A stretch of DNA of 64,000 nt, from assembly GCA_910578245.1 (NCBI GenBank), contig CAJTPC010000001.1, positions 27,603 through 91,602 on the forward strand. The letters run 5' to 3'. The notes below the pieces were generated by a model, which did not search any database, had not been told where the DNA came from, and was given only the letters and a program-made list of their open reading frames with translations. A program made the translations under genes and the position numbers. The DNA is from an uncultured Christensenella sp. (GTDB lineage: Bacteria > Bacillota > Clostridia > Christensenellales > UBA3700). The number at the start of each line of letters is the position of its first letter. Position 1 is the stretch's first letter. Of this stretch, positions 1-64,000 are shown in pieces.

Positions 1-368
1 TTAATTTGCGTAGTAGAGATTTCCGGCGTGCGTGGCAAGTAAACTACTTCGCAATAATCTTTAAGAAAGTCAAACTTTCCTTCCCAGTCATTACCCATAA
101 CAAAGGTATCTATCCTAAATTCTTTTACGTCCTCAACTTTTTGTTCCCAACAATTTTCGGGTATTACCAGATCTACGCATCTCAACGCTTCTAGCATTTT
201 CTTTCGCTCTTCGTAGGAAAAATAGCACATCTTACCTTTAAGCGCGTTAAACTCGTCTGTAGACAAACCTACTACCAAATAATCTCCCATTGCCTTTGCT
301 CTCTGCAAAATATTGATATGTCCATAGTGTAACAAATCAAACGTACCGTAAGTCAATACTTTTTTCAT
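1..368 (-). CDS. tagD: glycerol-3-phosphate cytidylyltransferase (TagD/TarD family); 3' end runs off the window
   Basis: Absent from the ORF track because there is no in-window stop. The reverse complement from ATG at 368 reads MKKVLTYGTFDLLHYGHINILQRAKAMGDYLVVGLSTDEFNAL..., which carries the cytidylyltransferase HxGH signature. About 122 codons are visible. Confidence 0.85.
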   Translation of the reverse strand, partial: MKKVLTYGTFDLLHYGHINILQRAKAMGDYLVVGLSTDEFNALKGKMCYFSYEERKKMLEALRCVDLVIPENCWEQKVEDVKEFRIDTFVMGNDWEGKFDFLKDYCEVVYLPRTPEISTTQI

Positions 369-375
369 AATATTT

Positions 376-1509
376 CTACTCCTTTGTTATCCCCACAAAG
401 TCTAAAATCTTTTTGCTGTATTCCAAACTTTGATCAAAATTAACTAAATCATTTATTTCTTTTCTTTTTTCTTTCCAATCGTCTTTTCCCGCTAAAATAC
501 TGTCCAAGAACGCCTTTAACTCCTCAACGTCTTTTATCTTTTCTCCCGGCATATAATCAAGCGGATTATCAACGACAAATCCCCTCTTGTCAGAATAATC
601 GTCAATATCGTCAATGACAAATCCTATCGGCTTTTGCGTAAGAAGAAAATCAAAATAAATTGAAGAATAATCCGTTATCAATATATCCGTTTCTCCAACA
701 AAATTATACGGCATAATTTTTTTGCTCAACAAAAAATCATTTTTAATTATTTTAATATTAGAAAAATCAAGATTGAAAATATCAAGATTGTCTTGAGCTG
801 GGTGAGGTTTAATTATAAACATAATATTTTTTTCGCTGAGAAAAACGTTAAATTCTTCCAACGATACTTCGTTAAACAACGGAAACTCATGATCAGAATC
901 ATTCCTATCCCAACGCGAAGCTTTCCTGAAAGTTGGCATATACAAAACTATTTTATCATAGTTTTCTTTTAATATTCCCAGCTGTTCCATTGCGTGGTTT
1001 TCTTCAAAAAATTGTTCGCACCGCGGATATCCGCATATAAAGAACTGATCTTCTTTGTAGCCGAAACACTTTTTGAAATATTCTTTACTAAATTCACATG
1101 TCGCCAAAATTTTTGTAGACCTCTTATGATAATTAGATGAATATTCGCCCAATGTTTTAAGCGCTGTGCCGTGCCACATATCAAAAACCATTTGATTGTT
1201 AGGAGTATTGTTAGCCATTTTACCCATTCCGTGCGTATGAAATATGTACTTGGCAGTCAATGTATGATAAGCTCCGGCAATTATACCCTTTACTTTTTTT
1301 ATGTGTTTAATATTATCGTAATAAATCAAGTCGTTGTCGTTGGCTACCACCAAATAAATTCTATATTTTTCATTGTATCCGTTTTTAATTAAATACTTTA
1401 TCAATGCATGGTGATTATTATCATAACTTGTTCTACCGTAGAAAACTATCTTATTTCTTTGTTTGGGTAAAATTTTATTGACTAACGTTATTAATTTAAT
1501 TCTATTCAT
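376..1509 (-). CDS. CDP-glycerol glycerophosphotransferase (TagB/TagF family)
   Basis: Motifs MWHGTALKTLG, YMPTFR...W and ITDYSSIYFDFLL are typical of the Glyphos_transf family. I prefer the MNRIKLI start at 1509, which overlaps the upstream stop by 8 nt, over the track start at 1548. Confidence 0.8.
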   Translation of the reverse strand: MNRIKLITLVNKILPKQRNKIVFYGRTSYDNNHHALIKYLIKNGYNEKYRIYLVVANDNDLIYYDNIKHIKKVKGIIAGAYHTLTAKYIFHTHGMGKMANNTPNNQMVFDMWHGTALKTLGEYSSNYHKRSTKILATCEFSKEYFKKCFGYKEDQFFICGYPRCEQFFEENHAMEQLGILKENYDKIVLYMPTFRKASRWDRNDSDHEFPLFNEVSLEEFNVFLSEKNIMFIIKPHPAQDNLDIFNLDFSNIKIIKNDFLLSKKIMPYNFVGETDILITDYSSIYFDFLLTQKPIGFVIDDIDDYSDKRGFVVDNPLDYMPGEKIKDVEELKAFLDSILAGKDDWKEKRKEINDLVNFDQSLEYSKKILDFVGITKE

Positions 1510-3106
1510 TATCGTTATTCTCCTCAAATGCATCCTCATTATCCCCAATGTTTTCTATCTTTCCATTTTCTTCATTGTCCTGAGTATCCCCGTTGACGAG
1601 TTGAGGTATTTTCTTCCCCCTTTTTAGCATACCACAAAACTTTTTAATAATGAATATGATTTCGCGCATATTAATAATAAATATCGATAATATTACGACA
1701 GTTGCGTAAGCCCATTTATATTTAACGTTAAGCGTATAGACGACAGCCAATACCATTAAAAGCATATATTGCGCGATAAACTTAAACCAATTAGTATTAA
1801 TCTTAACAAGCTTTTTGGACAATAATACTCTGGTAACAAATATAACCGTATAACTCAACCAAAAAGCTATTATGGACACATATACAACGCTGTTTAATCC
1901 GACAAACTTCGCGAAAATCGGCATAAAAATGCAACATACCGCAAGATTTACGCCTGCGCCTATAAATGTCGAATACATGCTGTATTTCGTCTTGTAATAT
2001 GCTCCGAAAAATGCTCCGAAAAAGGCAGAGAAACAACCGGATACAGCTCCCATAATTAAAATAGGAGAGAATACCCAAGCTTCATAAAAATTATTCTTTA
2101 ATAAAAATTTAGAAATGTACGGAACAATTAAAATAATTACTCCTGTAGCTAGAAAGATAATGGGAGTATAGTACTTAAAAACAGTACTGTAGAATTCATT
2201 CCTATCGCTACTCTCGCTTTCTTGCGCAGAAGATAATGACCATGCTTGCAAAAAGATGCTACTAACTACATTGATAAGAGCAGGCAACTTACTTGCCGCT
2301 GTAACCAGTCCTGCGACCGTCCAAGCCTGTTCATACAATTCTTCATTTTTGCCTAAACCAGCGATTGTTATTACTGATAAGTATACCATTAGATAACGTC
2401 CTGAAGTCTGCACTATCCACCAACTTATGCTATTGGAAACGTTGGGAATAGAATACTTTAACATCTCTTTCAAAGTTATCTTGTTGAAATCATGAATTTT
2501 AATATATTTCCAAGGATTAACGGTAATAGTAAGTAAGATAATTACTACTATAGGCGCCACAATGAGTGATAAAAGATACCCATTTATCCCAAGACGCAAC
2601 GGCACTATAGCTATATATGCGGTCAGCAACATCGCTACAGCCTCTATAATACTAGAAACAGCGTAATTAACAGTCTTGCCAATACCTCTTGTAAACTCGC
2701 ACAACAACCCCTTAAAACCTCTCAAAACAAATAGAGGAATTAGTAACAAAAGATATGTTCCGCTATAGATTGAGCCTGTATAATTAGCAATAAAATAAAA
2801 TGCGACATCAAATATGGCAAAAACTAAAGATCCTATAAAAACTATAGTAAACGAATTGGTGATTATCTCGTTAGGCGAATACTTCTTGTCTACCGAAAAT
2901 CTAAACAACGCTTCGGCTAACCCCAAAGTCAATAGTGGGATAAACAAGTCGGAGATAGTAGTCACTACGTTGTCCGTAATACCATACTGACTCTCAAGTA
3001 AATACTTCGTTAACATCGGAAGTATAAAAAACTGAGCCGCCTTACCCGTAAGGTTGCCTATAGCAAAGATTATTGAATTTGAAATCAGTCTTTTATACTT
3101 GTTCAT
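1502..3106 (-). CDS. wzx: polysaccharide flippase (Wzx, MOP/PST family) with an acidic C-terminal tail
   Basis: 534 aa with many predicted TM segments. The N-terminus MNKYKRLISNSIIFAIGNL... is typical of PST flippases. The gene sits inside a glycan operon. Confidence 0.75.
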   Translation of the reverse strand: MNKYKRLISNSIIFAIGNLTGKAAQFFILPMLTKYLLESQYGITDNVVTTISDLFIPLLTLGLAEALFRFSVDKKYSPNEIITNSFTIVFIGSLVFAIFDVAFYFIANYTGSIYSGTYLLLLIPLFVLRGFKGLLCEFTRGIGKTVNYAVSSIIEAVAMLLTAYIAIVPLRLGINGYLLSLIVAPIVVIILLTITVNPWKYIKIHDFNKITLKEMLKYSIPNVSNSISWWIVQTSGRYLMVYLSVITIAGLGKNEELYEQAWTVAGLVTAASKLPALINVVSSIFLQAWSLSSAQESESSDRNEFYSTVFKYYTPIIFLATGVIILIVPYISKFLLKNNFYEAWVFSPILIMGAVSGCFSAFFGAFFGAYYKTKYSMYSTFIGAGVNLAVCCIFMPIFAKFVGLNSVVYVSIIAFWLSYTVIFVTRVLLSKKLVKINTNWFKFIAQYMLLMVLAVVYTLNVKYKWAYATVVILSIFIINMREIIFIIKKFCGMLKRGKKIPQLVNGDTQDNEENGKIENIGDNEDAFEENNDNE

Positions 3107-3165
3107 ATTTACAATATAATTATTATACCCCCAGAACTAAGCGTTTTGCAACACAATATCTAAAT

Positions 3166-4305
3166 TTATGTTTCCCAAAAGAATGAATAGGGATATATTA
3201 TGTTCCACTCCGGTCTGAAAATTTGACCTAATATTAAATAAACAGTCATTATTAATATTATCAAGAAAGTAAGTGCTTTCTTAGCATTTTGATCATATTT
3301 TCTTAGAGCATTTGGCATTAAAATTATGTAAAACGTACTAAAGTACGATATTATTCTATCAATCAAACTGATTCTATAACCAAATATTACTCCTATCGCA
3401 GGTATAAGAGCCAACCATGCAATAAGATTTCTTTGACAGCTATTATTTAATTTTGAGATACCAATGACCCGATTATCTTTTATTTTGCTAATTACCATGA
3501 ATATTAAAACAAAAAATATAACGTTACGCATTACTAAATAAGTTATAGATAAGCTTCCTGTACCAGAGTACATTTGCGAATCAAAATAATGAGAATATTG
3601 TGGCGCAATAATTTCTACGAATCTAAAGAATCCATTTGTAGCCGTAAGTATAATGACTAATACAGCCAAAATTATTGCTAATATTTTGCTAAATCTAATA
3701 TATGGCAATATAGGAATAATTATAAATAATATAGCGCTTTTGTGAAATAAAAATGCAATTATAATCCAAAAGTATGAGGTAATTATTTTTTTATTTATTA
3801 GCCTATCGTATGCTATCAATAAAAATGCAATCGCCAATTCTTGCCTAAGAATATTCAGAGTTGAGCCAAAACACATTAAATAAAAAAACAACAAAGATAT
3901 GGAATAGTTTTTACTGTGTTTGCGCAAAAACCAAATATAAACAGGATAATATATCATAGCTGAGCAGATAATTATACCTTGAGGATTTGTTGTAAATTTT
4001 CCAACAAGTTTATTCAAAAAAATATATCCTAATTCAAATCTAGTTATATTGGCATAATCAGGATTGGATATTACATTAATAAATATTTTATGATATTCGT
4101 TAGTATCGCTTCCAACGCTGATTCCTCTAAACATAGCAAGAACCATCATGACAATCATTGCAATTATCATGTATGTTCCTTTATCCTTTTTTTCTGCCTG
4201 CGTTGTAGTTAAATTGGCGTTATATCTTAGAATCCTTTTAGACAATTTTGCTTGAAGATAAGCAAATATAAATACAAACGCAGTTATTAATAGTAAGTCT
4301 CTCAT
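3166..4305 (-). CDS. EpsG/Wzy-like polysaccharide polymerase (polytopic membrane protein)
   Basis: 379 aa and highly hydrophobic. Size and position between the flippase and the GTs fit the EpsG family. There is a 4-nt start/stop overlap with the upstream GT1. Confidence 0.6.
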   Translation of the reverse strand: MRDLLLITAFVFIFAYLQAKLSKRILRYNANLTTTQAEKKDKGTYMIIAMIVMMVLAMFRGISVGSDTNEYHKIFINVISNPDYANITRFELGYIFLNKLVGKFTTNPQGIIICSAMIYYPVYIWFLRKHSKNYSISLLFFYLMCFGSTLNILRQELAIAFLLIAYDRLINKKIITSYFWIIIAFLFHKSAILFIIIPILPYIRFSKILAIILAVLVIILTATNGFFRFVEIIAPQYSHYFDSQMYSGTGSLSITYLVMRNVIFFVLIFMVISKIKDNRVIGISKLNNSCQRNLIAWLALIPAIGVIFGYRISLIDRIISYFSTFYIILMPNALRKYDQNAKKALTFLIILIMTVYLILGQIFRPEWNIIYPYSFFWET

Positions 4306-5423
4306 ATATACAAATTTATTATCTCATTATAGATATCTTCCAAATTTTTGGCTTGCCTTACTATGTCAAAGCCTTTATCTTTCAATATATCAATATATCT
4401 CTTTCTATCTTCTATTATAGCAATATTACGTATAACTTCAGCCCATTGTTCTGAATTCGCCTCATTAGGTAGAGAATGTAAATTATCCAAAATCATAACT
4501 TCTTCAGGCATATTTTCAAAGCATAATGTTACTAAACCATTAGCTTGAGCTTCTAGGAGCGCTATGCCAAATCCCTCAAACAAAGAAGGGAAAACAAAAC
4601 AATCCATTGCGCTTAGTAATTCGCCTATATCTTTTCTGCTGTCAGTAAAAACTACGTAGTCCTCTAATCCTGAAGATTTCACATATTCCAACGTACCTGA
4701 CTCTTCTTTACCTGGACCTACGAGCAAAAGACGAGCATCCTGTCTACTCTTAAGTAATTCCTTTAATACCTCAACGGCAAATTTTTGGTTTTTTTGTGGA
4801 CACAACCTGCCGACATTGCCAAGCACGAACTTATCTTGCAATCCAAATTCTTCCCTTATATTTTTACGACCTTCACTTGTAAAAGTATAGTTATCTAGAT
4901 TGATTGCATTATAAATTGTCTTATATTTTTTATCGTTGATAATCTTTTTGCCAAATGCGTTTTGTCCAGCTTCTTTTGAGCAAGCGAAACAATAATCGCT
5001 ATATTTTGCAAGTCCTCGTACCAATATTCTATTTCTAATAGCTCTAATTGGCTTTTCTGAAAGTTTAGTATTATGACTGTGCGAAATACACTTTACGTTG
5101 CCATATTTTCTTGCATACTTAAATACCATTTTAGCAACTAGAATCTCATGACAATGTATAATATCATATTCCTTTCCATGTTCCTTGAAAAACTCTTTAA
5201 GATCTTTTAATGTTTTGAAGTAAGTTCTTATACCAGGAACCGTAAACTTATAGACCACACCGCCTAATTCGTTTATTTCATTATTAAAACTATTGCTTGG
5301 TAACGAGAGTACCAAAAAATCAAATTGAACCTTATCTTTATTAATATTACGATAATAATTCATCACTACGTTAGAAACACCGCTACTTGTACCTGTAGAC
5401 CACAATACTTGCAATACTTTCAT
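4302..5423 (-). CDS. glycosyltransferase family 1 (GT4-type)
   Basis: C-terminal EX7E-like motif FPSLFEGFGIALLEAQANGL, 373 aa. Confidence 0.85.
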   Translation of the reverse strand: MKVLQVLWSTGTSSGVSNVVMNYYRNINKDKVQFDFLVLSLPSNSFNNEINELGGVVYKFTVPGIRTYFKTLKDLKEFFKEHGKEYDIIHCHEILVAKMVFKYARKYGNVKCISHSHNTKLSEKPIRAIRNRILVRGLAKYSDYCFACSKEAGQNAFGKKIINDKKYKTIYNAINLDNYTFTSEGRKNIREEFGLQDKFVLGNVGRLCPQKNQKFAVEVLKELLKSRQDARLLLVGPGKEESGTLEYVKSSGLEDYVVFTDSRKDIGELLSAMDCFVFPSLFEGFGIALLEAQANGLVTLCFENMPEEVMILDNLHSLPNEANSEQWAEVIRNIAIIEDRKRYIDILKDKGFDIVRQAKNLEDIYNEIINLYI

Positions 5424-6073
5424 TGCCTCTCCTTTGATTTTTTATGCGACATATACATACGCATAAAGTCCAAATCGTGATGATAAGTCAATTTGTAATT
5501 ATCCGGGAAATCAAAATGCTTATAAAGCGTAGTTCCCTCCGGTAATTGTTGATAGGCCTCTACCAATGAAGAAAGCGGATCAAAATTCTTATATATCAAG
5601 TCAAACCTAAACGCTTCTGGAGATTGAAGAATATAATATCTGCTTCTATCGCACTCCAAAAAGTCAAGACAACCCAAAGAATCAACTATTCGTTGACAAG
5701 TAGCCACGACTTGGTATTCGTCTAGCTTGTCCATATATAAATCAATTAACTCTTTTGTAACGAAAGGACGCATAGCGTCAAATACCATAAGTTTATCGCA
5801 ATTATACTTGGATTTTATATACTCCATACCGTTTTTGAAAGAGATATTACGCTCGCTTCCGCCCACGCAAACGTCTACGTCAAATCTTTCCTTAAACCAA
5901 TCTAGATATTCTTCCGCGCACACAACGACAGTTCTGTCAACCTTGCTTGATTGAAGCGTAGCTTCGACCACGTACTCAACCACGGTCTTTCCCAATAGGT
6001 CTTGATATTGTTTGGGAGTCGGAGCGCCAAACCTTTGGCCTACTCCGCCAGATAAAATCATAGCTATATTCAT
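5420..6073 (-). CDS. IspD/TarI-family nucleotidyltransferase (CDP-alditol or CDP-sugar synthase)
   Basis: N-terminus MNIAMILSGGVGQRFG..PKQY matches the IspD/TarI P-loop-like motif. 217 aa. Confidence 0.75.
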   Translation of the reverse strand: MNIAMILSGGVGQRFGAPTPKQYQDLLGKTVVEYVVEATLQSSKVDRTVVVCAEEYLDWFKERFDVDVCVGGSERNISFKNGMEYIKSKYNCDKLMVFDAMRPFVTKELIDLYMDKLDEYQVVATCQRIVDSLGCLDFLECDRSRYYILQSPEAFRFDLIYKNFDPLSSLVEAYQQLPEGTTLYKHFDFPDNYKLTYHHDLDFMRMYMSHKKSKERQ

Positions 6074-6909
6074 TCTTGTCCCTCGCTTGTCTTGTCATAT
6101 AATTCATACCCGTGAGTTGCCACTCTTTTTTCTTCAGGCGGTAATTGCATATAATCGCCGTAAAACTGCGTAAGATACTTTTCCCAGCCTATAGGAGCTG
6201 GCAATACTAAGTTCTCAAATTGCATATATTCGCATTCACCGTACGTTTCGACTCTATTAACAATTCTATTACTTCCCACCTGGTCAATATATTCTCCAAC
6301 GTATTCGCATTGATCATAGGGCAAACTTCTTGCTAATTTATAAATTTTCTTATGCAATCTTTTTACGCCATATATTTTAACGAAAAATCTTAATAGTTCT
6401 ATCGCCAAATTTTTAACGAACGAACAGTCCTTTCTCCAAGGCTCTACCAATAATGAATAATTCATTACTTGATACTTATGCATTTTCTTCATTTGTTTCT
6501 CTGCTGTAGCCATATCATTGCCAAGTCCGTCAATAGGAAAAATATCAAGATATAATCCCATTTCAACTCCCGAATAAACGTCATCTTCTATAAGCAACGT
6601 ATCCATATCCACCAATTTCAAAAAAGTATAGACATACTTATGATTTAACTCATGAGAAAACAATTTGTATCTATTATTATCTTGCTTCTCCTTGAATATC
6701 TCTATTAGTTTGTCATAGTCAGGACGAGGCATATGCACGTCAATATCATCATCCCAAGGTATAAAACCTTTATGTCTAACCGCGCCAAGTAACGTCCCCC
6801 CTGACAAAAACATTTCCAAACCATTATCTTTACAAATATCGTTCAAATATTCTGCCATACTTAAAAGTCGTTGACGCATCTCATGAATTTCTATTTTTCT
6901 CATTTCCAT
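6070..6909 (-). CDS. LicD-family phosphotransferase
   Basis: LSGGTLLGAVRHKGFIPWDDDIDVHM is the LicD nucleotidyltransferase-fold signature. Confidence 0.85.
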   Translation of the reverse strand: MEMRKIEIHEMRQRLLSMAEYLNDICKDNGLEMFLSGGTLLGAVRHKGFIPWDDDIDVHMPRPDYDKLIEIFKEKQDNNRYKLFSHELNHKYVYTFLKLVDMDTLLIEDDVYSGVEMGLYLDIFPIDGLGNDMATAEKQMKKMHKYQVMNYSLLVEPWRKDCSFVKNLAIELLRFFVKIYGVKRLHKKIYKLARSLPYDQCEYVGEYIDQVGSNRIVNRVETYGECEYMQFENLVLPAPIGWEKYLTQFYGDYMQLPPEEKRVATHGYELYDKTSEGQE

Positions 6910-6921
6910 TTCCTTTTTTAT

Positions 6922-7776
6922 TTATTTTGCAAGTTCCGCTATTTTATCGTTCACTTCATTAAACTTTCTTGCAATCAATTTATCGCTTGACTTCAATTGC
7001 TCGTAATCTTCCAATGACAAGATTTTGGGATTCTTTTTCCCTTCACTCCAATCTACGTAAGTCAGATAATCCTTTATTTTATCTGCGTACTGCGAGTTGC
7101 CGATTATTGTTTGGAAAAAACTCTCGTCGGGACATATACAGTTCTTAAAATATTTCAAATACGGTTTACTGTCCACCTCATCTAAAACGTACGTCATAGT
7201 TTCATAGGTAATCGCAAACCACTGACTGCCGAAGAACCAATCCACTCCAAGTATATTTTTTCGCTTAAATAGACTGCGCGTCATTCCGCCTGTCATATAA
7301 TTGTATATCTTTCTTAATACTCTCATTATAAATTTAGGCGACGCACCCCATGTAGGATACCAAGTCTGATTTCTTTTAAGATATCGTCTATACCTCTCAT
7401 CCTCTTTCGGAATAATTTCAATGAAGTTATATCCAAAATTCTGCACAAAGAAATTTTGTATAAACTCGTTAGACTTTATTGGATAGTCCTGTCCGCTTAT
7501 AAACCAAACGTAATCATACTCGCGCTTGCTCTCTCTTACATTCTTCAATAGTTCAAGCATAGATTCGACTAATGATATATGCCCCCACTTAGCGTCTATT
7601 CTATTGGAAGTAAAATAAACATTGGTTTTTTTATTTATATCGCCTATGATATTACTCTTTTTATCTATATGCAAATAAAAATCAACGCTAGGGTAATCCA
7701 AAGCATCAATCATTTCATTAATCGCCTTGGGATTTTTATGAGCCAATATTAAATATGCTATACGAACTTCACTCAT
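6922..7776 (-). CDS. GT14-like (core-2/I-branching type) glycosyltransferase
   Basis: N-terminus IAYLILAHKNP, a WGHISLV motif and a size of 284 aa resemble the Branch/GT14 family. Confidence 0.65.
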   Translation of the reverse strand: MSEVRIAYLILAHKNPKAINEMIDALDYPSVDFYLHIDKKSNIIGDINKKTNVYFTSNRIDAKWGHISLVESMLELLKNVRESKREYDYVWFISGQDYPIKSNEFIQNFFVQNFGYNFIEIIPKEDERYRRYLKRNQTWYPTWGASPKFIMRVLRKIYNYMTGGMTRSLFKRKNILGVDWFFGSQWFAITYETMTYVLDEVDSKPYLKYFKNCICPDESFFQTIIGNSQYADKIKDYLTYVDWSEGKKNPKILSLEDYEQLKSSDKLIARKFNEVNDKIAELAK

Positions 7777-7796
7777 TTACTTACTCTTTTCTCTAA

Positions 7797-8636
7797 TTAA
7801 TTTTCTTTCGCAGGTTTTTGTCGCATCAACTTTATGAAAACGAATTTTCTCAAACAATTGGGCATCAAAACTTGTATGACGTATCTCATAAAACAACACT
7901 TTCTATACTCGCCTTTAGTTATTATCTTGTTGTTAAGCATAAACTTAAACAAGTCCCTTTCGCTTATATAGTATTTTTTACCACCGCGCCTACTAAAAGT
8001 AGCTTCGTTGATTCTTGCGTATACAAGATTCTCTTTGATATTTGCGAATTTGCATCCTGCCAAATACATTCTTGCCCAAAGATAACTGTCCTCATTATAA
8101 AACCAATGCAAGTATCCGCCGGCTTTCTCCACTTCGCTTTTCTTGAACATAACCGTCATATGATTGAAAGGACATCTTTTTTTGAGATACTCGCAAATAT
8201 CTTTATGCTCGGCGGGCACGTCTCTCACACTGACAACGTTATCTATATCACCAATAAATTCTGCTATATCGCTTCCCACAATTGAAATATCGGGATTTTT
8301 TTCCATTAAAGCAAGTTGTTTCTCAAACCTGTCTTTAACAGCTATATCATCGCTATCCATTCTTGCAATAAGTTCGTATCTGCAATATTGCATTCCTTCT
8401 TTAAGCGCATTGCCCAAACCCACGTTTTGCTCCAATGGATATAATTCAATCAAATCACTATACTCTTCCCTCAGTCCGTTTAACGCATGCATACTGTCTT
8501 CGGGTATTGGACCGTCGACAACTATTACCACTTGAGACGGTCTTACAGTTTGCTCAATTATACTCTTTACCGCCGTTATTACGTTTTCCGCAACGTCATT
8601 CTTATAGACAGACATCAATACGCTGAATTCTTGCAT
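7797..8636 (-). CDS. glycosyltransferase family 2
   Basis: FSVLMSVYKND...VVIVVDGP and a DSDD motif (ARMDSDDIA) are typical of GT2. Confidence 0.85.
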   Translation of the reverse strand: MQEFSVLMSVYKNDVAENVITAVKSIIEQTVRPSQVVIVVDGPIPEDSMHALNGLREEYSDLIELYPLEQNVGLGNALKEGMQYCRYELIARMDSDDIAVKDRFEKQLALMEKNPDISIVGSDIAEFIGDIDNVVSVRDVPAEHKDICEYLKKRCPFNHMTVMFKKSEVEKAGGYLHWFYNEDSYLWARMYLAGCKFANIKENLVYARINEATFSRRGGKKYYISERDLFKFMLNNKIITKGEYRKCCFMRYVIQVLMPNCLRKFVFIKLMRQKPAKEN

Positions 8637-8648
8637 AATATTCCCTTT

Positions 8649-9275
8649 CTATTCTTTAATTACTTTTCCTATCGTCTTGAAGATTAGACCTATATCATAA
8701 AAGAAGCCTGCTTTTTCGATATACTTAAGATTCAATTCCAACTTAGCGGGCATAATCTCTTCGATATATTTTCTTTCGGGATCGTCATCTCCGTCGAGAA
8801 GATCGTTTTCATTGCGAAATTCTATCGAAGCGAGGTCGGTTATACCGGGTTTTACGGACAGTACTCTGAGTTGCTCGTCGCTGTACATAGCAACGTACTT
8901 GGGTACTTCCGGACGCGGACCGACAAAACTCATCTTGCCCGACAATACGTTGAAGAGTTGCGGCAACTCGTCAATCTTGGTCTTGCGAATGAATTTGCCT
9001 ACTTTGGTAACTCTATTGTCGCCTTCCGTGGTGATTTGCATACCTTTAGCCTCGGCGTTGACTACCATAGACCTGAATTTCCAAATCTTAAAAGTCTTGC
9101 CGTGTCTGCCCACCCTCTCTTGCTTAAAAAGCACCGGACCTTTTGACGAACACTTGATTGCTATAGCTATTATCAAAAACAACCAAAGAAGTACAGATAT
9201 TCCAAGTAGCGAAAAGAAAATATCAAAGCACCGTTTAGAAAACTTATACACCCACAGCCTCCTTAAAATTTTCAA
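8649..9275 (-). CDS. small monotopic phosphoglycosyl transferase (PglC/WbaP C-terminal type 'bacterial sugar transferase')
   Basis: [14 protein letters not shown] hairpin, then [25 protein letters not shown]...DELPQL..VL.G.MS.VGPRP. An alternative GTG start at 9251 has a GGAGG RBS and overlaps the DegT stop by 8 nt. Confidence 0.85.
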
Positions 9276-10446
9276 TGATATATTCCACTTCTTCGTCTGT
9301 CAAGAGCGTATGCAACGGCAACGTAATCTCGTTGCTATACAAGTAGTAAGCGTTGGGATAATTCTTTATATCGAATCCCAGTTCTTTATATCCGCTAAAC
9401 ATAGGCAAAGGCTTATAATGCACGTTGGTGGCGATACCGGCGTTTGCCATTTTGACAATTATCTCGTTGCGTTTTGCCTCGTCGATACCATTTATTCTAG
9501 TGATATACAGATGCCCGCTACCATCATAATCATTTGTGTAATGCGCGATAGATTGAATTGCCGTACCCTTAAAAGCGTCGTCATACTTTGATATTATTTC
9601 TCTGCGCCTTGCGAGCAGGCTATCGTATCTCTTTAATTGCACAAGACCGAGAGAAGCCATGATATCCGTCATGTTGCACTTATATCCCAACATCTTTATG
9701 TCATATTCCCATGCGCCCGCCTTCATCTTGGATAGCGCGTCTTTAGACTGCCCGTGCAAACTGTCAAGTACCAATTGAGAATATATAAAATCGTTGTCAA
9801 TACCTTTAATATCTCTCCACGTAACTGCTCCGCCTTCCGCAGTCGTCAAATTCTTGACGGCATGGAATGAAAACGATGTGAAGTCTGCAATTTCTCCTGA
9901 CGTCTTACCGTTTTGTGTCGCTCCGAAAGAATGCGCCGAGTCTGCGATAACAACTATTCTGCCTATTGCTCTTTGAATATCGTTGGACGGTTTGAATATG
10001 CCTTTATTTTCATTGGCAATCTTAAAAAGAGATTCATAATCGGCGATTACGCCCGCAATGTCTACGCCAATAATGGCTTTTGTCTTTTCCGTAACGGCGT
10101 TGCGCACGTTGTCAGCCGAAATATAAAAATTATCCTTGTCGGTATCTACAAGCACAATTTTAGCCCCAACGTGATTAATTACGCTTGCAGAAGCCGTATA
10201 AGTGTAGGCGCTGGTGATAACTTCATCGCCCTCGCCGATACCCAAAAATCTCAAAATAAGTTCAAGTCCTGCTGTAGCAGAATTAAGACATACCGCCTTT
10301 TGCGTATGGCAATACTCAGCGATAAGTTTTTCGAACTTTTTAGTCTTAGGTCCCGTTGTTATCCAACCTGACTTAAGCGTATCTACGACCTCGTCTATCT
10401 CCTCTTGAGTGATATCAGGCGGTGAAAATTTGATATTCATACGCAC
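9244..10446 (-). CDS. DegT/DnrJ/EryC1-family PLP aminotransferase (PglE/EpsN-like sugar aminotransferase)
   Basis: 400 aa. [14 protein letters not shown] (PLP lysine motif) and an N-terminal [14 protein letters not shown] pattern. Confidence 0.85.
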
Positions 10447-10469
10447 TTTCCTATTTTAGTATTTTTAAT

Positions 10470-10498
10470 ATTATAACATTATGCGCGTAAAAAAACAA
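10470..10498 (-). promoter_or_regulatory. sigma-A-type promoter of the glycan operon
   Basis: The minus strand reads TTGTTT-17 nt-TATAAT with TG at the extended -10 position, about 25 nt upstream of the DegT ATG. Confidence 0.5.
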
Positions 10499-10521
10499 CA
10501 TAAATTTACATATATGCCAAT

Positions 10522-10546
10522 AAAAAACCTCGTCTTTCAACGAGGC
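10522..10546 (-). terminator. intrinsic terminator after the GH20 gene
   Basis: Stem CCTCGT/ACGAGG with a 6-nt loop, followed on the minus strand by a T-run. Confidence 0.65.
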
Positions 10547-10560
10547 TTTATAAACTTCAA

Positions 10561-12141
10561 TTATTTATTTTCCGCAGTTTGGATTTTTGCAAGCTGATTG
10601 AGTTCATAATCGGGATTAACTCGCCACAAATTCCATTTAAGAGCATATGAAAATGCGCGGAGCGGATAGGTCTTTCCTCTATAAATTTTGGGCGGACATA
10701 TCTTGCAACCGATTTTATCAAAGAATGGACGCAGGTTTTCCATACGTTTTTCAAATTCCAAGTAATTGCGGTCCTCTATCTTAGTCCAACACACTTCGCT
10801 GAAAGCAACCAAACGCGCATATGTAAGCATATCGAGTTTTGTTTCGTCCCGTATATACTCTGCCCACTGCGGTATTTCCATACCCAAAACGTTGCTCTCG
10901 TCTTTAACGCCTAGAGTTTTTGCAGAAAAACCGTAGGTCTTCTTAAGCGGTCTGACGTTGTAGGGATGGTCCATATATACGTAGTTTGCCATAGATAAAA
11001 TGCACTTGCCGCCTTTAGCCATCCAATCAAATTCGTTTTTGTTGCCACTGCTGTGCTTTATCCACCATTGCGCCACTACGTCGTTGTCCATAATATCTTT
11101 TGCGTCCAGTATCTCATTCCAACCTATCAATCTCTTGCCCTTTGCGCGCAAATACTTTGCTATCTCGTTGTTGAAATACCCCTGCAAAGCATTCTCGTCT
11201 TTCAAACCCAACAGTTTGATTTTTTCCTGACAGCAAGGACATTTTTTCCATCGGGTTTTGGGAGCTTCATCTCCGCCTATATGAAAAAATTTGCCCGTAA
11301 ATATGCGACATAACTCATCGATTACGTCTTTGGCAAATTCGTATACGTCGTCTTTCCCGCAACAGCAAATATTGTCCATAATCCCCCATCTGTCACTGAC
11401 GTCCGTTTGCTCGCCAGTACACGATAAATTGGGATAGCAAGCTATCGCCGACACCGTATGCCCCGGCATATCGATTTCGGGTATAACCTCGATGTGCCTA
11501 TCTTTGGCGTAAGCCACGATTTGCTTCATATCGTCTTGAGTATAGTATAAATTGCGACCGTATTCATTTTCGTCATATCCCCAATTACCCGACCCCATAA
11601 ATGCCTTGGGGGAAAGCGGAGTACGCTTGCGTATAGCGCCCTTTTGCGTCAATAGCGGATACTTCTTTATCTCAGCTCTCCAGCCTTGGTCGTCCGTCAA
11701 ATGCCAGTGAAATTTGTTCATCTTGAGATGCGCCATTACGTCTAGTATTTGCTTAATCTTTTCCACTCTCCAAAAGTGACGCGCGCAATCCAAGGAAAAG
11801 CCTCTGTATTGATAATTCGGTCTATCTTCCGCGTATACTCTTTGCAAACCCTCTTTCGTAAAAATCTGTTGCATAGTCATAAACGCGTAGAAGGCTCCTT
11901 GCTCCGTCTTTGCGCTCACAGTAACTTTGTCTTGCGCGCAATCTATGCGGTACGCCTCGTCTTGCAAATTCCTATCGATTTCAAAAAATACTCGGCAGTT
12001 TTCTCCCCCGGGAATATCTGCCAAAAACTCCTTTAACAACGCTTTGGTATTGACAAAAGCGCCCGATATGACGCTGTTTTTACCAAGCGCGATACTTCCT
12101 TCTTTTTCTTCGACTATCGTCGGCAAAGGTATGATATTCAT
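10561..12141 (-). CDS. beta-N-acetylhexosaminidase (GH20)
   Basis: HWHLTDDQGWR and FHIGGDE catalytic-region motifs. 526 aa with no signal peptide. Confidence 0.9.
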   Translation of the reverse strand: MNIIPLPTIVEEKEGSIALGKNSVISGAFVNTKALLKEFLADIPGGENCRVFFEIDRNLQDEAYRIDCAQDKVTVSAKTEQGAFYAFMTMQQIFTKEGLQRVYAEDRPNYQYRGFSLDCARHFWRVEKIKQILDVMAHLKMNKFHWHLTDDQGWRAEIKKYPLLTQKGAIRKRTPLSPKAFMGSGNWGYDENEYGRNLYYTQDDMKQIVAYAKDRHIEVIPEIDMPGHTVSAIACYPNLSCTGEQTDVSDRWGIMDNICCCGKDDVYEFAKDVIDELCRIFTGKFFHIGGDEAPKTRWKKCPCCQEKIKLLGLKDENALQGYFNNEIAKYLRAKGKRLIGWNEILDAKDIMDNDVVAQWWIKHSSGNKNEFDWMAKGGKCILSMANYVYMDHPYNVRPLKKTYGFSAKTLGVKDESNVLGMEIPQWAEYIRDETKLDMLTYARLVAFSEVCWTKIEDRNYLEFEKRMENLRPFFDKIGCKICPPKIYRGKTYPLRAFSYALKWNLWRVNPDYELNQLAKIQTAENK

Positions 12142-12240
12142 TTTCTCCCCCCTAAAAATTTCCAGAACGATATTACTTATATAATATTATATTCTATCAC
12201 AAATACCAATACAATTCAAGTATAGCAAATTATAAGAAAT

Positions 12241-12271
12241 GAAAAGGACGGGGTACAAATTACTCCGTCCT
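12241..12271 (-). terminator. intrinsic terminator
   Basis: AGGACGG...CCGTCCT stem followed by TTTTCATTT on the minus strand. Confidence 0.6.
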
Positions 12272-12296
12272 CACCGTTATCTTTTCTCAGACCGTG

Positions 12297-12860
12297 TTAA
12301 ATAATGAAAATAAAGATTGCCAATGCGCCCAACACAATTCCGACAATCGAGAGTACTTTGCCGTTGGTAGCTTTAGGCTTGCCGTCATACTCTCCCGTAT
12401 TGCAAAGTTCCAATGCCTTATTAGCTTTTGTAAGACCGATAGCGCCGAAAACTATTCCAAGTATACCGCCGAGTATACCAAATATCAAAGCCAAGATTCC
12501 ATAAGTATTGGCGTCTTTAGCAAACTTATTAAACAAAAGGTATTTATGCCGAGAAGCGCCGTCATCGCTCTGCGCAGAAGACCCGGCGACTTGATCGTCG
12601 TATTCTATGTGAGATTCAACTTGGCTTTGAGGCTTGACAAAGTCATCGTTTTTGTCAACGTCATAATTCCACTCTTTATCAAAATCATTACCGACGTCGC
12701 CTTGAAAGTCTACTTTTGCCGATGTCACTTCCTCAAAATCCTGTTTAGCGTTATTATTTTCTTGCGAAAAGTCATCGCCTTGCTTTAATTTGCAACCGCA
12801 ATATCCGCAATATATATCGTTTTCCTCGACTTGTCCGCCACAGTTTCTACAATATTTCAT
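12297..12860 (-). CDS. zinc-ribbon protein with an acidic linker and a C-terminal DUF4190-like two-TM domain
   Basis: MKYCRNCGGQVEENDIYCGYCG (CxxC...CxxC), a D/E-rich middle region, and a glycine-rich C-terminal TM pair. Confidence 0.65.
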   Translation of the reverse strand: MKYCRNCGGQVEENDIYCGYCGCKLKQGDDFSQENNNAKQDFEEVTSAKVDFQGDVGNDFDKEWNYDVDKNDDFVKPQSQVESHIEYDDQVAGSSAQSDDGASRHKYLLFNKFAKDANTYGILALIFGILGGILGIVFGAIGLTKANKALELCNTGEYDGKPKATNGKVLSIVGIVLGALAIFIFII

Positions 12861-12881
12861 ATCCTCTCCTAACTCCTTAGT

Positions 12882-13283
12882 TTATATCCAAAACACAATT
12901 GAACATACTATGAGAACAACCGCCGACAATACGCTCAACGCAATACACACCTTTGAGCATATAGCGCCGACTTTGCAAAACATCGCTCCCGTTTTGTCAT
13001 TGTCTTGTCCTTTTTCTTTAGCTATTTTTGCAAATACCAAACTTACGATGGCGCAAATAAACGTGCCCAACGTCAAAGACGCAATACCGCATATAAAGCA
13101 TATCAGCGCTTCAAAATTCTTGCTCGCCGACTCTGTCAAGTTATTAATAGAATCCTCTACCGTAGTACGCTTATCCTGCGTATTGTTTGAGCTCGACTGG
13201 GTATCCTCCGCTTGAGCTCCGCAACTTGAACAATAAGTGTCTAAATCGTCCAATCGGTTACCGCAATTTCTACAATACTTCAT
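12882..13283 (-). CDS. zinc-ribbon / two-TM membrane protein (paralog of the previous gene)
   Basis: MKYCRNCGNRLDDLDTYCSSCG. Start chosen at 13283 because GGAGGA lies 8 nt upstream (the track start is 13298). Confidence 0.6.
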   Translation of the reverse strand: MKYCRNCGNRLDDLDTYCSSCGAQAEDTQSSSNNTQDKRTTVEDSINNLTESASKNFEALICFICGIASLTLGTFICAIVSLVFAKIAKEKGQDNDKTGAMFCKVGAICSKVCIALSVLSAVVLIVCSIVFWI

Positions 13284-13478
13284 ATATCGATCCTCCATAT
13301 TCGTACATTTATTATACTACGCTTTTATTTCATTTGCAATATCAAAATAATGTAAAAATTACAAAAAAAGAAATTTACTTTAATTTCTATTAATTGATAA
13401 AAAAATGTGTACTTCTTTGAAAAAAGTGTTATAATTAGTTTGAATATCTGCAAATTTTGCAAATTAAAGGAGTATAGT

Positions 13479-13793
13479 ATGAACGTAATAGAATTGACAA
13501 AAGACAATTTCGATAAAGAAATCATGAATAGCGATAAGGTTGCTCTTATCGACTTTTGGGCAAGTTGGTGTATGCCTTGCAAAATGCTCTCGCCCGTAGT
13601 AGACGAAATCGCCGAAGAAAATCCGCAAATCAAGGTCTGCAAAGTCAACGTAGACAAAGAAGGCGAACTGGCAAGCGCTTTCAAGGTATCAAGCATACCT
13701 ATGCTTGTCGTAATTAAAGACAATACTGTCATCGAAACGAGCGTAGGCGTAGTACCAAAACAAAAGATTTTGCAAATGCTGAACGCAAAGTAG
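13479..13793 (+). CDS. trxA: thioredoxin
   Basis: WASWCMPCK active site, 104 aa, AAGGAG RBS before ATG at 13479. The track ORF start at 13407 is an upstream extension. Confidence 0.9.
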   Translation: MNVIELTKDNFDKEIMNSDKVALIDFWASWCMPCKMLSPVVDEIAEENPQIKVCKVNVDKEGELASAFKVSSIPMLVVIKDNTVIETSVGVVPKQKILQMLNAK

Positions 13794-13866
13794 TCGACGG
13801 CATAAGATTTTCATGATTCAATAAAAATATAATTCATTTAATTTTTACTTAAATAGGAGAAAAAAA

Positions 13867-14355
13867 ATGACAAGAAGTAAAAAAATTGCCCTATCAATCG
13901 TATTACCCATTGCTGTAATCTTAATAGTATTATTAAGTTTGTCTTTAGTATATGGAATTGATATATTAAAAGATGCAATTGAGCATAGAGGTTGGACTAA
14001 AATTGATTATTGCAACGATAGGTGGGACGTACAAATACCCAACGCGAATATAAAATACACCTTTTCAAGTTGTGGCGGTTTCAACGGCGATGGCGAAACG
14101 TATACTATATGCCAATACTCTTCTCTGCCAAATGAATTTCTGCAAGATTTCACGTCGGATAGCAAAGGCGAGTATTTGGAAAAATATAATAGTATCTCTA
14201 CCATGTTGCAATCTAGCAAAGTTGATAAAAGCCAACTTATTGAGCCCGACGAAAATTATATATGGCTGAGCAAGACTAAAAATACCAATAATACCCTATT
14301 GCTCGCCTATAATCAACAAACAAATACTTTGTATATAATTGAGCAGTTTATATAA
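13867..14355 (+). CDS. hypothetical N-terminally membrane-anchored protein
   Basis: ORF with a GGAGA RBS and an N-terminal TM segment. No recognisable motif. Confidence 0.5.
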   Translation: MTRSKKIALSIVLPIAVILIVLLSLSLVYGIDILKDAIEHRGWTKIDYCNDRWDVQIPNANIKYTFSSCGGFNGDGETYTICQYSSLPNEFLQDFTSDSKGEYLEKYNSISTMLQSSKVDKSQLIEPDENYIWLSKTKNTNNTLLLAYNQQTNTLYIIEQFI

Positions 14356-14381
14356 GTCAACTTAATATAGATTTCAATTTC

Positions 14382-14420
14382 AGGCTACGGCGCAAAAATG
14401 CTAACCGTAGCCTTTTTATT
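14382..14420 (+). terminator. intrinsic terminator
   Basis: AGGCTACGG-14 nt-CCGTAGCCT followed by TTTTTATTT. Confidence 0.75.
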
Positions 14421-14469
14421 TGTATAACTAAGTTTTTATTGGCAATACTTCTCCTCGGAGGTATTAAAA

Positions 14470-15054
14470 ATGAAACTAAAAGACAGTCAAACTTACAAAA
14501 ACCTAGCTAGAGCTTTTGCCGGCGAATGTCAGGCAAGAACGAGATACGAATTTATCGAATACGGCGCAAGAGAGCAAGGATATAAAGCGCTTGCCGATAT
14601 TATCGACAAGATAGCTTTCCAAGAATTCACGCACTCAAGAATGATTTACAGCTTTATTCAAAGCGCTGACGACGGCACGATTGACAATATCGAAGTATGC
14701 ACGGGCTACCCCTTTAGACAAAAATGGGACCTTATGGACAACCTTAGATTTGCCGCCGAGGACGAGGGCGTAGAAGCCGATAAACTCTATCCCGAGTTCG
14801 CAAGAGTAGCTAAAGAAGAGGGATTTACCGATATAGCCAATCTCTTTAATAATCTTATCAAAATCGAAGAAACGCACAAAAAAGAGTTCATGCGACTACA
14901 CAAGATGTTCAAAGAGGGCAAACTCTACAAGAGCGACACAGCGGTAGTTTGGAAGTGTCCGGAGTGCGGATTCGAAGCGACGTCCAAGCAAGCATTCGAC
15001 ACCTGCCCCGTATGTCAAGCAAAGCAAGGCGTAATCACTCTCAAAGAAGCGTAA
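14470..15054 (+). CDS. rbr: rubrerythrin
   Basis: Ferritin-like ExxH motifs (EFTHSRM, EETHKKEF) plus a C-terminal rubredoxin-like CPECG...CPVCQ. Confidence 0.9.
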   Translation: MKLKDSQTYKNLARAFAGECQARTRYEFIEYGAREQGYKALADIIDKIAFQEFTHSRMIYSFIQSADDGTIDNIEVCTGYPFRQKWDLMDNLRFAAEDEGVEADKLYPEFARVAKEEGFTDIANLFNNLIKIEETHKKEFMRLHKMFKEGKLYKSDTAVVWKCPECGFEATSKQAFDTCPVCQAKQGVITLKEA

Positions 15055-15080
15055 GCAAAATTCGAATCATTCCACTCATT

Positions 15081-15110
15081 ATTCCACTCGAAATCGGGTG
15101 GAATTTTTTA
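15081..15110 (+). terminator. intrinsic terminator after rbr
   Basis: ATTCCAC-10 nt-GTGGAAT followed by TTTTTT. Confidence 0.7.
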
Positions 15111-15144
15111 TGCAAAAAAATCTCAAAAATATGCGTAAAATCAC

Positions 15145-15173
15145 TTTACAACTTTAGCGAGATAAAGTATAAT
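15145..15173 (+). promoter_or_regulatory. sigma-A-type promoter of the amino-acid ABC operon
   Basis: TTTACA-17 nt-TATAAT, about 40 nt upstream of the ATG at 15215. Confidence 0.6.
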
Positions 15174-15191
15174 AACTTTATCGCGCTAAAG
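15152..15191 (+). promoter_or_regulatory. 40-bp near-perfect palindrome bracketing the -10 box (candidate repressor operator)
   Basis: CTTTAGCGAGATAAAG-TATAATAA-CTTTATCGCGCTAAAG. The arms are reverse complements at 15 of 16 positions. Confidence 0.55.
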
Positions 15192-15214
15192 CGGACGTTA
15201 AAGGAGATATTAAA

Positions 15215-16051
15215 ATGAAAAAGAAAATTATCGTTACGCTACTACTCTGTATTATTACGTTGACTAGCGTATTCGCATTCGCAGGTTGTCAAAAATATCT
15301 TGACAACGATACTCTTATCGGCTATGACGTCGATCTAGCCAAAGCCGTCGCAAAAGAACTAGGCGTAGAAGTCAAATTTAAGGAAATTGATTGGAATAAT
15401 AAAATCGTTGAACTAAAAGCCGGCAATATCGATTTGACTTGGAACGGCATGACTATTCTAGACGATCTTAAATCTGAAATGGAAATTACGCAACCGTATA
15501 TGCTCAATAAACAAGTTGGCGTTATCAATAAATCAAATGCAGACAAGTTTTACTCTCTTGAGACTATTAAAAACGCTAACTTTACATATGAAAACGGAAG
15601 CGCCGCAGAAACGTTTGCAAAAAGCAATAACTATAAAGGCTCAGGCGCAAAATCACAAATGTTGGCGATGACGAAAGTACTTGCAGGAAGTAGCGACATA
15701 GCTATAGTAGACCTATTGCTTGCAAATTTCTACAGCTCTTCTGATTCTTCTTTCTCTGACCTTATGATTGCAGTAGAATTCAGCGAAGAAACTTACGGAA
15801 TAGGAATGCGTAAGGGCGACCTCGGTACTCTTGATAAGATATGTACTGCCATTATGAAATTACAAGAGGATGGCACTGTAGACGAAATCGCCAAAAGATA
15901 CGGACTTGAAAACCAAATAATTAAAATGGACTATACCCCGCAATGGGAAAACCTCACCGATGAACAAAAAGCCGGTTGGAATAAAATTGAAGAAAAGGGC
16001 TACTTTGTTATAGGTTGCACGATTTTTGCTCCTATAGCGTACGAAAAATAA
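15215..16051 (+). CDS. amino-acid ABC transporter substrate-binding lipoprotein
   Basis: Lipobox FAFAGC. IGYDVDLAKAVAKELGV...DWN...L..G.IDL is typical of the SBP_bac_3 family. Confidence 0.85.
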   Translation: MKKKIIVTLLLCIITLTSVFAFAGCQKYLDNDTLIGYDVDLAKAVAKELGVEVKFKEIDWNNKIVELKAGNIDLTWNGMTILDDLKSEMEITQPYMLNKQVGVINKSNADKFYSLETIKNANFTYENGSAAETFAKSNNYKGSGAKSQMLAMTKVLAGSSDIAIVDLLLANFYSSSDSSFSDLMIAVEFSEETYGIGMRKGDLGTLDKICTAIMKLQEDGTVDEIAKRYGLENQIIKMDYTPQWENLTDEQKAGWNKIEEKGYFVIGCTIFAPIAYEK

Positions 16052-16052
16052 A

Positions 16053-16703
16053 ATGAAACAGTTCTTACAAATAACTTATCAACTTCTTGACGCGTGCAAA
16101 TACACTTTGGGCTTGTTTTTTGCAACGCTCGCGATTGCCATACCTTTGGGTATGGTAATTTGCGCATGCGCGCTGAGTAAATTCAAACCGTTGAAATACG
16201 TAACCAACGTATTTATATGGATAGTTAGAGGTACTCCGCTTATGTTGCAAGTCATTATAGTAATGTTTGCGCCGGGTCTTTTGTTGAAAATGCCATTTCA
16301 AGAAGTATTTCTTGCGGCGCTCATTGCTTTTGTAATAAATTACGCCGCTTATTTTGCAGAAATATACAGAGGCGGTATACTTGCCATACCAAAGGGGCAA
16401 TATGAAGCCGGACAAGTGCTGGGTATGAGCAGAATGCAAGTCAATAGACTAGTCGTTCTACCGCAAGTCGTCAAGAGAATAACCCCCGCAATGAGTAACG
16501 AGGTAATTACACTGGTAAAAGATACTTCTCTTGCCAGCGTAATAGGTCTTGCCGAAGTAATGATGACAGCTCAAAAAATCGTATCGACAAGAGCTCTTCT
16601 CTGGCCATTGTTCTATACGGGAGTATTCTATCTCGTCATGGTAGGCGTATTGACACTCTTCTTCAAGTGGCTTGAAAAGAAAATGAATTATTATAAGGCG
16701 TGA
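16053..16703 (+). CDS. amino-acid ABC transporter permease (HisM/GlnP type)
   Basis: 216 aa, about 5 TM segments, EAA-like loop (GQYEAGQVLGMSRMQ...VVLPQ). Confidence 0.85.
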   Translation: MKQFLQITYQLLDACKYTLGLFFATLAIAIPLGMVICACALSKFKPLKYVTNVFIWIVRGTPLMLQVIIVMFAPGLLLKMPFQEVFLAALIAFVINYAAYFAEIYRGGILAIPKGQYEAGQVLGMSRMQVNRLVVLPQVVKRITPAMSNEVITLVKDTSLASVIGLAEVMMTAQKIVSTRALLWPLFYTGVFYLVMVGVLTLFFKWLEKKMNYYKA

Positions 16704-16710
16704 GGTGAAT

Positions 16711-17715
16711 ATGGCATTTTTTGAAGTAAAAGACGTATATAAGAACTTTGGCGCCAACAGAGTGCTTAAAGGCATTGATTTAGAGCTTGATCAAGGTCAA
16801 GTGCTTGCCATAATCGGCTCTTCGGGTAGCGGTAAAACAACGTTGCTTCGTTGCATAAACTTCTTGGAGATACCCGACAAGGCAGATATTTTCTTGAGCG
16901 GTGAAAACATCTTCTCCGTAGATAATCTTGACAAAGTAAACGAGGCTTTGCAAAACCTCGCTCAAGAAAACGTAACAGACGAAATTACTACGGACGAAAT
17001 CGCTATACCCAACGATTTAGAAAACGGGAAAAACGCAGAAGAACCTTCTAAAGCTAATAAATCTAAGCGTAGCAAGCAAAAGGAACCGAAAATCAAACCA
17101 ATTAAGATTAGTAAAGAAAAGAAAAAGCAAATTGCCAAGCAAAGGCTTAAATTGGGAATGGTCTTTCAATCTTTTAATCTATTCCCCCACTACAACGTAC
17201 TCAAAAACCTTACGCTTGCGACAAAACTAAAATATGACAAAACTATAAATCCTTTTGGCAAATACTTCTCCAAGTCAGTGAGGAACGCCAGAAAACAAGC
17301 ATTCAAAGCAATTGACGAAAGAGCCGTCGAACTCTTAAACAGAGTGGGACTTGGAGAAAAGCTAAAGGCTTACCCTTGCGAACTCTCAGGCGGTCAACAA
17401 CAGCGCGTAGCTATCGCAAGAGCGTTGATATTACAACCTGAAATACTATGTTTTGACGAACCTACGAGCGCGCTTGACCCCGAACTCACGAGAGAGGTGC
17501 TAAAAGTCATAAAGGACCTCAAGAAAGACGGACATACTATGATAGTCGTCACTCACGAAATGGAATTTGCAAGAAAAGTAGCGGATAAAGTTATTTTTAT
17601 GGCAGACGGCGTGATTGAAGAACAAGGCGCTCCTGAAGAAGTCTTTGGCAATCCGCAAAGCCCAAAAACCAAGGCATTTTTGCAAGAAAGCGAAAAATCT
17701 ATTGACGAGGATTGA
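16711..17715 (+). CDS. amino-acid ABC transporter ATP-binding protein with large internal insertions
   Basis: Walker A GSSGSGKTT, Q-loop MVFQSFNLFPH, signature LSGGQQQRV, Walker B ILCFDEPTSALD. About 334 aa against about 240 for typical GlnQ-type proteins. ATG at 16711 is preceded by GAGGTG. Confidence 0.85.
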   Translation: MAFFEVKDVYKNFGANRVLKGIDLELDQGQVLAIIGSSGSGKTTLLRCINFLEIPDKADIFLSGENIFSVDNLDKVNEALQNLAQENVTDEITTDEIAIPNDLENGKNAEEPSKANKSKRSKQKEPKIKPIKISKEKKKQIAKQRLKLGMVFQSFNLFPHYNVLKNLTLATKLKYDKTINPFGKYFSKSVRNARKQAFKAIDERAVELLNRVGLGEKLKAYPCELSGGQQQRVAIARALILQPEILCFDEPTSALDPELTREVLKVIKDLKKDGHTMIVVTHEMEFARKVADKVIFMADGVIEEQGAPEEVFGNPQSPKTKAFLQESEKSIDED

Positions 17716-17716
17716 T

Positions 17717-17986
17717 ATGAAAGCAGACCATATGAACGAAATGATAGAAAAACTGTATTTGGTAATTTCCAAACTCTCGACGCAAGAGGAATGCAAACAA
17801 TTCTTTCAAGACCTATGCACCAACAAAGAAATAGAGCAAATGGCTCAACGCGTCGAATCTGCCCTACTTCTAAAACAAGGCTTGACGTACTCTCAAGTCA
17901 TTGAGCAGACCAATATTTCATCGGCTACGCTGTCAAGAGTATCTAGGTCGTTGCAATACGGCGAGGGATATAAAAAGTTTATTTAA
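17717..17986 (+). CDS. YerC/YecD (TrpR-like) family DNA-binding protein
   Basis: ECKQFFQDLCT..EIEQMAQR......L..G.TY..I...T..S.AT.SRV.R.L.YG matches the TrpR-related YerC pattern. Start is 2 nt after the ATPase stop. Confidence 0.75.
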   Translation: MKADHMNEMIEKLYLVISKLSTQEECKQFFQDLCTNKEIEQMAQRVESALLLKQGLTYSQVIEQTNISSATLSRVSRSLQYGEGYKKFI

Positions 17987-18007
17987 TCAAACGATTTTTT
18001 TACAAAT

Positions 18008-18036
18008 AAAAAGCGAGGGCTTTTCTCGCTTTTTAT
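18008..18036 (+). terminator. intrinsic terminator of the ABC/yerC operon
   Basis: AGCGAG-7 nt-CTCGCT followed by TTTTTATT. Confidence 0.7.
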
Positions 18037-18113
18037 TATTATTTCTTTTGCATATTGACTTTTATATTAAATACATGATACTATTTTATTAGCGTATATG
18101 CGGGGGGAGAATC

Positions 18114-20636
18114 ATGAAAATCACACTTAACGGACAATGGTCGCTACAAATGATTGGCGACGAAAAAATTTACAAAGCCACGGTACCCGGCGACGTCTTT
18201 TCCGACTTAATAGCAAACGACGCAGTAGCCAATCCGCTAATAGGGCTTAATGAAGAAAGCGTTCAGTGGGTGGGACGCTCGGACTGGGAATACTCAAGAA
18301 CTTTTACCATTGACGAACAATCTCTGAATTTCCAATACGTAGAACTGAATTGCAATATGTTAGACACTCTGGCGGACGTATACGTCAACAACATTCTTGT
18401 AGCAAACGTAAAGAATATCAATAGGCATTATGCATTCGACGTAAAAAATATTCTCAAGGCGGGAGATAATTCAATAAAAATACGCTTTTTCTCTCCTATT
18501 CCTTATATAGCTCAAAAGCACAAAAACAATCCTCTACCCAATTCTACGCTTGGAGAAGCGGGATCTTGTCATATAAGAAAAAGTCCTTATCATTTCGGTT
18601 GGGATTGGGGTCCGCATTTGCTTACGTGCGGAATATCGGGAGATATTTTCATAAATTGCTACGACGTATGCAAAATCACTCGACTTGATATAAAGCAAAC
18701 TCACGCTCTTAACTGCGTGGATTTAGATATTAAGACTCACTTATCCAACCAAGCGGAAGGGGTGACCGTCGACTATTCCCTCTCCTTTGAGGGGCAAGAA
18801 GTTTGCTCAATATCAGGAGAGTGTAACGCCAACCTAAAGGTGGAAAATCCTCGCCTTTGGTGGTGCAATAATATGGGCAAACAACCGCTGTACGACCTCG
18901 ACGTCAAGGTGTGTCAAGGAGATAAAGTCATTGCGCAAAAGTCGCAAAAAATAGGTCTTAGAACTATATCTCTAGACAAAGAACAAGACGAGATAGGTCG
19001 CAATTTTTGCTTTTATATCAACGGCAAAAAGCTATTCGCAAGGGGCGCGAATTGGATACCCGCCGACAGCTTTATCAACAACGTAAGCGATGAAAAACTC
19101 TACGACCTTCTCTATAAGGCGAAGGCGTGCAATATGAATATGATAAGAGTCTGGGGTGGCGGATATTACGAAAGCGACAGATTTTACGATATGTGCGACC
19201 GACTCGGACTGCTTGTATGGCAAGACTTCAACTTTGCCTGCTCCCCGTATCCATTCGACGATAAAGAATTTTTAGACGAAGTACTTGCGGAAGTCGAAGA
19301 CAACGTAATCAGACTTAAAAATCATGCTTGTCTGTGTCTTTGGGCGGGAAACAACGAAATCGAATCAATGTCTATGGCTTGGCTCCATAGGAAAAAAGTA
19401 ATTAAAAACTGCGGAGAATTTTTCTATAAAACTCTCCCGGAATTTCTTGCTCCGCTTGACGATAATACGCCGTATTGGGCTTGCACTCCCTCTAGCGGAG
19501 AATATATGAAAAATATTAACAGTCCGGACAAAGGCGACACTCACCTTTGGCACGTGTGGCACGGTCTTAGAAAACTGGATTATTATAAGACGATGCCCAC
19601 AAGATTTTGCAGTGAATTCGGCATTGAATCACTGCCCTCTCTCAACGCTATAGAAGAATTTGCCGACGGCAACGAATACTCAAGTCAGCATTGCGCCCTT
19701 GCGAAAGCGCATCAAAAATGTATAGGCGGAAACGGCAAGATAAAGTACTATATGCTCTCAAAATTCTGGACGCCTAGAAACTTCGAAGATACGGTATATC
19801 TATCGCAACTTACTCAGGCGCTGTGCGTAAAAAACGCAACGGAAGGCTGGAGAATAAATCCTCGCTGTAACGGCGCGCTGTATTGGCAATACAACGACTG
19901 CTGGGGCGTCAACTCATGGTCGGGCATGGACTATTACGGTAATATGAAGGCATTGCAATATCTCGCGAGAAGATTCAATCAAAATACTCTGCTGGTATTC
20001 CAAAGACAGAAAGCGACAGTAAAACTGCTTTTCGTCAACGACTGCGCATCGCAACTCAAAATAAAAATAAAATGCGGGGTTATGACTTACAATGGCGAAA
20101 CGCTAAACGATGTGGTCAACAACGTAACTGTAAATGAAAACAGCGTAGGCAACGTGGCGATACTCAACTTGAAAAACATATTGCAAAAACGCAAGGAAAA
20201 TACTTGTTATTTATACGCCTTGGCGTATGATGAAAAAGGAAACGCGTTATGTCAAGAAACTCTTCCTCTAACTGACGAAAATACGGTAAAACTACCAAAA
20301 GCTATTTTATCTTACGACTTATCGCTCGACAACGATACTGTCAAATTGGATATAAAATCTAGCGAATACGCTCGATTTGTAGAGATAAGATTGAAAGGCT
20401 ACTCAACTATGCTCTCCGATAACTATTTCGATATGTTGCCGAATCAAACGAAATCAGTATGCTTTAAGTTGCCAAAGGGCGAAGACTTAGAGAGCATTAA
20501 ACAAAGAATTACTATGCGATCACTTTGCGACGTGGAAAGAAAACGTTCCGCCGTCCAAGATAGGCTGGAAAAGGCGATTATCTTTTGGAATCCAATCAAT
20601 CTTGCAAATTATATTGCAAGAACCTTTGACAAATAA
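18114..20636 (+). CDS. beta-mannosidase (GH2)
   Basis: 840 aa. Acid/base region WAGNNE, nucleophile region CSEFGIES, and N-terminal WVGRSDWEYSRTF are typical of GH2 beta-mannosidases. No signal peptide. Confidence 0.85.
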   Translation: MKITLNGQWSLQMIGDEKIYKATVPGDVFSDLIANDAVANPLIGLNEESVQWVGRSDWEYSRTFTIDEQSLNFQYVELNCNMLDTLADVYVNNILVANVKNINRHYAFDVKNILKAGDNSIKIRFFSPIPYIAQKHKNNPLPNSTLGEAGSCHIRKSPYHFGWDWGPHLLTCGISGDIFINCYDVCKITRLDIKQTHALNCVDLDIKTHLSNQAEGVTVDYSLSFEGQEVCSISGECNANLKVENPRLWWCNNMGKQPLYDLDVKVCQGDKVIAQKSQKIGLRTISLDKEQDEIGRNFCFYINGKKLFARGANWIPADSFINNVSDEKLYDLLYKAKACNMNMIRVWGGGYYESDRFYDMCDRLGLLVWQDFNFACSPYPFDDKEFLDEVLAEVEDNVIRLKNHACLCLWAGNNEIESMSMAWLHRKKVIKNCGEFFYKTLPEFLAPLDDNTPYWACTPSSGEYMKNINSPDKGDTHLWHVWHGLRKLDYYKTMPTRFCSEFGIESLPSLNAIEEFADGNEYSSQHCALAKAHQKCIGGNGKIKYYMLSKFWTPRNFEDTVYLSQLTQALCVKNATEGWRINPRCNGALYWQYNDCWGVNSWSGMDYYGNMKALQYLARRFNQNTLLVFQRQKATVKLLFVNDCASQLKIKIKCGVMTYNGETLNDVVNNVTVNENSVGNVAILNLKNILQKRKENTCYLYALAYDEKGNALCQETLPLTDENTVKLPKAILSYDLSLDNDTVKLDIKSSEYARFVEIRLKGYSTMLSDNYFDMLPNQTKSVCFKLPKGEDLESIKQRITMRSLCDVERKRSAVQDRLEKAIIFWNPINLANYIARTFDK

Positions 20637-20748
20637 AATTAATGCTTTAGTTAAATTATTATCAATAAGGCGTATCGGTCGATACGTCTTATTTAATTGA
20701 TATTCAAATTAAACGTATAAATTTTTGCAATAATGCAATAACTTAAGT

Positions 20749-22227
20749 ATGCTAAATTATCAAGACGAATTCAACAAAATAACCAACGAGTTTGGCGGAA
20801 CGTGCGACTTGAGAAAAATCGAGTTGACAATATGCGGGAAAAGCGCTTGTTTCTTCTATATCGATGGGTATATCGATACTCTGCTCTTTGAGGACAACAT
20901 ACTTTCTCCGCTAAAGAACTTACAAGGCGACGGACAAGTTACTGTAGACCTACTCAATCAAAATACTCAGATGACTACGCCCATTGAGGAACTGACGGAT
21001 ACGGCTAAGGTCATTGAATATATTTCAGCAGGTGAAATTGTATTGCTTGCGGACGGCTCTGAGAGTTTCTTTAAGTATAGCGAAAAGAAGTATCAATTGC
21101 GCTCGGTAGCCGAACCGCCCGTATCTACGGTCTTGAGAGGACCGCGCGAGGGCTTTATTGAGGACTTGAAAACAAATATGTTTTTGATCCGCCGTAGACT
21201 TGCCACTCCCAAACTGACTTTTGAGCTGCTAAACGTGGGCAAATATACGCAAACAAAAGTCGCAATCGGCTTTATTGACGGCGTAGCCGATCAGCAGATT
21301 GTCAATAGGATTAAGACGCAAATCAAAAATATTGTAATTGACGGCGTGATTGAATCATCGTATATCGCAAGATATTTGGAGGAAAACAAGTTCTCCCTAT
21401 TTTCCCACGTAGGTTCAAGCGAAAAACCCGATACCGTTACGGCAAAAATGCTTGAAGGCAGAGTGGCTATTTTAGTAGACGGTTCGCCGTCGGTACTCAC
21501 ACTGCCATTCCTCATGTATGAAAACTTCCAGATGAGCGAAGATTATTATATCAAGAGCTATCGCGCCACAATGGTGCGAATCATAAGACTTTTCGCCTTG
21601 ATTTTCTCCATACTGATGCCCGGCATTTACGTAGCCCTGCAAGAACATCAATACCAGCTCTTCCCTATTAAATATCTTGTGTCAGTGCTTGGAAAAATCT
21701 CTAATATTCCGCTTTCTCCAACGCTTGAAATGCTTTTGGTGCTGGTGATATTCGAAATTCTCAACGAAACGTCTATACGTATGCCGAGATACGTAAGTAT
21801 GGCGCTGTCGGTAGTGGGCGCAATCATTCTCGGAGAAGCGGCGGTAACGGCGGGACTGTTCTCCATATCGTCGGTAATAATAGTAGCAATATCCACGGTA
21901 GGCGTATACTGCGTACCGGACGAAATAAACTCGTCAAGTATTTTGCGATTCGGCTTTGTCGCAGTGGGCGGCGTGCTTGGATTATTAGGTATATTGCTGG
22001 GTATGGCGGGACTTGTAGCATATATCTGCTCAATCAACAGCTACGGAGTGGCGTATACTTCTCCATTCGCGCCATCGCTTATGCACGACTGGCAAGACGG
22101 ACCTATCAAGGCGCAATTGCAGGAATTCGGCGAACGCCCATACTCCATTCCTACCGACAACCGCACTCGCCAACGTACGCAAATAGCCGAAAACGACGGA
22201 CAAGAAAACAATGAGGCAAACGAATAG
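20749..22227 (+). CDS. spore germinant receptor subunit A (GerA/GerAA family)
   Basis: LRGPREGFIEDLKTNMFLIRRRL plus a C-terminal polytopic membrane domain. Confidence 0.85.
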   Translation: MLNYQDEFNKITNEFGGTCDLRKIELTICGKSACFFYIDGYIDTLLFEDNILSPLKNLQGDGQVTVDLLNQNTQMTTPIEELTDTAKVIEYISAGEIVLLADGSESFFKYSEKKYQLRSVAEPPVSTVLRGPREGFIEDLKTNMFLIRRRLATPKLTFELLNVGKYTQTKVAIGFIDGVADQQIVNRIKTQIKNIVIDGVIESSYIARYLEENKFSLFSHVGSSEKPDTVTAKMLEGRVAILVDGSPSVLTLPFLMYENFQMSEDYYIKSYRATMVRIIRLFALIFSILMPGIYVALQEHQYQLFPIKYLVSVLGKISNIPLSPTLEMLLVLVIFEILNETSIRMPRYVSMALSVVGAIILGEAAVTAGLFSISSVIIVAISTVGVYCVPDEINSSSILRFGFVAVGGVLGLLGILLGMAGLVAYICSINSYGVAYTSPFAPSLMHDWQDGPIKAQLQEFGERPYSIPTDNRTRQRTQIAENDGQENNEANE

Positions 22228-22234
22228 GTGACAT

Positions 22235-23383
22235 ATGGAAAATAATCAAAAAAACAAAATTTATGAAGAGCAGTTCCTATTGCTCGCATTCATATCCGTA
22301 GTCACATTCAAAATAGTTATGCTACCTCAATATTTAATATCTTCGGTGGCTAACAATAGCTATATAGTAATGGCCTTTATGGTAGCAATCGAGATAATGA
22401 TGCTTACCGTGGTATACGGCGTTGTTAAAAACGGTTCGATACTTGAGCAAGATCTCCCCAAATGGCTCAAAGCCGTATTTGCAATTTTAATACTTGTTTC
22501 CTCCGTAATAAAAAGCACCGCGCGCGGCAGCGAAGGTATAGCGTATATCGCAACTTCGCTCTACGCAAACGTAAGTTGGGTCTATATCACGTTGGCATTG
22601 ATTATGGTGGGAATATATATTGCGCAAAGAGGCGCAAAAGTACTTGCAAGATCCGCTCAGATATTCTTTTGGATAATTGCGTCTGCCTGCGTGTTTTTCA
22701 TCGTATTTTCCAATATCAAACTCGACCCGCTCGACCTTATGCCATTCAAAATCTCCGGCGAATTGGCTGTCGCATGCGATAAATATCTGATGTGGTTCGG
22801 CGACTTTACCCCACTGCTTTTAGTAACGGTAACACCGTCTAAAAATCACGGCAAAAAAAGATTGGCTATATGGACCGCGTTGGCGATACTCGGCGCATTC
22901 TTACTCACCGTGGGCGTAATGATATTGTTTATCTGCACTTTTGGAGAAGCAGGCGAATTGGTCGGCAACGCTTTCCTTAGCGTTTCGTCACTCAATAAAA
23001 TTTTCTTCATGATAGGCTCTGCAGACTTGCCGACAGTGCTTAGCTGGCTAGTAATGTATATTATCAAGTTCTCTTTGCTTATATACGCGACGTCCACGTG
23101 CGCCAAGTTCTTTTTCGGCGATAAGTATATTTTATCAATTATAAGCGGCGTGATAATATATTGCATAATTTGCTTTGGCATAGGCAATCTCAATACCAAC
23201 TACAGGCTTGACGTGAGCTGGTTGAGATACGTTGCTTTTTTTATAGAATTTATAGTTACGATTTCGGCATATATAGCTATGCGCGTATGTCAAAGTAAAA
23301 AAGAAAAACAACAAAATAACGCGCCTGAAAATATGACGCAACAAAAAGCAAATCAAACCGACGAGTTGCAAGGAGAGATATGA
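22235..23383 (+). CDS. spore germinant receptor subunit B (GerAB, APC-superfamily-like)
   Basis: 382 aa, about 10 TM segments, positioned between the A and C subunits. Confidence 0.75.
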   Translation: MENNQKNKIYEEQFLLLAFISVVTFKIVMLPQYLISSVANNSYIVMAFMVAIEIMMLTVVYGVVKNGSILEQDLPKWLKAVFAILILVSSVIKSTARGSEGIAYIATSLYANVSWVYITLALIMVGIYIAQRGAKVLARSAQIFFWIIASACVFFIVFSNIKLDPLDLMPFKISGELAVACDKYLMWFGDFTPLLLVTVTPSKNHGKKRLAIWTALAILGAFLLTVGVMILFICTFGEAGELVGNAFLSVSSLNKIFFMIGSADLPTVLSWLVMYIIKFSLLIYATSTCAKFFFGDKYILSIISGVIIYCIICFGIGNLNTNYRLDVSWLRYVAFFIEFIVTISAYIAMRVCQSKKEKQQNNAPENMTQQKANQTDELQGEI

Positions 23384-24438
23384 AAAAATTTAAGTTAGTT
23401 GACAAAAAATGGTTGGTAATAGCTCTTATCATTGTTGTTTTGGTAGTATTCTCTGTGCTTGAAGAACAAAAAAGCGTAAGCACGAGAGCAATAGTGCTGG
23501 CTATATCTCTAGATTTGAAAGACAATGAATACGAAATGGGAATACAGGTACTCAAAACCGACGGACAACAAGACAAACAGGAATTCATTACGTATTCTAC
23601 TACGGGAGAGCAACTGACGGAAGTAATATCTAAGCTCTCGCAAGATACCGGTCAAACGGTATCGCTGTGCCATACTATGGTGCTTATTCTTGGGCAAGAC
23701 CTGCTGACGAAAGATAATGATAAAGCCATTAGATTCTTTGTGGAACACGAAGAACTTTGCAACAATACTATGATTGTGGCGAGCAAAGGTTCCCCATTGG
23801 AAGTACTCTCCGCTAAACTCTCCAACGGACAGGGAGGAGGTTATTATATCGGCGGTATGTTGCGTAATATAGTAACCGATTTGGGAGTGGTCCCGATTAT
23901 AGTAAAAGACTATATCAAAAATAGATACCGCATAGGCGGTAGCGTATATATGCCCTGCGTAAGCATCGAAAAAAGCGGAGAAACAACTTATATAAGCGCT
24001 AAAGAGAGTTTTGTCACAGACGGGCATAATTACGTCATTCTGTCAGAAACCGCAACAAAGGGGCTAAGCCTCACTCTTAATAAACTCAAGAGCGGACAAC
24101 TTGCCTATAGCTACGACAGTAAAATGGGTCAAGTGGATATAGTAAAATCCAGCTCTGATATTAAAGCGCAAAAAGATACGGCAACCGTCAAAATAAAAGC
24201 TCAGCTCAACGACAGAGCGTACGTACCTGAAAATATCGATGAAAAAAGAAGCGTGGAAATATTGCAAAAAAATATTACAAGTTATGTCGAAGAATGTTTT
24301 GCGACATGTCAAGAACAAGGTATTGACGTGTTCTTCCTCGGACAGAGAGTGTACGCGCAAGGCAAGGACTTCTATATTCAAAGCGACTTTCTTGAGAACA
24401 TGCAGTTGAAAGTCGAGGTTGACATCACTATGAAGTGA
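23380..24438 (+). CDS. spore germinant receptor subunit C (Ger(x)C family)
   Basis: Size and position fit, with a 4-nt overlap with the B subunit. RAIVLAISLD after the N-terminal hydrophobic segment is typical of GerxC. The signal region has no lipobox cysteine. Confidence 0.7.
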   Translation: MKKFKLVDKKWLVIALIIVVLVVFSVLEEQKSVSTRAIVLAISLDLKDNEYEMGIQVLKTDGQQDKQEFITYSTTGEQLTEVISKLSQDTGQTVSLCHTMVLILGQDLLTKDNDKAIRFFVEHEELCNNTMIVASKGSPLEVLSAKLSNGQGGGYYIGGMLRNIVTDLGVVPIIVKDYIKNRYRIGGSVYMPCVSIEKSGETTYISAKESFVTDGHNYVILSETATKGLSLTLNKLKSGQLAYSYDSKMGQVDIVKSSSDIKAQKDTATVKIKAQLNDRAYVPENIDEKRSVEILQKNITSYVEECFATCQEQGIDVFFLGQRVYAQGKDFYIQSDFLENMQLKVEVDITMK

Positions 24439-24447
24439 CGTATAAAA

Positions 24448-25410
24448 TTACTGACGAACAATCTCCATAAGATATTTCTTAGCCTCGACATACATTGCTT
24501 TCGACTCAGACATCTTGTAAAATAAGTGGAAACAATGCAAACCGGGGAAAGTACCGCAATACGTGACGTAAGATTTTTTAAGTTCGTCAAGTCTTTTTAA
24601 CAAAGCTAGATGATGTTTGCCGACGAATACGTCGTTTTTGCCATAGGAAATAAAGACTTTTTTAGGAAAATCTTCGTCAACCCAAGGTATCGTATAAAGC
24701 ATATCTTTGTATTCGTATTCGTCTATAAGGTCTACTTCTTTGCCCGTCATATCCTTGATTATATCATTTGCCATAGGGTTCTTCAGAAGATCGTCAAAAT
24801 CGTAAGCTCCGCAGTTGAGAAGCGCGCCTTTGATACGGAAATTAATGGGTTCTACTCCCAATTTCGCAAGAAAGTCTTTATTATGAAGCGTTGCGCATAC
24901 TTGACAGGCAATTTGTCCGCCTGCCGAATCCCCCATAACGAATACGTTGTCAAGATCAAGTTTGTACTCTTCGGCGTTATCTTCCAACCAACGTAGCGCT
25001 AAGAATATGTGCCTTAATGACTGGTGATATTTATATGCGGGACTTAGACCGTAATTGACGTTGATTACACAAGTACCCATATCTGCGAAAATTTTGCCTT
25101 GAGCGACGCGCCAACGCTTATCGCCTGTGACCCAACCGCCTCCGTGAACGTTGATTATTACAGGCAATTTAACGTCAACTACAAGCTCCGGCTTAAATAA
25201 ATCAAGATTGCAAATCTCCCCCTCTTCGGGACAGTATACTATATCTGTCATTACATAAATTTTGTTGCTGCTCTTATAGTTGTTGGTAACAAAACCTTTA
25301 ACGTTGTCGTCTATGTCAAATATGAGCTTAGCAAGTTTTGACGTGCTAATCTTTATCAGCCTTTTCTTTTTCTTGGCTTCATTATTCTTCATTTTTTCAT
25401 CTTTTGACAT
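24448..25410 (-). CDS. alpha/beta-hydrolase fold-3 esterase/deacetylase
   Basis: HGGGW oxyanion motif and GDSAGG nucleophile elbow. Lies immediately downstream of nagA (9-nt gap). Confidence 0.8.
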   Translation of the reverse strand: MSKDEKMKNNEAKKKKRLIKISTSKLAKLIFDIDDNVKGFVTNNYKSSNKIYVMTDIVYCPEEGEICNLDLFKPELVVDVKLPVIINVHGGGWVTGDKRWRVAQGKIFADMGTCVINVNYGLSPAYKYHQSLRHIFLALRWLEDNAEEYKLDLDNVFVMGDSAGGQIACQVCATLHNKDFLAKLGVEPINFRIKGALLNCGAYDFDDLLKNPMANDIIKDMTGKEVDLIDEYEYKDMLYTIPWVDEDFPKKVFISYGKNDVFVGKHHLALLKRLDELKKSYVTYCGTFPGLHCFHLFYKMSESKAMYVEAKKYLMEIVRQ

Positions 25411-25419
25411 CTTCCACCT

Positions 25420-26598
25420 CTACTCAACGTCAATGCTGTTCTTAAGCGCGTCTCTGTCTACCAAAACTCCGTCAATGACAGTAGCAAATATTGATAAATC
25501 GTCATTCAATATATTTATATCGCCTCTTTTGCCAACGGCTATATCTCCTATATCCTCTCTGCCCATCAACTTGGCGGGCGTCTTGGTACACATGTCTATA
25601 CAATCGTCAAGCGGTATGCCTATGCCGTATAGATTGGCTACCATTTTGCCAACGGGCGTCACAGAACCTGCGTATGTGTTTAACTCAGGTAAAATCGCTA
25701 CGCCATCGTCAATCCTTATCCTCTGGGCGCTTGCTCCGCTCCCAAGATAATAGTCCTTGCCCTCGTCCATGCCTGCTACGCTCAACGAATCGGATACCAG
25801 ACATATTCCTTTTGCGCCTTTGAGCTTGTATATCATTTTGAAAAGCGCATTCGGCACGTGTCTGTCATCGGCGATAACTTCAGCGACTATCCTCTCATCG
25901 GCAAGTCCTATTTCAGTCAAGCCCAAGTGCTTCTTCGGCGTACCGCGTCTTGACGGACGTGAAGTGCAGTTGTACATGTGCGTTACGCTGTCGGCTCCGC
26001 TTTCCACGCAAGCGTATATCTCATCGTCAATGCTGTCGTCATGTCCCATGGACACCTGTATGCCCTTAGCAGTAGCCTCGCGACAAAACTGCGGGGCTCC
26101 CTCGAGATTGGGAGCTAAAGTAACTCTTTTTACTAAATCGATATTTTTCCAGACAAAGGAAGAATCTTTGCTTGGCGGTATCAATAACTTCGGCGGATGA
26201 GCGCCTGCGCTCTTTTGCGCAAGATACGGTCCCTCTAAGTGAACGCCCAATATCCTTGAATACTTACTGCCGTATTTTCTTATATTATCAACGGCTTTGT
26301 CTATGTCTTCGGGGCTTGCCGTCATTGTCGTGGGAACAAAGGACGTTGTACCGGTATAAAGATGATAACGGCTAATTACGTCGATAGCTTCAGCGCTTGC
26401 TTCCATACAGTCTTTGCCCCAACCGCCGTGAGTGTGTATGTCTATATATCCTGCAACGCATAACTTGCCTTTTGCTTCAATGACTTCGCCTTCAACGGCT
26501 TCGCCTATCGAGGCGATTACGCCGTCTTTTATTACGATGCTTGCCGAAATAAACTTGCCTTGAGTATATACTTTTGCATTCCTTAGGGTTGTCGTCAT
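25420..26598 (-). CDS. nagA: N-acetylglucosamine-6-phosphate deacetylase
   Basis: DIHTHGG, HLEGPYL and the amidohydrolase pattern. 392 aa. Confidence 0.85.
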   Translation of the reverse strand: MTTTLRNAKVYTQGKFISASIVIKDGVIASIGEAVEGEVIEAKGKLCVAGYIDIHTHGGWGKDCMEASAEAIDVISRYHLYTGTTSFVPTTMTASPEDIDKAVDNIRKYGSKYSRILGVHLEGPYLAQKSAGAHPPKLLIPPSKDSSFVWKNIDLVKRVTLAPNLEGAPQFCREATAKGIQVSMGHDDSIDDEIYACVESGADSVTHMYNCTSRPSRRGTPKKHLGLTEIGLADERIVAEVIADDRHVPNALFKMIYKLKGAKGICLVSDSLSVAGMDEGKDYYLGSGASAQRIRIDDGVAILPELNTYAGSVTPVGKMVANLYGIGIPLDDCIDMCTKTPAKLMGREDIGDIAVGKRGDINILNDDLSIFATVIDGVLVDRDALKNSIDVE

Positions 26599-26678
26599 AA
26601 CTTAATTCTCCTTTCGTGAACGCAAATTCGGTTTCCCGCGCGTTCAGACGTGTTGCATTGGAGCGTTTTAATACTTTC

Positions 26679-26707
26679 ATTATAATATTATTTGCTTTTT
26701 GTGTCAA
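26679..26707 (-). promoter_or_regulatory. consensus sigma-A promoter of nagA
   Basis: The minus strand reads TTGACA-17 nt-TATAAT. It is followed by an ~80-nt leader containing the hairpin TGAACGC-16 nt-GCGTTCA just before the RBS. Confidence 0.65.
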
Positions 26708-26763
26708 TATTTTAATAAACCGATTAAGATTTAATAATTATTTAATAAAAAATAAATTCCCCC

Positions 26764-26792
26764 TTTACAAAACGTAAATCTTATAATATAAT
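26764..26792 (+). promoter_or_regulatory. sigma-A-type promoter of the lipoprotein gene
   Basis: TTTACA-17 nt-TATAAT. Confidence 0.55.
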
Positions 26793-26837
26793 AATATAGT
26801 ACAGTTAAACGGTACCAAAAAAATATGAGGTGGGATT

Positions 26838-28343
26838 ATGAGATTTTTCAAAACAAAAAAGTCCAAAGTCGTAATGACTTGCTTGGCTGTGATTTTAATC
26901 GCCAGCATTCTTTGCGTATCTTTGGCAGGCTGTAAGCAAATGTATGGCGAAACGCCTATCGGCGTTTACTTCTTGGGCGACTTCCAAAGTAACGTCGACG
27001 CCAATACGCTAAATGACATCACTGCGTCCGGCTCAACTATCGTCGGCGTTAAAGACGCGTTGGCAGAAGCCGGTATTGACATTAACGCTAATCCTGCTGC
27101 CGCCGCGGCAGCAATCTATGCCCTTGCCGTTACCAATTACAACAACATTACTCAATCGGGGTATTTAATCGTGACCGATGCAATGGTAAATGCAAGAAAG
27201 GTTTCTACCCTTGCAAATAAAGACGTATCGGTAGGAATCAGAAGCACTTACTCTTTTTTCCAAGGTAAGAAAGGCTCTTTCTCCCAAACGGTATCGGGCG
27301 TTACGCAATTGAACGGCGTTGGAAGCGTAGGCGATCAACTTAAAACCAATTTCGGTTACTGTGAACAAATTTACTCCGGCTCGACTTTCTATGCAAAGAG
27401 AGTGGGCTCTAACGGCGGAGCTCAATTCCCTACCGAGAACGATATAGGAACCGACGTATATAAATACATACTCGGCGCATACAACAAGTCTTTATCTAAG
27501 GTAGTAAAAGGTAACAAATTGGAAATTACTCCTGACAATAAAATAGTAAAAGACCCCGACCTTCCCGAATACGTGCAGACGGCGACCGAATATCCAAGCG
27601 ACTCTACTCTTAAAGGCGTAGCGCTTCCTGAATTTAACGAAAACAGATTGGCTTGGCAGCCGCTCAACAGAATCCCGTATAGATATTGGGAAAAAGATAA
27701 AAACGACAAGATTACGGGAAAAATAATCGAAGATTCGGCTGTAGTAGAAGGTACGAGATACAGCTACGGCAATTATGGCGCAGGTTTTGCTTTCTACGAT
27801 TTCTCAAGACCGCAATATCTTTCCGATGATACGAAAATAACTTATTCCGAAGCTCTTGACCTCTATACTATCGAAGTTAAGGTAAAAAGCGAATACGTAC
27901 AACAAGCGTGCGAATTCGCCGCCGGCGACCTTGTTAAATCCACTAAGGATTACATAAGCCTTAAGAACGCAAAATTCACCGAGCTTTCTTGTAAATACGA
28001 GGTGTACGGCAACGGACTTATCAAATCTATGCAAAAGAAAGACGTGCTTAACTCCGACGACAACTGTCCTTTGGTCGTTTTGCCGGGCAACTGCAAGAAT
28101 GGCGGAACTACTTCCAATACAGCTACTATTGCATTTAGCTACTCTGACAACGATACCGATGCAGAAAGATTGGTAGCTCTCTACTGGCCTGAACTTGGCA
28201 ATACTACGATATTCAAGAATAAAAGAGTGGATACGAATTTGAAGCTCGACCTTTCCGGATACACGACTTTTGATAAGTATGAACCGGTAATCAACACGAA
28301 TTTGGTGAACGCATTTACTAATCTATTTGCGACTAAAAAATAG
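26838..28343 (+). CDS. hypothetical surface lipoprotein
   Basis: Signal peptide with lipobox SLAGC. 501 aa with no recognisable catalytic motif. Confidence 0.6.
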   Translation: MRFFKTKKSKVVMTCLAVILIASILCVSLAGCKQMYGETPIGVYFLGDFQSNVDANTLNDITASGSTIVGVKDALAEAGIDINANPAAAAAAIYALAVTNYNNITQSGYLIVTDAMVNARKVSTLANKDVSVGIRSTYSFFQGKKGSFSQTVSGVTQLNGVGSVGDQLKTNFGYCEQIYSGSTFYAKRVGSNGGAQFPTENDIGTDVYKYILGAYNKSLSKVVKGNKLEITPDNKIVKDPDLPEYVQTATEYPSDSTLKGVALPEFNENRLAWQPLNRIPYRYWEKDKNDKITGKIIEDSAVVEGTRYSYGNYGAGFAFYDFSRPQYLSDDTKITYSEALDLYTIEVKVKSEYVQQACEFAAGDLVKSTKDYISLKNAKFTELSCKYEVYGNGLIKSMQKKDVLNSDDNCPLVVLPGNCKNGGTTSNTATIAFSYSDNDTDAERLVALYWPELGNTTIFKNKRVDTNLKLDLSGYTTFDKYEPVINTNLVNAFTNLFATKK

Positions 28344-28351
28344 ACGCGCAA

Positions 28352-28389
28352 GCAAAGAGTACACTCGCAAAAACGTGTGTACTCTTTGC
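28352..28389 (+). other. perfect 13-bp stem hairpin (no T-run)
   Basis: GCAAAGAGTACAC-12 nt-GTGTACTCTTTGC. Confidence 0.6.
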
Positions 28390-28400
28390 GAGATAAATAG

Positions 28401-28446
28401 AGATTTTACGTGGCAAAACTGCTCTTGCTCCGTAAAATCTTTATTT
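28401..28446 (+). terminator. intrinsic terminator-like hairpin
   Basis: AGATTTTACG-20 nt-CGTAAAATCT followed by TTATTT. Confidence 0.5.
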
Positions 28447-28468
28447 AAGCAATAGGAATTAAGAGAGT

Positions 28469-29560
28469 ATGATAAAAACTGAAATAGCAAAGAAATTCCA
28501 AATAAACGGAGATATAGAAAGTATCGTTCCTTACGGAGAAGGACATATCAACGATACTTTTCTTGTGACTCTCAAAGACTCCCCTACGCAGTATATATTG
28601 CAAAAACTTAATACTAAAATTTTCAACAATTATATAGGCCTAATGGGAAATATGCAGAAAGTCACGGCAGTAATGCAAGATATTATACGCTCTCAGGGCG
28701 GTGACACGGATAGAGAGTGTATGAAACTTATTCCTACACTAGACAATAAAGCTTACTATGCTATAGGCAATGAATGCTGGAGAATGTCGCTCTTTGTCAA
28801 AGACACAGAGGTCTATCAAGTTATCAACTCCCCTACGGTATTTGAAAACGCCGGCGAAGCCTTTGGAAAATTTATTGCAAGACTTGACGGCTTTGACGCA
28901 GGCTGTCTTTGCGAAGTTATTCCCAACTTCCACAATAGCGTGGATAGATATAACAAGTTTTTGACGGCTGTCGAGCAAAACAAAAGCAACAGAGCTCACC
29001 TTGTAAAAGACGAAATTGACTTCGTCAAAAAAAGAGCAGATAAACTATCGCTTATTGTAGACGCTCTTGCCAATGGACAAATACCTCTGCGCGTTACACA
29101 CAACGACACAAAGATAAACAACGTGCTGATAGACAAAAATACGGGCAAAGCAATCTGTATAATTGACCTGGATACGATTATGCCGGGATCGCTTTTATAC
29201 GATTTCGGCGACTCGATAAGATCGGGATGCAATACAGCCCTTGAAGATGAAAAGAATCTCGACCTCGTAGACTTCGATATCAATCTTTATGAAGCGTATT
29301 GCAAGGGCTTTTTGAGAGGCATAGGTGATAAAATTACCGACAAAGAACTTGAAATGCTACATATCGGCGCTATTATAATTACACTGGAATGCGGAATAAG
29401 ATTTTTGACAGACTATCTTGACGGCGACGTATACTTCAAGACGGACTATGCCGACCACAATCTCGTGAGATGCCATACGCAGTTCAAACTTGTTGAGAAA
29501 ATGGAAAGTCAAAGCCAAGCAATGCTCAACATTGCAAAAAAATGTAAAAATAATATATAA
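28469..29560 (+). CDS. nahK: N-acetylhexosamine 1-kinase (NahK/LnpB type, APH fold)
   Basis: IPLRVTHNDTKINNVLID...IIDLDTIMPGSLLYDFGDSIR...TALEDEKNLD...ECGIRFLTDYLDGDVYFK closely follows the Bifidobacterium NahK sequence as I recall it. Confidence 0.8.
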   Translation: MIKTEIAKKFQINGDIESIVPYGEGHINDTFLVTLKDSPTQYILQKLNTKIFNNYIGLMGNMQKVTAVMQDIIRSQGGDTDRECMKLIPTLDNKAYYAIGNECWRMSLFVKDTEVYQVINSPTVFENAGEAFGKFIARLDGFDAGCLCEVIPNFHNSVDRYNKFLTAVEQNKSNRAHLVKDEIDFVKKRADKLSLIVDALANGQIPLRVTHNDTKINNVLIDKNTGKAICIIDLDTIMPGSLLYDFGDSIRSGCNTALEDEKNLDLVDFDINLYEAYCKGFLRGIGDKITDKELEMLHIGAIIITLECGIRFLTDYLDGDVYFKTDYADHNLVRCHTQFKLVEKMESQSQAMLNIAKKCKNNI

Positions 29561-29577
29561 TATTAATAGGAGATAAT

Positions 29578-30591
29578 ATGAGTATTTTAGTTAGCGGAGG
29601 CGCCGGATATATAGGTAGCCATACAGTTATCGAATTGATTGAAAACGGTTTTGAACCAATAATTGTAGATAATCTTTGCAACAGCAAAAAGATTGCAATC
29701 GAGAGATTGGAGAAAATCACCAACAGGAAAATCAAGTTCTATCAATACGATTTGTGCGATATTGAAAAACTACGAGAGGTATTCAAGGCAGAAAAAATAC
29801 AAGCATGTATTCACTTTGCCGGTCTTAAAGCAGTGGGAGAATCATGCCATAAACCGCTTGAGTATTATCAAAACAATCTCATAAGTACTCTTAATCTCGT
29901 TCAAGTAATGAGAGAGGCAGGTTGCAAAAACCTAGTATTCTCCTCATCTGCCACCGTGTACGGTCAACCAAAGAGCGTGCCTATATCGGAGGACTTCCCT
30001 CTTTCTACGACCAATCCTTACGGAACTACAAAGTTATATATAGAAGGTATACTCAAAGATATTTATAAAGCCGACAATTCTTTTAATATTGCCTTGCTTA
30101 GATATTTCAATCCTATCGGGGCGCATAAGAGCGGACTTATAGGCGAAGACCCCAACGGTATCCCCAACAATCTTATGCCCTATATTACGCAAGTGGCTAT
30201 CGGCAAGTTGCAAAAACTCAGCGTTTTCGGCGATGACTACCCCACGCACGACGGTACCGGCGTGAGAGATTATATCCACGTACTCGATTTGGCCCGCGGT
30301 CATATATTGGCGCTTAAAAAACTAATGAGCGGAAGCGGACTTGTAATATATAATCTCGGCACCGGCAAGGGATATAGCGTACTCGATATGGTAAAGGCCT
30401 TTGAAAAAGCCAGCGGTAGAACAGTGCCTTACGTTATTGCGCCCAGAAGATCCGGAGATATTGCCGAGTGCTACGCGTCTACTGCGCTTGCTAAGAAAGA
30501 ATTGGGCTTTGAGTGCAAGTATGACTTGAATGACATGTGCGAAGACAGTTGGAGATGGCAAAGCCAAAATCCCAACGGATACGGAGAATAG
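29578..30591 (+). CDS. galE: UDP-glucose/UDP-GlcNAc 4-epimerase
   Basis: ILVSGGAGYIGSH, SSSATVYG, YGTTK catalytic YxxxK. 337 aa. Confidence 0.9.
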   Translation: MSILVSGGAGYIGSHTVIELIENGFEPIIVDNLCNSKKIAIERLEKITNRKIKFYQYDLCDIEKLREVFKAEKIQACIHFAGLKAVGESCHKPLEYYQNNLISTLNLVQVMREAGCKNLVFSSSATVYGQPKSVPISEDFPLSTTNPYGTTKLYIEGILKDIYKADNSFNIALLRYFNPIGAHKSGLIGEDPNGIPNNLMPYITQVAIGKLQKLSVFGDDYPTHDGTGVRDYIHVLDLARGHILALKKLMSGSGLVIYNLGTGKGYSVLDMVKAFEKASGRTVPYVIAPRRSGDIAECYASTALAKKELGFECKYDLNDMCEDSWRWQSQNPNGYGE

Positions 30592-30593
30592 AA

Positions 30594-32576
30594 ATGGCGC
30601 GTCCTAAACTAAAGACAAAATCTTTTTCCATTCGTACCCTTAGAGAATGGGGTATATTGGCAATCGACCTTCTAACCGTTACCATATGCTATTTGGGAGC
30701 GGTAGTTCTTTCGCAAGCCGGAGTGCTTTCAAAAAATTATTTTCCTACAAACGTACCGCTTTTGCAGATATTGAGAAGCGCTTTTATTTGTCTGCCAATG
30801 GTACTTATTATTTTCTTCCTGTCATTTTTGGTATTCAGAGTATTCAAAGTCGTATGGCGATATGCAAGAGGAAGAGATTATCTGCGTATAGTCGGCGCTT
30901 GCGTCGTAGGCACTATACTCTTTGCGCTTTTGGACCAAATAGCCAATCTTATCAAAATCGACTCCCCTAACGGCAACAAGCAAATCATTTATCCCGCGTA
31001 TTTTATGTTGGGCTTTTTCTCAACTGCCACTATAGTCATATTCAGAATGATTTACGAGTTTATATACGCAAGACAGAGGGACAAGCTCGAAACCGTAAAA
31101 CGTAAGCGTACTATGATTATCGGAGCAGGATATACTGCAAGCGCGATACTCGAAGAGATTTCAAGAGGCGACAGTATATACGATCCTATTTGTATGATTG
31201 ACGATGACCCCGATAAAATCGGTAGAATTATCAACGATATAGAGGTCGTAGACAATACGAAGAATATTAACGTAATAGTTCAGAAATACGCTATAGACGT
31301 CATTATATTTGCTATCCCCTCTTTGGGCGGCGAAGCGCGTCAACGTATTCTTATAGATTGTAACGCTACTAAATGTCAAGTCAAAGTTTTGCCGTATATG
31401 AGCGAAATGATTGAGAATGTCAATATTACCAAGCAAATGCGCGATATCAATATCGCAGACCTGCTAGGCCGTCAACAGATTACCTTTGACAACGTCGGAG
31501 TTGCAAGTTATATCTACGACAAAGTCGTAATGGTAACGGGCGGTGGCGGTTCTATAGGCTCGGAGCTTTGCCGTCAAATAGCAAAATATAAGCCAAGACG
31601 TATAGTAATAGTAGATGTATATGAGAATTGCGCTTATAATATCCAACAGGAAATGCTTCGCAACTACGGTAAAGATTACGACTTGCACGTGGAAATCGTA
31701 TCTATCACCGATTACGACAAAATGGACGAGTTGTTTACCGAATTCCGTCCGCAGATTATCTTCCACGCGGCGGCGCACAAGCACGTGCCATTGATGGAAA
31801 CAGTACCCGAAGAAGCTGTCAAAAATAATATCTTCGGAACTTATAACGTGGCTCTGCTCGCAGATAAACACAAAGTTCAGAAGTTTATAATGATATCTAC
31901 CGACAAGGCCGTAAATCCAACCAACGTTATGGGCGCGACAAAGCGTTGTTGCGAAGAGATTGTGCAAATGATGGCGCAAAAAGGCTCTGAGACGGAATTC
32001 GCCGCAGTGAGATTCGGCAACGTTCTCGGAAGCAACGGCTCGGTTATTCCTCTCTTCAAAGAGCAGATAGAAAAAGGCGGTCCCGTTACGGTAACCCACC
32101 CTGATATTATAAGATACTTTATGACGATTCCTGAGGCTGTCAGCCTAGTGCTCCAAGCCGGTACTTTTGCCCATGGCGGTGAGATATTCGTACTTGATAT
32201 GGGTAAGCAGGTCAAGATCGTTTCGTTGGCGGAAAACTTGATTAAACTAATGGGATATAAGCCGTATACCGATATAGATATAGTATTTACAGGTCTTCGC
32301 CCAGGCGAAAAACTGTATGAAGAACTGCTAATGGACGAAGAGGGACTTAAAAAGACGGATAATGAAAAGATATTCATTGGTCATCAAGTGCAAATTGATA
32401 TTCCAAACTTTACTGCAGAGCTTGAAAAGATGCGCAAGATATGCTTCACCAACGACAAGTATGCCGTCATAGAACAACTCAAAGTACTTGTGCCTACTTT
32501 CCGCCATGATGCGGCTTATCTTGAAAAAATCACAGAGCAAGCAAAACAATATCAAGCAGAAGTTCAGTCTGACTAA
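30594..32576 (+). CDS. membrane-anchored CapD/PglF-type UDP-HexNAc 4,6-dehydratase
   Basis: N-terminal TM segments, then VMVTGGGGSIGSEL, HAAAHKHVP, ISTDKAVNPTNVMGATKR. ATG at 30594 lies 2 nt after the galE stop. The track start at 30537 would overlap galE. Confidence 0.85.
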   Translation: MARPKLKTKSFSIRTLREWGILAIDLLTVTICYLGAVVLSQAGVLSKNYFPTNVPLLQILRSAFICLPMVLIIFFLSFLVFRVFKVVWRYARGRDYLRIVGACVVGTILFALLDQIANLIKIDSPNGNKQIIYPAYFMLGFFSTATIVIFRMIYEFIYARQRDKLETVKRKRTMIIGAGYTASAILEEISRGDSIYDPICMIDDDPDKIGRIINDIEVVDNTKNINVIVQKYAIDVIIFAIPSLGGEARQRILIDCNATKCQVKVLPYMSEMIENVNITKQMRDINIADLLGRQQITFDNVGVASYIYDKVVMVTGGGGSIGSELCRQIAKYKPRRIVIVDVYENCAYNIQQEMLRNYGKDYDLHVEIVSITDYDKMDELFTEFRPQIIFHAAAHKHVPLMETVPEEAVKNNIFGTYNVALLADKHKVQKFIMISTDKAVNPTNVMGATKRCCEEIVQMMAQKGSETEFAAVRFGNVLGSNGSVIPLFKEQIEKGGPVTVTHPDIIRYFMTIPEAVSLVLQAGTFAHGGEIFVLDMGKQVKIVSLAENLIKLMGYKPYTDIDIVFTGLRPGEKLYEELLMDEEGLKKTDNEKIFIGHQVQIDIPNFTAELEKMRKICFTNDKYAVIEQLKVLVPTFRHDAAYLEKITEQAKQYQAEVQSD

Positions 32577-32600
32577 ATGAATTAGGTCAAATAATATTAT

Positions 32601-32635
32601 AAAAGAGTGTATGTTTCGTACACTCTTTTTGTTTT
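32601..32635 (+). terminator. intrinsic terminator after capD
   Basis: AAAGAGTGTA-7 nt-TACACTCTTT followed by a TTGTTTT run. Confidence 0.75.
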
Positions 32636-32888
32636 GACATTCTTAAATCATCTAATTTATACGCTTCTGAATTGACGATTGCTTTCGCCTTACGCTTGTC
32701 GGAAATCGAATATCGACCTACCTTTGATAACCTCAAGGTTGCCGTATATTCCGCTGACCTTGTCAAAGAATATTGTCAAATGAAATTTTATAATTGGCGA
32801 AAAACAAAACTTAACGGCTATTGAAAAACTCTCAATCTATGATATAATATATTTAATAGCTTTTACGCTAACGTGATAAGAGGTAATT

Positions 32889-34619
32889 ATGGCTAACAAC
32901 TTGAAGACTCCTTGGTCGAATAAAATTGATACGACTGCGTATCCGCGCCCGCAGATGCAACGTCAAAGTTATCACTCGCTTGACGGCGATTGGCAATATA
33001 AGATAAGAAAAGGCAATTTGGATTCTGCTGTAGACGGCGACTTTGACGGAATAATTAAAGTTCCTTTTGCGCCCGAAAGTATGCTTTCCGGCGTAGATAA
33101 ATCTCGCTTGACAGACGGCTTTCTCCAGCCTGACGAAGTTCTCATCTACCGCCTTGAATTTGCAAGACATGAAAAAGAAGGATTGGCAATACTACACTTC
33201 GGCGCAGTGGATTATGAGTGCAAGGTATTTCTCAACGGGCATCTCGTAGGCGCTCATATAGGCGGATATACGGCATTTGAAATAGATATAAGCGAGTGTA
33301 TGCAAGAGCGCAACGTACTTGACGTTCTGGTAGTAGACCCATCTGACAGTATGCCTATAAGCCGAGGCAAACAAAAAATAAAGCACGGCGGAATATGGTA
33401 TACTCCTACATCGGGAATTTGGCAGAGCGTATGGATAGAATACGTTCCGCAGATATATATCAAATCGCTTAAAATCACCCCAGACCTTGATAACTCCTTA
33501 GTAAATATCAAAGTTAACGCCAACGTCCCTAGTGAAGCAAAGATAATTTTGCAAGGAAAAACTTACGCTACGCAAAACGGCGAAGCAGACGTACCTATAG
33601 AAAATCCGCGCGAGTGGTCACCCAACGACCCGTACCTATATTATTTTGACGTTGTATGCGAAAATGATAAAGTAACAAGTTATTTCGCAATGCGTAAGTT
33701 CTCCATTGGCAAACGCGCAGACGGCAAGCCGTGTTTTATGCTCAATAATAAGCCTTGTTTTATGACGGGCATGCTCGACCAAGGATATTGGTCGGACGGG
33801 CTTTATACCGCGCCTAGCGATGAGGCTTTGATATATGATATTCAACTTGCCAAAGACTGCGGTTTTAATACGCTCCGTAAACATATAAAAATTGAGCCTA
33901 TGAGGTGGTATTATCACTGCGACAGATTGGGTATGATAGTATGGCAAGACTTCGTCAACGGCGGAGGCGATTACAACAAGTTGGCGATTCTCCTTCTGCC
34001 AAATATCGGTATAAATATCAAAGACGACAATTACGGCTTTTACGCCCGCAAGGATAAAGTCGGCAAAGAACTGTATTATAAGGAAATGGACGAGATAGTC
34101 AAACAACTTTATAATTGCCCCAGTATTGCCCTATGGACGCCCTTTAACGAAGGCTGGGGACAATTCGACGCGCTAGAAGTATGCGAATATCTAAAGAAAC
34201 TCGACAGCTCAAGACTTATTGACCACGCAAGCGGTTGGAGCGACCAAGGCGGAGATATCCGTAGTATACACAAGTATTTTGTGAAATTCAAAATGCCGCG
34301 CAGAGAAAATCGCCCCGTTGTATTGAGCGAATACGGCGGATACGCATTAAAAGTCGAGGGACATACCTTTGTTGACAAAGCATTCGGATACGCAATGTAT
34401 AAAGACCGAAAATCGCTTGATAAAGCTATTTGCAAACTTTGGAAAAACCAAATCCTTCCTGCAAAAGAACAGGGATTGTGCGCAACGATTTATACGCAGG
34501 TAAGCGACGTGCAGAGCGAAGTCAACGGCATAGTTACTTACGACCGTCAAGTAGTCAAAGTTGACGTAGTTGCGCTTAAAGCGCTTAACGACGAATTAGT
34601 AACTAAGTTTTGCAAATAA
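32889..34619 (+). CDS. glycoside hydrolase family 2 (beta-galactosidase/glucuronidase-like, specificity unknown)
   Basis: WTPFNEGWG (acid/base NE) and LSEYGG (nucleophile E), N-terminal sugar-binding domain pattern. 576 aa. Confidence 0.8.
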   Translation: MANNLKTPWSNKIDTTAYPRPQMQRQSYHSLDGDWQYKIRKGNLDSAVDGDFDGIIKVPFAPESMLSGVDKSRLTDGFLQPDEVLIYRLEFARHEKEGLAILHFGAVDYECKVFLNGHLVGAHIGGYTAFEIDISECMQERNVLDVLVVDPSDSMPISRGKQKIKHGGIWYTPTSGIWQSVWIEYVPQIYIKSLKITPDLDNSLVNIKVNANVPSEAKIILQGKTYATQNGEADVPIENPREWSPNDPYLYYFDVVCENDKVTSYFAMRKFSIGKRADGKPCFMLNNKPCFMTGMLDQGYWSDGLYTAPSDEALIYDIQLAKDCGFNTLRKHIKIEPMRWYYHCDRLGMIVWQDFVNGGGDYNKLAILLLPNIGINIKDDNYGFYARKDKVGKELYYKEMDEIVKQLYNCPSIALWTPFNEGWGQFDALEVCEYLKKLDSSRLIDHASGWSDQGGDIRSIHKYFVKFKMPRRENRPVVLSEYGGYALKVEGHTFVDKAFGYAMYKDRKSLDKAICKLWKNQILPAKEQGLCATIYTQVSDVQSEVNGIVTYDRQVVKVDVVALKALNDELVTKFCK

Positions 34620-34649
34620 ATAATCAATAAATTTACTGATTTAGGTAAA

Positions 34650-35339
34650 TTAGTAACTATTCTTTTCTTCGGCAAACTTTATCTTGCCCTTTACGACCTT
34701 GCCGACGGCAAAAGTAAGAGGCATATAAAATGCCGACATTCTTCCCCACTTGATACTCTCTATCTTGCCGTAAGAATTGATACATACCCCGCTGTCTGTA
34801 AACTTGCAAAGCACGTATCTTCCGGTCGCGCGCGCAAGAGTTCTTGCGCAAGAAATTCTCTCAACGTCAGAGCAAGAAGAGTTCAGACAAAAGATATATC
34901 TACACCCTTTTAACGCGCCTTGCCAAAGTTGTGGATAACAAATGTCGCTGTCCACGAATACGCATACTTTGCCCCTTGAAGTCATATAAGAGCGCACGGT
35001 AGACGAGCCTAAATAACCCTTCGGCGGATTAATCTCATCGCTCACTCCCATGATATGACCGTTGTCAATGACGCCTACGCTATTGAAAATCTTCTCGCCT
35101 ATCTTTGCGCGCATAGCAACGACAATAATGACGCCTTTGTCTTTACTGTACTCTACTATACCCCTTAAGATACTCGTCCTACCGCCCAGTTCGGCAGGCA
35201 TATCCACAAGTCCTACAACTTCTCTGGTGAAAAGTAAAATATCATTGGGAGAAATCATCGCGCCGTATTCTTCAACTACTCTATCAAATTCAATGTCGGA
35301 AAAACAAAAAATCATACTGCATTTTATGACAACGCGCAA
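34650..35339 (-). CDS. hypothetical protein, possibly with a carbon-nitrogen-hydrolase-like fold
   Basis: 229-aa ORF. Only weak resemblance (CVFVDSDICYPQLWQ against the nitrilase-superfamily ICYD..FPE cysteine motif). Confidence 0.4.
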   Translation of the reverse strand: MRVVIKCSMIFCFSDIEFDRVVEEYGAMISPNDILLFTREVVGLVDMPAELGGRTSILRGIVEYSKDKGVIIVVAMRAKIGEKIFNSVGVIDNGHIMGVSDEINPPKGYLGSSTVRSYMTSRGKVCVFVDSDICYPQLWQGALKGCRYIFCLNSSCSDVERISCARTLARATGRYVLCKFTDSGVCINSYGKIESIKWGRMSAFYMPLTFAVGKVVKGKIKFAEEKNSY

Positions 35340-35414
35340 TAAATGGTGAACATTAAAACTATTCTTAATTAAATCTTATACGAGATGTGAAATCGCCTTT
35401 GCAAAATGCAATAA

Positions 35415-35720
35415 TTATTTCATGGATTTTAATATAACTATTAATGCGGCCTTTTGTTCTTTTGTAAGCGTCGATATTTTACGCTGAATCTCCAAATCAA
35501 TATCGCTTTTATCCGTCATGCCCTCATCTGCAAAAAATTCCGCTAGCGTTATGCCAAACGCATTGCAAATCGCGCGCAAAGTAGAAATCTTCGGCTCTGC
35601 ATTTCTCATATATAAGTTGTTTAGCGTAGACTGCGTAAGCATAGCTTCCATAGCTAGGTAATTTATAGACCATCCGCGCTCTATTCTTAATTTGTCAATT
35701 TTTTCAAGAACTGTCATCAC
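35415..35720 (-). CDS. XRE-family HTH transcriptional regulator
   Basis: LRIERGWSINYLAMEAMLTQSTLNNLYMRNAEPKISTLRAICNAFGITLAEFF is a classic HTH_3 pattern. Confidence 0.85.
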   Translation of the reverse strand: MMTVLEKIDKLRIERGWSINYLAMEAMLTQSTLNNLYMRNAEPKISTLRAICNAFGITLAEFFADEGMTDKSDIDLEIQRKISTLTKEQKAALIVILKSMK

Positions 35721-35786
35721 TAATTAATCCTTTCCCTTTCTAACTCATTTTAACACTAAAAAGAGTTAATTAATAATTCAATATAG

Positions 35787-35815
35787 TTGACCGCTTAACT
35801 CATTTGTGTTAGAAT
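35787..35815 (+). promoter_or_regulatory. sigma-A-type promoter with an embedded repeat (candidate XRE operator)
   Basis: TTGACC-17 nt-TAGAAT. The 10-mer TAACTCATTT occurs in the spacer (35796-35805) and again at 35741-35750, with the inverted half-site GAGTTA at 35763-35768. Confidence 0.5.
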
Positions 35816-35857
35816 AATGATAAGAAATAAATTCCTACTTTGGAAAAGGAGAACAAA

Positions 35858-36181
35858 ATGCTACAATACAAGACAGTTTATATGCCCGGCACTACTACTA
35901 AAATCAAAAAAAGTGAATGGGACGCAGGATTTTCCAGCGCGCTTTTAGATTCAAGCGTAACTCCCTTCGGACAAAAAATCAGCGATGAGGCAAAGGGCGG
36001 ATGGACGCTTCATTCAGTCGTTGCTCTTCCCGTCAACATCACTCGCAAAAAGACTATTATCGAAATGATTTTCGGGTGGATACCTTTGCTTGGTAGTTGG
36101 ATATGTCCGCGCCTAAACGAGTGCTATTTGGGAAAAAGCATGGAAGTTATATCGCTTGTTTTTGTAAAAGAGGTGGCATAA
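35858..36181 (+). CDS. hypothetical small protein (DUF4177-like?)
   Basis: ATG at 35858 is preceded by AAGGAG. MLQYKTVYMPG...GGWTLHSVV resembles DUF4177-type proteins. Weak call. Confidence 0.5.
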   Translation: MLQYKTVYMPGTTTKIKKSEWDAGFSSALLDSSVTPFGQKISDEAKGGWTLHSVVALPVNITRKKTIIEMIFGWIPLLGSWICPRLNECYLGKSMEVISLVFVKEVA

Positions 36182-36182
36182 A

Positions 36183-36611
36183 ATGGCTACGCTCTGTAGA
36201 TTTTGCGCTAAACTTAATATAAGTGACAGATGCGCATTTTGCGGAAACAGGCTTATCGGTACGCAATCGTCAATGACCAATTTGCTGACCTATGATACTG
36301 AGTTGAGTTCTGAAAACGAATTGCCTAAAGAAGAGAACGATATTGTTGCCACCGTACAATCCTCTCCTATTCAAATTGAACAAAAAAAGTCTAATGCTTT
36401 AGCTATTATAGGATTTGTGTTTTCTTTTTTTGGCGCATATTCTATTTTTGGACTAATACTCAGTATAGTAGGTCTAATTAAGTCCAAAAATCTAGACGGC
36501 AAGGGAAAAGGCTTTTCAATAGCGGGAATAGTGATATCTTTGCTTATGATTGTAACTTGTTTAGCGGTATTATTAACGGTGTTCGTTATTTTACCTGCCC
36601 TAGAGTCTTAG
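36183..36611 (+). CDS. zinc-ribbon protein with a C-terminal DUF4190-like two-TM domain
   Basis: CRFC...CAFCG ribbon, linker, then ALAIIGFVFSFFG...GLIKSKN...GFSIAGIVISLLMI. Confidence 0.6.
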   Translation: MATLCRFCAKLNISDRCAFCGNRLIGTQSSMTNLLTYDTELSSENELPKEENDIVATVQSSPIQIEQKKSNALAIIGFVFSFFGAYSIFGLILSIVGLIKSKNLDGKGKGFSIAGIVISLLMIVTCLAVLLTVFVILPALES

Positions 36612-36654
36612 CAAATCTTTAACGATATATAAATTTTGAAATGTATAACGTAAC

Positions 36655-36687
36655 AAAAACTCTTGGATGTATTCTCCAAGAGTTTTT
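36655..36687. terminator. bidirectional intrinsic terminator between convergent genes
   Basis: AAAAACTCTTGGA-7 nt-TCCAAGAGTTTTT. Confidence 0.8.
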
Positions 36688-36695
36688 ATATATTT

Positions 36696-37601
36696 TTAAT
36701 CCAATCGATACGGCGTAACTTGGTATACGTAATAGTTGAGCCAGTTGTTGAAAAGTAGGTATGCTGTACTGCGCCAAGAAAGATTGATATTATAAAGACC
36801 GTCGTCCTCAAAATAGTTGACGGGTCTTTGAATATCCAAGCCTTTATCAACGTCGCGCAGGTATTCTTTCTTTAACGTCGTGCGGTCGTATTCGCTGTGT
36901 CCCAAAAAGAAAAATCTCTTATTGTCAACACTCTTGATTACGGCAATACCGCATTCTTTACCGCTTACAAGCGCCTTGAGGTCAGGAATACTTCTCAACT
37001 TATCCTCGTCTATATCTGTATGACGCGACATAGGAATATACATCTTGTCATTCATACCTTTTAGCAAAGCGTCGTATTTATCTTCCGCATTGACTTCGTA
37101 TATGCCGAACAACTTGTTGGCGCGACGGTGTTTATTTATTCCGTAGTGATAGTAAAGCCCCGCTTGCGCTCCCCAACATATATGTATGGTAGACGTGACA
37201 TTGGTATCCGACCACGCCATAATCTCGCTCAGTTCTTTCCAATACGCCACTTCTTCAAAGCCCATATGCTCAACGGGCGCGCCCGTGATTATCATACCGT
37301 CAAAATGCCTGTCTTTTATCTCGTCAAAGACCTTATAGAACTTTTGCATATGGCTTTGAGGAGTATTCTTTGAAGTATAAGTATCCATATTGACAAGCGT
37401 AACGTTGATTTGCAACGACGAATTGCCAAGCAGTCGCATAAGTTGCGTTTCCGTATCGATTTTGGTAGGCATGAGATTGACAATCGCAATCTCTATGGGT
37501 CTTATATCTTGGCTTACCGCCCTCTCATTTGGCATAACAAAGATTTTCTCTTTGGTAAGCACATCGAAAGCCGGTAAGTCCTTTGGTATTACTATTGGCA
37601 T
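36696..37601 (-). CDS. metA: homoserine O-acyltransferase (MetA family)
   Basis: MPIVIPKDLPAFDVL..E.IFVM...A..QDIRP..I.I.NLMP is the canonical MetA N-terminus. 301 aa. Confidence 0.9.
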   Translation of the reverse strand: MPIVIPKDLPAFDVLTKEKIFVMPNERAVSQDIRPIEIAIVNLMPTKIDTETQLMRLLGNSSLQINVTLVNMDTYTSKNTPQSHMQKFYKVFDEIKDRHFDGMIITGAPVEHMGFEEVAYWKELSEIMAWSDTNVTSTIHICWGAQAGLYYHYGINKHRRANKLFGIYEVNAEDKYDALLKGMNDKMYIPMSRHTDIDEDKLRSIPDLKALVSGKECGIAVIKSVDNKRFFFLGHSEYDRTTLKKEYLRDVDKGLDIQRPVNYFEDDGLYNINLSWRSTAYLLFNNWLNYYVYQVTPYRLD

Positions 37602-37639
37602 ACTAACTCCTTTTGCAATCTACTTGCAAAACTTTATCT

Positions 37640-38923
37640 TTATTTATCCAGACTGTCCAACGCTTGTTTTACGTCTGCTATGAGATCGTCGATATTCTCT
37701 ATTCCCACGGAAAGACGTATGAGCTCAGGCGATACCCCTGCATTGGCAAGTTCTTTGTCGTTCATTTGTCGGTGCGTTGCGCTTGCCGGATGCAGACAGC
37801 AACTGCGCGCGTCTGCGACGTGCGTTTCGATAGCAATTACTTTGAGATGCTTCATCACTTCTTCTGCGGACTTTCTACCGCCCTTGACGCCAAAGCTCAA
37901 AACTCCGCAAGAGCCGTTGGGCAAATACTTCTTGGCAAGTTCGTATCCTTTATCGCCCTTGAGATTTGGGTAAGTTACCCACGCTACTCTCTTGTGGCTT
38001 TGCAAAAATTCAGCCATTTTCAAAGCATTGGAACAATGCCTTTCCATTCTCACCGCAAGGCTCTCCAGTCCGAGGTTGAGTATGTATGCGTTTTGCGGAG
38101 ATTGAATCGAGCCTAAATCTCTCATTAGTTGAGCGGTAGCCTTGGTAATAAAAGCTCCGCCAAGTCCAAATCTCTCAGTATAAATTACGCCATGATAGCT
38201 CTCATCCGGAGTGCAAAGACCTGCAAATTTGTCAGGATACTTTGTCCAATCAAACTTACCGCTGTCAATGATTGCTCCGCCTACGCCTGCTCCGTGTCCG
38301 TCCATATACTTGGTCGTGGAATGAGTAACTATGTCGGCGCCCCATTCAAAAGGTCTGCAATTTATGGGCGTAGCAAAAGTATTATCCACAATAAGCGGTA
38401 CGCCGTGCGCATGCGCTACCTTAGCAAATCTCTCTATATCGAATACGACGATTGCAGGATTGGCAATAGTTTCACCGAATACCGCCTTTGTATTAGGTCT
38501 GAATGCCTTTTCAAGTTCTTCATCGGAGCAGTCGGGCTTGACGAAAGTAAAGTCGACGCCCATTCTCTTCATAGTGACGGCAAATAGATTGTACGTTCCG
38601 CCGTAAATCGTAGACGATGCTACAATGTGATCCCCGCAACCTGCAATATTGAATATCGCATAGAAATTGGCGGCTTGTCCGGAAGACGTCAACATACCTG
38701 CGCTTCCGCCCTCAAGCTGGCAAATCTTTTGAGCAACGTAATCATTGGTCGGATTTTGAAGACGGGTATAGAAGTACCCGCTCTCCTCAAGGTCGAACAG
38801 CTTTGCCATCGCCTCGCTTGTATCATACTTAAAAGTCGTACTTTGAATTATAGGCACCTGTCTTGGCTCGCCATTGCCGGGTTTGTATCCGCCTTGTATG
38901 CATATCGTTTCTATTTTGCTCAT
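37640..38923 (-). CDS. metY: O-acetylhomoserine sulfhydrylase (PLP-dependent)
   Basis: IQGGY.PGNGEPR..PI.QSTTF and HSTTKYMDGHG (PLP lysine). ATG at 38923 has a GGAGAAG RBS. The track start at 38971 is an extension. Confidence 0.9.
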   Translation of the reverse strand: MSKIETICIQGGYKPGNGEPRQVPIIQSTTFKYDTSEAMAKLFDLEESGYFYTRLQNPTNDYVAQKICQLEGGSAGMLTSSGQAANFYAIFNIAGCGDHIVASSTIYGGTYNLFAVTMKRMGVDFTFVKPDCSDEELEKAFRPNTKAVFGETIANPAIVVFDIERFAKVAHAHGVPLIVDNTFATPINCRPFEWGADIVTHSTTKYMDGHGAGVGGAIIDSGKFDWTKYPDKFAGLCTPDESYHGVIYTERFGLGGAFITKATAQLMRDLGSIQSPQNAYILNLGLESLAVRMERHCSNALKMAEFLQSHKRVAWVTYPNLKGDKGYELAKKYLPNGSCGVLSFGVKGGRKSAEEVMKHLKVIAIETHVADARSCCLHPASATHRQMNDKELANAGVSPELIRLSVGIENIDDLIADVKQALDSLDK

Positions 38924-39024
38924 TTTGCTTCTCCTATTTAACTTATATTTTATAATGTAAATATTTCTCAACTTTGCTAAGGTCGTGATGACTTTATAGA
39001 TTTATATAACTAATTATAATCCTA

Positions 39025-39483
39025 TTATCGATATTCCTTTACCGCTCTGTCTATCTGTCTTTTTGCTTCTCTGTCTGCGATAGATTTGCGCTTGTCATGC
39101 AATTCCTTACCCTTGGCAAGTCCTACTTCCACCTTGACTAAGCCTTGGCGGAAATAAATCTTGGTGGGCACTAATGTATACGACTTTTGCGTAACCGCCC
39201 CGCGCAATTTGTCTATCTCTTTTTTGTGCAGAAGCAACTTGCGAGGACGCTTTGCGTCGACGTTGAAATAACTTCCTTTCTCATAAGGCTTGATGTGCGC
39301 GTTCATTAAGAACACTTCTCCGGCTTTGATTATGCAGAAACTGTCCTTTAGATTGACCTGCCCTTGCCTTATGGACTTGACTTCGCAACCGACAAGAGCA
39401 ATGCCTGCCTCATAGGTGTCTTCTATGAAGTAATCGAAATATGCTTTTTTGTTGTTGTCGATTATCTTAATTGCGTCAGCCAT
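39025..39483 (-). CDS. smpB: SsrA-binding protein
   Basis: [38 protein letters not shown] and a basic C-terminal tail. 152 aa. Confidence 0.9.
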
Positions 39484-39499
39484 AATTTCTCCTTACGTC

Positions 39500-39528
39500 A
39501 TTATAACATATATGTCATTTCATAACAA
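39500..39528 (-). promoter_or_regulatory. sigma-A-type promoter of smpB
   Basis: The minus strand reads TTGTTA-17 nt-TATAAT (TG-extended), about 15 nt upstream of the smpB RBS. Confidence 0.5.
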
Positions 39529-39774
39529 GTAATATTTTCGTATCTTTGCGTACCCTTTGATTGCAACTACTTCTGTTGATACCCCAATATTACTCAACAC
39601 ACCTAAAATGTCGGATTTTGATGCTAATTTTGTTGATGGGTATGGGCTAGTGTACTTTTTGTACACGCCCTATTGCCATCGGCGGAAGTAGCGCAAAAGA
39701 CGCCTTTTAGGGCAAATAAATATCGCCCTTGGACGCATCCTCAGGCGATTAACTTTGTCATTTTGTAGATACTC

Positions 39775-40071
39775 TTACTTTTGGATATAAGTAATGAAGA
39801 AGAAAAGCGCGAGCACTGCTAAAACTACTGCAAACGCAATCGTCAACTTCTTCAAGATACTTTCCTTTGACCTTGCCTTATTCTTCTTGGCATAAGAGTC
39901 TGTTTCTTGACCGCCGAGGACGCCGATATTTTCATTCTGTGGCTTTTGCATCATTATGACTACTACCTCTGCAATGCCGAGTACTAGACATAACGCCAAT
40001 ATTAGCGGGCGAAGCCAGTCTGTTATATTAGGTTGGAAGATTGCCTCTCCCAGCAACATTATATAGTTCAT
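39775..40071 (-). CDS. secG: preprotein translocase subunit SecG (long form)
   Basis: Two TM helices flank a glycine-containing loop (IMMQKPQNENIGVLGGQE...AKKNKARS...LKKLTIAFAVVLAVL). GGAGG RBS. The secG...smpB neighbourhood is typical of Firmicutes. Confidence 0.7.
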   Translation of the reverse strand: MNYIMLLGEAIFQPNITDWLRPLILALCLVLGIAEVVVIMMQKPQNENIGVLGGQETDSYAKKNKARSKESILKKLTIAFAVVLAVLALFFFITYIQK

Positions 40072-40211
40072 TTATTACCTCCGTCGATATGACTGCCATA
40101 ATATAATAACACATCAATTCTAAAAAGACAACGATTTTAACAAAAAATTCTCACATAAAAATTATTGTCCTCATAGTATGGGATATAAGCGTTTTGAGAA
40201 AGGAGTTAAAT

Positions 40212-40706
40212 ATGGAAAACATTAAATGCGCGCTAGACACACCGTACCCACAAGTGAGAGGAACTTGCTCTCATCGCGATTTGAGAATGATTATGGATTT
40301 GTACTCAGGTCGCGAAGGCGAATTGACGGCAATCACCCAATATCTATATCAACATTACCTCACGGACGGTATTGACGAAAATATGGCAAATATTTTGCTC
40401 AAAATTTCCAAGACGGAAATGATGCATCACTCACTGCTCGGCGAAGCAATCGTCAAAGTAGGCGGCGATCCTATTATGGGCGGTAGTACTTGCTTTTGGT
40501 CAGGGTCTAATCTCAACTATACGCAAAATCCAATTTGCTTCTTACAAAATAATATTTGCGCCGAACAGCAAGCAATTTGCAACTATCGCAGAGTCGCTTC
40601 CTGTATCAATAATGCATCGCTAAGCGAATTGTTTTTGCGTATTGCTCAAGACGAAGAATTACATATAGAAATTTTCAACGACTTGCTTGAACATTTAGGC
40701 AATTAG
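40212..40706 (+). CDS. ferritin-like / manganese-catalase-family protein (CotJC-like)
   Basis: GELTAITQYLYQHY and TEMMHHSLLGEAI di-iron/manganese ligand-type helices. 164 aa, AAGGAG RBS. Confidence 0.6.
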   Translation: MENIKCALDTPYPQVRGTCSHRDLRMIMDLYSGREGELTAITQYLYQHYLTDGIDENMANILLKISKTEMMHHSLLGEAIVKVGGDPIMGGSTCFWSGSNLNYTQNPICFLQNNICAEQQAICNYRRVASCINNASLSELFLRIAQDEELHIEIFNDLLEHLGN

Positions 40707-41488
40707 TTTTTCTCCGTCAATCTCTGTTGCTTAAGCCATATTCCCATCATACACTTTTGCGGTAATAACTTGGCTACGATGCGCGACGTCTTGACGTAAA
40801 GTCCGTAGACGGAAATATCTTTTGACTTCTTTGCGTCCTTAATAGCCTTTTTAGCCACTACTTCGGGATAGACTATATGAGGGAATACTCGCGTTCCCTT
40901 TTCGCCCTTGACTATTGCCCTCTCGATAAGTCTGGTCTGCATCCAACCCGGACATACCGCCATAGCGACTACTCCTTTGCTCTTAAGTTCTACGTTTAGG
41001 GCTCTTGTGTAATTGCGAACAAATGCTTTTGTAGATGAGTATATATTTTGATATGGCAAGGGCTGAAATGACGCTTGCGACGCCATGTTTATAATATGGG
41101 CGCCCTTCTCCATATACGGCAGACATATAAGTCCCATAGAAACAAGCGCGTTTACGTTGAGATCTATCATATTTATAGATGTGTATCTGTCTATACCGCC
41201 ATAGTCGCAAAACTTGGCGTAGCCTGCGCAGTTGACAAGCCACTTTACGTTGACGTCCTCACTTGAGATAAGCGCTTCGATTATGTCAAGGTTTCTCCTG
41301 TCCGTTAGGTCCATGGAAAATATTCTCACTCGTTCTTTGTCAAATTCTTTGACTTCTTTCAATCTTTCATCATTGCGACTTATCGCCCACATTTCGTCTA
41401 TGCCGTCCTCTTTCAAAAGCAAGCCCACAAATTCCTTGCCTATGCCGCTACTTGCGCCCGTGACTATTGCTATGTTCTTCTTATCCAT
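40703..41488 (-). CDS. short-chain dehydrogenase/reductase (SDR)
   Basis: IAIVTGASSGIGKEF cofactor motif and YSSTK catalytic YxxxK. Confidence 0.85.
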   Translation of the reverse strand: MDKKNIAIVTGASSGIGKEFVGLLLKEDGIDEMWAISRNDERLKEVKEFDKERVRIFSMDLTDRRNLDIIEALISSEDVNVKWLVNCAGYAKFCDYGGIDRYTSINMIDLNVNALVSMGLICLPYMEKGAHIINMASQASFQPLPYQNIYSSTKAFVRNYTRALNVELKSKGVVAMAVCPGWMQTRLIERAIVKGEKGTRVFPHIVYPEVVAKKAIKDAKKSKDISVYGLYVKTSRIVAKLLPQKCMMGIWLKQQRLTEKN

Positions 41489-41614
41489 AATCTTACCTCG
41501 TAATTTTCTCGATATGATTATTGACGGATAAATAAATTATATCCATAATTTAAGTTGTATTGTATGTCATTTGAGTTTTTTGGCTACGCTTGAGAGAACA
41601 TAAAAATATCGAAA

Positions 41615-41653
41615 TTATAAAATACTCCCTTCTCGTTAAAAAGAAAGGAGTAT
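41615..41653 (-). terminator. intrinsic terminator after the phosphohexomutase gene
   Basis: ATACTCCCTTCT/AGAAAGGAGTAT stem with 1 mismatch, followed on the minus strand by TTTTATAATTT. Confidence 0.65.
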
Positions 41654-41697
41654 CTGACGACTAATAAGTCAACTCTACTTTAATTATTTGTAAATAA

Positions 41698-43440
41698 CTA
41701 TATCAAAGAGCTTATTGCGTTCTGCAACTTCTCGTTACGCTCCAAACTCTTTTGTTTGTTCTCCGCTTTGGTAGAAACGTAGATTTTGAGTTTTGGCTCT
41801 GTCCCGCTCGGACGTATGCAAAGCCATTCATCATCGCCAAACTCGTATTTAATGACGTTGGCGCTTGGCAAGTCCGTCATCTCGATTCTGCCGTCTTCAA
41901 AGTATTTAACCATACCAGCTTCCAAATCGAGTTTGCTTATCATAGGCACGCCTGCAACTTCCGTCAAATCGGTATCTTTGAACTTCTTCATAATGTTGGC
42001 CATCTGTTCCATACCGTCTAAGCCCTTGAACGCAATAGACTTACTGCTCTCCACAAAATAGCCGAACTTGTCAAACAAGGAGTTGAGCTTCTCGTAAAGC
42101 GTAATATTTTTATAGGTATAATAGCAAGCCATCTCAGCAAAGAGCATACTTGCTACGACAGCGTCTTTATCTCGCGCGTGCGTACCCGAAAGATATCCAT
42201 AGCTCTCTTCATAACCAAACATAAAAGTATGCTTGCCGCTGCTCTCCCACTCTTTTATCTTTTCGCCGATAAACTTAAAGCCGGTAAGCACGTCGTACAC
42301 CGTTGCGCCGTAACTCTTAGCTATCTTGTCTGCAAGACGCGTCGTAACAATCGTCTTGACTACTGCGCTGTTTTTAGGTAAAGTTCCCTCTTCCTTATGA
42401 CGTAAAAGTACGTAGTCCATGAGCATTGCGCCAATCTGATTGCCGTTGAGAAGCATAAACTCGCCTTTGTCGTCCCTAATTGCAATACCCATTCTGTCGC
42501 TGTCGGGGTCGGTGCCTATGACGATATCGCTACCTAACTTGTTGGCAAGGTCAATACCCATTTTGAGCGCGTCAGGCTGTTCGGGATTGGGAACTGCGAC
42601 TGTAGAAAATTCCGTGTCGGGATACTTTTGCTCTTCAACGACAGATACGGAAATCCCCATTTTAGCAAGCATAGTCGTCACGGGTATAAAACCTGAACCG
42701 TGGATAGGCGAATAGACTATTTTAATATCCTTGCCCACTTTCTCTACCGCTTCTTTTGAAAGCGATAACTTGGATAAAGCGTCGTAATACTTATCGTCCA
42801 AACTCTTGCCGATAACCGTTATATGCTCGCTCAAGGCAAAGCCGTCTTTGCCCTCTATCTCTTTATGGCAAGTAGTCTTGACTTCCTCTTTTGGCAAACC
42901 AAAGTACGGCGTGTCTTGAATAAACTTGACTACGCCTGCGGTTGCCTCCGGCGACATTTGCGCTCCGTCATCGCCGTATACCTTATATCCGTTGTACTCC
43001 TTGGGATTGTGGCTTGCGGTAATCATAATACCGGCAATACAATTAAGTTCACGTACAGCAAAAGAACACATCGGCACAGGTCTGACGTTCTCAAATAAAG
43101 ATACTTTTATGCCGTTGGCGCCAAGCACTCTCGCCGACGTCAATGCAAATTCAAAGGACATACGCCTTGTATCGTAGGAAATAACTACGCCTCTCTTTGC
43201 TTCGTCCTTTCCAAGCGAATTGATATAGTCGCTCAGTCCCTTGGTAGCTCTTGCCACGGTATACTCGTTCATATTGGAAATGCCCATACAGATAGTTCCG
43301 CGCATACCTGCAGTACCAAACGCCAAAGGCAAAGTAAATCTCTCTTTGATTTCCTTCTCGTCGGATGCTATCTCCAAAAGTTCTTTCTTCTGTATCTCGC
43401 TTACGTTGTTAAGCCACAGTTCATAGTCATCTTTATACAT
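41698..43440 (-). CDS. phosphoglucomutase/phosphomannomutase (alpha-D-phosphohexomutase, PgcA-like)
   Basis: ITASHNPKEYNGYK active-site serine loop, GTDPDSDR metal loop. 580 aa. Confidence 0.9.
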   Translation of the reverse strand: MYKDDYELWLNNVSEIQKKELLEIASDEKEIKERFTLPLAFGTAGMRGTICMGISNMNEYTVARATKGLSDYINSLGKDEAKRGVVISYDTRRMSFEFALTSARVLGANGIKVSLFENVRPVPMCSFAVRELNCIAGIMITASHNPKEYNGYKVYGDDGAQMSPEATAGVVKFIQDTPYFGLPKEEVKTTCHKEIEGKDGFALSEHITVIGKSLDDKYYDALSKLSLSKEAVEKVGKDIKIVYSPIHGSGFIPVTTMLAKMGISVSVVEEQKYPDTEFSTVAVPNPEQPDALKMGIDLANKLGSDIVIGTDPDSDRMGIAIRDDKGEFMLLNGNQIGAMLMDYVLLRHKEEGTLPKNSAVVKTIVTTRLADKIAKSYGATVYDVLTGFKFIGEKIKEWESSGKHTFMFGYEESYGYLSGTHARDKDAVVASMLFAEMACYYTYKNITLYEKLNSLFDKFGYFVESSKSIAFKGLDGMEQMANIMKKFKDTDLTEVAGVPMISKLDLEAGMVKYFEDGRIEMTDLPSANVIKYEFGDDEWLCIRPSGTEPKLKIYVSTKAENKQKSLERNEKLQNAISSLI

Positions 43441-43722
43441 ATATACCTCTCTTGCCGTATAACGGTCTTGTTATTATATTTTTTCTATAAAACGTATGCT
43501 TACTTTGTCATAATACATACGCATTATTATGTCATATCTCGTAACGCAGTGACTCTTTTTTCAAAGAGCCTAGAATTAAGCGATGCGTATAAGATTGCGT
43601 TAGCGATTTGCATAATAAGAAGGATACATATCGCAGTCGTACTTTATGTACGTCAAGATATGTAGACGAACTTAGTACGTAAATCGATAGCAAAATTAAC
43701 ACACGAGCTTAACGAGAGGCTC

Positions 43723-44325
43723 TTATTCCCTATCCTCGTCAAAATACGTAGCCATAATATCGGCAATGTGTACGAGCGTAGCGAAAGGGAATTGCGAAAA
43801 CGCTTTGCTTATGGAATAATCTCCGCCAATCACGCGCTTATCAAAACCGCCCATGTGCCAATTTATCGCCATAGCCTCTTCTCTGGTAAGACGCATAAAT
43901 CCGCTTATCATATACACTGACTTTTCGCCGTGTCCGTAAGGAAGTTTTTCGTCAACCTGGAAGTACGGCACTTGTTCCCAAGTACCGAATTCGTTCTTTT
44001 GATTACGAAGCGATACCTTGTAATAGTCTACCTTGCACAGGTCGTGCAAGAGCGTTGAAATAGCAATGCTTTCCGCCGAGATATTCTTGAAAAGTGAATT
44101 ATCCTTTCTGTTCTCCGCTTCGACAAGCTCTACCGCCCTGTCATATACGTTGAGCGAATGGTCGCATAGACCGCCCGTAACCGCATTGTGGAACTTAGAA
44201 CTTGCAGGCGCTACGAAGAAATCTGTATCGCAAAGCCACTTGAGAAGTTTGTCGCTTCCCTCCCTCTTGATATTCTCCTCGTATATCTTGATAAATCTCG
44301 CCTTGTTGAGTTCTATATCTACCAT
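43723..44325 (-). CDS. HD-domain phosphohydrolase (YhaM-like HD domain only)
   Basis: ASSKFHNAVTGGLCDHSLNV ... LLHDLCK ... HIAD: H, HD and D ligands of the HD superfamily. Confidence 0.7.
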   Translation of the reverse strand: MVDIELNKARFIKIYEENIKREGSDKLLKWLCDTDFFVAPASSKFHNAVTGGLCDHSLNVYDRAVELVEAENRKDNSLFKNISAESIAISTLLHDLCKVDYYKVSLRNQKNEFGTWEQVPYFQVDEKLPYGHGEKSVYMISGFMRLTREEAMAINWHMGGFDKRVIGGDYSISKAFSQFPFATLVHIADIMATYFDEDRE

Positions 44326-44355
44326 AGCTACCTCGCTTGTAATTACTGTAATTTA

Positions 44356-44384
44356 ATTATAGATTTATTTATATAAAAAGTCAA
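44356..44384 (-). promoter_or_regulatory. sigma-A-type promoter of the HD gene
   Basis: The minus strand reads TTGACT-17 nt-TATAAT between the upstream terminator and the HD ATG. Confidence 0.55.
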
Positions 44385-44412
44385 CCTCAAAGACAATAAA
44401 GCCGCTTCGCAT

Positions 44413-44441
44413 TAAAAAACGCAGGTCAACGACCTACGTCT
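44413..44441 (-). terminator. intrinsic terminator closing the WYL-DUF262-GmrSD operon
   Basis: The minus strand reads GACGTAGGTC-GTT-GACCTGCGT followed by TTTTTT, directly after the 55-aa ORF stop. Confidence 0.7.
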
Positions 44442-44450
44442 TTCTAGATA

Positions 44451-44618
44451 TTACTTCTCGACTAAGTCGTAGAATTTGAATTGAGAATTCTTTAGTCTAT
44501 TCTGCGCCCAATTCACGACATAGTTTCTATCGCCTCTAATAGTTTCCGTAAACGCAGCGCATCCCGACTTAAAAGCCATCTCGTTAAGATAATATCTTAT
44601 CTGCCAACTCTTTGCCAT
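44451..44618 (-). CDS. hypothetical 55-aa protein, last gene of the putative defence operon
   Basis: ATG at 44618 is preceded by AAAGGAGG with a 5-nt spacer. MAKSWQIRYYLNEMAFKSGCAAFTETIRGDRNYVVNWAQNRLKNSQFKFYDLVEK. No recognisable family. Confidence 0.5.
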   Translation of the reverse strand: MAKSWQIRYYLNEMAFKSGCAAFTETIRGDRNYVVNWAQNRLKNSQFKFYDLVEK

Positions 44619-44687
44619 AACAACCTCCTTTGTGATTTTATACTTCAATCATATCAAAGACGTTGTACCATAAACGGGATAACGAGG

Positions 44688-46577
44688 TTAATCCATATTA
44701 AATTTTAATAAATTTATCATTTCCTCTTGGTGTTTTTTATAACCGTCATTTCGCCAGATATCGTCACTCGTCGTCCAGGCGCTCATCAATCTCAACTTCA
44801 AGCTCCCATTTTTGGCGGCATCGTTAGTCTTCTTTGAAACGGGACTTGCATTGGAAAACCTAGAGTTAATCTCGCGAGAAACTATACAAAGATTGCCAAA
44901 GCTATCTCGCAAGTATTTCCCGTTTTCTTTATCTTCCCAAGGGGCGCAACTGCCACCTGAGGGGTGTTGGGGGTACCAATGCTCTACGGAATTTCTAAAC
45001 TCAAATACGAAATTACCAAAATCTAAACTTTTATATTTTTCATTATTATTGCGCTCTTTCCAAAGCAGATAGTCAAGATAGTTGAATATTATATGCGGAG
45101 TACCTACACCTTGCATATAATCCTTTTCTTGGACAAACTTCTTTACTTCTTCTTTTGCAATACTCTCAATCGAGTCCTTTGCGTTGCTTAGCTTACTTCC
45201 GTCACTACATAGACACTTCAGATATTGCGTTATCCAGTGCATGACTTTAGCCGACGTATACGACACACGCATACAAGACTGCAACTTAAGATTATCGTCA
45301 AATGATAGCCCGTCGAAAGTCGTATCATTGTAATAAGCGCTTTTCTTTGACTTAGAGTTCGAAACGCATAGCTCCTTTAGACTCCACTTGCCGTCTTTAT
45401 CGTCGGATAGATACTCACGCTTTATTACGTACTTGTCAAAGAGAAAACGACACTTCAGCAGACACTCGATAAATTGGAGAGAAAAACTTTCTTTATCCTC
45501 ATTATATTTATTCTTTATTACGTCGTCAAAGGTCTTTACGAGTTTCTTATCGTCTAGCGATAGCTCCTTGTTATCGTCTACAAGTACCTTTAACGTGTGC
45601 AGTAAGAAGTACGGAAAGGATATGATACTTTCAAATCTTACGTTCTTTCCTTCCTTGACAACTCCCTCGTATTTTTGCTCCAAACTTTGGCGCTTAGATA
45701 TTTCAATGGCGCTTAGTTTCGTCGTACTCTCGTCTGTCGTGTCCGACTGCTCGTCTATCATGTCCGACTGCTCGTCTGTCGGGTTTTTCCCGAGAAGCTC
45801 ACACAACTTATTAAAGTCGGGACTGCTATTCCACTCCTCGCCGAATAAAGCTTCTCTCTGCCTTGGCGAGAAACGCATCTGTATGTAGCAATTCATTTCT
45901 CTGCAAGCGTCCCAGACAATTGCAAACGCCTTTTGCTTAATCTTATCCCCTTTGAGAGGCTCCATAAGTTTTGCCTTGAGTATATCGTGTTGTTCAAGCT
46001 GTTCGCCTCGCACGTTCATAATCTCGAAATAGCGATTGAGGTCGGTATGCTTTGGCACCTCGATACGGAACAATTTGACCTTATTTAATTTCTCTCTAAA
46101 GGTATCCTTATCTATTACGTTTCCCTTTTCTTTAACGCTAAATTTAGCGATAATATGTTTCTTGCCTTCTCGCAACGACTCCTCTATTTTATCCTCGTCG
46201 TCCGTATTGACGAATAAGTTATCGCCAGTTTTATCTAATAAATAATTGAGAGTATAATTGGACCTTTCTCTACACTCAAAACTCAACCTGTCTTTGCCCC
46301 AACTATATCCTAGATAATTTAGCAAAAGATAGAGCGCTGTCAAACGCTGTTGACCGTCGATTACTTCGAATTTCCCGTCTTTATTGACGTGTACTATTAA
46401 CGACCCGAGATAATAATGGTCTGCGTCAAAATCGTAGATATCGTCAATCAACTGGCATATCTCATCGTTTCCCCAAGCAAAAGCGCGTTGGTACAGCGGA
46501 ATAATATATTGGTCGCTACCTTGCGAAAAAATCGTATTTTCGCCGTCTACGATATTAAGTACTTTAATTTCGCTCAT
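44688..46577 (-). CDS. GmrSD-family protein: N-terminal DUF262 (ParB/Srx-like NTPase) plus C-terminal DUF1524 His-Me-finger nuclease
   Basis: N-terminal IIPLYQRAFAWG and IDGQQRLTALYLL (DUF262). C-terminal FEFRNSVEHWYPQHP...GNLCIVSREINSRFSNASPVSK (DUF1524-type H...N...N). 629 aa. Confidence 0.8.
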   Translation of the reverse strand: MSEIKVLNIVDGENTIFSQGSDQYIIPLYQRAFAWGNDEICQLIDDIYDFDADHYYLGSLIVHVNKDGKFEVIDGQQRLTALYLLLNYLGYSWGKDRLSFECRERSNYTLNYLLDKTGDNLFVNTDDEDKIEESLREGKKHIIAKFSVKEKGNVIDKDTFREKLNKVKLFRIEVPKHTDLNRYFEIMNVRGEQLEQHDILKAKLMEPLKGDKIKQKAFAIVWDACREMNCYIQMRFSPRQREALFGEEWNSSPDFNKLCELLGKNPTDEQSDMIDEQSDTTDESTTKLSAIEISKRQSLEQKYEGVVKEGKNVRFESIISFPYFLLHTLKVLVDDNKELSLDDKKLVKTFDDVIKNKYNEDKESFSLQFIECLLKCRFLFDKYVIKREYLSDDKDGKWSLKELCVSNSKSKKSAYYNDTTFDGLSFDDNLKLQSCMRVSYTSAKVMHWITQYLKCLCSDGSKLSNAKDSIESIAKEEVKKFVQEKDYMQGVGTPHIIFNYLDYLLWKERNNNEKYKSLDFGNFVFEFRNSVEHWYPQHPSGGSCAPWEDKENGKYLRDSFGNLCIVSREINSRFSNASPVSKKTNDAAKNGSLKLRLMSAWTTSDDIWRNDGYKKHQEEMINLLKFNMD

Positions 46578-47868
46578 CTTTAACCCCCATTAGTCCTTTT
46601 AGCGTTTCATATAAGCCTTGCCATTTATCGGATCCAGGCTTATCTGGTTCTCTTACGACGTCAATACGCAGACTGGCAATTTCGCTATGACTACGCGCCG
46701 TAGCTATCTTAAAGAACATAGGTATATTATTGGTGTAGCCTCTATCCTCGCTACCTATTGCGTAATTATTAATTGAGCCAAGTCCAAGGTAATTCATATC
46801 AACTCGTATCATCATTGCCCATACGAAGAGCTTCTTCACCGCCATTTCGTCAAGCGAATGAAATCTATCGTAATAAAAAAGTAGAGCGCAATAGAAAAGA
46901 TTTACCGCATAACTAAAGCCTACGGAACGTTGATTCTCCTTTTCTTCCAAACACTCTTTGATGATTTGCAAAAACTTTTCACCTTTGCTAATCTCTTTTT
47001 TTAGTTCCTGCAAAAGGTCGTTGTAATACTCGACCATAAGGAAAAAGTCCTTACCTGCGCTAATAGGTTGGTCAATCTGAAAGTAAGGCATTGCCTTATA
47101 GACTCGTTGAGCGTACGTATACGATAAGCTTTGCGAATTTACTCCCTTATATTCGTCGATATCTTGCGCTGTGAAAGGTTTTGCTTTTTCCTTTCTAGCC
47201 CACTTCAATATTCGATATAAATAGTCGGAGAACAACCCTCTTATCTTAGACGGAGAAATATCTTCCCACCGCTTTATCACGTTGGCTTTTTCAAAATCAA
47301 ACTCGCTCATTTCCCGCAAGTGATAAGCCTTTAATAGGTCGTGCGGGTCAAGAGCTCTACCTCGAGTGTTCTGCGAGTCAAACAGTTGAAAAGCTTCCGT
47401 CTGTTCGTCTACTTCCAAGACTACCGCTTCTAAAATCTTATCAAATGCGTAGAGTATGTCTTTTTTCTTCCCCTTGTTAATTGACAGCCATTCTCTAATA
47501 AATCTATCGTTGTCGAAAATATTACTTTGAGATTCGCTATCGCCAAATGGATGCTCTAGTATTTTATTTCTAAAATTCAGGTCAAGCTCATACTTAATCA
47601 AGGACAGCGTAATGAGTCGCTGTTGTCCGTCGACGACCTCTAATTCTTCTTTGTCCTTTGACTTATATAAGATTACAGAGCCAACTCGGTACTTAAAGCC
47701 GTCGTAGTCAGGGCGTTTGCTGTCGGCTATAGCCGTACAAATATCCTCAAGCAAGTCGGACACGTTCTTGCGCGTCCACTTGTAAGGACGTTGATAATCA
47801 GGAATAACTATAGGCTTATTAAGCAGTTCTTCTACCGATACGGGTTTTTCAGGTATGTAATTACTCAT
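46564..47868 (-). CDS. DUF262-domain protein without a nuclease domain (GmrS-like)
   Basis: VIPDYQRPYKWTRKN and VDGQQRLITLSL. The C-terminal ~250 aa are helical-looking with no H-N-H/DUF1524 motif. ATG at 47868 has AAGGAG 6 nt upstream, overlying the WYL stop. The 3' end overlaps the next gene by 14 nt. Confidence 0.75.
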   Translation of the reverse strand: MSNYIPEKPVSVEELLNKPIVIPDYQRPYKWTRKNVSDLLEDICTAIADSKRPDYDGFKYRVGSVILYKSKDKEELEVVDGQQRLITLSLIKYELDLNFRNKILEHPFGDSESQSNIFDNDRFIREWLSINKGKKKDILYAFDKILEAVVLEVDEQTEAFQLFDSQNTRGRALDPHDLLKAYHLREMSEFDFEKANVIKRWEDISPSKIRGLFSDYLYRILKWARKEKAKPFTAQDIDEYKGVNSQSLSYTYAQRVYKAMPYFQIDQPISAGKDFFLMVEYYNDLLQELKKEISKGEKFLQIIKECLEEKENQRSVGFSYAVNLFYCALLFYYDRFHSLDEMAVKKLFVWAMMIRVDMNYLGLGSINNYAIGSEDRGYTNNIPMFFKIATARSHSEIASLRIDVVREPDKPGSDKWQGLYETLKGLMGVKDERN

Positions 47869-47882
47869 ATAACTCCTTGCAA

Positions 47883-48863
47883 TCAATCGTATTTCTTTTT
47901 AGCTTTACTTATGTTTTCCTTGATTTGTTCCCTCAAAGACAAGGGCGAGATAATCTCCACGCTATTGAGGTACTGCATAGCCCAATACTCCATTGCGTAT
48001 GGGCTGGCTTTGACGGTAACGATATGTCTGCCGTCCATCTCTTGTGTCTTGAAGTCGAAGCCAAACCAGTCAACGACTTGGTCAATCATCCATTCGCCTT
48101 CAATGATAAAAGAAATATTTTCAGGTTCATCAGAAAACATATACGGCAACGCTGAAGAAAAACGCTTGTAATCTATACCGTTCTTATAGCCGTCGATAGA
48201 GCGTAAATTTGTTGCGTTGTCTTCCAAAAGCTCTATATTTGTGATTCTATCTAGACGAAAATAGCTTATATGTTGCCACTTTTCTTGATAAGCCATTAAA
48301 AAGTATCTTTGATTGTGAAGTATCATTTGGTAGGGGCTGACGGTATGTATCGCCGAGCGGTGGAACTTCTTGTCCTTGCCGTACTTGTTGTAGTCGAACT
48401 TGATTTTACGGTTTTTCTCTATCGCCTCGTCTATGACCTCAATATTATAAAACAGCGCCACATTCTCCGACTTATTCCAGTCGTTGACGGAATACACATT
48501 CTTTATATGTGATTTGAAATATTTATTAGAAAGCGTAGAAAGTTTCTCTATCAGCGCTTTAGAATGTTTTGCAGTAATATGTTGACTTGCCAGTACGCTG
48601 TCGGAGAGTAAGCGAAGTTCTGAGTCCTCAAACAAACGAGAGTTGAGATATGAGCCTTTCTTGGTTGTTTCCACATCATAGCCTACGTCTTGCAACAAAG
48701 CTATGTTACGCCCTATGGCTTTGCGCTCAATGGTAACATTATACATTAAATCCAACTTGTTGGTTATTTCATCGTGTGTCATTGGATGCGCGCTATCTGT
48801 ATATCTTTCCAAAATCTGCAGTATACGAATAAGCGCAAGTTTCTTTGGCTCAAATGATTGCAT
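47883..48863 (-). CDS. WYL-domain transcriptional regulator (wHTH-WYL-WCX, BrxR/CapW-like)
   Basis: N-terminal winged-HTH (LALIRILQILERYTDSAHPMTHDEITNKL). Central WYL-type beta-barrel segment (KIKFDYNKY...VSPYQMILHNQRYFLMAY...ISYFRLDRITNIELL). 326 aa. Confidence 0.8.
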   Translation of the reverse strand: MQSFEPKKLALIRILQILERYTDSAHPMTHDEITNKLDLMYNVTIERKAIGRNIALLQDVGYDVETTKKGSYLNSRLFEDSELRLLSDSVLASQHITAKHSKALIEKLSTLSNKYFKSHIKNVYSVNDWNKSENVALFYNIEVIDEAIEKNRKIKFDYNKYGKDKKFHRSAIHTVSPYQMILHNQRYFLMAYQEKWQHISYFRLDRITNIELLEDNATNLRSIDGYKNGIDYKRFSSALPYMFSDEPENISFIIEGEWMIDQVVDWFGFDFKTQEMDGRHIVTVKASPYAMEYWAMQYLNSVEIISPLSLREQIKENISKAKKKYD

Positions 48864-48889
48864 ATTGTATCCTCGTTATATTTAGGGGT

Positions 48890-48918
48890 ATTATACAATA
48901 TTTATTGCGCCTAGTCAA
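48890..48918 (-). promoter_or_regulatory. consensus sigma-A promoter of the WYL operon, with a palindrome in the spacer
   Basis: The minus strand reads TTGACT-17 nt-TATAAT, and the -35 box overlaps the stop codon of the upstream protease gene. The spacer contains the 12-bp palindrome CAATAAATATTG (48896-48907). Confidence 0.6.
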
Positions 48919-50185
48919 CATTATATCCTGAAGCAATGCGTATGATATCGTCATAAATCAATATCTCTTTTGCAAGTAATTCTTTGGCGATTGCATCCAA
49001 AAGCGCTTTGTGTTTTGATAAAAGTTCCTTTGCTTCATTATAATATTCATCTAGTAATTGCGTTGCTTTGATTTGATTCTTATCAATCTGAGCATAAGAT
49101 TGACTATCATTATACGCGTCTGTCGTATAGCAGTATTCAAACCCGTGAACACAAATCGACTGCAAATTGTCTTGTATTATTCCCATAGCTTTCTCAACGT
49201 CTTTTGCTACCCCAACGTCTACAATTCCAAATTGCAATTCGCTACCGGCTTTTCCCGCAAGCGCCGTTAAGATTTTGTAGCGTATATCTTCAAAATTCGA
49301 AGTTTTTACTTCTTCTCCAACTCTACATAAACCGCATGCGCCGTCGTATCCGCACCGTCCAATGGCAAGACAACCGACGCTCCTATGAGCAAGCAAATTC
49401 ATTACGGCGTGTCCCGCTTCATGGTAAGCTATAAAAGGCTTAGCCTTATCGTCTTTTGGCAGAGACGCGCGCTCAATCAACACCATAGATATTGCCTCGC
49501 GTATATGGTCAAGCGTTATTTCTGACGCTCCGTCGAACACGGCGCAAATACCCGCCTCGTTGACCACTCTCTCAAGTGTGGCGCAAGAACATTTGCACAA
49601 AATATGAGCTAAAGATTCTGGCTTAACGTCAGGAGATATTCTTTTTGACGCAAGATAATGACGAATTATTTTTACGGAGTCCTCATACGGCGGCGCAGAA
49701 AATTTCAACCTCTTCCCAAATCGTCCGTCGCGCAAAAGTGAGCCTGGCAAATTGTCAATATCGTTGGAAGTAGCTATGACGAACACGTCTGAAGATTGAA
49801 TATCCTCAAGTCCCGTCTGAATAGCCACAAACTCTTCCTTGTTGCAATCTTGTCGCAAATTATCTTCTGCGAACTTATCCATATCGTCAAAAAATATAAT
49901 TGATGGAGCTTCTTTGATAGCATTTTCAAAAGTTACCTTAATTTCATTTACAAATTCGCCGTTTGACTTATTTTTTTTACAATGAAAAACTTTTCTGCCA
50001 CACTGCGAAATAAATGCTTTTGCCATTAGCGTTTTGCCAAGTCCCGGTTCTCCATATAGCAAGATAGCTTTTGGCAAAGCTATACCCAAAGTTTCGTACT
50101 TCTCTCGATTATGTAATGTGTCGCATAGTCGAATCATTTCTTGTTTCTCTAATTCGTATCCGAATATCTTATCAAATTCGTTCAT
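48911..50185 (-). CDS. soluble FtsH-like protein: AAA+ ATPase fused to an M41-type zinc metallopeptidase, with no transmembrane region
   Basis: Walker A GEPGLGKT, Walker B IIFFDDMD, SRH/arginine-finger region ATSNDIDNLPGSLLRDGRFGKR, HEXXH site YHEAGHAV. 424 aa. The N-terminus has no hydrophobic segment. Confidence 0.8.
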   Translation of the reverse strand: MNEFDKIFGYELEKQEMIRLCDTLHNREKYETLGIALPKAILLYGEPGLGKTLMAKAFISQCGRKVFHCKKNKSNGEFVNEIKVTFENAIKEAPSIIFFDDMDKFAEDNLRQDCNKEEFVAIQTGLEDIQSSDVFVIATSNDIDNLPGSLLRDGRFGKRLKFSAPPYEDSVKIIRHYLASKRISPDVKPESLAHILCKCSCATLERVVNEAGICAVFDGASEITLDHIREAISMVLIERASLPKDDKAKPFIAYHEAGHAVMNLLAHRSVGCLAIGRCGYDGACGLCRVGEEVKTSNFEDIRYKILTALAGKAGSELQFGIVDVGVAKDVEKAMGIIQDNLQSICVHGFEYCYTTDAYNDSQSYAQIDKNQIKATQLLDEYYNEAKELLSKHKALLDAIAKELLAKEILIYDDIIRIASGYNVD

Positions 50186-50257
50186 AATAGTTTTCTCCTT
50201 TTTGTTTATTAAAAGTCTAACATACTAATTATCCCAAAAATGTCGCAACACCTTGAA

Positions 50258-50287
50258 AATTAAAAATGCAGGTCATTGCCTGCATTT
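50258..50287. terminator. intrinsic terminator after the VanW gene
   Basis: AAAAATGCAGG-6 nt-CCTGCATTTTT. It abuts the VanW stop codon. Confidence 0.75.
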
Positions 50288-51274
50288 TTACGCGCCTATT
50301 GACGAAGGCTGATAAATCTTATCAAACCATGGGAAATTGCTGTCGGGGGGTTGAGGATTATCGTCTTGCGTAGCTTTCTTGCGAATTATCTTGCCTTGCA
50401 CGGGCAAGTAGTTGTCTTTTCTCAGCTCTTTTTGGAATATTACCTTACCGTCCTTAACGTACTCGATAATAGCTCTTGACTTATATCCTACGGCGCTCTT
50501 TTTAGCAACGGTGTATTCGCCGTCAGCATCGCGTTGCACTTCGCCAGACAATTCTTCCGACCACTCGACAAGAGGCAAAGGCGGTTGTAAAACTTCAGTG
50601 ATTTCGCTGCGCAAATTTATCTTATACGGCAGCGGATGTCCATACACATCGAAGTAAACCTTTTTATTTTTAGTATAACCGTTGACGATTACGTCATAGT
50701 CACTGTCGTTGAGAAGCACCAAATCTATAAACTCGCTGACTGTAGCGTCTTGCGATAAACCGCAATACGACGATGGCAAAGAGTGAGACTGTACTGACTT
50801 CGCTGTCATTCCCGCTCTTATCCAAGAGTTGTAGAGCGTAGTCGATACTTGACAAACTCCACCGCCAACACCCTGAGTATACTCGCCGTTGACGATTACC
50901 TTAGCGTTCTTGTACCCTCTCTCTTCGCTACGCAATCCCACTACGGTATTAAAAGATAGCGTTTCGCCCTTTTTGACTACAATCCAACAAAAGTTACTGC
51001 TTGCCAATGCTACGTTGTGAGCGCGCTCTTCTTTAGAAGTCGAATAATCGGTGTTAAAAGAACTGATAAGTTGCATTTTAGGAGAAAAGCCGTAGGGATT
51101 GGGACTGCTCATAGCGTGAGCGCTCTGCATATTTTGTGCTGCGTATAAGAATACACCGCCTGCTGTAGTAGTTACTAAGGCGACACTGATAATAAATAAA
51201 AATATGCAGATATTTATATTTCTACGGCTTTTCACAATAATATTTTGTGAGCAAGGAATAAATATATACTGCAT
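50288..51274 (-). CDS. VanW-family protein (N-terminal membrane anchor)
   Basis: GGGVCQVSTTLYN motif of the VanW domain, plus an N-terminal TM segment. Confidence 0.8.
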   Translation of the reverse strand: MQYIFIPCSQNIIVKSRRNINICIFLFIISVALVTTTAGGVFLYAAQNMQSAHAMSSPNPYGFSPKMQLISSFNTDYSTSKEERAHNVALASSNFCWIVVKKGETLSFNTVVGLRSEERGYKNAKVIVNGEYTQGVGGGVCQVSTTLYNSWIRAGMTAKSVQSHSLPSSYCGLSQDATVSEFIDLVLLNDSDYDVIVNGYTKNKKVYFDVYGHPLPYKINLRSEITEVLQPPLPLVEWSEELSGEVQRDADGEYTVAKKSAVGYKSRAIIEYVKDGKVIFQKELRKDNYLPVQGKIIRKKATQDDNPQPPDSNFPWFDKIYQPSSIGA

Positions 51275-51294
51275 AATTTTGGTAAGAATAAAGA

Positions 51295-51894
51295 CTAATC
51301 GGGTTGCTGTCCGTCATGGGCTTGCCATTGGCAATCCGTAACTTGCATATTGGAGAATATCGCCTTAAAAGAAGATTCTTCCGGAGAACAAGCGTAAATG
51401 CCAAACTTTATTTTCCCATTACCTTTGCTCATATGGCATATTCGCATTTGATTGAAAGTTACCCCGTCTGTCGAATATTCGATACGATAATCGTCTTCTC
51501 TTCGACTAAACCGATACCACATTGATTTTACGGAAGCGTCTATAACGGTCGTAGCCCAGTCGGAATACCCGTCATTGGTAACTACGCTCCCCAAATGTTG
51601 ATAGGTATCGTTTTCATACTCGACAGAAGCCTTCAACCAGTTTTCACTATCTAGATACATCACTATACCGCACTGATCGAATCTACGCTTGCTTTCGTCA
51701 AACTGAGTTTTGACGACAAAGCTGAAATATTTTTCCTCCGTTTGGATTTGCAATACGGGCGCATTGTCATTTTGAAAATGGTAATACGTTCTCTGCCATA
51801 AATCAGTATGAGGCTTAGTAATTATCTCTATACTGTCATCTTTAATTGTATAATCTAACGGCTTTCTAGTCCATTCAAGAGCATTTATATTCAT
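51295..51894 (-). CDS. DUF1349-family protein (concanavalin-like fold)
   Basis: WTRKPLDYTI.DD.I.I.T.PHTDLWQRTYY is typical of DUF1349. Confidence 0.7.
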   Translation of the reverse strand: MNINALEWTRKPLDYTIKDDSIEIITKPHTDLWQRTYYHFQNDNAPVLQIQTEEKYFSFVVKTQFDESKRRFDQCGIVMYLDSENWLKASVEYENDTYQHLGSVVTNDGYSDWATTVIDASVKSMWYRFSRREDDYRIEYSTDGVTFNQMRICHMSKGNGKIKFGIYACSPEESSFKAIFSNMQVTDCQWQAHDGQQPD

Positions 51895-51905
51895 AGATTA
51901 TACTC

Positions 51906-52568
51906 CTAAGCAAAATTCAAACCTATCGATTTGAGCGTTTCGTATAATTCATTTGGCGAACTGACAATAATCTTTGCTCCCGCTTGAACGAGCTGCGCAT
52001 GAGTTCTAAAGCCCCAGTCCACAGCTATCAAAGTCATTGCGCAATTACTTGCAAACTCGCAGTCGACTTCGCTGTCGCCTACGTATATTATGCCATCGCT
52101 GGCAAGATTATTTTCTTGACAGGCAATATCGAACAATTCTCTATTTGGCTTGGCGGGAATATCATCGCGAGAGCCGTATACCCCATCGAATAAATCGCCG
52201 AAAAACTTCCTCGCCAAGTCCTTTGTCGCGCCATCGTATTTATTGGAAATCAATACAAGTTTGTAACCCTCTTGCTTTAAGTTGCGCAAAAGCTCAAGTA
52301 TGCCGTCAAACGGCTTGGTAGTATCGGCTTTATGCATATCGTAATGTTCCTTAAAAATCTCTCGGCATCTGTCAAGTTGCTCTTCGTCATTGCAATGCAT
52401 AAGTTCGCGAAGTAAGTTGCGTATGCCGTGACCTATTGCCATACGCACGGTTTCCAAGTTTTGCGTGGGATATCCCAATTCTTTCAATGCGTAATTAGCC
52501 GACTTTACCAAATCGGGAAGAGTGTTCAGCACAGTGCCGTCTAAATCAAAAAATACTGCCTTTTTCAT
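51906..52568 (-). CDS. HAD-IA hydrolase (phosphoglycolate phosphatase-like)
   Basis: AVFFDLDGTVLNT motif I, ISNK motif II, GDSEVD motif IV. Confidence 0.8.
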   Translation of the reverse strand: MKKAVFFDLDGTVLNTLPDLVKSANYALKELGYPTQNLETVRMAIGHGIRNLLRELMHCNDEEQLDRCREIFKEHYDMHKADTTKPFDGILELLRNLKQEGYKLVLISNKYDGATKDLARKFFGDLFDGVYGSRDDIPAKPNRELFDIACQENNLASDGIIYVGDSEVDCEFASNCAMTLIAVDWGFRTHAQLVQAGAKIIVSSPNELYETLKSIGLNFA

Positions 52569-52575
52569 ACGTACC

Positions 52576-53178
52576 TTATCTCTTATTAACTATTAACAAC
52601 GCGTATCCGTCTTTTATTTCTATCTCGCAATCTTTATCAAGCAATTCATTGCTTACCCCAATAGGAAAAGTATTCTTAAGCGTAGCGTCTACAAGCGGGT
52701 ACTTGCCGTTCTTGATATATACTCCCTTTGTCATATCGAAAGAAAATAGCGAAAAAATCTGTCCTTTACTCCCGCCGATTGTCTTTCTGCCCGTAATTAC
52801 TTCGGCTACGCAATCTTTACCGATTAGTTTTACTTGAACGCCTTTTTTTGCAAAATCGTAAGCGCACTGAAGATTGGCGAGCGTGTGGTCAAGTCTACCG
52901 CCCAACGCTCCGTATACTATAAATTCGTCATAGCCTCTGCCCAACGCTTCTTCAAATGCAAGATACGTATCGGTATAGTCCTTAATTGGGTTGTGTCGCA
53001 AAGTAGCAATTCCCTCGGGAAGATACCCAAGGGAATCAAAATCGCCTACGGCGAGGTCTACTCGACACAAATCTTTTATAAATGCGTAACCGCCGTCAAC
53101 GGCAATTACGAAATCTTGCGTATCGACGCAAAACTCTTCCGAGGAAAATTCTCCGTTGCATACAAATACGCATCTCAT
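52576..53178 (-). CDS. thiN: thiamine diphosphokinase
   Basis: VIAVDGG...AVGDFDS...KD.TD pattern and a C-terminal thiamine-binding beta domain. 200 aa. Confidence 0.7.
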   Translation of the reverse strand: MRCVFVCNGEFSSEEFCVDTQDFVIAVDGGYAFIKDLCRVDLAVGDFDSLGYLPEGIATLRHNPIKDYTDTYLAFEEALGRGYDEFIVYGALGGRLDHTLANLQCAYDFAKKGVQVKLIGKDCVAEVITGRKTIGGSKGQIFSLFSFDMTKGVYIKNGKYPLVDATLKNTFPIGVSNELLDKDCEIEIKDGYALLIVNKR

Positions 53179-53181
53179 AGC

Positions 53182-54423
53182 TTACGCTTGCTCGCTCCCG
53201 TCTGCGCTTTGGCTCTTGGGCGGACAAACCTGTCTAAACATTTTTTCAAGTTCTTGTTTGCTCATAAACTTGGGGACCGGATAAAGCGGATGCGCTTCGC
53301 TGTAGGCTCTGTCAACCATAGTAGGCAAGTCTTTCTCTTCTACTACGCCCTCTATCTTTTCCGGTATGTTCATAGCCTTATTCATATCCTTGATTGCCTC
53401 TATAAACTTCTTTGCCTTTGCCTCATCGCTTTCGCCGTCAATACCGACTACGGTCGCAAGTTTAGCAAGCTTTTTGTAAATGCTGCTACCGAACCAATCA
53501 AGTATATGCGGTAAGATAACCGAGTTGGCCAATCCGTGCGGAGTGTGATAAAAACCGCCCATGGTATGCGCCATTGCGTGCACGTAGCCAACGTACGCTC
53601 TGGTAAACGCCGCGCCGGCATAATACGCGCCTTTCAACATATTCTCTCGCGCTTCTAAATTAGCGCCATCGTTGTAGGCAGTAACGAGGTTGTCGAAAAT
53701 GAGTTTGACAGCTTTTTCCGCGTCTGCCTTGGTCTGCTTGGTGTTGCCCTTGCCGATATACGCCTCGACTGCGTGCGTCAAAGCGTCCATACCCGTCGTA
53801 GACGTAATATGCTTTGGAAGCCCCGTAGTCAACGTAGCGTCAAGCAAAGCGTACTCCGGAATGAGCGCGTGGTCGTTGATAGCATACTTCTCGTGCGTCT
53901 GCGAATTGGTGATTACCGCCGCCAAAGTAGTTTCGCTTCCCGTACCTGCCGTCGTGGGGATAGCTACCAAAGTAGGAAGTTTCTTACCTACCTTCAGAAT
54001 ACCTTTCATCTGCGGAATTTGCTTCTTTGGCTTTGCTACTCTTGCGCCTACGGCTTTCGCGCAGTCCATAGACGAACCGCCTCCAAGCGCGATAATACAA
54101 TTACACTTCTCGTCTTTGTATACTTGCAAAGCCTGCTCTACTATATCAATCGTAGGATTGGGACATACCTCGCTGAAAACGGCGCAATGCAAACCTATCT
54201 CATTACAAGCGTCAATAATAGGCTGCGGCATACCAAGTTTCATGAGCATAGGGTCGGTGACGAGCAAAACGCTGTCAAGTCCCTTGTCTTTGATAAACTT
54301 GGGCAAGTCTGCTATACCGCCCTCGAACTTGAGAAGTTGAGGTTGGCGCCATTTCAAAAAAGGCGAAACAATATATATCGTCTTTTGATAAGTTCTGTAC
54401 CATGCTTTTTGGAAAATATTCAT
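53182..54423 (-). CDS. iron-containing (group III) alcohol dehydrogenase
   Basis: IALGGGSSMDCAKA, PTTAGTGSE, and metal histidines in HAMAHTMGGFYHTPHG. ATG at 54423 has a GGAGAG RBS. Confidence 0.85.
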   Translation of the reverse strand: MNIFQKAWYRTYQKTIYIVSPFLKWRQPQLLKFEGGIADLPKFIKDKGLDSVLLVTDPMLMKLGMPQPIIDACNEIGLHCAVFSEVCPNPTIDIVEQALQVYKDEKCNCIIALGGGSSMDCAKAVGARVAKPKKQIPQMKGILKVGKKLPTLVAIPTTAGTGSETTLAAVITNSQTHEKYAINDHALIPEYALLDATLTTGLPKHITSTTGMDALTHAVEAYIGKGNTKQTKADAEKAVKLIFDNLVTAYNDGANLEARENMLKGAYYAGAAFTRAYVGYVHAMAHTMGGFYHTPHGLANSVILPHILDWFGSSIYKKLAKLATVVGIDGESDEAKAKKFIEAIKDMNKAMNIPEKIEGVVEEKDLPTMVDRAYSEAHPLYPVPKFMSKQELEKMFRQVCPPKSQSADGSEQA

Positions 54424-54506
54424 AATTCTCTCCTTATATCGCAAACGCGAAAAATCTATGATTTAATTATATATTACTAGCCCATAAAAGTCAATTGATT
54501 ACCGTA

Positions 54507-55388
54507 TTACAAAAATTCGGCTTTAGACGAAAAAGTCATTGATTTTCCGCTTATCGGGTGGACAAACTCAAGCGCGCAAGAATGCAAAGCCTGTCTGTCC
54601 AAACGCTTGCCGTTGGGACAAACTATCGGCTTGGAGTTGGGATTGTACAACTTATCGCAACATAGCGGATAGCCTAAATGCGAAATATGCACTCTTATTT
54701 GATGCGTTCTGCCCGTCTTTAATACGAACTTTGCGGAAAAATAATCGCTGTACTGCTCCAATATCCGATACTGCGTTACGGCATTATCTCCACTTGGAAC
54801 GACTTGACGGCGCAGACCTTCGCCAACGCGTTTTATCGGCAAGTCTATCTCTCCGCTTTTCTCTCCTACGAATACGCCGCTGCAAAGCGCAACGTACTCT
54901 CTATGAATATGCTCCGCCGAAAGCATAGAATGCGCAAGTTGATTCTTGGCGACTATCATTAGCCCCGACGTATCTCTGTCTAGTCTATTGACGGGACGGT
55001 AGACGAAATCGCCCCAAATATTTGCCAAAGCGTTGACAAGACATCTTCCGTAATGCGCTTTGACGGGAATGACCGCAATGCCTGCCGTCTTATCGATTAC
55101 GGCAAGATCTTCGTCCTCATAAACTATATTTACAGGAATATCGAGTTTGGGTATCGGCGAAATATCTTCATCCGCCAGATATATGCAAAAGCTCTCGCCT
55201 TGCGACAGCGTATCAATAAGCCTTATGGGTATCTCCTCGCCGTCTGAAATTCTGCATACAAGCCCCATAGCCTTTCTCAGCGCAACGCATATGGACGAAG
55301 ATATGCCCTTAAACTTGAGTATATCCTCAACTTTGCCGTCAAAGGGCGCAACGTAGCAAATTCGCCTTTTCATTATTCGCCGTCCCAT
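54507..55388 (-). CDS. RluA-family pseudouridine synthase
   Basis: PVNRLDRDTSGLMIVAK catalytic-Asp motif and GRTHQIRVH. An alternative start at 55373 (MKRRI) overlaps the upstream stop in TAATG. Confidence 0.85.
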   Translation of the reverse strand: MGRRIMKRRICYVAPFDGKVEDILKFKGISSSICVALRKAMGLVCRISDGEEIPIRLIDTLSQGESFCIYLADEDISPIPKLDIPVNIVYEDEDLAVIDKTAGIAVIPVKAHYGRCLVNALANIWGDFVYRPVNRLDRDTSGLMIVAKNQLAHSMLSAEHIHREYVALCSGVFVGEKSGEIDLPIKRVGEGLRRQVVPSGDNAVTQYRILEQYSDYFSAKFVLKTGRTHQIRVHISHLGYPLCCDKLYNPNSKPIVCPNGKRLDRQALHSCALEFVHPISGKSMTFSSKAEFL

Positions 55389-55681
55389 TGGTATTTTGAA
55401 AGGTCAACGACAAAATTTTCGTCGCACTCCACGCCTTCTTTAGCCAGCAATTCCGCTTGAACTTCTCTACCGCCAAATGCAAACGCAGGCGCAAGTTCTC
55501 CAAACCTGTTGACAACTCTGTGGCAGGGAATTACCACGGGCGTAGGATTTACGTGCAACGCGTACCCAACGGCTCTTGACGAGCGCGGAGCGTTGAGCAA
55601 TCTGGCAATCTGCCCGTACGTCGCAACTTTGCCCTCGGGTATCGCCTTGACGACTTCGTATACTTCTTCAAAAAATTTCAT
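55373..55681 (-). CDS. MGMT-family DNA-binding/alkyltransferase domain protein (single domain)
   Basis: IPCHRVV active-site motif with the cysteine retained. 102 aa, lacking the N-terminal Ada/Ogt domain. Confidence 0.8.
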   Translation of the reverse strand: MKFFEEVYEVVKAIPEGKVATYGQIARLLNAPRSSRAVGYALHVNPTPVVIPCHRVVNRFGELAPAFAFGGREVQAELLAKEGVECDENFVVDLSKYQWDGE

Positions 55682-55787
55682 ACTTACCTCGCCTTTATTA
55701 TACAGTAAGCATAATTATAAGTAAAGCAGATATAAATTGACAGGCGCAAGATTATTTTGATATTATAATATAGCAAGGAGAAAAGCG

Positions 55788-56582
55788 GTGATTGCCTTAT
55801 TGTATTTTTTTATAGCCTTGATATGCACTTTTGCGGGCGCTATTACGGGAATGGGCGGCGGTGTCGTAATTAAACCCGTATTAGACTTACTCGGCGACTT
55901 TGATACCGCTTCAATCGGCGCATTGTCTTCTATTACGGTACTTGCTATGTCCTTGACGACTTTCGCCAGACAAGTGGGCAAAAAAAGACAGACGTCAATT
56001 GCAAAACTAATAGTCTTGGGAATATCTTCGGCGGGAGGCGGAGTTCTTGGACAGTATATCTTTGATCTAATGACCAAAGGCGCAACCAACGGACACACTA
56101 TAAAGATAATTCAAAACTCCATACTGCTCTTTTTAATCGTATGCATATTCTTCTATATGCTTTTCAGAGAAAAAATCAAACCTCTACATTTGCAAAATTA
56201 CGTATTTTATATATTGGTAGGTCTATTGCTCGGAGTACTCTCGTCATTCTTGGGAATAGGTGGCGGACCTCTCAACGTAGCGATACTTATGCTACTCTTT
56301 GCAATGGAAATTAAGGAAGCGACCTTTGCGTCCATAGTTACGATAATGTTTGCGCAGATTGCAAAAGTCGTGACGATACTCGTAAGCGGAGGCTTTGGCG
56401 GATACGACTTGTCAATGCTCCCCTATATGGTCATCGCAGGTGTTTTGGGCGGACTTATCGGTAGTTTCGTCGGCAAAAAAATATCCGGAAAATTTACCGC
56501 CGTAGCTTTTAATATTATGCAAATCGCCGTAATGATAATATGCGTAATAAATATAATTACAAATTCAATTGCCTTAGATTAA
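55788..56582 (+). CDS. TauE/SafE-family anion exporter
   Basis: 264 aa, about 8 TM segments, repeated GxGGG motifs (ITGMGGGVV, LGIGGGPLNV). GTG start with an AAGGAG RBS. Confidence 0.75.
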   Translation: MIALLYFFIALICTFAGAITGMGGGVVIKPVLDLLGDFDTASIGALSSITVLAMSLTTFARQVGKKRQTSIAKLIVLGISSAGGGVLGQYIFDLMTKGATNGHTIKIIQNSILLFLIVCIFFYMLFREKIKPLHLQNYVFYILVGLLLGVLSSFLGIGGGPLNVAILMLLFAMEIKEATFASIVTIMFAQIAKVVTILVSGGFGGYDLSMLPYMVIAGVLGGLIGSFVGKKISGKFTAVAFNIMQIAVMIICVINIITNSIALD

Positions 56583-56590
56583 TTTATGTA

Positions 56591-56619
56591 TTGAAATGTA
56601 GTTCAACTTATGATATAAT
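56591..56619 (+). promoter_or_regulatory. sigma-A-type promoter of the sulfatase gene
   Basis: TTGAAA-17 nt-TATAAT. Confidence 0.55.
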
Positions 56620-56649
56620 ACGAATATAGCATTTTGCTCGGGGGATATT

Positions 56650-57972
56650 ATGAATATTATTTTGTATTTCAGCGATCAACAACGATATGACACTATCAAC
56701 GAAGACGTGACGCCAAACATAGAGTCAATGGCGGACGATAGCATTTTCTTCGACAACGCTTTTACTTGCCAACCTGTATGCGGACCTGCGAGAGCTTGCA
56801 TACAAACGGGCGTATACGCCACGCAAAACGGGTGCTATATCAACGGCATATCAATGGACAAAGACAATGATAATACCCTAGCCAAAACGTTAAACCGCAA
56901 CGGCTACAACACGTCGTATATAGGAAAATGGCACTTAGCATCGGATACAATGGGTTTTAAGAAAAAACTCAACGTGCAAATATCGGCAATTCCCGAAGAA
57001 CTGCGCGGAGGATATAACGATTATTGGCTCTCTGCCGACTGCTTGGAATTTACCTCTGATATTCACGGCGGATATATGTACGATAAGGATAACAACAAAG
57101 TCACCTTTGAGGGCGTAAGAAGCGATTGTATAAACGATTTCGCTATAGACTATATCAACAAATACGACGATAGCAAGCCTTTCTTTTTGATGATTTCTCA
57201 ATTAGAACCGCATCACCAAAACACCGCCAACACCTTCCAATGCGTAGAAGGAGAAGATAAACAATTCAAAGATTGTCCATACCCTGCCGACCTTGTGGGT
57301 CTAAAGGGCAATTACGAAGCGGAATACGCGCATTACCTTGCGTGTTGCAAACGACTTGACAAGAACTTTGCCGACCTTGTCCAAAAAGTAAAAGACAAGG
57401 GGATATGGGACGATACTATTATCATTTATACATCAGACCACGGCTGTCACTTCAAGACGAGAAACTTCGAGTATAAGCGAAGCGCGCACGACTCCAGCGC
57501 TCACCTACCTTTCGTAATGACGGGCGGCGGACTTAACAAGTTGCAAGCTACGCAAAAATACGTAGGCAAACGCTTCAACGGCTTCATAAGCCTTTTGGAT
57601 CTTACCGCAACGATTTTGGACATAGCGGGCGCAGATATTCCCAAAGAATATCAAAGTCAAAGCATATTGCCGATGCTTGAAAACAACAAAGGTCGCGACC
57701 ATATATTTATGCAGATAAGCGAATCGCAACTCGGTCGAGCTATCATTACGGATAAATACACCTATAGCGTAAAGAAGCCATTCTCCTTTGGCATAGAAAA
57801 AGCTACGAGCAAACTCTATAGAGAAGAACTTCTCTACGACAATACCCTCGACCCCGCTCAGCACAAGAATTTGATAAAAAATAAAGACTACAAAGAGATA
57901 AAGAAAGAACTTAAAAATATTTTGCTAGAAGACATAGAGCAAGTTGAAAACGTAAAAGCCAAAATATTCTAA
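56650..57972 (+). CDS. Cys-type sulfatase (formylglycine-dependent), cytoplasmic
   Basis: NIILYFSDQQR and the CxPxR signature in PVCGPARACIQTG, plus downstream GKWH. No signal peptide. 440 aa. Confidence 0.85.
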   Translation: MNIILYFSDQQRYDTINEDVTPNIESMADDSIFFDNAFTCQPVCGPARACIQTGVYATQNGCYINGISMDKDNDNTLAKTLNRNGYNTSYIGKWHLASDTMGFKKKLNVQISAIPEELRGGYNDYWLSADCLEFTSDIHGGYMYDKDNNKVTFEGVRSDCINDFAIDYINKYDDSKPFFLMISQLEPHHQNTANTFQCVEGEDKQFKDCPYPADLVGLKGNYEAEYAHYLACCKRLDKNFADLVQKVKDKGIWDDTIIIYTSDHGCHFKTRNFEYKRSAHDSSAHLPFVMTGGGLNKLQATQKYVGKRFNGFISLLDLTATILDIAGADIPKEYQSQSILPMLENNKGRDHIFMQISESQLGRAIITDKYTYSVKKPFSFGIEKATSKLYREELLYDNTLDPAQHKNLIKNKDYKEIKKELKNILLEDIEQVENVKAKIF

Positions 57973-57980
57973 TACGAAAT

Positions 57981-58019
57981 AAAGAGCCTCACGCCCATTA
58001 GACGTGAGGCTCTTATTTT
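57981..58019. terminator. bidirectional intrinsic terminator
   Basis: AAGAGCCTCACG-9 nt-CGTGAGGCTCTT flanked by A/T runs. Confidence 0.8.
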
Positions 58020-58302
58020 ACTCCTCTACTTTTTCAAAACCGCAAATCTCCAGCGCTAGCCTTGCTCCGCACAAAAAGCCCTCCCTATAGTAATAATCAC
58101 ATCTAGCTCCCTCATATAATCCGTCCGCGAGGTCATATTGGAAAAATATCGAATGAAATTTTTTGTCGTCTTTCATATACTTGAACAAAATATCACTCCA
58201 CTTGCACACCTCGTCCCATTCTTTTTTATAGGGTTTACCGTCAATTTTGCAGTCCTCTGACATTAAATCGCAAAGACTTTGTATAATTTTTGACTGTGTC
58301 AT
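58018..58302 (-). CDS. hypothetical 94-aa protein, divergent from the dual-HTH genes
   Basis: ATG at 58302 is preceded by GGAGAAAGGAGA. MTQSKIIQSLCDL...YYYREGFLCGARLALE. The C-terminal YYxxGFxxGxxL pattern recalls small proteins of Firmicute mobile elements. Weak call. Confidence 0.5.
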   Translation of the reverse strand: MTQSKIIQSLCDLMSEDCKIDGKPYKKEWDEVCKWSDILFKYMKDDKKFHSIFFQYDLADGLYEGARCDYYYREGFLCGARLALEICGFEKVEE

Positions 58303-58319
58303 AGTATTTCTCCTTTCTC

Positions 58320-58357
58320 CTACAATTTCTATATATATTATAAAATAGAAATTGTAG
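58320..58357. promoter_or_regulatory. perfect 13-bp inverted repeat in the divergent promoter region (candidate operator)
   Basis: CTACAATTTCTAT-12 nt(ATATATTATAAA)-ATAGAAATTGTAG. Confidence 0.6.
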
Positions 58358-58400
58358 CCAGTCAATTGTTTTTCAATAAATATTGTGGGAAAATTTTGTT

Positions 58401-58850
58401 ATGGAAAAAGATTTCACTTCAAATATTAAAATATTAAGACAAGAATATAACGTGTCACAACCGCAACTTGCTAAAGAAACAGGTTTGAAAAAAAGCGCAA
58501 TTGGGCATTGGGAATTAGGCAACCGCACTCCAAGCGCAACAGCAGTAATTATTTTATCAAGATATTTTCAAGTAACTACAGACTATTTATTAAAAGTTAG
58601 CAACGACAATAACCTAATACATCGCGGAGATGATTTTAACGTTGACTTAACAACGTTTAACAAAAGACTTAAAGCGTTAAGACTTAAATGCAATAAATCT
58701 CAAAAAGACTTAGCAATGGAAACTAATTTATCTCAACCGTCTATCAACTTTTGGGAAAGAGGCAAATGCTTGCCAAACGCTAACGCAATCATAACGCTTG
58801 CCAATTATTTTGGCGTGACCACTGACTATTTATTGGGCGAAAGCGATTAG
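58401..58850 (+). CDS. tandem dual-HTH (2x XRE/HTH_3) DNA-binding protein, copy 1
   Basis: Two HTH_3 units (NIKILRQEYNVSQPQLAKETGLKKSAIGHWELGNRTPS..., LKALRLKCNKSQKDLAMETNLSQPSINFWERGKCLPN...). 149 aa. Confidence 0.8.
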   Translation: MEKDFTSNIKILRQEYNVSQPQLAKETGLKKSAIGHWELGNRTPSATAVIILSRYFQVTTDYLLKVSNDNNLIHRGDDFNVDLTTFNKRLKALRLKCNKSQKDLAMETNLSQPSINFWERGKCLPNANAIITLANYFGVTTDYLLGESD

Positions 58851-58871
58851 TGAATTTAAGAATATTAAATC

Positions 58872-59321
58872 ATGGAACAAAAATTTGTATCAAATATTAA
58901 ACTTTTACGAAAAGAATTTAACGTATCGCAACCGCAACTTGCTAAAGAAACAAGTTTAGCGAATAGCGAAATTAGTTATTGGGAAAACGGAGAACGAACT
59001 CCAAATGCAAGAGTTATAATAATATTATCAAGATATTTTCAAGTAACTACGGATTATTTGTTAAAAGTAAATGAAGATAATACTTCAGTTTATCGTTCAG
59101 ATGATTACTATGCTGACATGACGCTATTAAACAAACGATTGAAAGATTTGAGAATAAAGAACAAGTTATCCCAAAGCGAACTTGCAAAGAACGTCAACAT
59201 TTCTCAACCTGCTATAAACTATTGGGAACTTGGCAAAAGAACTCCTAACGCTAATGCAATCATAACGCTTGCCAATTATTTTGGCGTGACTACTGACTAT
59301 CTTTTGGGCGAAAGTGATTAA
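58872..59321 (+). CDS. tandem dual-HTH (2x XRE/HTH_3) DNA-binding protein, copy 2 (paralog)
   Basis: Same length (149 aa) and architecture as copy 1. The last 24 residues (PNANAIITLANYFGVTTDYLLGESD) are identical to copy 1. Confidence 0.8.
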   Translation: MEQKFVSNIKLLRKEFNVSQPQLAKETSLANSEISYWENGERTPNARVIIILSRYFQVTTDYLLKVNEDNTSVYRSDDYYADMTLLNKRLKDLRIKNKLSQSELAKNVNISQPAINYWELGKRTPNANAIITLANYFGVTTDYLLGESD

Positions 59322-59327
59322 TGCCAA

Positions 59328-59439
59328 CTTGAGCGTAGTTGAAAAGTCTTTAGTTGATTTTCGTACTGTTGAGATTTCTCCACTACGGTCGAAATGACGT
59401 TCTGATTTTGTCACCTTGAGCGTAGTCGAAAGGTCTTTA
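59328..59439. repeat. REP/MITE-like palindromic repeat cluster (direct-inverted-direct units)
   Basis: Unit A 59328-59352 CTTGAGCGTAGTTGAAAAGTCTTTA and unit C 59415-59439 CTTGAGCGTAGTCGAAAGGTCTTTA match at 23/25 positions. Unit B 59371-59390 GAGATTTCTCCACTACGGTC is an inverted, diverged copy able to pair with A. A possible interrupted fourth copy lies at 59635-59675. Confidence 0.6.
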
Positions 59440-59697
59440 TCCGATTAAAACATAAAAGCCAGTTGTAAGGCGTTAAGTGGTGTTTGCAATTTACGTACAT
59501 TTATAGTTTTTGGTTCAACCAACTTGCGTCATTAGATAAAGTATCGCTAAAAAATATACTAGTACTAAATGCAAATTCCACTTATAAGCCTACTCCACCA
59601 ACTCTTGCATTCCATTAACCTCCCCCCTACACTCATTGAGCGTGAGGTAAATGCCCGCAAAGTCGAAATATCTCTACCAAATTAAATATTATTGTAG

Positions 59698-60573
59698 TTA
59701 CTCATACTTTTTTAATATAGCTTTTAATGAACTTTTTGTTGCATCTCTGTTTATTCTTCTGAGAAGATAAAGACTGCGACGTCCGTAGATATGATTAATA
59801 CCCTCATTACAAGTCAAAGTCATTATCACGCCCTTTTGCTTGAGCACGCTTTCGCTAATCTTGGTGTACTTGCCGTAGGGATAAGCATAGATATTCGACG
59901 ATACTCCCAACTCACCTAATTTATCTACAAGTTTTTGCGTATCGTCTGCGAACACTTGCTCGTATAGTTCGTCGCTCTCGCTTTTAAGTTGAGCTACGCC
60001 AAGTCTTGGGCGCGTGTTGTGCATAGAATAAGAATGAAGACCTATTTCTACGTTTTTGTTTTGAGCAACCTCGGCTATATCGTCCCAACCGAAGTACGTG
60101 AAATCGCCGCCGCCCTTTCCGCCTTTTTTATCATACGCAGTGTAATCTCCCACGACGGAAAAAAGTCCGCTATAGCCAAACTCTTCAAGTAGCGGTAGCG
60201 CGTAAGTTATATTATTCAAATATCCGTCGTCAAAAGTCAAAATCACAGCTTTGTCGGGAAGCGATCTGCCGTTGTCAACATACTCGATAAGGCTCTTGCA
60301 ACTTATTACGTTGTAACCCTTTTCTTTGAGATATTGAAAATCACTGCGCAGACTATTTTGATTGATACAATACACGCTTTGTTTTTTGCCTTCTGCCAAA
60401 GTGTTGTGATACATCAAGATAGTCAAATCGCCAAGGCTGGTCTGAGAACTGCCCTGCTCGCTCATATTCGTAACTTGCGAATTATCGCCGTTTACTTGAC
60501 AAAAGCCACAGCTAAAAGCCGTAGCCGTCAACACCAAACATATAATACACAAACTCAAAGAAAGTCTTTTCAT
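59698..60573 (-). CDS. polysaccharide deacetylase (CE4) family protein, secreted/lipoprotein-like
   Basis: LTFDDGY motif, HSYSMH histidine motif, and an N-terminal signal sequence with a cysteine (TATAFSCGFC). Confidence 0.8.
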   Translation of the reverse strand: MKRLSLSLCIICLVLTATAFSCGFCQVNGDNSQVTNMSEQGSSQTSLGDLTILMYHNTLAEGKKQSVYCINQNSLRSDFQYLKEKGYNVISCKSLIEYVDNGRSLPDKAVILTFDDGYLNNITYALPLLEEFGYSGLFSVVGDYTAYDKKGGKGGGDFTYFGWDDIAEVAQNKNVEIGLHSYSMHNTRPRLGVAQLKSESDELYEQVFADDTQKLVDKLGELGVSSNIYAYPYGKYTKISESVLKQKGVIMTLTCNEGINHIYGRRSLYLLRRINRDATKSSLKAILKKYE

Positions 60574-60640
60574 AAGTATCTCCAAACAATTCCTTTAACG
60601 CCGAATCTTTTCTTATTTATATTGTGAGTATGCTGAGAAT

Positions 60641-61333
60641 TTATACGCTCAAGCTCTCGTTCAAGACGTCGGCAATATTCTTGCAAAGGTCTTTGCAGTA
60701 GTCTTGAGATAGCAAGAGTTTTTCGTCTTCCGGATTGGATATAAAACCGCATTCGATAATTATAGACGGAACTTTTACGCACTTGGTAATAAAAAGATCT
60801 CCGGCAATAGCCTCGTAATCGTCGCGTCCGCTGTATTTTGCATTAATTTTTTGATTAATGCGCTCTTGCATGCACATGGCAAAGTCCTTGCCAATGCCCG
60901 TATCGTCGTAAAATACCTGCGCGCCTCTGCGCGACGGATCTGAAAACTTATTGACGTGCAGACTTATTACGGCAATAGGCGAAGCCTTGACTATAATATC
61001 CTTACGCGCCTGCATATCCAATCGCTTTATGTTGTTGAGCGCGTCTTGCGTAGTTCTCGTCATAACGACGCCAAAACCTCTGCTATCGAGTTCTTTTTGA
61101 AGAATACCTGCCATTTTGAGATTTATGTCGCTTTCCTTAACGCCTTGACTGCCGACAACTCCTCCGTCAATACCTCCGTGACCTGCGTCAATTACGACTG
61201 TGTACTCGCTTATTCTTGCTCCCGTATGGGCATTATTAACCGATATACACATCCCTCCCACGCTACACGCAAGAACGATAATAATACAAATTACGACTGC
61301 TACAAACAATTTCTTTTTTAACGTTATGAACAT
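60641..61333 (-). CDS. cwlD: N-acetylmuramoyl-L-alanine amidase (Amidase_3), CwlD-like
   Basis: N-terminal TM segment, VVIDAGHGGIDGG, ISLHVN, ECGFISN. 230 aa, as for germination-specific CwlD. Confidence 0.75.
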   Translation of the reverse strand: MFITLKKKLFVAVVICIIIVLACSVGGMCISVNNAHTGARISEYTVVIDAGHGGIDGGVVGSQGVKESDINLKMAGILQKELDSRGFGVVMTRTTQDALNNIKRLDMQARKDIIVKASPIAVISLHVNKFSDPSRRGAQVFYDDTGIGKDFAMCMQERINQKINAKYSGRDDYEAIAGDLFITKCVKVPSIIIECGFISNPEDEKLLLSQDYCKDLCKNIADVLNESLSV

Positions 61334-61477
61334 ACAATCTCCTTTTAGGATATTTGACTAAACGAGCGCGCAAGAATCGATAATAAGATTGCCTTGCGAA
61401 CTTGCGAAAAGTCTTTCAAATAATAATATTAAAAAATCAAGATTTCTATGCCAAAATAGTAGTTTTTCTATATGTAA

Positions 61478-61770
61478 TTTTGCGGAAAACGATGCTTTGA
61501 TTTTGCACAATTTAGGAAAGAATATGGAAATTTTCAAAAATGCCGTTTTTGCGCCTTAAAATAGGAATTTTCAAAAATTTTTGCCCAAAAACCCCACTTA
61601 TCCACATACTTATCCACAAAAACAAGTGTTCGTGTGGATAACTCACGCAATTTCCCACTCTATTTCAATATTATGTATATGTGTCGAATTTTGGAGATTT
61701 TCGTCATTTTTTGTCTGATAAATACAAGATTTTTTTCCTAACAATTCCTTATATGGACTTTTGCGGAAAA
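61478..61770. repeat. iteron-like short repeats flanking the DnaA boxes
   Basis: The exact 12-mer TTTTGCGGAAAA occurs at 61478-61489 and 61759-61770. TTTTGC(A/G/C) cores occur at 61501, 61547 and 61579. GGAA(A)TTTTCAAAAAT occurs at 61526-61541 and 61564-61578. Confidence 0.55.
61598..61641. promoter_or_regulatory. cluster of three perfect-consensus DnaA boxes
   Basis: TTATCCACA at 61598-61606 and 61610-61618, and the inverted box TGTGGATAA at 61633-61641, inside a 627-bp AT-rich non-coding region. Confidence 0.7.
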
Positions 61771-61906
61771 AACCTATTTTTCGACTGTAGTTTTAAGGAA
61801 AAAGCAAAACGAATTCTTATAAATTTACTTTGATTTTTTATAAAAATTCCTTGGCCATTTTTAATTAAATTTTGACGATTTGTCCAAAAAATTGTACTTC
61901 TTTATC

Positions 61907-61935
61907 TTGAAAATCAATGAGCATCTTGATATAAT
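61907..61935 (+). promoter_or_regulatory. sigma-A-type promoter of the second WYL regulator
   Basis: TTGAAA-17 nt-TATAAT, 25 nt upstream of the ATG at 61961. Confidence 0.6.
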
Positions 61936-61960
61936 ATAGAAAACACTTTGGAAGGTCAAT

Positions 61961-62941
61961 ATGGCAGGAGCAAAGCAGAAGATTAAAATATTAAAATTAT
62001 ATGAAATTCTCTCAAGCGAGAGCGATGAAAATAATCCCCTATCCACCCAATATCTAATCGAAAGACTAAAAGCCGAGGGTATAAGCGTAGAGCGCAAGAC
62101 GCTATATGACGATATAGCCTTGCTCAACGAATGCGGTTATGAAATTATGCAGGTACGCAAAAAACAAAATATGTATTACGTAAGCGACAGAAGTTTTGAC
62201 GTTGCTGAAATACGTATACTCATTGACGCAGTTGAAGCATCGAGTTTTATCACGCCGGAAAAGACAAACAGGCTTGTAAACAAAATCGCGTCCCTTGCCG
62301 GCTCGCATAAAGGCAAAGTCATAAAAAACAACATCGTAGTTTTCGACACTACCAAGCGCGACAACGAGCAAATATATTACAACGTCTTCAACATCAACGA
62401 AGCAATTATAGCTAAGAAAAAGATAAGTTTCAAATACTTCAAGTATAACGCTAAGGGCGAAAAGACGGTAATGCGCAATGACAAGCCCTATACCGTCAAT
62501 CCAATCGCTACTATGGTAAGCAACGACAATTATTATCTCATTTGTTCAAGCGACAAATACAAAGACGTCGCGCACTATCGCATAGACAGAATGGAGAACG
62601 TCAAAATTATGAGGGAGGATTTCACTCTGCCAGACGAGCTGAAGAACTTTGACCCCAGACGCAATAAAAAACAGCTTTTTTCAATGTATCTCGGTCAGAT
62701 GCAAAACGTCACCTTTGAAATTACTCCCGATATAGTCGAAGTTATTTTTGATAAATTCGGCAAGAATACCAAGCTCTACCCTTACGGCGAAAAATACCGC
62801 TTTACGGCGGAAATACAGATAAGCGATTCCTTTTTCGGTTGGTGTATGGGACTTGGCGCGAATATAGAAATATTATCTCCGAGAGAAGTCAAAGCGCAGT
62901 ATCTGCAAAAACTTCACGCCGTGATATGCGCGTATAAATAA
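61961..62941 (+). CDS. WYL-domain transcriptional regulator (paralog of 47883-48863)
   Basis: Same length (326 aa) and layout: wHTH (KILKLYEILSSESDENNPLSTQYLIERL), WYL segment (KISFKYFKYN...VNPIATMVSNDNYYLICS...VAHYRIDRMENVKIM), C-terminal extension. Confidence 0.8.
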   Translation: MAGAKQKIKILKLYEILSSESDENNPLSTQYLIERLKAEGISVERKTLYDDIALLNECGYEIMQVRKKQNMYYVSDRSFDVAEIRILIDAVEASSFITPEKTNRLVNKIASLAGSHKGKVIKNNIVVFDTTKRDNEQIYYNVFNINEAIIAKKKISFKYFKYNAKGEKTVMRNDKPYTVNPIATMVSNDNYYLICSSDKYKDVAHYRIDRMENVKIMREDFTLPDELKNFDPRRNKKQLFSMYLGQMQNVTFEITPDIVEVIFDKFGKNTKLYPYGEKYRFTAEIQISDSFFGWCMGLGANIEILSPREVKAQYLQKLHAVICAYK

Positions 62942-62961
62942 ATTTTGTATTCAAATATTAC

Positions 62962-64000
62962 TCAATTCGTTTCTGCCGAATCGACGTCGGGCTGTTCTTT
63001 CTCAGCTTGGCTATTTGACAGCTCTAAGTTGTCCTCGGGATACGCGGACAGCATCGGCTCTATACTCTCGTCTTTTTGCCTAGCAAAATAATTGCGCGTA
63101 ACGCGCGTAATAGTGCCGCCTAAGAACAATAGCGCTATGAGGTTGGGGATCGCCATAAGTCCGTTGAAGAAATCTGCCATATCCCATACTAGCGAAACGC
63201 TAGTCAATGCCCCGACGATTACAAGCGCAACGTATAGCACCTTGAATATCATAGAGTACTTTTTGCCGAAAATAAATTCAAAGGATTTCTCGCCGTAATA
63301 CGCCCAAGATAAAATCGTGGTAAAGGCAAACAGCGGTAACATTATGCTAAATACAACTGTTCCGAACTGACCGAAAGATTGCGTAAAAGCCGACTGCGAA
63401 AGCATTGCTCCGCTCACGTCCGTACCCTGCGTATAAACTCCGCTAGTCAAGATTACAAGAGCAGTCAAAGTGCAAATTATTATCGTATCGAGAAATACGC
63501 CGAAGATTCCCCACAAACCTTGTTGGACAGGCTCTTTTACCGATGATGCGCTGTGAGCTATGACAGAACTGCCCAGTCCTGCTTCATTGGAGAATATACC
63601 CCTTGCCAAGCCGTAACGCATAGACCGCATTATAGCATACCCTAGCAAGCCGCCGCCCATTGACCGAAAACTAAACGCGCTTTTGAAGATTTGCGCAAAC
63701 GCCGACGGAATTGCTTTGACGTTCATGAAAATAATTATCAATGCAAGCAATATGAATCCAAGACACATAAACGGAATTATATATGAAGTAATCTTGCCGA
63801 TTCTCTTTATACCGCCTATAATAATCAAAGCTACGACTATGGCTACTACTACTCCGCTTACCCATTTGGGTATACTAAAACCTCCGTTCAGCGTGTCGGC
63901 TATGGTATTGATTTGCACCATATTCATTCCAAACGAAGCAAACATGCAAAATACCGAAAAAAGTATCGCAAGCCATTTCCAACCCAAGCCTTCGGATATG
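62962..64000 (-). CDS. sodium:alanine (AGCS-family) symporter; 5' end lies beyond the window
   Basis: FSNEAGLGSSVIAHSAS motif and many TM segments. The reading frame stays open to position 64000, so the track Met at 63987 is internal. Confidence 0.8.
   Translation of the reverse strand, partial: ISEGLGWKWLAILFSVFCMFASFGMNMVQINTIADTLNGGFSIPKWVSGVVVAIVVALIIIGGIKRIGKITSYIIPFMCLGFILLALIIIFMNVKAIPSAFAQIFKSAFSFRSMGGGLLGYAIMRSMRYGLARGIFSNEAGLGSSVIAHSASSVKEPVQQGLWGIFGVFLDTIIICTLTALVILTSGVYTQGTDVSGAMLSQSAFTQSFGQFGTVVFSIMLPLFAFTTILSWAYYGEKSFEFIFGKKYSMIFKVLYVALVIVGALTSVSLVWDMADFFNGLMAIPNLIALLFLGGTITRVTRNYFARQKDESIEPMLSAYPEDNLELSNSQAEKEQPDVDSAETN

What the first reader, a model, noticed from the sequence alone, without database searches (positions are those of the whole stretch)
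44413..48918. Self-contained WYL-regulated operon encoding a nuclease-less DUF262 protein, a full GmrSD-like DUF262-DUF1524 protein and a 55-aa ORF: candidate new defence-system architecture
Seen: a discrete transcription unit is bounded by a consensus promoter (TTGACT-17-TATAAT, 48890-48918) and an intrinsic terminator (44413-44441). Gene 1 is a wHTH-WYL regulator, and its stop codon lies on the RBS of gene 2. Gene 2 is a 434-aa protein with the DUF262 motifs DYQRPYKW / DGQQRL and no nuclease motif. Gene 3 overlaps gene 2 by 14 nt. It has DUF262 (LYQRAFAW / DGQQRLT) plus a DUF1524-type His-Me finger (VEHWYPQHP...GNLCIVSREINSRFSN). Gene 4 is a 55-aa ORF with a strong RBS. The flanking genes are housekeeping (pgm, HD hydrolase, VanW). 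By eye the block looks more AT-rich than its neighbours, but I did not compute this. Established: DUF262+DUF1524 proteins (GmrSD, BrxU, SspE) are modification-dependent or defence nucleases. WYL regulators of the BrxR/CapW type head many defence islands. Inference: this is an anti-phage/anti-MGE system in which a catalytically different DUF262 paralog partners a GmrSD-type effector under WYL control. I cannot match this four-gene arrangement to a named system.
Basis: partly seen in the sequence, partly recalled or inferred. Interest (0 to 1): 0.8.

Follow-up and report, generated by a model that had tools for sequence, protein, structure and literature searches.

The report
WYL-controlled TgvAB-type restriction cassette
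This is a mobile anti-phage cassette whose two central genes belong to the already named TgvAB family of two-protein, modification-dependent DNA-cutting enzymes; what has not been described is its packaging with a WYL regulator, a conserved 55-residue protein and a neighbouring soluble FtsH-like protease that carries the same promoter box.

Summary
All four genes, their domains, the 14-nt overlap, the promoter and the terminator are real. Two side remarks fail. The block is not AT-richer than its flanks. The gene immediately upstream is a soluble AAA+/M41 (FtsH-like) protease, not housekeeping.

Genes 2 and 3 are homologues of Vibrio cholerae TgvA and TgvB. TgvA has the same GmrSD_N+DUF7834 architecture. 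Gene 2 versus TgvA gives 28% identity (E 4e-29), and gene 3 versus TgvB gives E 2e-31. The "unnamed architecture" is therefore the TgvAB two-protein type IV restriction system described in 2024.

The cassette WYL–TgvA-like–TgvB-like–55-aa protein recurs at 53–83% identity in unrelated contexts on small mobilizable elements. Its promoter is phylogenetically footprinted. In one relative the nuclease pair is replaced by an unrelated 348-aa protein from a family with weak PD-(D/E)XK matches.

The FtsH-like protease family lies near WYL genes far more often than control loci do (25/31 versus 1/46 loci). In the window its promoter carries the box TTGCGAC-N8-GATAAT, found in the WYL promoters of the relatives, which suggests co-regulation.

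Verdict: a new variant of a known kind, of moderate interest. The protease–WYL link is the part worth following up.

The parts
50229..50248 (-). Box TTGCGACATTTTTGGGATAA (TTGCGAC-N8-GATAAT), 44-63 nt upstream of the AAA-M41 start codon. There is no good -35 (TCAAGG). It follows the VanW terminator hairpin.
   Evidence: This is the only match in the 64-kb window at up to 3 mismatches, against 0.16 expected. The same box sits in the same register in the WYL promoters of L001-6, L089 and L171-179, and upstream of AAA-M41 in L088, L089 and L090. Sequence read.
48911..50185 (-). Soluble FtsH-like protease (AAA+ ATPase plus Peptidase_M41, 424 aa, no membrane or periplasmic part). It is a frequent upstream neighbour of the cassette and is probably co-regulated with it.
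   Evidence: PF00004 at 1e-23 and PF01434 at 8.4e-16. It aligns over its full length to cytosolic FtsH structures. Walker A, Walker B and HEAGH are invariant in 29 homologues. It lies upstream of WYL in L001-7 and L088-91. A WYL gene lies within 10 kb in 25/31 family loci against 1/46 controls.
48890..48918 (-). Promoter of the WYL operon (TTGACT-17-TATAAT). The -35 overlaps the AAA-M41 stop codon.
   Evidence: 11/12 match. The hexamers are invariant and the spacer is conserved in 7 related cassettes whatever lies upstream. In the window itself the spacer box has diverged (3 of 7 in TTGCGAC).
47883..48863 (-). HTH-WYL-WCX transcription factor (326 aa).
   Evidence: PF13280 at 1.9e-13 and PADLOC WYL models at 5e-25. 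It is the most conserved protein of the cassette, at 76-83% identity in relatives. The only PDB sequence hit is PafC, E 0.0027.
46564..47868 (-). TgvA-like subunit: DUF262 (ParB-like NTPase) plus helical DUF7834, without a nuclease (434 aa).
   Evidence: Pfam. 28% identity to V. cholerae TgvA over 363 aa, E 4e-29; TgvA has the same Pfam architecture. The QR, DGQQR and FxxxN motifs are invariant. AF2 model pLDDT 81 with an all-helical C-domain; best folds DndI, SspE and BrxU.
44688..46577 (-). TgvB-like subunit: DUF262 plus a DUF1524 His-Me finger nuclease (629 aa). It overlaps gene 2 by 14 nt.
   Evidence: Pfam. 28% identity to TgvB over 410 aa, E 2e-31. 36% identity over the full length to the Klebsiella plasmid partner, E 9e-96. 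Y29-Q30-R31, D74-R78, E532-H533, N562, N571 and N576 are invariant.
44451..44618 (-). 55-aa protein (called sm55 here) with a strong ribosome-binding site. It is a small beta-alpha-beta-alpha-beta domain of unknown function.
   Evidence: 12 database clusters at 67-98% identity, one of them on more than 430 contigs. It is always the distal gene of the cassette, including behind the swapped effector in L088 and L089. AF2 pLDDT 94.9; no significant PDB fold match.
44414..44438 (-). Intrinsic terminator closing the operon.
   Evidence: An 8-bp stem (one G-T pair), a 3-nt loop and then TTTTTT, read directly. The scan listed the same hairpin on the + strand.
43723..44325 (-). HD-domain protein (200 aa) with its own consensus promoter (44384-44356). 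It is part of the insertion and may be linked to the protease.
   Evidence: PF01966 at 6.3e-5. It lies inside the segment that is absent between VanW and pgm in relatives. Homologues at 32% identity follow AAA-M41 directly in L148 (WYL-AAA-HD) and L117.

Best explanation
The locus is a horizontally mobile defence cassette. Its core is a TgvAB-type, two-subunit, modification-dependent (type IV) restriction enzyme.

Gene 2 (TgvA-like) is a DUF262 NTPase with a helical DUF7834 domain and no nuclease. Gene 3 (TgvB-like) is a DUF262 NTPase with a His-Me DUF1524 nuclease. The two are translationally coupled. By analogy with TgvAB, they act together: NTP binding and hydrolysis by both ParB-like DUF262 domains license the single nuclease domain to cut incoming DNA that carries hypermodified bases. 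Which modification is recognised here is unknown.

The HTH-WYL-WCX protein encoded first controls the operon from a conserved sigma-70 promoter. The spacer of that promoter holds a conserved box, TTGCGAC, centred near -24. I infer that the regulator binds this box and responds to a nucleic-acid ligand, as other WYL factors do.

The same box, in the same register to a -10 element but without a -35, precedes the adjacent soluble FtsH-like AAA+/M41 protease. The protease is therefore probably in the same regulon. Its role is open: turnover of the regulator, of the nuclease or of the 55-aa protein, or degradation of phage counter-defence proteins.

The conserved 55-aa protein is an accessory factor of the regulatory frame rather than of the nuclease, because it stays when the nuclease is swapped.

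Shown: the homologies, motifs, synteny, promoter conservation and island context. Inferred: complex formation, the target, DNA binding by the WYL protein, and any role of the protease or of the 55-aa protein.
For: - TgvA/TgvB homology and identical architecture.
- In V. cholerae both proteins, both DGQQR motifs and the TgvB His-Me residues are required, and the targets are phages with glucosylated or arabinosylated 5hmC.
- The catalytic motifs are invariant in the window proteins and their homologues.
- The pair is obligate. All 8 viral-contig gene 2 homologues with sequence downstream have a gene 3 homologue next to them. 872 plasmid records hold a full-length gene 2 homologue; the two Klebsiella records I opened have an overlapping DUF262-DUF1524 partner. 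Klebsiella plasmid pairs are listed as TgvAB hits by the authors.
- The cassette WYL-g2-g3-sm55 is conserved at 53-83% identity in at least five different contexts.
- The promoter is footprinted.
- The box is shared with the AAA-M41 promoter.
- The effector is swapped in L088 while AAA, WYL and sm55 stay at 67, 76 and 75% identity.
- In the three nearest informative relatives VanW abuts pgm, so the 6.8-kb segment is an insertion.
- AAA-M41 and WYL are linked: 25/31 against 1/46 loci, Fisher p 1.5e-13.
Against: - There is no experiment on this cassette. Identity to V. cholerae TgvAB is only 28%, so target specificity cannot be transferred.
- The window's own WYL promoter has a degraded box (3 of 7 in TTGCGAC), whereas its AAA-M41 promoter has a perfect one. 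That is not what simple autoregulation predicts.
- The most widespread version of the cassette (L171-L178, more than 430 contigs) has no AAA-M41 at all. A DnaB_C-like ATPase of the mobile element sits there instead, so the protease is not needed for the core.
- The AAA-WYL statistics count loci that are not all independent, and defence genes cluster anyway.
- The WYL family includes both repressors and activators, so the sign of regulation is unknown.
Confidence: 0.75

Rival explanations
1. The real functional unit is larger. A soluble FtsH-like protease, a WYL regulator and the 55-aa protein form an undescribed protease-based sensing/regulatory module. This module drives interchangeable nuclease effectors (TgvAB-like pair, PD-(D/E)XK, HD, DUF2779/Cas4-like). 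The window shows one instance, and the TgvAB pair is only the cargo.
For: - AAA-M41 lies directly upstream of WYL in the window, L001-7 and L088-91, and divergently adjacent to it in L098-105.
- A WYL gene lies within 5 kb in 21/31 loci and within 10 kb in 25/31, against 1/46 controls.
- The promoter box is shared.
- The partners vary: PDDEXK_4, DUF2779, SNF2 helicase and HD.
- L148 has a compact WYL-AAA-HD operon with overlapping ORFs.
- The ATPase and HEXXH motifs are invariant.
- PADLOC v2 has no model for it beyond weak IetA hits, and three full-text searches found no description.
Against: - The commonest cassette version lacks AAA-M41.
- 6/31 well-flanked AAA-M41 loci have no WYL gene at all.
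- Among more distant family members (35-40% identity) the box was not found.
- Co-location inside defence islands does not prove a functional link.
Confidence: 0.35
2. AAA-M41 (and the HD gene) are independent cargo or defence genes that merely sit next to the WYL-TgvAB cassette in a defence island. The four-gene operon is self-contained.
For: - The homology between cassettes breaks about 10 nt upstream of the -35, and cassettes exist with a DnaB_C-like gene or nothing upstream.
- AAA-M41 has its own promoter and is preceded by a terminator.
- The HD gene has its own promoter after the operon terminator.
Against: - The 20-nt box is shared between the AAA-M41 promoter and the WYL promoters.
- The AAA-WYL proximity across divergent loci and in both orientations is very strong.
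Confidence: 0.35
3. The cassette serves the mobile element rather than the host. It would act as an exclusion or addiction module against competing plasmids/ICEs, or as a stabilising toxin-like nuclease kept in check by the small protein, and not as anti-phage restriction.
For: - The cassette sits next to Mob_Pre/relaxase and serine recombinase genes.
- The pair is very common on conjugative Klebsiella plasmids: 824 of 1014 matching records are conjugative.
- Truncated cassettes keep the small ORF.
Against: - The characterised homologue TgvAB restricts phages with modified DNA and is not reported to be toxic.
- sm55 stays when the nuclease is exchanged, which argues against a nuclease-specific antitoxin.
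Confidence: 0.1

Closest known systems
[quoted passage not shown]
   Same: - The first gene has DUF262+DUF7834 without a nuclease, and the second has DUF262+DUF1524.
- The ORFs overlap (8 bp in V. cholerae, 14 nt here).
- The QR/DGQQR/FxxxN motifs are present in both proteins, and the His-Me H...N...N motif in the second.
- Sequence homology extends through the non-DUF262 parts.
   Different: - Identity is only 28%.
- The pair is not embedded in a type I R-M operon.
- It is headed by a WYL regulator, followed by a conserved 55-aa gene, and flanked by a soluble FtsH-like protease.
- The host is an uncultured gut Clostridia lineage.
- The target modification is unknown.
GrwAB, the two-protein GmrSD-like system of WASA-lineage V. 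cholerae (PMC12409362, PMC12137116)
   Same: It is a two-protein DUF262 system in which only one partner carries DUF1524.
   Different: The nuclease-less partner GrwB has a long C-terminus with several unknown domains. Gene 2 is instead the compact TgvA type (DUF7834).
Single-chain GmrSD family enzymes (Eco94GmrSD, BrxU, SspE, DndI)
   Same: The DUF262 NTPase and DUF1524 His-Me nuclease domains are shared. The best structural matches of the gene 2 model are DndI, SspE and BrxU.
   Different: These act as single polypeptides. PADLOC HEC-06, Orf5 and SspE models match only the N-terminal ~90 residues of genes 2 and 3.
WYL-domain regulators: BrxR/CapW (repressors of defence operons) and PafBC/DriD (ssDNA-activated activators; PafBC uses a -26 element instead of a -35, PMC8635444)
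   Same: - The HTH-WYL-WCX architecture at the head of a defence operon is shared.
- The conserved box at about -27 to -21 next to a canonical -10, and a partner promoter (AAA-M41) without a -35, resemble PafBC hybrid promoters.
- The only PDB sequence hit is PafC.
   Different: - It is a single polypeptide, whereas PafBC is a heterodimer.
- Its own promoter also has a consensus -35.
- Binding site, ligand and sign of regulation are untested.
- Similarity to BrxR and CapW was not tested directly.
IetAS (Gao et al. 2020): FtsH-family AAA+ ATPase IetA plus the serine protease IetS
   Same: A defence-associated FtsH-like AAA+ ATPase is coupled to a protease activity. There are weak IetA hits (PADLOC 2.4e-16; NCBIfam IteA 50 bits).
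   Different: - The score is far below the IteA cut-off (50 against 510 bits).
- The protease is an M41 metalloprotease fused in cis, not a separate subtilase.
- There is no FtsH extracellular or transmembrane part.

Membership tests
TgvAB two-protein type IV restriction system | The first protein has an N-terminal DUF262 domain with QR, DGQQR and FxxxN motifs and no DUF1524. | tested here: met
   Gene 2 has GmrSD_N at 1.5e-29 and no GmrSD_C. Y25-Q26-R27, D80-R84 and F163...N167 are invariant. The model shows no beta-beta-alpha-Me fold.
TgvAB two-protein type IV restriction system | The first protein is homologous to TgvA beyond DUF262 (same C-terminal domain). | tested here: met
   V. cholerae TgvA (first 399 aa, from Table S3/S5 of PMC11411939) has DUF7834 at 3.4e-38. 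Gene 2 aligns to it over residues 12-348 at 28% identity, E 4e-29.
TgvAB two-protein type IV restriction system | The second protein has DUF262 plus DUF1524 with a His-Me finger (H...N...H/N) and is homologous to TgvB. | tested here: met
   Pfam. H533, N562, N571 and N576 are invariant. 28% identity to TgvB residues 23-399, E 2e-31. Only the first 399 residues of TgvB were available, so the nuclease domains were not aligned directly.
TgvAB two-protein type IV restriction system | The two genes are adjacent, co-directional and overlapping, and co-occur obligatorily. | tested here: met
   14-nt overlap. 8/8 viral-contig homologues with sequence downstream, all cassette relatives, and the two Klebsiella plasmid records I opened have the partner.
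TgvAB two-protein type IV restriction system | Both proteins are required for defence, and the target is DNA with glycosylated 5hmC. | not testable with these tools
   This needs phage challenge of genes 2+3, gene 2 alone and gene 3 alone. It is known only for the V. cholerae proteins.
TgvAB two-protein type IV restriction system | The pair is embedded between the hsd genes of a type I R-M operon (the origin of the name). | tested here: not met
   No hsd genes flank the pair in the window. The authors themselves report 1,341 stand-alone tgvAB hits against 79 embedded ones, so embedding does not define the family.
Single-chain GmrSD / BrxU / SspE / HEC-06 | One polypeptide carries both DUF262 and DUF1524 and is sufficient alone, with full-length matches to the family models. 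| tested here: inconclusive
   Gene 3 has the architecture. However, PADLOC HEC-06, Orf5 and SspE models align only to about residues 13-93, no NCBIfam model matches, and its homologue TgvB is insufficient alone.
BrxR/CapW-type WYL defence regulators | The protein has an HTH-WYL-WCX architecture, is encoded first in a defence operon, and binds its own promoter. | tested here: inconclusive
   The architecture and position are met. The promoter, with its spacer box, is conserved. DNA binding, ligand and repression are not testable here. The only PDB sequence hit is PafC, not BrxR or CapW.
FtsH (membrane AAA+ zinc protease) | N-terminal transmembrane helices plus a periplasmic domain, then AAA+ and M41 domains; a housekeeping single-copy gene. 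| tested here: not met
   The AAA+ domain starts at about residue 40 with nothing before it. The TIGR01241 score is 172 against a cut-off of 600. A canonical 647-aa FtsH with FtsH_ext sits elsewhere in L001. The AAA+ and M41 catalytic motifs are intact.
IetAS | An IetA ATPase (equivalog model) paired with the IetS serine protease. | tested here: not met
   NF042959 scores 50 bits against a cut-off of 510. No subtilase neighbour is present.

The most novel reading that the evidence does not exclude
Soluble FtsH-like AAA+/M41 proteases together with WYL regulators (and, in one lineage, the 55-aa protein) form a widespread, so far undescribed control module of defence islands in gut bacteria. In this reading the WYL factor switches on both a nuclease operon and the protease through a PafBC-like '-24 box'. 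The protease then processes the regulator, the effector or phage counter-defence proteins. The nuclease cargo is interchangeable (TgvAB-like, PD-(D/E)XK, HD, Cas4-like).
Probability: 0.3. Interest if true: 0.75.

Novelty: new variant of a known kind. Interest (0 to 1): 0.5.

Why it matters
TgvAB raised an open question: why does a complete GmrSD-like nuclease need a second, nuclease-less DUF262 protein? This locus shows that the same pair is common in gut Firmicutes and Bacteroidales mobile elements, where it is placed under a WYL regulator. That offers a distant, compact homologue pair (28% identity) for comparative structure and function work.

The less expected result concerns regulation. 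A conserved promoter box is shared between the WYL operon family and a soluble FtsH-like protease. The protease family associates strongly with WYL genes next to different nucleases. Exchange of the nuclease inside an otherwise conserved frame is documented. If the protease is part of the circuit, it would add regulated proteolysis by an FtsH-type machine to the known ways in which defence operons are controlled. It would also give a testable Gram-positive example of a PafBC-like promoter architecture outside Actinobacteria.

Tried and rejected
- AT-rich island signature: rejected, since GC is the same as in the flanks.
- Flanking direct or inverted repeats that would mark an integration site: none convincing.
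- tRNA/integrase-type island borders: no integrase lies among the window ORFs next to the block. The island status rests on the VanW-pgm adjacency in relatives at only 55-57% pgm identity, so it is suggestive, not strict.
- DUF7834 as a degenerate copy of the gene 3 middle or nuclease region: profile-profile alignment matches only the DUF262 part, and the model is all-helical.
- sm55 function by fold: no significant PDB match. The best E-value is 0.24, to Lrp/AsnC-type RAM domains. There is no Pfam, PADLOC or NCBIfam hit.
- A link between sm55 and the 106-aa ORF that replaces it in L001-3: no similarity.
- PADLOC naming: only N-terminal DUF262 matches to HEC-06, Orf5 and SspE, so no system assignment. 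PADLOC v2.0 predates TgvAB.
- Searches for a published AAA-M41+WYL system: nothing relevant. The FtsH ternary systems of Kaur et al. 2020 use a double-AAA FtsH with MoxR-vWA and are different.
- The 9-mer box motif in distant AAA-M41 or WYL loci (below 50% identity): absent, so the shared-box argument holds only for the close lineage.
- A promoter-like site inside gene 3 (45529-45501) next to a 17-nt repeat of the WYL 5' leader (45494-45510 and 48868-48884): judged to be chance, with no ORF start there.
The window's species is not among the representatives (best match 60% identity), so no empty-site comparison at strain level was possible.

Full report
**1. What is there**

On the minus strand the window encodes, in order:
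- VanW (50288-51274).
- A 424-aa AAA+/Peptidase_M41 protein (48911-50185).
- A 326-aa HTH-WYL-WCX protein (47883-48863).
- A 434-aa GmrSD_N+DUF7834 protein (gene 2, 46564-47868).
- A 629-aa GmrSD_N+GmrSD_C protein (gene 3, 44688-46577).
- A 55-aa ORF (sm55, 44451-44618).
- A hairpin-T6 terminator (44414-44438).
- An HD-domain protein (43723-44325).
- pgm (41698-43440).

Two side statements fail. GC content inside the block (0.39-0.42) does not differ from the surroundings. The gene that abuts the promoter is not housekeeping.

**2. Genes 2 and 3 are TgvA and TgvB homologues**

Two 2024 papers describe TgvAB of V. cholerae VPI-2. TgvA has DUF262 only and TgvB has DUF262+DUF1524. Their ORFs overlap by 8 bp. 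Both proteins, both DGQQR motifs and the TgvB His-Me residues are required. The targets are phages with glucosylated or arabinosylated 5hmC.

Table S3/S5 of PMC11411939 gives the sequences, which allowed direct tests:
- TgvA carries the same Pfam pair, GmrSD_N + DUF7834 at 3.4e-38.
- Gene 2 aligns to TgvA through both domains: 28% identity over 363 residues, E 4e-29.
- Gene 3 aligns to TgvB well past the DUF262 domain: 28% over 410 residues, E 2e-31.

The pair recurs widely. 872 plasmid records, almost all Klebsiella, hold a full-length gene 2 homologue. In the two records I opened it is followed by an overlapping DUF262-DUF1524 gene. These proteins are 31-35% and 34-36% identical to genes 2 and 3. 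The TgvAB authors list Klebsiella plasmid pairs among their hits. A 2026 survey links TgvAB to the same plasmid type. In viral contigs, 8 of 8 gene 2 homologues with sequence downstream have a gene 3 homologue next to them.

The motifs are intact and invariant. The gene 2 model has a DUF262 domain plus an all-helical domain, and it resembles DndI, SspE and BrxU. Its C-terminal domain does not align to gene 3.

The "unnamed architecture" is therefore a member of a named, experimentally characterised kind. A second two-protein system, GrwAB, also exists.

**3. The four-gene cassette is a real, mobile unit**

WYL, gene 2, gene 3 and sm55 recur together in unrelated surroundings, at 76-83%, 61-63%, 53-55% and 75-78% identity respectively:
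- beside a relaxase and a serine recombinase (L001, L003);
- beside sporulation genes (L002);
- beside a TnsA-like gene (L004-6);
- in a very common version (sm55 cluster on more than 430 contigs), between a Mob_Pre relaxase/DnaB_C-like gene and an HTH_3 gene (L171-L178).

Truncated copies also exist (L170, L173, L179). In three relatives of the host (pgm 55-57% identical; uncultured Clostridia of Christensenellales type), VanW lies directly next to pgm. The 6.8 kb from AAA-M41 to HD is therefore an insertion relative to them.

The promoter upstream of WYL is footprinted. Its -35, its -10 and nearly the whole spacer (AATTGCGACAAATTTGG) are conserved in seven cassettes. The similarity ends about 10 nt upstream of the -35, whatever gene lies there.

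**4. The effector can be swapped**

L088 keeps AAA-M41 (67%), WYL (76%), the promoter, sm55 (75%) and a Cys-rich 62-aa ORF. In place of the TgvAB-like pair it carries one unrelated 348-aa protein. L089-L091 are similar. That protein has no Pfam hit of its own. Relatives of its family, and a neighbouring family, match PDDEXK_4. sm55 therefore belongs to the regulatory frame rather than to the nuclease. It is a confident small beta-alpha-beta-alpha-beta domain (pLDDT 94.9) without a significant structural or family match.

**5. The overlooked protease**

The 424-aa protein aligns end to end with the cytosolic part of FtsH, but it lacks the membrane and periplasmic parts. It belongs to a large family of ~425-aa proteins (3,501 hits at E below 1e-10) with invariant Walker A, Walker B and HEAGH motifs.

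In 80 metagenomic loci of this family (35-67% identity), 31 have at least 2.5 kb of sequence on both sides. Of those 31:
- 21 have a WYL gene within 5 kb;
- 25 have one within 10 kb;
- 9 have one directly adjacent, either co-directional or divergent.

The control is 1 of 46 pgm-centred loci (Fisher p 1.5e-13). The other neighbours vary: the TgvAB-like pair, PDDEXK_4, DUF2779/Cas4-like, an SNF2 helicase, Metallophos, and in L148 and L117 a homologue of the window's HD protein.

In the window, the AAA-M41 gene is preceded by the VanW terminator and then by TTGCGACATTTTTGGGATAAT. This is the same TTGCGAC-N8-(G/T)ATAAT box, in the same register, as in the WYL promoters of the relatives, but with no -35. 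It is the only match in 64 kb at up to 3 mismatches, against 0.16 expected. The box also precedes AAA-M41 in L088, L089 and L090.

[quoted passage not shown] PafC is the only PDB sequence hit of the WYL protein.

Caveats:
- The window's own WYL promoter has a degraded box.
- The commonest cassette version has no AAA-M41.
- Distant family members lack the box.

**6. Mechanism**

Most likely this is a WYL-controlled TgvAB-type type IV restriction enzyme.
- Shown: the homologies, motifs, synteny, promoter conservation and mobility.
- Inferred from TgvAB and from GmrSD/BrxU/SspE work: the two DUF262 NTPase domains sense modified DNA and gate the single His-Me nuclease.
- Inferred from WYL biology (PafBC, DriD, BrxR, CapW): the regulator binds the box and answers to a nucleic-acid signal.
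- Open: the role of the protease and of sm55.

The rival readings are (i) a larger protease-WYL module with interchangeable effectors, (ii) mere neighbourhood of independent genes, and (iii) a function for the mobile element.

**7. Novelty and score**

The core pair is already known, and WYL-headed defence operons are known. Three things were not found in the literature searched or in PADLOC v2: the conserved WYL-TgvAB-sm55 cassette, its effector exchange, and the link between soluble FtsH-like proteases and WYL regulators.

I rate it a new variant of a known kind, interest 0.5. The most novel reading not excluded is a protease-WYL control module. I give it a probability of about 0.3, and it would deserve about 0.75 if true.

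Noticed in passing
window 61961-62941 (+): A second HTH-WYL-WCX gene (326 aa, 27% identical to the cassette's WYL). It lies among an amidase, a polysaccharide deacetylase and a Na:alanine symporter, with no obvious defence partner.
   Followed up: partly
window 43723-44325 (-), L148:2566-3159, L117:1411-1836: An HD-domain protein with its own consensus promoter (44384-44356) lies inside the inserted segment. Homologues at 32% identity directly follow AAA-M41 in L148 (a compact WYL-AAA-HD operon) and in L117. It gives weak matches to the HD domain of MobH/TraI relaxases.
   Followed up: partly
window 45729-45784 (within gene 3): Three tandem 21-nt units encode an acidic repeat (…DEQSDMIDEQSDTTDES…) in the poorly conserved linker of the TgvB-like protein.
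   Followed up: no
L004:11422-11610, L171:9186-9374, L088 ~7171, L089 ~13434: A Cys-rich 62-aa ORF (MSSLSK..CCTC..C..C..C..) accompanies sm55 in most related cassettes, in swapped order in L089. It is absent from the window.
   Followed up: partly
L001:7189-7932 and L001:11253-11573 (also L002, L003): One cassette lineage has an extra 247-aa gene without a Pfam match between WYL and the TgvA-like gene. It also has an unrelated 106-aa ORF in place of sm55.
   Followed up: no
L170, L173, L179: Decayed cassettes. The TgvA-like gene is truncated (L170, and L173 next to a serine recombinase). In L179 a deletion fuses the WYL N-terminus to the GmrSD_C part. sm55 and the downstream HTH_3 gene are retained in all three.
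   Followed up: no
L171-L178:3895-4713: In the commonest cassette version a 272-aa DnaB_C/KaiC-like ATPase, preceded by a Mob_Pre relaxase, occupies the place of AAA-M41 upstream of the WYL promoter. It is probably backbone of a small mobilizable element.
   Followed up: partly
L131 (688-8346 and 9959-11269): One island holds WYL plus a PDDEXK_4 nuclease, then a TgvAB-like pair (47% and 45% identity), then AAA-M41. This shows the components stacked together.
   Followed up: no
window 45494-45529 (-) and 48868-48884: A second 11/12 promoter-like site lies inside gene 3, next to a 17-nt near-repeat of the WYL 5' leader. It is probably chance in AT-rich DNA.
   Followed up: no
L009, L010, L012: In the nearest available relatives (uncultured Clostridia, Candidatus Stercoripulliclostridium), VanW lies about 100 bp upstream of pgm. 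The window's species is absent from the GTDB representative set; the best pgm identity is 60%.
   Followed up: yes

Follow-up and report, generated by a model that had tools for sequence, protein, structure and literature searches.

The locus and its neighbouring genes

The window, that is the whole 64-kb stretch of DNA analysed here, contains between two divergent genes a region of 627 bp (61334-61960) whose G+C content is 0.29, compared with 0.40 for the window. The first-pass annotation had described this region as gene-free, and it was right to do so: none of the open reading frames in it is conserved among relatives, and neither a search against Rfam at gathering thresholds nor a tRNA scan of the window gave any match. 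A small open reading frame in the spacer was considered and rejected, none being conserved or preceded by a ribosome-binding site, and the conserved 'ATGGAC' start having stop codons in some species. Folding of the aligned segment 61660-61775 from 7 species (RNAalifold) gave -0.36 kcal/mol, hence no conserved RNA structure.

The genes on both sides diverge from the region, as annotated: amidase and deacetylase genes are read leftward and a WYL regulator gene rightward (Table 1). The names proposed for the leftward pair, cwlD and deacetylase, stand in part. CwlD is the best model for the amidase, but the score of 143 bits stays short of the model's cut-off, 221 bits; the deacetylase is PgaB-like, not PdaA-like. 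In the WYL protein the HTH_11 domain is weak, under Pfam's cut-off, and the protein has no sequence relative among solved structures. All promoters discussed here are consensus predictions. For the amidase gene, no convincing or conserved -35/-10 pair, of either sigma-A or sporulation-sigma type, was found over the boxes or the second block in any lineage.

Table 1. Positions of the genes, DnaA boxes, repeats and predicted promoter at the locus (window coordinates)
Feature	Position	Strand	Remarks
Polysaccharide deacetylase gene, PgaB-like	59698-60585	-	follows the amidase gene
Amidase_3 (CwlD-like) N-acetylmuramoyl-L-alanine amidase gene	60641-61333	-	left neighbour; domain and model search
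Left 21-nt repeat TATATGTAATTTTGCGGAAAA	61469-61489	+	129 bp before box 1 in closer relatives
DnaA box 1 TTATCCACA	61598-61606	+	perfect consensus; first of head-to-tail pair
DnaA box 2 TTATCCACA	61610-61618	+	perfect consensus; 3 bp after box 1
Near-palindrome, 32 bp, TTATCCACAAAAACA-AG-TGTTCGTGTGGATAA	61610-61641		box 2, conserved AACA..TGTT spacer and box 3
DnaA box 3 (TGTGGATAA on the plus strand)	61633-61641	-	inverted; 14 bp from box 2
Second conserved block CAATATTATGTATATGTGTCGAA	61666-61688	+	fixed 26-27 bp from box 3
Right 21-nt repeat TATATGGACTTTTGCGGAAAA	61750-61770	+	152 bp after the start of box 1
Predicted WYL promoter, TTGAAA, 17 nt, TG-n-TATAAT	61907-61935	+	consensus scan only; 11/12 matches, extended -10
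WYL-domain transcription regulator gene	61961-62941	+	right neighbour; HTH_11, WYL and WCX

A compact cluster of perfect DnaA boxes

Three perfect copies of the DnaA box lie within 44 bp (61598-61641), two direct and one inverted, exactly as first reported. The 12-bp unit ACTTATCCACA(T/A) is tandemly repeated at 61596-61619, a stretch that includes box 2. The near-palindrome was recovered by an inverted-repeat search, with 15-nt arms that are 87% complementary, and a G+C-rich hexamer (GTGGGG on the minus strand) adjoins the co-oriented box pair. The 64-kb window holds 5 perfect DnaA boxes, where 100 shuffles gave a mean of 0.54 ± 0.77 and in no case as many as 5; 3 of the 5 fall inside the 44 bp. 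When one mismatch is allowed, 19 boxes are found for 15.6 expected, which is no enrichment; the signal is therefore the 44-bp cluster and not a surplus across the window. Counted per 627 bp, the 3 perfect and four 2-mismatch sites make 7, for a mean of 2.6 ± 1.6. Such a high local density of predicted high-affinity boxes outside oriC is what characterizes non-origin clusters of the Bacillus subtilis type.

Several smaller repeats surround the cluster. The exact 12-mer TTTTGCGGAAAA does occur on both sides (61478-61489 and 61759-61770) and belongs to a longer 21-nt repeat, TATATG(T/G)AnTTTTGCGGAAAA. On the minus strand both copies of the 12-mer read TTTTCCGCA, a DnaA box with 2 mismatches. With the left repeat at -129 and the right one at +152, each lies ~140 bp from the cluster centre. 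Three further TTTTGC cores are present, at 61501, 61547 and 61579. Of the motif GGAATTTTCAAAAAT, said to be duplicated, a second copy exists, but the duplication is imperfect, with an extra A in the first copy (61521-61541 versus 61558-61578, 86% identity). The duplicated AATTTTCAAAAAT resembles a CodY box, with agreement at 13 of 15 positions; this reading was dropped, the motif not being conserved in the relatives L010 or L012.

Conservation of the cluster through exchange of its neighbours

A WYL protein identical to that of the window occurs on many contigs and MAGs from mouse-gut metagenomes annotated 'Clostridia bacterium'; species representatives bearing the element have the titles uncultured Christensenella sp., Christensenellaceae or Clostridia bacterium. 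Variation is found within the species: in three assemblies (L005-L007) the 12-bp unit ACTTATCCACAT stands three times in tandem, and strain L004 has lost 1 nt of box 1, the number of boxes being 3, or 2-4 between strains.

Conservation of the boxes in related genomes had been proposed as a check. Four relatives were fetched via the WYL protein alone, which is 84% identical in L008, 78% in L010, 69% in L016 and 62% in L012. The three boxes are perfect in all four. In the three relatives that were aligned (L008, L010 and L012), 27 of 27 box positions are identical to the window, and the remaining spacer shows 58%, 49% and 40% identity, respectively. WYL homologues of ~50% identity (L014, L015) have no boxes upstream.

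Species-representative genomes were also scanned for two tandem boxes followed, after 8-20 bp, by an inverted box. This arrangement was found at at least 119 loci in many phyla and is thus a common building block; since relatives retrieved by the pattern had to carry perfect boxes, they are not countable as evidence of conservation. About 20 loci among the matches listed form the family of the window's element. Its hallmarks are a constant 14-bp gap, the spacer consensus AAAAACA-nn-TGTTC and, in most members, a second block TATGTATATGTGTCGAA at 26-27 bp.

Within this family the cluster occurs in four gene contexts. It is located between the deacetylase-amidase genes and the WYL gene, as in the window; between two unknown genes (encoding 183 aa and ~800 aa) and WYL; between the deacetylase-amidase genes and a GH20 gene that is followed by WYL; or, with a fourth perfect box, between the amidase gene and a YgjP-like gene. 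The constant element across all four is the cluster, either neighbour being replaceable. In L031, L059 and L065, which keep the cluster, no WYL gene was found in the ~1.9-5.4 kb to the right or elsewhere in the fetched piece. The GH20 gene that the window itself carries (10561-12141) was considered as a relocated neighbour and rejected, because it is 39% identical to the element-adjacent GH20 of L042 and is thus a paralogue. Moreover, a similarly built 4-box module is located at the 3' end of rsmG-parA-parB, just downstream of the parB stop codon, in other genomes with the same NCBI label, which suggests a recurrent DnaA-binding module in genomes so labelled. These comparisons show that the cluster is under strong purifying selection and independent of either neighbour.

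The near-palindrome calls for another explanation to be weighed, namely that it is the operator of a different dimeric factor, for example the adjacent WYL regulator, and mimics DnaA boxes. Box 2, spacer and box 3 do form a 32-bp near-palindrome in which the spacer is conserved too, and a WYL-type regulator gene adjoins it in most contexts. However, every copy is an exact DnaA 9-mer, including the tandem copy outside the palindrome, the third copy and the fourth box. The cluster is maintained in L031, L059 and L065, with no WYL gene in the ~1.9-5.4 kb to their right, and the WYL homologues of ~50% identity are without the palindrome. We consider an operator of this kind very unlikely.

A second block, and distances to promoters

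Beyond box 3, the second block is almost as well preserved, 22 of its 23 positions being conserved in L008, L010 and L012. It is positionally homologous to the fourth DnaA box (TGTGGATAA) of the deeper relatives L031, L059 and L065: the site reads TGTGGATAA in the deepest relatives versus TGTCGAAAT in the window's lineage, and the latter form is kept in most other species with a second block, with single changes in some. The block ends in TGTCGAA (61682-61688), followed by degenerate copies at ~10-bp phase, and in L016 and L097 it contains a tandem TGTCGAA-N3-TGTCGAA. TGTCGAA equals the Spo0A-box consensus, a resemblance at the level of sequence. A search for spo0A in the DNA fetched around the loci returned receiver-domain matches only. 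Sporulation capacity is patchy across the Christensenellales (PMC12536801).

The right-hand 21-nt repeat is equally constrained in position. In 8 species, including those that have lost GH20, it keeps a fixed offset of +151 to +153 from box 1, and it is homologous to the transcription-start region of the consensus sigma-A promoter that drives GH20 in deeper relatives. In the latter the cluster lies about 110-155 bp upstream of a consensus promoter. In L107, L042 and L133, from the GH20 group, this promoter is TTGACA-17-TATAAT, followed by ATGGAC...GGAAAA, with a predicted start at ~+154 from box 1. In L133 the site homologous to the weak box TTTTCCGCA of the 12-mers reads TTTTCCACA.

Distances on the amidase side differ between lineages. 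In 7 of 8 loci of the GH20 and YgjP contexts, box 1 and the amidase ATG are separated by 62-72 bp; in the remaining one, L082, the distance is greater. In the window's lineage the boxes lie ~265 bp from the amidase ATG and ~270 bp from the predicted WYL promoter. These distances are far for a simple operator and count against local regulation in this lineage.

Replication passes through the locus

The first-pass annotation had called the region an oriC-like module and had offered, as one possibility, a chromosomal origin displaced from dnaA. At such an origin, DnaA bound to the boxes would unwind the nearby AT-rich tract and load the helicase. Part of the anatomy is compatible with this: the perfect co-oriented pair, 3 bp apart and followed by GTGGGG, recalls the B. 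subtilis unwinding module, the surroundings are AT-rich (G+C 0.29), and in L010 and L012, too, the neighbouring genes point away from the region. In addition, 27 of the at least 119 loci with the same arrangement in other bacteria carry dnaA, found by tblastn within the 8-kb piece taken for each locus.

The distribution of strand composition does not agree with an origin. Per-gene GC skew was regressed on the side of the element and on gene orientation, which separates the coding-strand effect (about +0.05 to +0.08) from the replication term. On the left and right of the element, respectively, the latter is -0.065 and -0.049 in L001, -0.089 and -0.071 in L008, -0.052 and -0.083 in L010, -0.074 and -0.058 in L012, and -0.039 and -0.068 in L016. 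Between left and right the term differs by -0.031 to +0.018, each ± 0.02-0.04, where a value of about +0.1 to +0.15 would be expected of an origin. In the 62-kb left flank the replication term is -0.089, -0.043 and -0.050, and raw skew stays negative across the 10 kb to the right. The skew check suggested with the first annotation, run here on the local flanks, therefore gave no sign change at the locus in any of the five species.

Other components of an origin were looked for around the cluster. In Firmicutes oriC as a rule adjoins dnaA and dnaN. As annotated, the region is without dnaA: none was detected in the window or in L001-L016, either by a search for DnaA motifs or by the tblastn mentioned above, for which six DnaA proteins served as queries. 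No dnaA or dnaN signature was found over 62 kb of left flank and 10 kb of right flank. On neither strand does a box have a run of at least three DnaA-trios (NAN) within 16 bp; the closest strict run, at 61454-61462, is 136 bp away. Without a trio array, a skew switch or an adjacent dnaA, the box pair is not an unwinding module. Clostridial origin halves carry 5-19 DnaA boxes each (PMC7561715), against only 3 strong ones here, and the number of boxes differs between strains of one species.

The cluster thus marks no change from leading to lagging strand; the grounds for excluding an origin are its anatomy and the local skew, taken over 62 kb on the left and 10 kb on the right. A displaced origin is highly improbable. 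Replication runs straight through the boxes, which makes them a candidate secondary DnaA-binding site and no chromosome origin. For annotation, the lesson is that perfect DnaA boxes and AT-rich DNA do not make an origin.

The other origin that had been envisaged, a relic from an integrated plasmid, ICE or prophage, finds some echo in the repeated 12-mers around the DnaA boxes, which loosely recall origins of the iteron type. These 'iterons' are nevertheless explained by homology, the right copy being the start of the ancestral GH20 promoter, and both of them hold a weak DnaA box. By blastn the locus matched none of 72,556 plasmids or 50,697 phages. The flanks contain no replication, integrase or transfer genes, and synteny around the locus is preserved in several species, its surroundings being chromosomal housekeeping genes in all relatives. 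The probability that we attach to a relic origin is practically negligible.

A non-origin cluster with a proposed role in local regulation and titration

Our preferred reading, which we hold with good confidence, is a chromosomal non-origin DnaA-box cluster of the B. subtilis type, situated in a divergent promoter region of uncultured gut Clostridia. Among the alternatives first put forward this corresponds to a DnaA-box cluster for titration or regulation, the one that the evidence supports. The cluster probably couples the flanking cell-wall and regulator genes to DnaA status, and it may titrate DnaA, additionally or together with regulation. We infer both the binding of DnaA at the cluster and which gene responds.

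According to the mechanism that we propose, DnaA would bind the three consensus 9-mers as a stable complex, on the head-to-tail pair and on the one box facing it across the 14-bp spacer. The weak TTTTCCGCA boxes in the flanking 21-nt repeats and the former fourth box 27 bp downstream may extend this complex. It would most likely modulate leftward transcription of the amidase-deacetylase genes: with no more than 62-72 bp between box 1 and the ancestral amidase start, the promoter or leader of this gene would lie under the boxes. The complex may also modulate the rightward unit, ancestrally GH20 and then the WYL regulator gene. Cell-wall and regulator genes would thereby be tied to DnaA availability. 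As a set of predicted high-affinity sites, the cluster would also have to keep some DnaA from oriC.

A local role is suggested by the ancestral place of the cluster over the amidase promoter or leader, by its fixed distance to a strong predicted rightward promoter and by the weak box at the start of the latter. The WYL gene in particular, which had been proposed to come under DnaA control, is a weak candidate: its promoter is ~270 bp off, GH20 intervenes in some loci, and other clusters have no WYL gene in the ~1.9-5.4 kb to their right. A literature search on WYL together with the DnaA box gave no match. Furthermore, three perfect boxes are met more typically where DnaA is anchored or titrated than where ATP-DnaA is sensed, which speaks against regulation by sensing.

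Other features suggest autonomous titration or control of DnaA. The cluster outlasts replacement of either neighbour, its boxes are all perfect and of predicted high affinity, and the 4-box module downstream of parB, with no gene start identified beside it, resembles the gcp-ydiF cluster of B. subtilis. In the strict form of this explanation, the cluster would be devoted to titration or to regulating the DnaA cycle, an analogue of datA, DARS or the B. subtilis clusters; it would mainly sequester DnaA or alter its nucleotide state, and would have no transcriptional role at its neighbours. Three boxes, one of them inverted, is indeed the composition of the DARS core (PMC6868365). The spacings are however unlike those of DARS, with 14 bp instead of 5 bp between the opposed boxes and 3 bp in the co-oriented pair, and little DnaA would be titrated by three boxes. 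The place over the ancestral amidase promoter or leader and the fixed promoter distance argue for a local role, and to our knowledge there is no DARS or datA system in Firmicutes. We find the strict form rather unlikely; it overlaps the preferred reading of a regulatory and titrating cluster and does not exclude it. Local regulation and titration or DnaA control are compatible, and sequence alone cannot separate them.

On a wider reading, Christensenella-like Clostridia would share a standard DnaA-binding module, of which the cluster would be one copy. In the module proposed, two tandem boxes are followed by an inverted box after a 14-bp gap and by a fourth box some 40-65 bp beyond. It would be found in at least two settings, one upstream of the amidase gene and one, in other genomes, at the 3' end of parB. 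Such modules could set DnaA activity in Firmicutes as datA or DARS do elsewhere. The fourth box would, in the lineage of the window, have been converted to a conserved Spo0A-type site (TGTCGAA, with 10-bp-phased copies). We give this as a speculation that is quite unlikely to hold in full; if true, the module would join replication status, through DnaA, and a developmental response regulator at peptidoglycan-remodelling genes.

Secondary DnaA sites link initiator levels to gene expression and restrain re-initiation, and they have been mapped in few model species. What the present locus provides is a strictly conserved three-box module from uncultured gut Clostridia, in a setting of ~300 bp, that adjoins peptidoglycan-remodelling genes and a WYL regulator.

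Comparison with known DnaA-binding systems

In B. subtilis, intergenic clusters of 4-10 boxes are bound by DnaA in stable complexes, and DnaA there represses ywlC and yydA and activates sda (PMC2533591). The non-origin clusters described there are yqeG-sda, ywlC-ywlB, yydA-yycS, ywcI-vpr, gcp-ydiF and thdF-jag (Ishikawa et al. 2007, PMC2533591), among which the conserved gcp-ydiF cluster sits between convergent genes. The window's cluster is like them in having intergenic consensus boxes away from oriC in a Firmicute, conserved among relatives and placed in promoter regions. It differs from them in the number of boxes, 3 (2-4 between strains) instead of 4-10, all of them perfect, and in being known here from sequence alone. 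It differs also in its fixed tandem-plus-inverted architecture with a conserved palindromic spacer, and in the neighbours of its family, which are the amidase/deacetylase pair, the GH20 gene and the WYL regulator.

The cores of E. coli DARS1 and DARS2 contain three DnaA boxes, with the opposed boxes I and II 5 bp apart (PMC6868365). The window's cluster shares with them three boxes, one opposed to the other two, in non-coding DNA away from oriC; its opposed pair is 14 bp apart, which sets it outside the definition of a DARS core, and no IHF or Fis region as in DARS was recognised at it. DARS is known only from gamma-proteobacteria.

The basal unwinding system (BUS) of bacterial oriC is composed of a box pair, then within 16 bp at least three DnaA-trios (3'-NAN-5'), then an AT-rich element (PMC8287927, PMC10721633). 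The cluster possesses a co-oriented box pair at most 3 bp apart that is followed by a short G+C-rich stretch, as in the BUS. Unlike the BUS, it is without a DnaA-trio array, a skew switch or an adjacent dnaA.

The second block finds its closest likeness in Spo0A sites. At B. subtilis oriC, Spo0A and DnaA boxes overlap, and abrB has tandem 0A boxes in a 7+3+7 layout. The perfect TGTCGAA found where deeper relatives have a DnaA box resembles, as sequence, the former, and the TGTCGAA-N3-TGTCGAA of L016 and L097 likewise resembles the latter. Among all these systems the B. subtilis clusters provide the best match, and on this reading the window's cluster adds to the known class of non-origin DnaA-box clusters.

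Genes flanking the element

In three loci recovered by the box-pattern scan (L107, L042 and L133), the element and the WYL gene are separated by a GH20 hexosaminidase gene under a consensus promoter. The GH20 gene is absent at this place in the window's lineage, where positions 61750-61906 form the corresponding stretch, and comparison of these loci indicates that this lineage lost it from there. The former GH20 transcription-start sequence is retained there, its distance to the boxes unchanged. The window's own GH20 gene (10561-12141) was considered as the relocated neighbour and rejected, being a paralogue with only 39% identity.

On the left of the element, one lineage of relatives carries two other genes in place of the amidase-deacetylase pair (Table). 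They encode proteins of 183 aa and about 800 aa, neither of which has a match in Pfam or NCBIfam. Further left in the window lie double-HTH_3 genes, whose order and left-hand DNA vary among strains (L001-L007), L005 having a haem/FeoB block there instead.

Two other regions of the window may be mentioned. Positions 1-8000 have low GC (0.32-0.35 vs 0.40), strongly negative skew and genes for polysaccharide synthesis (a Polysacc_synt-family protein, EpsG, a GT4 glycosyltransferase and LicD), and look like a variable surface-polysaccharide island. The GmrSD-type enzyme, of a phage-defence class, is predicted to target modified DNA.

Features of the window and of related loci
Feature	Location	Strand	Remarks
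Four-box module	L019:581-699; L045:2713-2831; L057:6295-6413		Genome labels: Christensenella sp. or Clostridia bacterium
Perfect DnaA box	window:34930-34938	-	Solitary, inside ORF
Perfect DnaA box	window:38382-38390	+	Solitary, inside ORF
GmrSD-type restriction endonuclease gene	window:44688-46577	-	GmrSD_N and GmrSD_C domains
Two tandem paralogous regulator genes	window:58383-59321	+	Double-HTH_3 (Xre/RstR-like), ~150 aa; also L001-L007
Two replacement genes	L012:6252-9489; L016:6557-9566	-	One lineage

DnaA boxes and a Spo0A-box-like sequence

Beside the boxes (window 61682-61720), TGTCGAA, a perfect match to the Spo0A-box consensus, is followed at a phase of about 10 bp by the degenerate copies TGGAGAT, CGTCATT and TGTCTGA. 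An exact TGTCGAA-N3-TGTCGAA, which resembles the abrB tandem site, occurs in some of the relatives. The window's two solitary DnaA boxes probably reflect chance or are weak sites; the ORFs around them encode a 229-aa protein that matches nothing in Pfam and a PLP enzyme of Cys/Met metabolism.

Two tandem boxes 3 bp apart with an inverted box 11-17 bp off were found in at least 119 loci of species-representative genomes, the matches listed including Deinococcus, Nocardiopsis, Ktedonobacter, Selenomonadales and Lachnospiraceae, among others. Only 27 of the 119 matches listed have dnaA inside the 8-kb piece examined.

Three of these loci carry a four-box module with an architecture similar to that of the window's element: a tandem pair of boxes is followed after 14 bp by an inverted box, and some 65 bp further on by a second inverted one. 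It directly follows the parB stop codon, at the 3' end of rsmG-parA-parB. Possible readings of the module are a DnaA-box cluster close to the origin or a portion of the clade's origin region. In the Deinococcus sites, opposed boxes stand 5 bp apart, which is the spacing of DARS.
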